12,164 nt of DNA from Synechococcus sp. (lineage in GTDB: Bacteria; Cyanobacteriota; Cyanobacteriia; Thermostichales; PCC-7336), in assembly GCA_051439605.1 (NCBI GenBank), contig JBFRWN010000130.1, forward strand, positions 1 through 12,164. Direction: 5' to 3'. The first letter of the stretch is position 1. Each line of letters begins with the position of its first letter. This document shows positions 1 through 12,164 of the stretch, piece by piece. The notes under the pieces are model-generated. The model did no database searches. It saw only the letters and a list, made by a program, of their open reading frames with translations, and was not told the origin of the DNA. The position numbers were made by a program, and so were the translations under genes.

Positions 1-70
1 GTGTTCCTCTACTCCCAGACCAATCCAAAACTGCAACAACAGATCGCTCAACAGAACATGGCAGCCCCGC

Positions 71-114
71 AACAGTTCTTAAAGGTCGGTTTAGGATAAG
101 AACAGTTCTTGAAG
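71..114. repeat. 14-bp direct repeat AACAGTTCTT(A/G)AAG with 30-bp period
   Basis: 71-84 AACAGTTCTTAAAG and 101-114 AACAGTTCTTGAAG (13/14 identical). Confidence 0.7.
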
Positions 115-122
115 CCAGCAGC

Positions 123-1019
123 ATGCCTACTCCCGCCATCGCCATCCCAGCAGCCACCACCAACCTCCCCCCCTTTCAAACCTGGACCTGGCAAGGGCAC
201 AGCATCCGCTTCACCGTCACTGGCAGCGGCACCCCCTTAGTTCTACTGCACGGCTTCGGCGCATCCATTCTCCATTGGCGCAAGAACATCCCCGTCCTGG
301 CTGCAGCAGGCTATCAGGTATACGCGATCGACCTACTAGGGTTTGGGGGGTCAGACAAACCCGCGATCGAATACTCCATGGACCTGTGGCGGGATTTGGT
401 CGCGGAGTTTTGGCAGGAATTCATCCAGCAGCCTGCTGTCTTTGTGGGCAATTCCATCGGAGCGTTACTAAGCCTGATGCTGGTCACCCACCAGCAAGAC
501 ATCTCCGCTGGAGCCGTCTTGCTGAACTGTGCTGGCGGTCTCAACCATCGCCCCTCCGAACTGTTCTTCCCCCTGCGGATAATGATGGGAACCTTCGAAA
601 AAGTGATGAACTCCGAAGTAGTTGGCCCATGGCTGTTCGATCGCGTCCGTCAAAAACATCGCATTCGCAGCACCCTCAAGCAGGTATATGGCAACCGCGC
701 TGCCGTCACCAACGACCTGATTGACGCCATATACGAACCCTCCTGCGATCCCGGAGCCCAAAAAGTCTTTGCTGCCATCCTACGTGCCGACCCCGGCCCC
801 ACCCCAGAAGAGCTGCTCCCCCAAGTCACCTGCCCCCTGCTGGTGCTGTGGGGGGAGGCAGATCCATGGACCCCCATTCAGCGGGGGCGACAGTACGAGA
901 AATTCAGCGATCGCATTGAGTTTGTCTCCCTCCCCAAAACCGGTCATTGCCCCCATGACGAGCGCCCCGAATTGGTCAACCCGCTGATCGTCCACTGGCT
1001 AAGCAAGCACCAAAAATAA
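123..1019 (+). CDS. Alpha/beta fold hydrolase (Ser-Asp-His triad; substrate unknown)
   Basis: 298 aa. Oxyanion motif LLHGFG, DLLGFGGSDKP, nucleophile elbow GNSIG, acid in WGEADPW, catalytic His in GHCPHDE. The frame is open upstream to the window edge, but ATG 123 gives a typical length. Confidence 0.93.
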   Translation: MPTPAIAIPAATTNLPPFQTWTWQGHSIRFTVTGSGTPLVLLHGFGASILHWRKNIPVLAAAGYQVYAIDLLGFGGSDKPAIEYSMDLWRDLVAEFWQEFIQQPAVFVGNSIGALLSLMLVTHQQDISAGAVLLNCAGGLNHRPSELFFPLRIMMGTFEKVMNSEVVGPWLFDRVRQKHRIRSTLKQVYGNRAAVTNDLIDAIYEPSCDPGAQKVFAAILRADPGPTPEELLPQVTCPLLVLWGEADPWTPIQRGRQYEKFSDRIEFVSLPKTGHCPHDERPELVNPLIVHWLSKHQK

Positions 1020-1118
1020 ATCGGTTCCGACTGACTTCCTTGACCGTCCACTCGTTCTAGACATGCTCTAGCAGATATGCGGCGATGTCAGCGGCGATCG
1101 CCGTCACAGGTCATCTGC

Positions 1119-1146
1119 TTGCGGCGTGGTTCAATCTATCTATTCT
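1119..1146 (+). promoter_or_regulatory. Possible sigma70-type promoter for the FHA cluster
   Basis: TTGCGG (1119-1124), 16-nt spacer, TATTCT (1141-1146), about 65 nt upstream of ATG 1213. Motif match only. Confidence 0.3.
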
Positions 1147-1201
1147 TGAGGAAAAGGGCACTCTAGATGACGCGCCCCTGCAATCAAGAGGGCGATTGGG
1201 C

Positions 1202-1207
1202 AAGGAG
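1202..1207 (+). promoter_or_regulatory. Shine-Dalgarno site of the 1213 gene
   Basis: AAGGAG 5 nt before ATG 1213. Confidence 0.75.
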
Positions 1208-1212
1208 ACAGA

Positions 1213-1884
1213 ATGAGTCACATCACGCTGGCATGGATGCAGGCGGGACAACGGGTATCCCGCAAACTTCAGGCGGACGCTCCCGAACTGAAGGGCGGTC
1301 CCATCCGCATCGGTCGAGATCCCGCCCAATGCACTATCGTGCTGCCATCGCTGACCGATCGCGATCGCACCGTCTCCCGCTGCCATGTGGAAATTACCTT
1401 TAATCCGCTCAACTACGGCTTTTACCTGACCAATCTCAAAGCCAATAACCCCGCCTACGTGGGGGGGCAGTTGGTGACTGGGCCAACCATGCTGACTCAA
1501 GGGTGCACCATCCAACTGGGTGAAATCGAACTCACGGTGGAGAACCTGGCTTCGGTTCCAGAAACCGTGATTGTGAAGCCTCCAGCCGAACAAGCCACCA
1601 TTCTGCGCGATCGCGTCTACCCCGTCGCACCATTGCCACAGCCAGCCTCCCCCATGCCCAAAACCGCCCCTCAGTCACCACCAGCAGCCACCCCCACGCC
1701 GCCAGCCGCTGAACCAGCACAGCCCCCACCCGCCAACCCTCCCGGCTCGGTCTTCGATGTGGTCAAAGACCGTCTGTTCTCCTGCCCGCAGGGCCACAAA
1801 TACACGCTGGAAGAAGCCAAAGACCTGGGCTGGGTTTGCAAATACGATGGCTACCTGATCACCAGTACGTTTATTGCAAAATAA
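1213..1884 (+). CDS. FHA-domain protein with Pro/Ala-rich linker and C-terminal putative metal-binding knuckle
   Basis: 223 aa, good SD. FHA signatures IRIGRD, VSRCH, NLKANNP, IQLG. Pro-rich middle. C-terminal CPQGH-x13-CKYDG. Confidence 0.9.
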   Translation: MSHITLAWMQAGQRVSRKLQADAPELKGGPIRIGRDPAQCTIVLPSLTDRDRTVSRCHVEITFNPLNYGFYLTNLKANNPAYVGGQLVTGPTMLTQGCTIQLGEIELTVENLASVPETVIVKPPAEQATILRDRVYPVAPLPQPASPMPKTAPQSPPAATPTPPAAEPAQPPPANPPGSVFDVVKDRLFSCPQGHKYTLEEAKDLGWVCKYDGYLITSTFIAK

Positions 1885-2116
1885 GGATTCTCTGGCATTC
1901 CATCCCCATTTTTCAGATGTTGGGTGACAGCGGTCAACACAGGCAAAATCTGCTTCTCTCAGATCCCCTCACGACAAGTCTCGCGGCCAGAAAAATTAAG
2001 AAAGCTAAGCCTTTTTGGCCAACCCCAGCGAGCCTCAAAAACCATTGGGATGGTTGAAATAACTTGAATCCGTATCAGACATTCATTGCCAAGGTCAATT
2101 CGTTATGTGGATATAA

Positions 2117-4048
2117 ATGTCTAGGTCGACAATCGTTACAGTCAGTTGGACAGAGCCAACCACCGGGCAATCCCGCCAAGAGTCTCTCACCGCACCGATT
2201 GTGTTTGGGCGGGCGGCGATCGCCATGCCCAGCTCCCTCAACGGACTGCCCACCAGCCCCGTAGAGCTAAATGACGGCAATATTTCTCGCTATCACCTGC
2301 TGCTAGATTGGCAGGGCGATCGCCTGGTGGCCACCGACCAAAACAGCCGTAACGGCAGCTACTTGAACGGACAACGCATTCAAGAGGAAGCAGTCCCCTC
2401 CGGAGCTCTCCTGCAATTAGGCCCCTTCTCCATTTCAGTCAGCTTCGCCGCTGTTAGCTCTACCCCTTCTGCCCCTCCAAACACGCCCGCCCCAGCTCCT
2501 GAGGGAACCGTCATTCGTCGAGTGCGAACCTCTCGAGACATTCTCCAGGAACGCCAAATCGATCCGCGCGAAATTCAAGCCAACCGCTTACCGCTAGCAG
2601 AAGTCGACTTTGTCACCGTTGGGGGTGGGCTGGGCAGCTACATTTGGGCTGATTATTTGCGCATTTTCGGGGCAGCCACCCATCAGATTGCCGCATTAGG
2701 CATGCGCGAACCAGCCCCCTACTGCAACTACAAGCGCCTCTGCCTCAATTCCCAAATTCCCCTGCACGAGAGGCTGCGCTCCAACTCCGATTCCTGCCCC
2801 GACAACATCTGGGGGTGGCCCGGCTACGCTCTGCGGGAGGCCTGGCATGACTTTCAGCGGAGCCGAACTGGCAGTGCCGCTAGATACCTATGGCAGGTGT
2901 TTGGGGAACCGACATTTGTGGAAACCTATACCCCTCGAGCGGGGAACGTGTTTGATTCCATCGATCGCGAAGCCAACCGCATCGGCTGGGATCGCATCTG
3001 GCGCTACGGACGGGTGAAGGCCGTTCGCCAAACCACCGACGGTCGCTACGCGATCGCCTACGCCCAATCGGATGAAAAGCAAGATCCTGCCTTCCTCATA
3101 GCCCGCTATGTCCTATTAGCCACCGGCTATCCCAAAATTCAGTTCCTGCCCGACCTGCAGGCCTATCGCGAACGATATGAAGACTTCCGCACCGTCGTGA
3201 ATGCCTATGAAGATCACAGCCACGTTTACCAACAGCTCTCGCAAGCGGGGGGGACGATTGTGCTCAGGGGACGAGGGATTGTGGCCTCCCGCATTATTCA
3301 ACGGATTATGGAAGTGCGGCAACAGACAGGGAGGGACATTCGGGTACTGCACTTAATGCGATCGCCCAAAACCCAGGGAAATCGCTTCAAACTTGCCAAG
3401 CGCACTGTCTCCAACCACTTTGAATTTCAGCCCTTTAACTGGCCCAAAGCCTGTTGGGGGGGCGATCTGCGGGAGGTGCTCGAAAAAGCCAGCGATAGCC
3501 AGCGGGACGAGCTGATAAAGGTGTGGGGGGGCACGACAACAGCGGATCGCACCGATTGGCGAGACATCGTGAATCGCAGTCTCAAAGAGGGCTGGTACAG
3601 CATTCGATTTGGCACTGTCACGCAGGTTCGTCCCAACCCCAATGGCGGCACCCTCACCACGGTGACAGAAGATATCGGCGAACGGGAGGTGCAAGCAGAC
3701 TTCATTGTGGATGCCACCGGTCTAGATGCTGAAGTGAAGTACAACCCAATGCTGGAGGACTTGGTCCAGCACTATCAACTGCCCCTCAACCCCCGCAAGC
3801 GATTGGGAGTGAACAAGCAATTTGAAGTTCAACCTATGCGGCAACGGCAGGGGCGCATCTACGCCATCGGGGCGATCGCCTTTGGCGGTCCCTACGCCGC
3901 TGTCGACAGCTTCCTGGGTTTGCAATTTGCCGCCCAGTGGGTCCTTGATGACATGGTGAGAGCAGATGCCCCCAACCTGCGCCGTTTGGATGGCTGGGGG
4001 TCTTTCAATCAATGGATCAAATGGGCCACGAATCAAGCCCCTAACTAA
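2117..4048 (+). CDS. FHA domain fused to FAD/NAD(P)H-dependent oxidoreductase (class B flavoprotein monooxygenase-like)
   Basis: 643 aa. N-terminal FHA (IVFGR, ISRYH, DQNSRNGSYLNG, LQLGPF). First Rossmann VGGGLGS (2618-2638), LATGY (3116-3130), second Rossmann RGRGIVA (3266-3286), DFIVDATG (3698-3721), IYAIG (3857-3871). Confidence 0.85.
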   Translation: MSRSTIVTVSWTEPTTGQSRQESLTAPIVFGRAAIAMPSSLNGLPTSPVELNDGNISRYHLLLDWQGDRLVATDQNSRNGSYLNGQRIQEEAVPSGALLQLGPFSISVSFAAVSSTPSAPPNTPAPAPEGTVIRRVRTSRDILQERQIDPREIQANRLPLAEVDFVTVGGGLGSYIWADYLRIFGAATHQIAALGMREPAPYCNYKRLCLNSQIPLHERLRSNSDSCPDNIWGWPGYALREAWHDFQRSRTGSAARYLWQVFGEPTFVETYTPRAGNVFDSIDREANRIGWDRIWRYGRVKAVRQTTDGRYAIAYAQSDEKQDPAFLIARYVLLATGYPKIQFLPDLQAYRERYEDFRTVVNAYEDHSHVYQQLSQAGGTIVLRGRGIVASRIIQRIMEVRQQTGRDIRVLHLMRSPKTQGNRFKLAKRTVSNHFEFQPFNWPKACWGGDLREVLEKASDSQRDELIKVWGGTTTADRTDWRDIVNRSLKEGWYSIRFGTVTQVRPNPNGGTLTTVTEDIGEREVQADFIVDATGLDAEVKYNPMLEDLVQHYQLPLNPRKRLGVNKQFEVQPMRQRQGRIYAIGAIAFGGPYAAVDSFLGLQFAAQWVLDDMVRADAPNLRRLDGWGSFNQWIKWATNQAPN

Positions 4049-4052
4049 CTGC

Positions 4053-4057
4053 AGGAG
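4053..4057 (+). promoter_or_regulatory. Shine-Dalgarno site of the 4064 gene
   Basis: AGGAG 6 nt before ATG 4064, inside a 15-nt intergenic gap. Confidence 0.75.
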
Positions 4058-4063
4058 TATCCC

Positions 4064-4426
4064 ATGACCCCCACATTATTGGGCCGTTGGCAAACCAGAG
4101 TGTTGCTGTTTGGCACGATCGGAGCCTTAGTCTCGATCCCATTTGGGGCCACGGCCCTAGAAATTTTGCTGTATGCGCTGATCCTGGGGCTGTTTTGGGA
4201 TGTGCTTTACACGTGGATTCAAAAATTTCGCTGGGATCGCGATTGGCCCGCCGCTTTGCAGCTTGCCGCCGGTATCTGGGAAGGTTTAGTGCTGTGGACA
4301 TTATTTTTTGGCTTCTTCAGCTGGGTCCATTACAGCTTGGTGTGGCTGGGGGTATTTATCGGCTCGCAAAGCCTCATGCGATTAATGTTTCCCCGCTGGA
4401 GGTTTAGGGGAGGGCGGTGGTTTTAG
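4064..4426 (+). CDS. Small integral membrane protein of unknown function (about 4 TM segments)
   Basis: 120 aa, strong SD, 15 nt after the upstream stop. Four hydrophobic stretches separated by Arg/Trp-rich loops (GRWQTR, KFRWDRDWP, FPRWRFRGGRWF). Confidence 0.85.
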   Translation: MTPTLLGRWQTRVLLFGTIGALVSIPFGATALEILLYALILGLFWDVLYTWIQKFRWDRDWPAALQLAAGIWEGLVLWTLFFGFFSWVHYSLVWLGVFIGSQSLMRLMFPRWRFRGGRWF

Positions 4427-4586
4427 TCCCCGCTTCCTATCCGACGAGCCTCAGTCACCTGTCCCCCTTGAATAGTGAAGGCAAGTGGACGTGCCTGACG
4501 AGAACTGCAAGCAGGCTGGCCTAGATAACTTACATGTTTGGCCCAGATGCTTCTGACCCTTGATGTATTAGGAATTGGTGAGATCG

Positions 4587-6338
4587 ATGCTGCTCAGCAA
4601 CCGCTACGAAGTCATCCGAGAAAAAGAGCTGGGTGAAGGGGGTTTTGGCAAAACCTATCTGGCAATCGACACCCAATTGCCCAGCAAACCCCAATGCGTG
4701 GTTAAAGAGCTCAAACCGCAAACCGAGATTGATTTTGAGGAGGTATTAAAGCGGTTCGAACAAGAAGCTGCCATCCTTGACAAGCTGGGCCAGCAACATC
4801 CACAAATTCCAAAGCTGTTCGCCTATTTCGCCGACAGCGGAAAATTTTATCTCGTCCAAGAATTTGTCGAGGGACAAACGCTAGCTTCCCGCATTCAAGC
4901 ACAGGGGGCTCTCAGCGAAATGGAAGTCTACCGGCTGCTCTGCCAGACATTGCCGATCTTGAGCTACATCCACACAGAAGGAGTCATTCACCGCGACATC
5001 AAACCAGACAACATCATCCTGCGGGCCTCCGACAACATGCCCGTGCTGATTGATTTTGGGGCGGTAAAAGAAACCTTGGGTCAGTTGGGGGTTACCGCTT
5101 TACCCCCCACGATTTCCATCGGCACCCTCGGGTTTATGTCCAGCGAACAGGCGGCAGGTCGACCGATATTTTCTAGCGATATCTTCAGTTTGGGGGTGAC
5201 CGCAATTTATGCCCTGACGCAAAAAGGCCCGCTATCCCACACCACCAACCCCAAAAATGGGCTAATGGAGTGGCACAATCCCGGTACCCCCCTTAACATC
5301 AGTCCCCAATTCGCTGCGGTCCTCGATCGCGCCATTCATCCCTCCATCGAGCAGCGCTACACCAATGCTGACGAGATGCTGTCGGATTTGATGGCAATGA
5401 ACCAAACCCAACCCGGCCATGGCGCTCAGCCCGCTTCACCAGGCCAGACTATCCCCGAAACAACGCTGGCTGCCTCTGCACCAACGCCACCCGTGCCGAC
5501 ACCATCAGTACCTGCCAGCTCAAGCGCCAGTGCACTAGAGGAAACAACATATTCGCCAACTCCTCCTGAAGGGGCAGGCAGCTCATCGGCCCCCTCCGAA
5601 CGAGCAACTATTGCCCCTGGGAACATTCCCTTCGGCGGTCGATCTGCCAGTGCCTCCGCTATCCCCGAAGAACCCAAGCCCTCTAAATTTCCTTGGGTAC
5701 CCGTGGGTGCCATTGGTATACCCGTCACCCTGATCGTCGCGGCGATCGCCCTGTTTGCAGCCAGTGAGAACTTTAGTGGCAGCGACAATTGCACCACCGT
5801 CACCACGACTGCAGGGAATGAAACCAACACCACAGTGGTGTGCGATGGGGATGAACCCAACACGCCAAACAGCATTGAGACAGTCAACAATCCACCCATT
5901 ACACCAGTAGAACCTATCACCAAAGCCCCTTTGGAGGAGCCCACCAACCCATCGGCAACAATCGACTGTTCTCGAGCTGACGACAGTGGTGACTATTGCG
6001 ATTTCACCCTTGACCCAGGTTTCCTCCCCGATCCCGTCATCGGGACAGGACTTTCTGGAGGCCCCAACTTCACAGAGGATTGCGGCTATGTCGATGACGA
6101 ACCGGACCATATCGTCACCCTGACACAAGAAATTCCCTACCTGCTGTCTTACGTAGAAGCCGCTGGGGATGTCACCTTGCTGATTACGGGACCTGATGGA
6201 CGCTTCTGTAACGACGATACAGAGGGATTATTACCCGAAATTTCTGGATACTGGCCCCAAGGAACCTATCAAATTTGGGTAGGGGATTGGGACAACGAAG
6301 GGCTGCCCTATTCCTTATTCCTGACAGAGGTTGAGTAG
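4587..6338 (+). CDS. Transmembrane Hanks-type (Pkn2-like) Ser/Thr protein kinase with extracytoplasmic PPC-like domain
   Basis: LGEGGFG, VVKEL, HRDIKPDN, DFG, GTLGFMSSEQ, SDIFSLG. Pro/Ser/Thr linker, TM segment at about 5688-5762, acidic C-terminal domain. ATG 4587 (MLLSNRY, preceded by GGTGAG) preferred over TTG 4575. Confidence 0.93.
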   Translation: MLLSNRYEVIREKELGEGGFGKTYLAIDTQLPSKPQCVVKELKPQTEIDFEEVLKRFEQEAAILDKLGQQHPQIPKLFAYFADSGKFYLVQEFVEGQTLASRIQAQGALSEMEVYRLLCQTLPILSYIHTEGVIHRDIKPDNIILRASDNMPVLIDFGAVKETLGQLGVTALPPTISIGTLGFMSSEQAAGRPIFSSDIFSLGVTAIYALTQKGPLSHTTNPKNGLMEWHNPGTPLNISPQFAAVLDRAIHPSIEQRYTNADEMLSDLMAMNQTQPGHGAQPASPGQTIPETTLAASAPTPPVPTPSVPASSSASALEETTYSPTPPEGAGSSSAPSERATIAPGNIPFGGRSASASAIPEEPKPSKFPWVPVGAIGIPVTLIVAAIALFAASENFSGSDNCTTVTTTAGNETNTTVVCDGDEPNTPNSIETVNNPPITPVEPITKAPLEEPTNPSATIDCSRADDSGDYCDFTLDPGFLPDPVIGTGLSGGPNFTEDCGYVDDEPDHIVTLTQEIPYLLSYVEAAGDVTLLITGPDGRFCNDDTEGLLPEISGYWPQGTYQIWVGDWDNEGLPYSLFLTEVE

Positions 6339-6414
6339 TCGATGCTCGAGCCAGCAGTGCTTCAATCATCAATGCTTGAGTCGGGAGGAACCGCCAACTA
6401 GACTGAAAGCAGCC

Positions 6415-6449
6415 TCAAGAGCACCAAAGTCCTCAGTGCACTCTCTTGA
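6415..6449. terminator. Imperfect hairpin between convergent stops, possible terminator or 3'-end stabiliser
   Basis: TCAAGAG (6415-6421) pairs with CTCTTGA (6443-6449), with inner CAC/GTG. No U-tract on either strand. Confidence 0.25.
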
Positions 6450-6460
6450 CAATGCAAGCT

Positions 6461-7546
6461 CTACTGGCTGTTGCTACGATCTAGGCACGCTTGCCACCAG
6501 TCACGATTTTCTAAGTACCATCGAACCGTTTCCTCCAGACCTTGCTCAAGGTTAACGGTCGGTTCCCATCCCAAGTCCGCCTTAATTTTGCTGGCATCGA
6601 TGGCATAGCGACGATCGTGGCCGGGACGATCGGTGACGAAAGCAATCAACTGGCGGGCAGGACTCACCGGCAATTCAGGAGCCAGTCGATCCATTAGGTC
6701 GCAGAGGGTTTTGACTAAGTCGAGGTTTTTGACTTCGTTATTGCCGCCAATATTGTAAGTCTCCCCCGGTTGCGCCCCGTGAATAACCGCGTCAAGGGCG
6801 AGGCAGTGGTCCCGCACGAACAGCCAATCCCGCACGTTTTGTCCGTCGCCGTACACTGGCAGGGGCTTACCCAACAGAATGTTCAGACACATCAACGGAA
6901 TCAGCTTTTCCGGAAAATGATAAGGACCGTAGTTATTGGAGCAGTTGGTGATCAGGGTGGGCATTCCATACGTGTGGAAGTAGGAACGCACCAAATGATC
7001 GCTACCGGCCTTCGAAGCAGAGTAAGGGCTGTTGGGGGCGTAGGGGGTGGTTTCGCTAAAGGCAGGATCGGTGGGTCCTAAGCTGCCATACACTTCGTCC
7101 GTGGACACGTGCAGGAAGCGATCGCCCTCAGGCTGGCCGCGCTTCGTCCAATAGTGGCGGTAGGCCTCCAGCAGGGTAAAGGTACCCACCACATTCGTCT
7201 GAATAAAATCATCGGGACCTACAATAGACCGATCAACGTGGGATTCTGCCGCAAAGTGGGCCACGGTATCGATCTTGCCATCCGTCAGCAGCCAATCCAC
7301 CAGCGAGCGATCGCAGATATCTCCCTCCACAAAATCCAGCTTCAGCCCTTGAATGTTCTCTAAGTTACCTGCATAGGTGAGGGCATCTAGCACCACTACA
7401 CGATCGTTGGGATAGCGATCGCACCAATGCCTGACGAAATTCGTACCGATAAACCCAGCGCCACCAGTAATTAAAATATTGCGCGGCGTTCTTTCGCTGT
7501 CTTGACCCACCGTAGCATTCATCTGTTCAGTTGCAAGATTTTGCAT
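6461..7546 (-). CDS. rfbB: dTDP-glucose 4,6-dehydratase
   Basis: [54 protein letters not shown] 7546 has GGAG 8 nt upstream; alternative ATGs at 7579, 7564 and 7522. Confidence 0.96.
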
Positions 7547-7584
7547 TGCCCTATCTCCAGTCATCTCCTCCACACCCATCAGTC

Positions 7585-8658
7585 CTACACCAGCTCCACT
7601 TGTGAATCTTTCCCCAGAGAAAACCGTAGCGCCTTGGGACGCTGGGGGGCCAGTTTGAGGTGCGATCGCTCGCCGATGAGGCTGTCCACGATCCGCTGGT
7701 CGATCCCCTCCACCTTTGCCCCCTGCAGGATGACGCTGTGTTCGATATCGGCATCGATCAGGGTAACTTCATCCCCAATGCTGCTGTAAGGGCCGATAAA
7801 ACAATTCTCTAGATGACAGCGGGTGCCAATAATAGCCGGACCGCGGACGGTACAGTTTCTCAGCACAGAATCGGCACCAATTTGAACCCGTCCAGTCACT
7901 TGACTGTCCCCCTCAACAAGGCCAGCAATATCTTCCTTCAGCTGGGTATCGAGAATAATCCGATTCGCCTCCAGCAGGTCGTCTTTCTTGCCGGTATCCA
8001 ACCACCACCCCTGCAGCTGGCAAGACTCCACCGCACGCTCGTCCGCAATCAGTTGCTGAATGGCGTCGGTAATTTCAAGTTCTCCTCGCGATGAGGGCTG
8101 AATTTTGGCGATCGCATCGTGAACGATCGGGGCAAAAAAGTACAGCCCCACTAACGCCAGATTGGAGGGGGGGTGCTTGGGTTTTTCCACCAAGCGACGC
8201 ACCCGACCCCTCTCATCCACATCGGCCACACCGAATGCGGTGGGGTTGGACACCGGCTTGAGCAAAATCAGACTGTCGAGGGACTGCTCGCGGAACTGCT
8301 GTAGGAAGCCCCCTAGATTATCCTGAATCAGGTTGTCCCCAAGGTACATCACAAAGGGAGAGTCCTGCAGAAAAGGCTGCGCCACTTTGACGGCATGGGC
8401 CAAGCCATCAGGACTCTCTTGGCGAATGTAGGTGATTTTGGCCCCAAACCGGTCGCCACTGCCCGTCTTCTCTCGAATCTCGTCCCCTGTTTCTGGGTTG
8501 ACAATAATGCCAATGTCCGTCACTCCAGCCGCCACTAACCCGTCGATGCCGTACCACAGAATCGGTTTGTTTGCGACGGGCACCAATTGCTTGGCTCCTG
8601 TGTGAGTTAGGGGGCGCAGGCGGGTTCCTTTTCCACCCGACAAAATCAGTGCTTTCAT
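7585..8658 (-). CDS. rfbA: Glucose-1-phosphate thymidylyltransferase, long form with C-terminal left-handed beta-helix
   Basis: 357 aa from ATG 8658: [55 protein letters not shown], then hexapeptide-like repeats. Lies within an rml operon. Confidence 0.94.
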
Positions 8659-8678
8659 GGACAGGTTTCTCAGATGTT

Positions 8679-9593
8679 TTAATCGGAAGAGATGGGCTCG
8701 GATTGGGGCACCAATAGCTCCGCCAGCATCAAGTGCAAGCTGTGCCGCCAGTGGGGAGGGGCTTGGTTCAGCAGTTGGGAAATTTTGCTTGTATCCAAAA
8801 CAGAGTAATGGGGACGCTGGGCAGGGGTGGGATAGTTCGCCGTGGAGATCGGAATCACTCGCTCTACCGCTAAATCGGTAAGGTGGCGAGCTTCTTCGAA
8901 AATCGCTACTGCAAAGTCGTACCAACTAGCTACGCCACTGTTGGTGTAGTGGTAGGTGCCGTAATAGCTTTCCCCTAAAGATGCATCAGGCTGCAGCTTA
9001 GCAATACAGTTGGCGATTGCCTGGGCTAAATCCCTCGACCAGGTGGGGCTCCCCACTTGATCTGCCACCACTCGCAGTTCTGGCCGAATCCGACCCAGAC
9101 GCAACATGGTTTTGACAAAATTTCCCGGTCCCTTGGCTCCGTAAACCCAAGCAGTGCGGATGATGCAATGGCGATCGCAGCAGGATCGCACGGCCTCCTC
9201 CCCAGCTAGCTTTGAGCGCCCATATTCCCCCAACGGATGGGTGTCAGCCGTTTCCAGATAGGGTGTGCTAGCATCCCCTGAAAACACGTAGTCGGTGGAG
9301 ATATGGACTAGAGTGGCCCCTTGTTGCACAACAGCCTTCGCGATCTCGCAGGGGGCTTCCGCATTCACAATGTAGGCTAGCTCGCTTTCGCTTTCCGCCC
9401 GATCGACGGCGGTGTAGGCAGCCGCATTCACGATGATGTCCGGAGCCTGTTGAGCGATCGCTGGCTGAATACCCTCCAGTTGAGCTAGATCCAGCTGCTG
9501 TCGCCCCCAAGCCACTACATCTCCCAAGGGTTGCAACGTCTGCTGCAGCTCTTGCCCCACTTGGCCGTTCGCCCCCAGCAGCAAAATCTTCAC
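8679..9593 (-). CDS. rfbD: dTDP-4-dehydrorhamnose reductase
   Basis: GANGQVG, NAAAYTAVD, HISTDYVF, YGRSKLAGE, RTAWVY, DQVGSPT. The GTG start overlaps the rfbC stop (GTGA). Confidence 0.96.
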   Translation of the reverse strand: MKILLLGANGQVGQELQQTLQPLGDVVAWGRQQLDLAQLEGIQPAIAQQAPDIIVNAAAYTAVDRAESESELAYIVNAEAPCEIAKAVVQQGATLVHISTDYVFSGDASTPYLETADTHPLGEYGRSKLAGEEAVRSCCDRHCIIRTAWVYGAKGPGNFVKTMLRLGRIRPELRVVADQVGSPTWSRDLAQAIANCIAKLQPDASLGESYYGTYHYTNSGVASWYDFAVAIFEEARHLTDLAVERVIPISTANYPTPAQRPHYSVLDTSKISQLLNQAPPHWRHSLHLMLAELLVPQSEPISSD

Positions 9594-10144
9594 GACTCAA
9601 ACACCTCTGCATCTTCAAACGAGCTGGCAGCAGCATCTTTTGCCGACAGCACCGGCTCTAAATCGGCAGGCAGGGGCCAGGAGATCGCCAGTTGAGGATC
9701 GTTCCACCGAATGGCTCGTTCGTGGACAGGGGCATAATAATCTGTGGCCTTGTACAATACTTCGGCAGCATCGGACAGCACCAAAAAGCCGTGGGCAAAC
9801 CCGGAAGGAACCCACATTTGGCGCTTGTTCTCGGCAGTTAGAATCTCTCCCACCCACTGACCAAACGTAGGGGAACTCCGGCGAATATCCACCGCCACAT
9901 CAAAGATTTCCCCCGCCACTACCCGCACCAGCTTCCCTTGAGACTGCTGAATTTGGTAATGCAGCCCTCTAAGAATCCATTGGGAGGATCGGGAATGGTT
10001 GTCCTGAACAAACTGGACAGTAGAATCCACTGTGTCTGCAAAGCGTTGTTGATGAAAGCTTTCAAAAAAAAATCCCCGGCGATCGCCAAAGACAGTGGGC
10101 TCGATTATTTTGACATCCGGAATAGAGGTGGAGACAACGTTCAT
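9590..10144 (-). CDS. rfbC: dTDP-4-dehydrorhamnose 3,5-epimerase
   Basis: FGDRRGFFFE, QDNHSRS, LRGLHYQ, QGKLVR, DVAVDIR, GFAHGF, LSAKD. ATG 10144, with an in-frame TTG at 10147. Confidence 0.96.
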   Translation of the reverse strand: MNVVSTSIPDVKIIEPTVFGDRRGFFFESFHQQRFADTVDSTVQFVQDNHSRSSQWILRGLHYQIQQSQGKLVRVVAGEIFDVAVDIRRSSPTFGQWVGEILTAENKRQMWVPSGFAHGFLVLSDAAEVLYKATDYYAPVHERAIRWNDPQLAISWPLPADLEPVLSAKDAAASSFEDAEVFES

Positions 10145-10272
10145 CAAGCTAGTAGGTCAAATTACTTAGACTGGCCGAGATAGATTGGATAGCCGTATCG
10201 ATATTACAGTGCTGAGGTTCCCATTTCGAGCCAGCGATGCTGTTTACTTCCTCGCGAATTCCCAAACTGCAG

Positions 10273-11370
10273 CTAGAGAAACTGCTGTAAAACTGCTGCC
10301 GTCGCCTGCCCAGTTTTTGTCCAGCTAAATTGAGCAGCCCGCGCGATTCCCGCCTGCCGCAACTGCGATCGCGTCGCTGAGTTATCAACTAGCTCCCCCA
10401 TCGCCGTCGCTAGTTCCGACACGTTCAGGGGGTTAACCAAAATCGCTGCGTCCCCCGCCACCTCCGGTAGCGAAGATCGGTCACTGGCGATCGCTGGTGT
10501 ACCGCAGGCCATCGCCTCCAGTACCGGCAACCCAAACCCCTCCCACAAGCTAGGAAACACAAATCCTAGCGCTTGGTTAAACAGCCGCAGCAGATCGTCA
10601 TCGGGAACGTAGGACAAAAACTTGATAGCCTCAGTCACCCCCAGTTCGCGGGCTAACTGCTGCAGCTGGGGGGTGAAACGAGTGTCCTGCGGCCCCGCCA
10701 GCCAAAACTCCACTTCATGGCGATCGCGCACTTGGGCAAAGGCCCGCAGAGCCCGCTGGAGGTTTTTATGGGGATCGTGACGACCTACGTACAGAAAGTA
10801 ATTCTGAGGAGGTAGGTCCAGCGGTCGAAAGCGAGCTAGATCCACAGCCAGCGGGATGGCAGTCACCTGGTTAGCAGGTACCCCAAACCACTCCACTACA
10901 TCCCTTGCCGTAGCCTCAGAGTTAGTAATAACGTGCTGAGCCTGAGCCACCACCCGTGGAATGTAATAGCGAAAGTAAGGGAACAGGGGCGATCGGCGGT
11001 TGGGAAAGCGGAGAGGGATCAGATCGTGCACCATAACCACTGAGCGGCAACAAGAAAAAAGCGGAGTCTCCGGCACAGGGGAAAACAAGAGGTTTGCCCC
11101 CAATTCCCGATAAATTTTGGGCAATTGAAACTGCGTCCATAACAGTCGCCGCAGGTGACCGAGCTTGCCTTGAGCAGGGGTGAGATTATTGGGTACCCAA
11201 TAGATATCGCTGGCCGCTAGCGCTGAATTGGCCTGAAACGATCGGGCGCTCAGCAACGTCGGCTCTAGGGTCTGTAGGTGCGGCACAACGTTAGTGGCGT
11301 AGTTGCTGATGCCAGTGGGTTTATCGAGCAAAAAAGACAGGTTCACCAACAGGGGATGGGATGGGCTCAA
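10273..11370 (-). CDS. Family 4 (GT-B, MtfB/WbpY-like) glycosyltransferase
   Basis: 365 aa. [43 protein letters not shown] (EX7E), [10 protein letters not shown]. The TTG start overlaps the upstream stop (TTGA). Confidence 0.93.
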
Positions 11371-12164
11371 ACGCTCCTGCTCAAATAGCGCGCAACGCCA
11401 TACAGCTTACCAAAAGCGGTGGCGGGCCTGAGGGGAAGTAAGGCGATCGCCACCCCTAGTAAGCGCAGAAAGCGCCAGAGTCTAGCGCTGGCAGAAGCGT
11501 ACCGTCCCAGTACGAGTAAATAGCTAAAGGTGCTGTGGTTGAGCTTGTTAAACAGATTTCGGTTGGTCACGGATGAAGGGGTATGAACCACCGAAAAGCG
11601 ATGTGTGATTGCAACGGTATACCCTTGCAATCGATACCGTTGGCAGAAATCGAAATCCTCGTAATAGAGGAAAAAGGCGGGATCGAATTGGGGACATTGC
11701 TCAAAGCAGTCAAAATGAATCAGCATGCTACAACCCGACACCCAATCGCAGGGCTGAAAGGGCCGTTCATCACAGATATCTAGATCTTGAGAGGAGATCG
11801 TGCCACTGACACCATCAAACAAGCCACCCCCAAACCATTGCTCCCCTCCATCGGTATAGATGATGGTTCCCAAGATTGCTAAGGACTCCTGCTGCCGCAC
11901 GAACACCTGCAACTCCGAAAGGGAGAGAGTTTCGGGTAGACGGGCATCCGGATTGATCAGCCACACCAACGCCTGGGGATCCCGCGCAAAAATCCACTCC
12001 AACCCTACATTGCAGGCCCGCCCAAACCCCACATTCTCGGGTGACTCCAAAATGGTCGCGTTGGCTTTCTGTAACGCTGCCAATTGGCGATCGCCAGCAG
12101 AGTTATTGACAATAACTAGGTGATAGGGGCAATCAGCAGCTGCAGTAACAGACTCCATCAAAGT
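11367..12164 (-). CDS. Family 2 glycosyltransferase (WbbL/rhamnosyltransferase-like), 5'-truncated by the window edge
   Basis: VIVNNS, NVGFGRACNVG, LINPDA, WVSGCSML, FDPAFFLYYEDFDFCQR. The frame stays open to 12164 and the first beta-strand of the GT-A fold is absent. Confidence 0.9.
   Translation of the reverse strand, partial: TLMESVTAAADCPYHLVIVNNSAGDRQLAALQKANATILESPENVGFGRACNVGLEWIFARDPQALVWLINPDARLPETLSLSELQVFVRQQESLAILGTIIYTDGGEQWFGGGLFDGVSGTISSQDLDICDERPFQPCDWVSGCSMLIHFDCFEQCPQFDPAFFLYYEDFDFCQRYRLQGYTVAITHRFSVVHTPSSVTNRNLFNKLNHSTFSYLLVLGRYASASARLWRFLRLLGVAIALLPLRPATAFGKLYGVARYLSRSV

Follow-up and report, generated by a model that had tools for sequence, protein, structure and literature searches.

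A widespread FHA adaptor, flavoenzyme and membrane protein module with putative phosphothreonine control in Synechococcus sp. and other bacteria

The stretch of DNA analysed (the window) comprises the 12,164 nucleotides of contig JBFRWN010000130.1 from a Synechococcus sp. assembly (GCA_051439605.1). Four genes at positions 1213-6338, all on the + strand, are real: an adaptor (ORF1, 1213-1884, 223 aa), a flavoenzyme (ORF2, 2117-4048, 643 aa), a membrane protein termed M (ORF3, 4064-4426, 120 aa) and a receptor kinase (ORF4, 4587-6338, 583 aa counted from an ATG). The ORF list gives a TTG start at 4575 for ORF4; the orthologues in loci L001 and L002 start at the same ATG. The intergenic gaps measure 232 nt (ORF1-ORF2), 15 nt (ORF2-ORF3) and 160 nt (ORF3-ORF4). 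An earlier note on this DNA had described four co-directional genes, two with FHA domains and one encoding a transmembrane kinase with an ectodomain, and a membrane protein gene 15 nt behind the enzyme gene; the ORFs, Pfam and hydropathy bore out the former and the coordinates 4048-4064 the latter. A flanking alpha/beta hydrolase gene and dTDP-rhamnose cluster were rejected as module members, their position being shared by close relatives only. Promoter and terminator scans of the locus remained at chance level, the Rfam search of the locus returned no match, and the repeats present were mostly the cyanobacterial HIP1 octamer. Shared upstream DNA motifs were dropped, as the enriched words seemed either confined to single lineages or belonged to the coding sequence of the adaptor; a SigJ-type pattern matched 6 and an NtcA-type pattern 16 of 111 adaptor upstream regions.

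The adaptor carries an FHA domain at aa 31-103 (Pfam, E-value 1.7e-13), in which G34-R35, S55, H58 and N79 were invariant in all 24 aligned sequences and the position after the Asn is mostly Pro, not Gly. The GR, SxxH and Asn motifs are present in the FHA domains of both adaptor and enzyme, and by its sequence the adaptor likely reads phosphothreonine. Elsewhere in the cyanobacteria, FHA domains of this subtype occur as fusions with Ser/Thr kinases (4/4 scanned, of seven such matches). At the C-terminus lies a Zn ribbon of a C191/H195, C209/D212 variant (C191 and C209 nearly invariant), which had previously been overlooked. The adaptor linker is Pro-rich with Thr-hydrophobic-hydrophobic motifs, of which T118 and T129 are candidate phosphosites. 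Using linkers taken from the last FHA strand (106 distinct adaptors, of which 2 could not be parsed and 5 with linkers under 20 aa were dropped), the Thr motif, a pattern picked after the adaptor alignment had been seen, was counted in 77 of 99 linkers, close kin included, versus 18.5 ± 3.7 in shuffles, and a Ser control motif in 15 linkers versus 21.4 in shuffles. At the level of these sequences the linker motif is Thr-specific. A later linker start (11 of 93 versus 5.8) was rejected because it began too far downstream. Since a similar Thr motif also follows the kinase domain in background kinases (11/66, and 5/16 neighbour kinases, all five from this lineage), the motif is not module-specific.

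The FHA domain of the enzyme (aa 29-102, Pfam E-value 7.3e-11) retains the phosphate-binding residues G31-R32, S57, H60 and N79. It precedes an FAD/NAD(P)H domain (aa ~135-643) that resembles class B flavin monooxygenases and carries the motifs GxGxxS (169-174) and GxGxxA (385-390), R415 and DATG (532-535). For this part Pfam returned Pyr_redox_2 alone, below threshold (E-value 7e-5); PF13434 gave no match at E ≤ 0.1 (one sister-family protein barely passes, 21.4 versus 21.3), TIGR04018 was not matched by the enzyme, and sequence searches of the PDB using the enzyme domain as query returned nothing useful. The structure model (pLDDT 95) resembles two-dinucleotide-binding flavoproteins, with Foldseek and VIA matches spanning residues 158-625. 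The best Foldseek rows were all SidA/PvdA/KtzI/DesB/DfoA (E-value 3e-17), and in VIA PvdA (Z 25.6, rmsd 3.4, 384 aligned) tied on Z with Bdr/YpdA (Z 26.1, rmsd 2.7, 316 aligned), at 9-18% identity to all solved relatives. The modelled fold is thus nearest to the N-hydroxylating monooxygenases, tied with Bdr/YpdA. Bdr/YpdA and the thioredoxin-reductase-fold FNRs have the same FAD/NADPH core as ORF2, but Bdr/YpdA lack the helical insertions and align over about 316 residues. With the N-hydroxylating class B enzymes (SidA, PvdA, KtzI, DesB/DfoA and lysine 6-monooxygenase; PF13434) ORF2 has in common the two-Rossmann fold with helical insertions, the GxGxxA second motif with an Arg after it (R415) and the ATG motif, whereas it differs in its low identity (12-16%, below the Pfam threshold), its GxGxxS FAD motif, the FHA fusion, a C-terminal helix, a dedicated membrane partner and the lack of siderophore genes nearby.

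Class B flavin monooxygenases possess two dinucleotide-binding domains, the FAD domain being split by the NADPH domain (PMC13557801), and the ORF2 model has this arrangement. Among 87 aligned enzymes the NADPH motif GxGxxG/A is kept (G385, G387 and A390 in 87, 86 and 81 rows). The FAD motif has its first two Gly in 85 and 86 rows and Ser at the sixth place in 82 of 87; it conforms in part to GxGxxG and departs from the GxGxx(N/A) of N-hydroxylating monooxygenases (PMC9005580). The FMO-identifying motif FxGxxxHxxxY/W is absent, with Asn362 (Asn in 58, His in 14 of 87) at the place of the His, followed by A-Y; this His is missing from some families (PMC13557801). The ATG-containing (FATGY) motif is present, with D532, T534 and G535 in 82, 81 and 86 of 87 rows and Leu instead of Tyr (ATGL). 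In SidA, as given in the available text of PMC7347517, Arg279 after the NADPH-domain strand serves the 2'-phosphate of NADPH, and Lys107, Asn293, Asn323 and Ser469 bind the amino acid. The profile of a sister family (see below) aligns to the lysine 6-monooxygenase 5cqf across the NADPH-domain insertion, and through it R415 (77/87) aligns to the 5cqf Arg as a match to the NADPH-phosphate Arg. By the same two-step profile alignment K444 (Lys in 69, Arg in 15 of 87) and T474/T475 fall at two Asn of 5cqf, which we take to be SidA Asn293 and Asn323. The N-hydroxylase substrate-binding residues hence appear replaced in the ORF2 family, the amino-acid-binding Asn positions by Lys/Arg and Thr/Ser.

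M belongs to no Pfam or NCBIfam family. Its hydropathy and its model (four long helices, pLDDT 91) describe a four-helix membrane protein, in whose alignment three motifs are conserved (N-terminus, loop 2 and C-terminus); these are predicted to form the docking site for the enzyme. A Foldseek search with M returned nothing at E ≤ 0.001, and the best VIA match (Z 8.6) lay within the helical-bundle background. Complex modelling docked the enzyme on M with a score of 0.84 (best of three controls 0.01), the mark for this score being passed by 116 of 157 solved pairs and 2 of 215 mismatched pairs; the runs share at least 84% of contacts, with a partner pLDDT of at least 89. As M is without a clear solved homologue, the model is unlikely to reproduce a complex already solved. 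Conservation was higher in the interface columns than in the remaining ones, for both M (0.72 versus 0.58) and the enzyme (0.60 versus 0.53). In these models, which make an enzyme-M complex highly probable, M is predicted to bind the helical insertions and the C-terminal helix of the enzyme. The matching region of N-hydroxylases (helical insertions) forms the substrate pocket. By contacting this substrate-pocket region, M would act as an anchor for the enzyme and either gate its active site or feed it.

ORF4 matches Pkinase (Pfam, E-value 9.4e-38) and preserves its catalytic motifs (Gly loop at 16-21, K40, HRD at 135-137, DFG at 156-158). The kinase domain is followed by a Thr-rich juxtamembrane linker, a single hydrophobic stretch and a further domain at the C-terminus. 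These four motifs, one predicted membrane helix (5703..5759, + strand, about aa 373-391, Kyte-Doolittle scan) and an extracytoplasmic domain (5952..6335, + strand, ~128 aa) identify it as a putative Hanks-type receptor Ser/Thr kinase. The ectodomain matches no Pfam family and presumably resembles PPC-like secreted domains. Its identity to the product of a free-standing gene on contig C138 (same genome) is 62%, versus 32-38% to its counterparts in orthologous kinases, and the sensor domain has likely been swapped recently. According to the trees kinase orthology is confined to this lineage, with the same five loci grouped in the enzyme and kinase trees, and the neighbour kinases of cyanobacteria are polyphyletic. 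At a cut-off of 1e-60, kinase matches were counted in 118 of the 301 genomes, among them 18/18 of one family without the enzyme. One dedicated kinase clade had been suggested by a first tree (quick method), which put 8 neighbours in a 9-row clade, and was rejected when, with the top-scoring paralogues added, this grew to 41 rows, mostly non-neighbours.

The adaptor, the flavoenzyme and M form a widespread module, and the kinase is a replaceable input outside this conserved unit. Among 301 genomes the enzyme was found in 65 and M in 66, all 65 enzyme genomes also carrying M; in the sole genome with M only (G297), M and the adaptor are adjacent but each is interrupted by internal stops, and the enzyme has no match. 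Two genomes encode two full enzymes, and both of these genomes carry two M genes. The adaptor is present in 56 of the 65 enzyme genomes, and of the nine without an adaptor match at 1e-30 two possess a diverged FHA gene immediately upstream. M lies downstream of the enzyme in 10/10 Chloroflexota loci and in 53 of the 54 high-GC loci with enough flank, a redundant set drawn from the best 80 of 576 matches for one query. The linkage of adaptor, enzyme and M is far above chance. A kinase occurs within 3 kb in 7 of 45 cyanobacterial loci (at most 2.4 expected; three of the seven are from one genus) and within 8 kb in 10 of 45 (at most 5.1 expected). Of the four-gene system proposed in the earlier note, the part comprising adaptor, enzyme and M thus stands as a conserved linkage and the kinase drops out as a fixed fourth member, being orthologous in this lineage only and absent next to most cyanobacterial loci. 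Neighbours of the module at some loci are PP2C, FHA-PrsW, FHA-ABC and antiporter-FHA genes.

A sister flavoprotein family, likewise uncharacterised, was found in Chloroflexota and in records labelled Gaiellaceae. It matches the ORF2 enzyme over the full-length profile (probability 100) and in 5/5 genomes an M-like domain (probability 92, E-value 6.6e-7) comes after it, but unlike this module it has neither FHA nor kinase. In the three loci examined in full the sister M is fused to extra membrane helices and FG-GAP and ASPIC/UnbV domains, and the genes sit inside oligopeptide ABC clusters. Because the FHA-less sister family also precedes an M-like gene, the enzyme-M pair is likely older than the kinase wiring, judging by these gene arrangements.

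Receptor Hanks kinases with FHA readers are known as PknH-EmbR, PknF-Rv1747 and PknB/PknG-GarA/OdhI (PMC6213207, in the text available). Like these mycobacterial and corynebacterial modules, some high-GC loci (from the best 80 of 576 matches) have FHA-ABC and PP2C genes beside them; unlike them, the module here has as output a flavoenzyme with a membrane partner, takes its input from an exchangeable kinase and includes a separate FHA/Zn-ribbon adaptor in its core. Sulfolobus ArnA, a small zinc-finger and FHA protein, binds a phosphorylated partner, the vWA protein ArnB, and represses motility (PMC6509490, in the portion available). The cyanobacterial adaptor has the reversed domain order, and no vWA partner was seen.

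We tentatively prefer, at a little short of an even chance, to see in ORF2 a phosphothreonine-gated, membrane-docked FAD/NADPH monooxygenase that sits on M at the inner membrane face and oxygenates a membrane-delivered substrate. An outside signal would activate the receptor kinase, an exchangeable input encoded here by the neighbouring gene, whose sensor domain has probably been replaced recently; Thr motifs in the kinase linker and the adaptor linker would be phosphorylated, and their binding by the enzyme FHA domain would switch the complex. Phosphothreonine control of the enzyme we regard as quite probable. Recruitment to the membrane via phospho-binding, as suggested earlier, is not supported, attachment being likely by M in a pair that also occurs without the FHA fusion. 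The earlier idea of a monooxygenase-like output holds for a flavoenzyme at the membrane, with monooxygenase chemistry reasonably likely, and is weakened by the apparent replacement of the N-hydroxylase residues and the tie with Bdr/YpdA. The substrate is probably other than ornithine or lysine; our best guess would be a molecule of the envelope that resembles a lipid or is linked to one. The module may act in an envelope or ion-stress response, together with the antiporter and the PrsW protease that recur beside it. It is possible, if more doubtful, that enzyme and M constitute a new type of two-subunit membrane flavin monooxygenase, in which M caps the pocket and feeds the substrate, wired to receptor-kinase/FHA circuits in Cyanobacteria, Chloroflexota and Actinomycetota or to ASPIC/UnbV-ABC transporter clusters; a bacterial receptor-kinase pathway would then have an oxygenated membrane molecule or signal as its direct output.

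Instead of an oxygenase, the pair could also be an NAD(P)H oxidoreductase or a redox sensor docked at the membrane, which under kinase control would regulate a cation/proton antiporter, in analogy to the action of KefF/KefG on KefC/KefB, or would pass electrons to a membrane acceptor. This is unlikely in our estimate. An antiporter (PF00999) is present in 22/23 long high-GC loci (from the best 80 of 576 matches) and is FHA-fused in L057 and L177, but it occurs in just 4/45 cyanobacterial loci, and in neither this window nor the three sister loci examined in full. The tied top structural match of Bdr/YpdA, the seemingly replaced substrate residues and the C-terminal helix within the predicted M interface point towards such a function, and the alignment of the N-hydroxylases, ~70 residues longer than that of Bdr, points away from it. 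A CxxC of any kind is found in only 2/87 enzymes, with no invariant Cys, which speaks against a redox CxxC; as Bdr/YpdA also lack CxxC, this is compatible with Bdr-like chemistry.

That the pair is a constitutive membrane enzyme, with FHA domains merely as scaffold and the adjacent kinase as lineage-specific passenger, seems improbable. It would agree with the pairs of the sister family and of loci L178/L179, which have neither FHA fusion nor kinase, with the polyphyletic kinases in a minority of cyanobacterial loci and with the 232- and 160-nt gaps, which leave room for separate promoters. However, kinases of several lineages have been recruited repeatedly with varied sensor domains (TPR, WD40, DUF4189, RDD, GUN4), a kinase is found in 22/23 long high-GC loci (from the best 80 of 576 matches), and the FHA phosphate-binding residues and the Thr-specific adaptor motif are retained. 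More improbable still is an uncoupled NADPH oxidase releasing H2O2 at the membrane upon kinase firing, as signal or defence: the apparent loss of amino-acid-binding residues would suit an enzyme without a small substrate, and the wiring to receptor kinases with varied sensors and the frequency in two large-genome families (16/16 and 31/37 genomes) also speak for this reading, whereas PADLOC 2.0 matched no family to the adaptor, the enzyme or M and gave generic kinase-domain matches for the kinase, the enzyme gene is mostly single-copy in a neighbourhood stable within families, and the conserved insertions and M interface suggest a shaped pocket.

Cyanobacteria such as Nostocales have dozens of receptor Ser/Thr kinases each, for which, to our knowledge, few outputs are known. 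The module offers a concrete and testable candidate for such an output: T118 and T129 are potential phosphosites, the two FHA proteins would read them, and the enzyme comes with a surface on which it is predicted to dock. If the chemistry is oxygenation, flavin monooxygenases would gain a membrane-partnered branch. In the article texts covered, the literature searches found no description of the module, although source-data tables of comparative-genomics papers could list its genes, supporting the earlier proposal of an undescribed phosphothreonine-linked system; the available text of PMC6584798, PMC7159879, PMC11188069, PMC12419801 and PMC6213207 contains no mention of it. The module is present in named Nostoc, Anabaena, Acaryochloris and Trichodesmium records, and in the source records its genes are labelled merely 'FHA domain-containing' or 'hypothetical'.

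The window is one complete contig (C130; 12,164 nt) from a cyanobacterial genome. The four open reading frames of the earlier note were recovered at its positions in the ORF listing of the window, all on the + strand: a 223-aa FHA/Zn-ribbon protein (the adaptor, 1213..1884), a 643-aa FHA-flavoprotein (the enzyme, 2117..4048), a 120-aa four-helix membrane protein (M, 4064..4426) and a 583-aa Hanks-type receptor Ser/Thr kinase (4587..6338). Pfam searches placed FHA domains in the 223-aa and 643-aa proteins and a Pkinase domain in the last of the four, and gave no family match for M. The kinase gene starts at ATG 4587 and its catalytic motifs are intact. The genome (G000) carries one copy each of adaptor, enzyme and M, and it gave 7 strong kinase and 14 FHA matches; the closest named relatives of the enzyme are 71-79% identical. 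The module is real, widespread and uncharacterized: a literature search found no paper on it, in agreement with the proposal that the system was undescribed. Kinase-FHA modules as such have precedents, whose outputs are regulators, transporters and enzyme inhibitors (excerpts of PMC6213207), and a zinc-finger/FHA adaptor has been described from archaea (excerpts of PMC6509490).

The enzyme and M are an inherited pair. In a phylum survey of 301 genomes the enzyme was found in 65 and M in 66, and 65/65 enzyme genomes had both; G147 and G251 have two enzymes and two M each. In the sole genome with M and no enzyme, G297, the enzyme gene has been lost from the locus without a trace (L300; G297:C2:3198388-3199405), and M and the adjoining adaptor are each interrupted by internal stops. 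Among 45 cyanobacterial loci fetched from the 64 other enzyme genomes (G147 and G251 being represented by their weaker second copy), M lay within 8 kb of the enzyme in 36 and within 600 nt in 24, and it is retained even where distant. M follows the enzyme in 10/10 Chloroflexota loci and in 53/54 high-GC metagenome loci (flank of at least 600 nt; from the best 80 of 576 loci for one query), the single exception looking frameshifted. The high-GC records give no taxonomy and are presumably Actinomycetota, given their 64-77% GC, Atlas labels and a Dactylosporangium M. Of the Nostocales-type loci (L007-L080), 30 have an endonuclease V-like gene upstream, and in 31 a GDSL-like hydrolase gene separates enzyme and M; both genes were assigned by eye and probably reflect lineage synteny.

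Complex modeling of M with the enzyme (residues 133-643) supports, as a prediction, that the two bind, with a score of 0.84 vs 0.01 for the best control, a mark reached by 116/157 solved vs 2/215 mismatched pairs, which is a rough guide for self-built alignments. Runs agreed in at least 84% of contacts, with a partner pLDDT of 89 or more. The predicted interface consists of the three conserved motifs of M and of enzyme residues 231-267, 438-453 and 624-633, which belong to its pair of helical insertions and to the C-terminal helix. The N-hydroxylase counterparts of these insertions form the substrate pocket.

The full-length enzyme model (87 sequences; mean pLDDT 95) ranked N-hydroxylating monooxygenases first in Foldseek (SidA, PvdA; E 3e-17), and re-alignment gave a tie between the bacillithiol disulfide reductase Bdr/YpdA (Z 26.1, rmsd 2.7, 316 residues) and PvdA (Z 25.6, rmsd 3.4, 384 residues). 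In the ESM Atlas three unnamed clusters, mostly Actinomycetota, came first, followed by PF13434/PF13454 clusters (0.97). Compared with the motif set of class B flavin monooxygenases (excerpts of PMC13557801 and PMC9005580), the enzyme has the ATG motif and the two Rossmann motifs, with Ser as the last residue of the FAD motif and mostly Asn at the position of the FMO-identifying His. R415, kept in 77/87 enzymes, matches the position of SidA Arg279, which selects NADPH (excerpts of PMC7347517). A two-step profile alignment via a sister family of FHA-less flavoproteins aligned K444 and T474/T475 with a pair of Asn residues in lysine 6-monooxygenase 5cqf. These Asn we take to be equivalents of the ornithine-binding SidA Asn293 and Asn323. 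By fold and cofactor motifs the enzyme would thus work like a class B monooxygenase, but it is not classed as an N-hydroxylase. The enzyme gene is split or out of frame at L048:6479-8468, L049:6485-8474, L276 and L092 (pseudogene or assembly error), and that of L035, labeled Rhizobium, nests among cyanobacteria with cyanobacterial-looking flanks, so that the bin is probably mislabeled.

In the adaptor an N-terminal FHA domain is followed by a Pro-rich linker and then a Zn ribbon, the latter present in 101/106. Its profile at 1e-30 matched 58/301 genomes: 56 that have the enzyme, G297 with its broken copy, and G225, whose only match is a kinase-FHA fusion. In 37/45 cyanobacterial loci an FHA-only gene is no more than 1.2 kb away from the enzyme; in 21/23 long high-GC loci (from the best 80 of 576) a ribbon-then-FHA protein takes the adaptor's place. 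In the linker, which aligns poorly, a Thr followed by two hydrophobic residues occurs in 77/99 adaptors vs 18.5 +/- 3.7 in shuffles (maximum 30), a pattern picked after inspection of the alignment and counted over related, non-independent sequences; with Ser in place of Thr there is no enrichment (15 vs 21.4). An FHA ligand would require such specificity for Thr. Ser/Thr kinases fused to adaptor-subtype FHA domains were seen at L293:3033-4724, L294, L296 and L299, also L295, L297 and L298, two of them with a weak C-terminal SH3-like match, and an adenylate/guanylate cyclase-FHA gene lies immediately upstream of the adaptor in G607, of the same genus (L273:5826-6743).

The conserved linkage expected in the earlier note held for adaptor, enzyme and M, but not throughout for the kinase, which was within 3 kb in 7/45 cyanobacterial loci (three of one genus), where rough per-genome counts give an expectation of no more than 2.4, and present in 12/80 named-genome loci. 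Since the kinase tree (support 98) and the enzyme tree group the same five loci (window, L001, L002, L273, L014), the four-gene cassette is inherited within this lineage. Neighboring kinases outside it occupy at least four other tree positions and carry TPR, WD40, DUF4189, RDD or GUN4 domains. A kinase is found in 22/23 long high-GC loci (from the best 80 of 576); one recurring type there comprises a kinase domain of ~265 aa alone, often next to a full-length kinase, and with an HRD-like motif and no DFG or Gly loop match (L104:10942-11733 and similar) it is a probable pseudokinase. The outer domain of the window kinase (5952-6335) shares 62% identity with a free-standing gene (G000:C138:7669-8196) vs 32-38% with the domains of its orthologs, which share 44-87% among themselves, so a recent sensor swap seems the simplest reading. 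This domain family is unnamed, and the genome also has a tandem two-domain copy (G000:C75:97667-98653).

An M-anchored, kinase/FHA-controlled enzyme using NADPH and O2 is the most likely mechanism. M, on which the enzyme is predicted to dock, would hold it at the membrane, over the enzyme's pocket; the receptor kinase would phosphorylate linker threonines, and the FHA domains would bring kinase, adaptor and enzyme together. Pairing, fold and motifs are established here, and docking is a prediction; we infer the phospho-control, as well as the oxygenation and the substrate class: NADPH and O2 would be consumed to act on a substrate delivered via the membrane. The main rival, in which the enzyme is a reductase or redox sensor controlling an antiporter, draws on antiporters in 22/23 long high-GC loci (from the best 80 of 576) and on antiporter-FHA fusions beside the module; an antiporter is, however, linked in only 4/45 cyanobacterial loci. 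The cation/proton antiporter-FHA fusions adjoin the module in Chloroflexota (L057:3835-5580, L177:5258-7048). FHA-PrsW protease genes also flank the module, divergent in Acaryochloris-type loci (7/80; e.g., L005:4224-5672) and upstream in high-GC loci (20/87, some with PP2C; e.g., L159:4661-7196).

Weak Chloroflexota matches led to the sister family (full-length match to the enzyme profile, probability 100), present in 5/401 Chloroflexota genomes (L301:7923-12235 in G333, L302, L303, L308, L309). The next gene starts with an M-like domain in 5/5; in the three fully read loci, which lie within oligopeptide ABC clusters, this domain is fused to extra membrane helices, FG-GAP repeats and ASPIC/UnbV, and neither FHA nor kinase was found. 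In a FastTree enzyme tree the sister family is the deepest branch, the FHA-less high-GC enzymes form one clade and the FHA-fused Chloroflexota and Cyanobacteria enzymes another. The enzyme-M pair is thus likely older than the kinase wiring, an order that is tentative because long branches join near the root. The sister flavoprotein and M-like gene look like a separate undescribed system.

Elsewhere in the window, an alpha/beta hydrolase gene (123-1019, +) precedes the adaptor, a position kept only in the close relative L002. The - strand at 6461-12164 carries an ordinary dTDP-rhamnose cluster (dehydratase, nucleotidyltransferase, reductase and epimerase, assigned by eye) with two glycosyltransferases; its ORF 7585-8925, listed as 446 aa, is over-extended, being 357 aa in the relatives L001 and L002.
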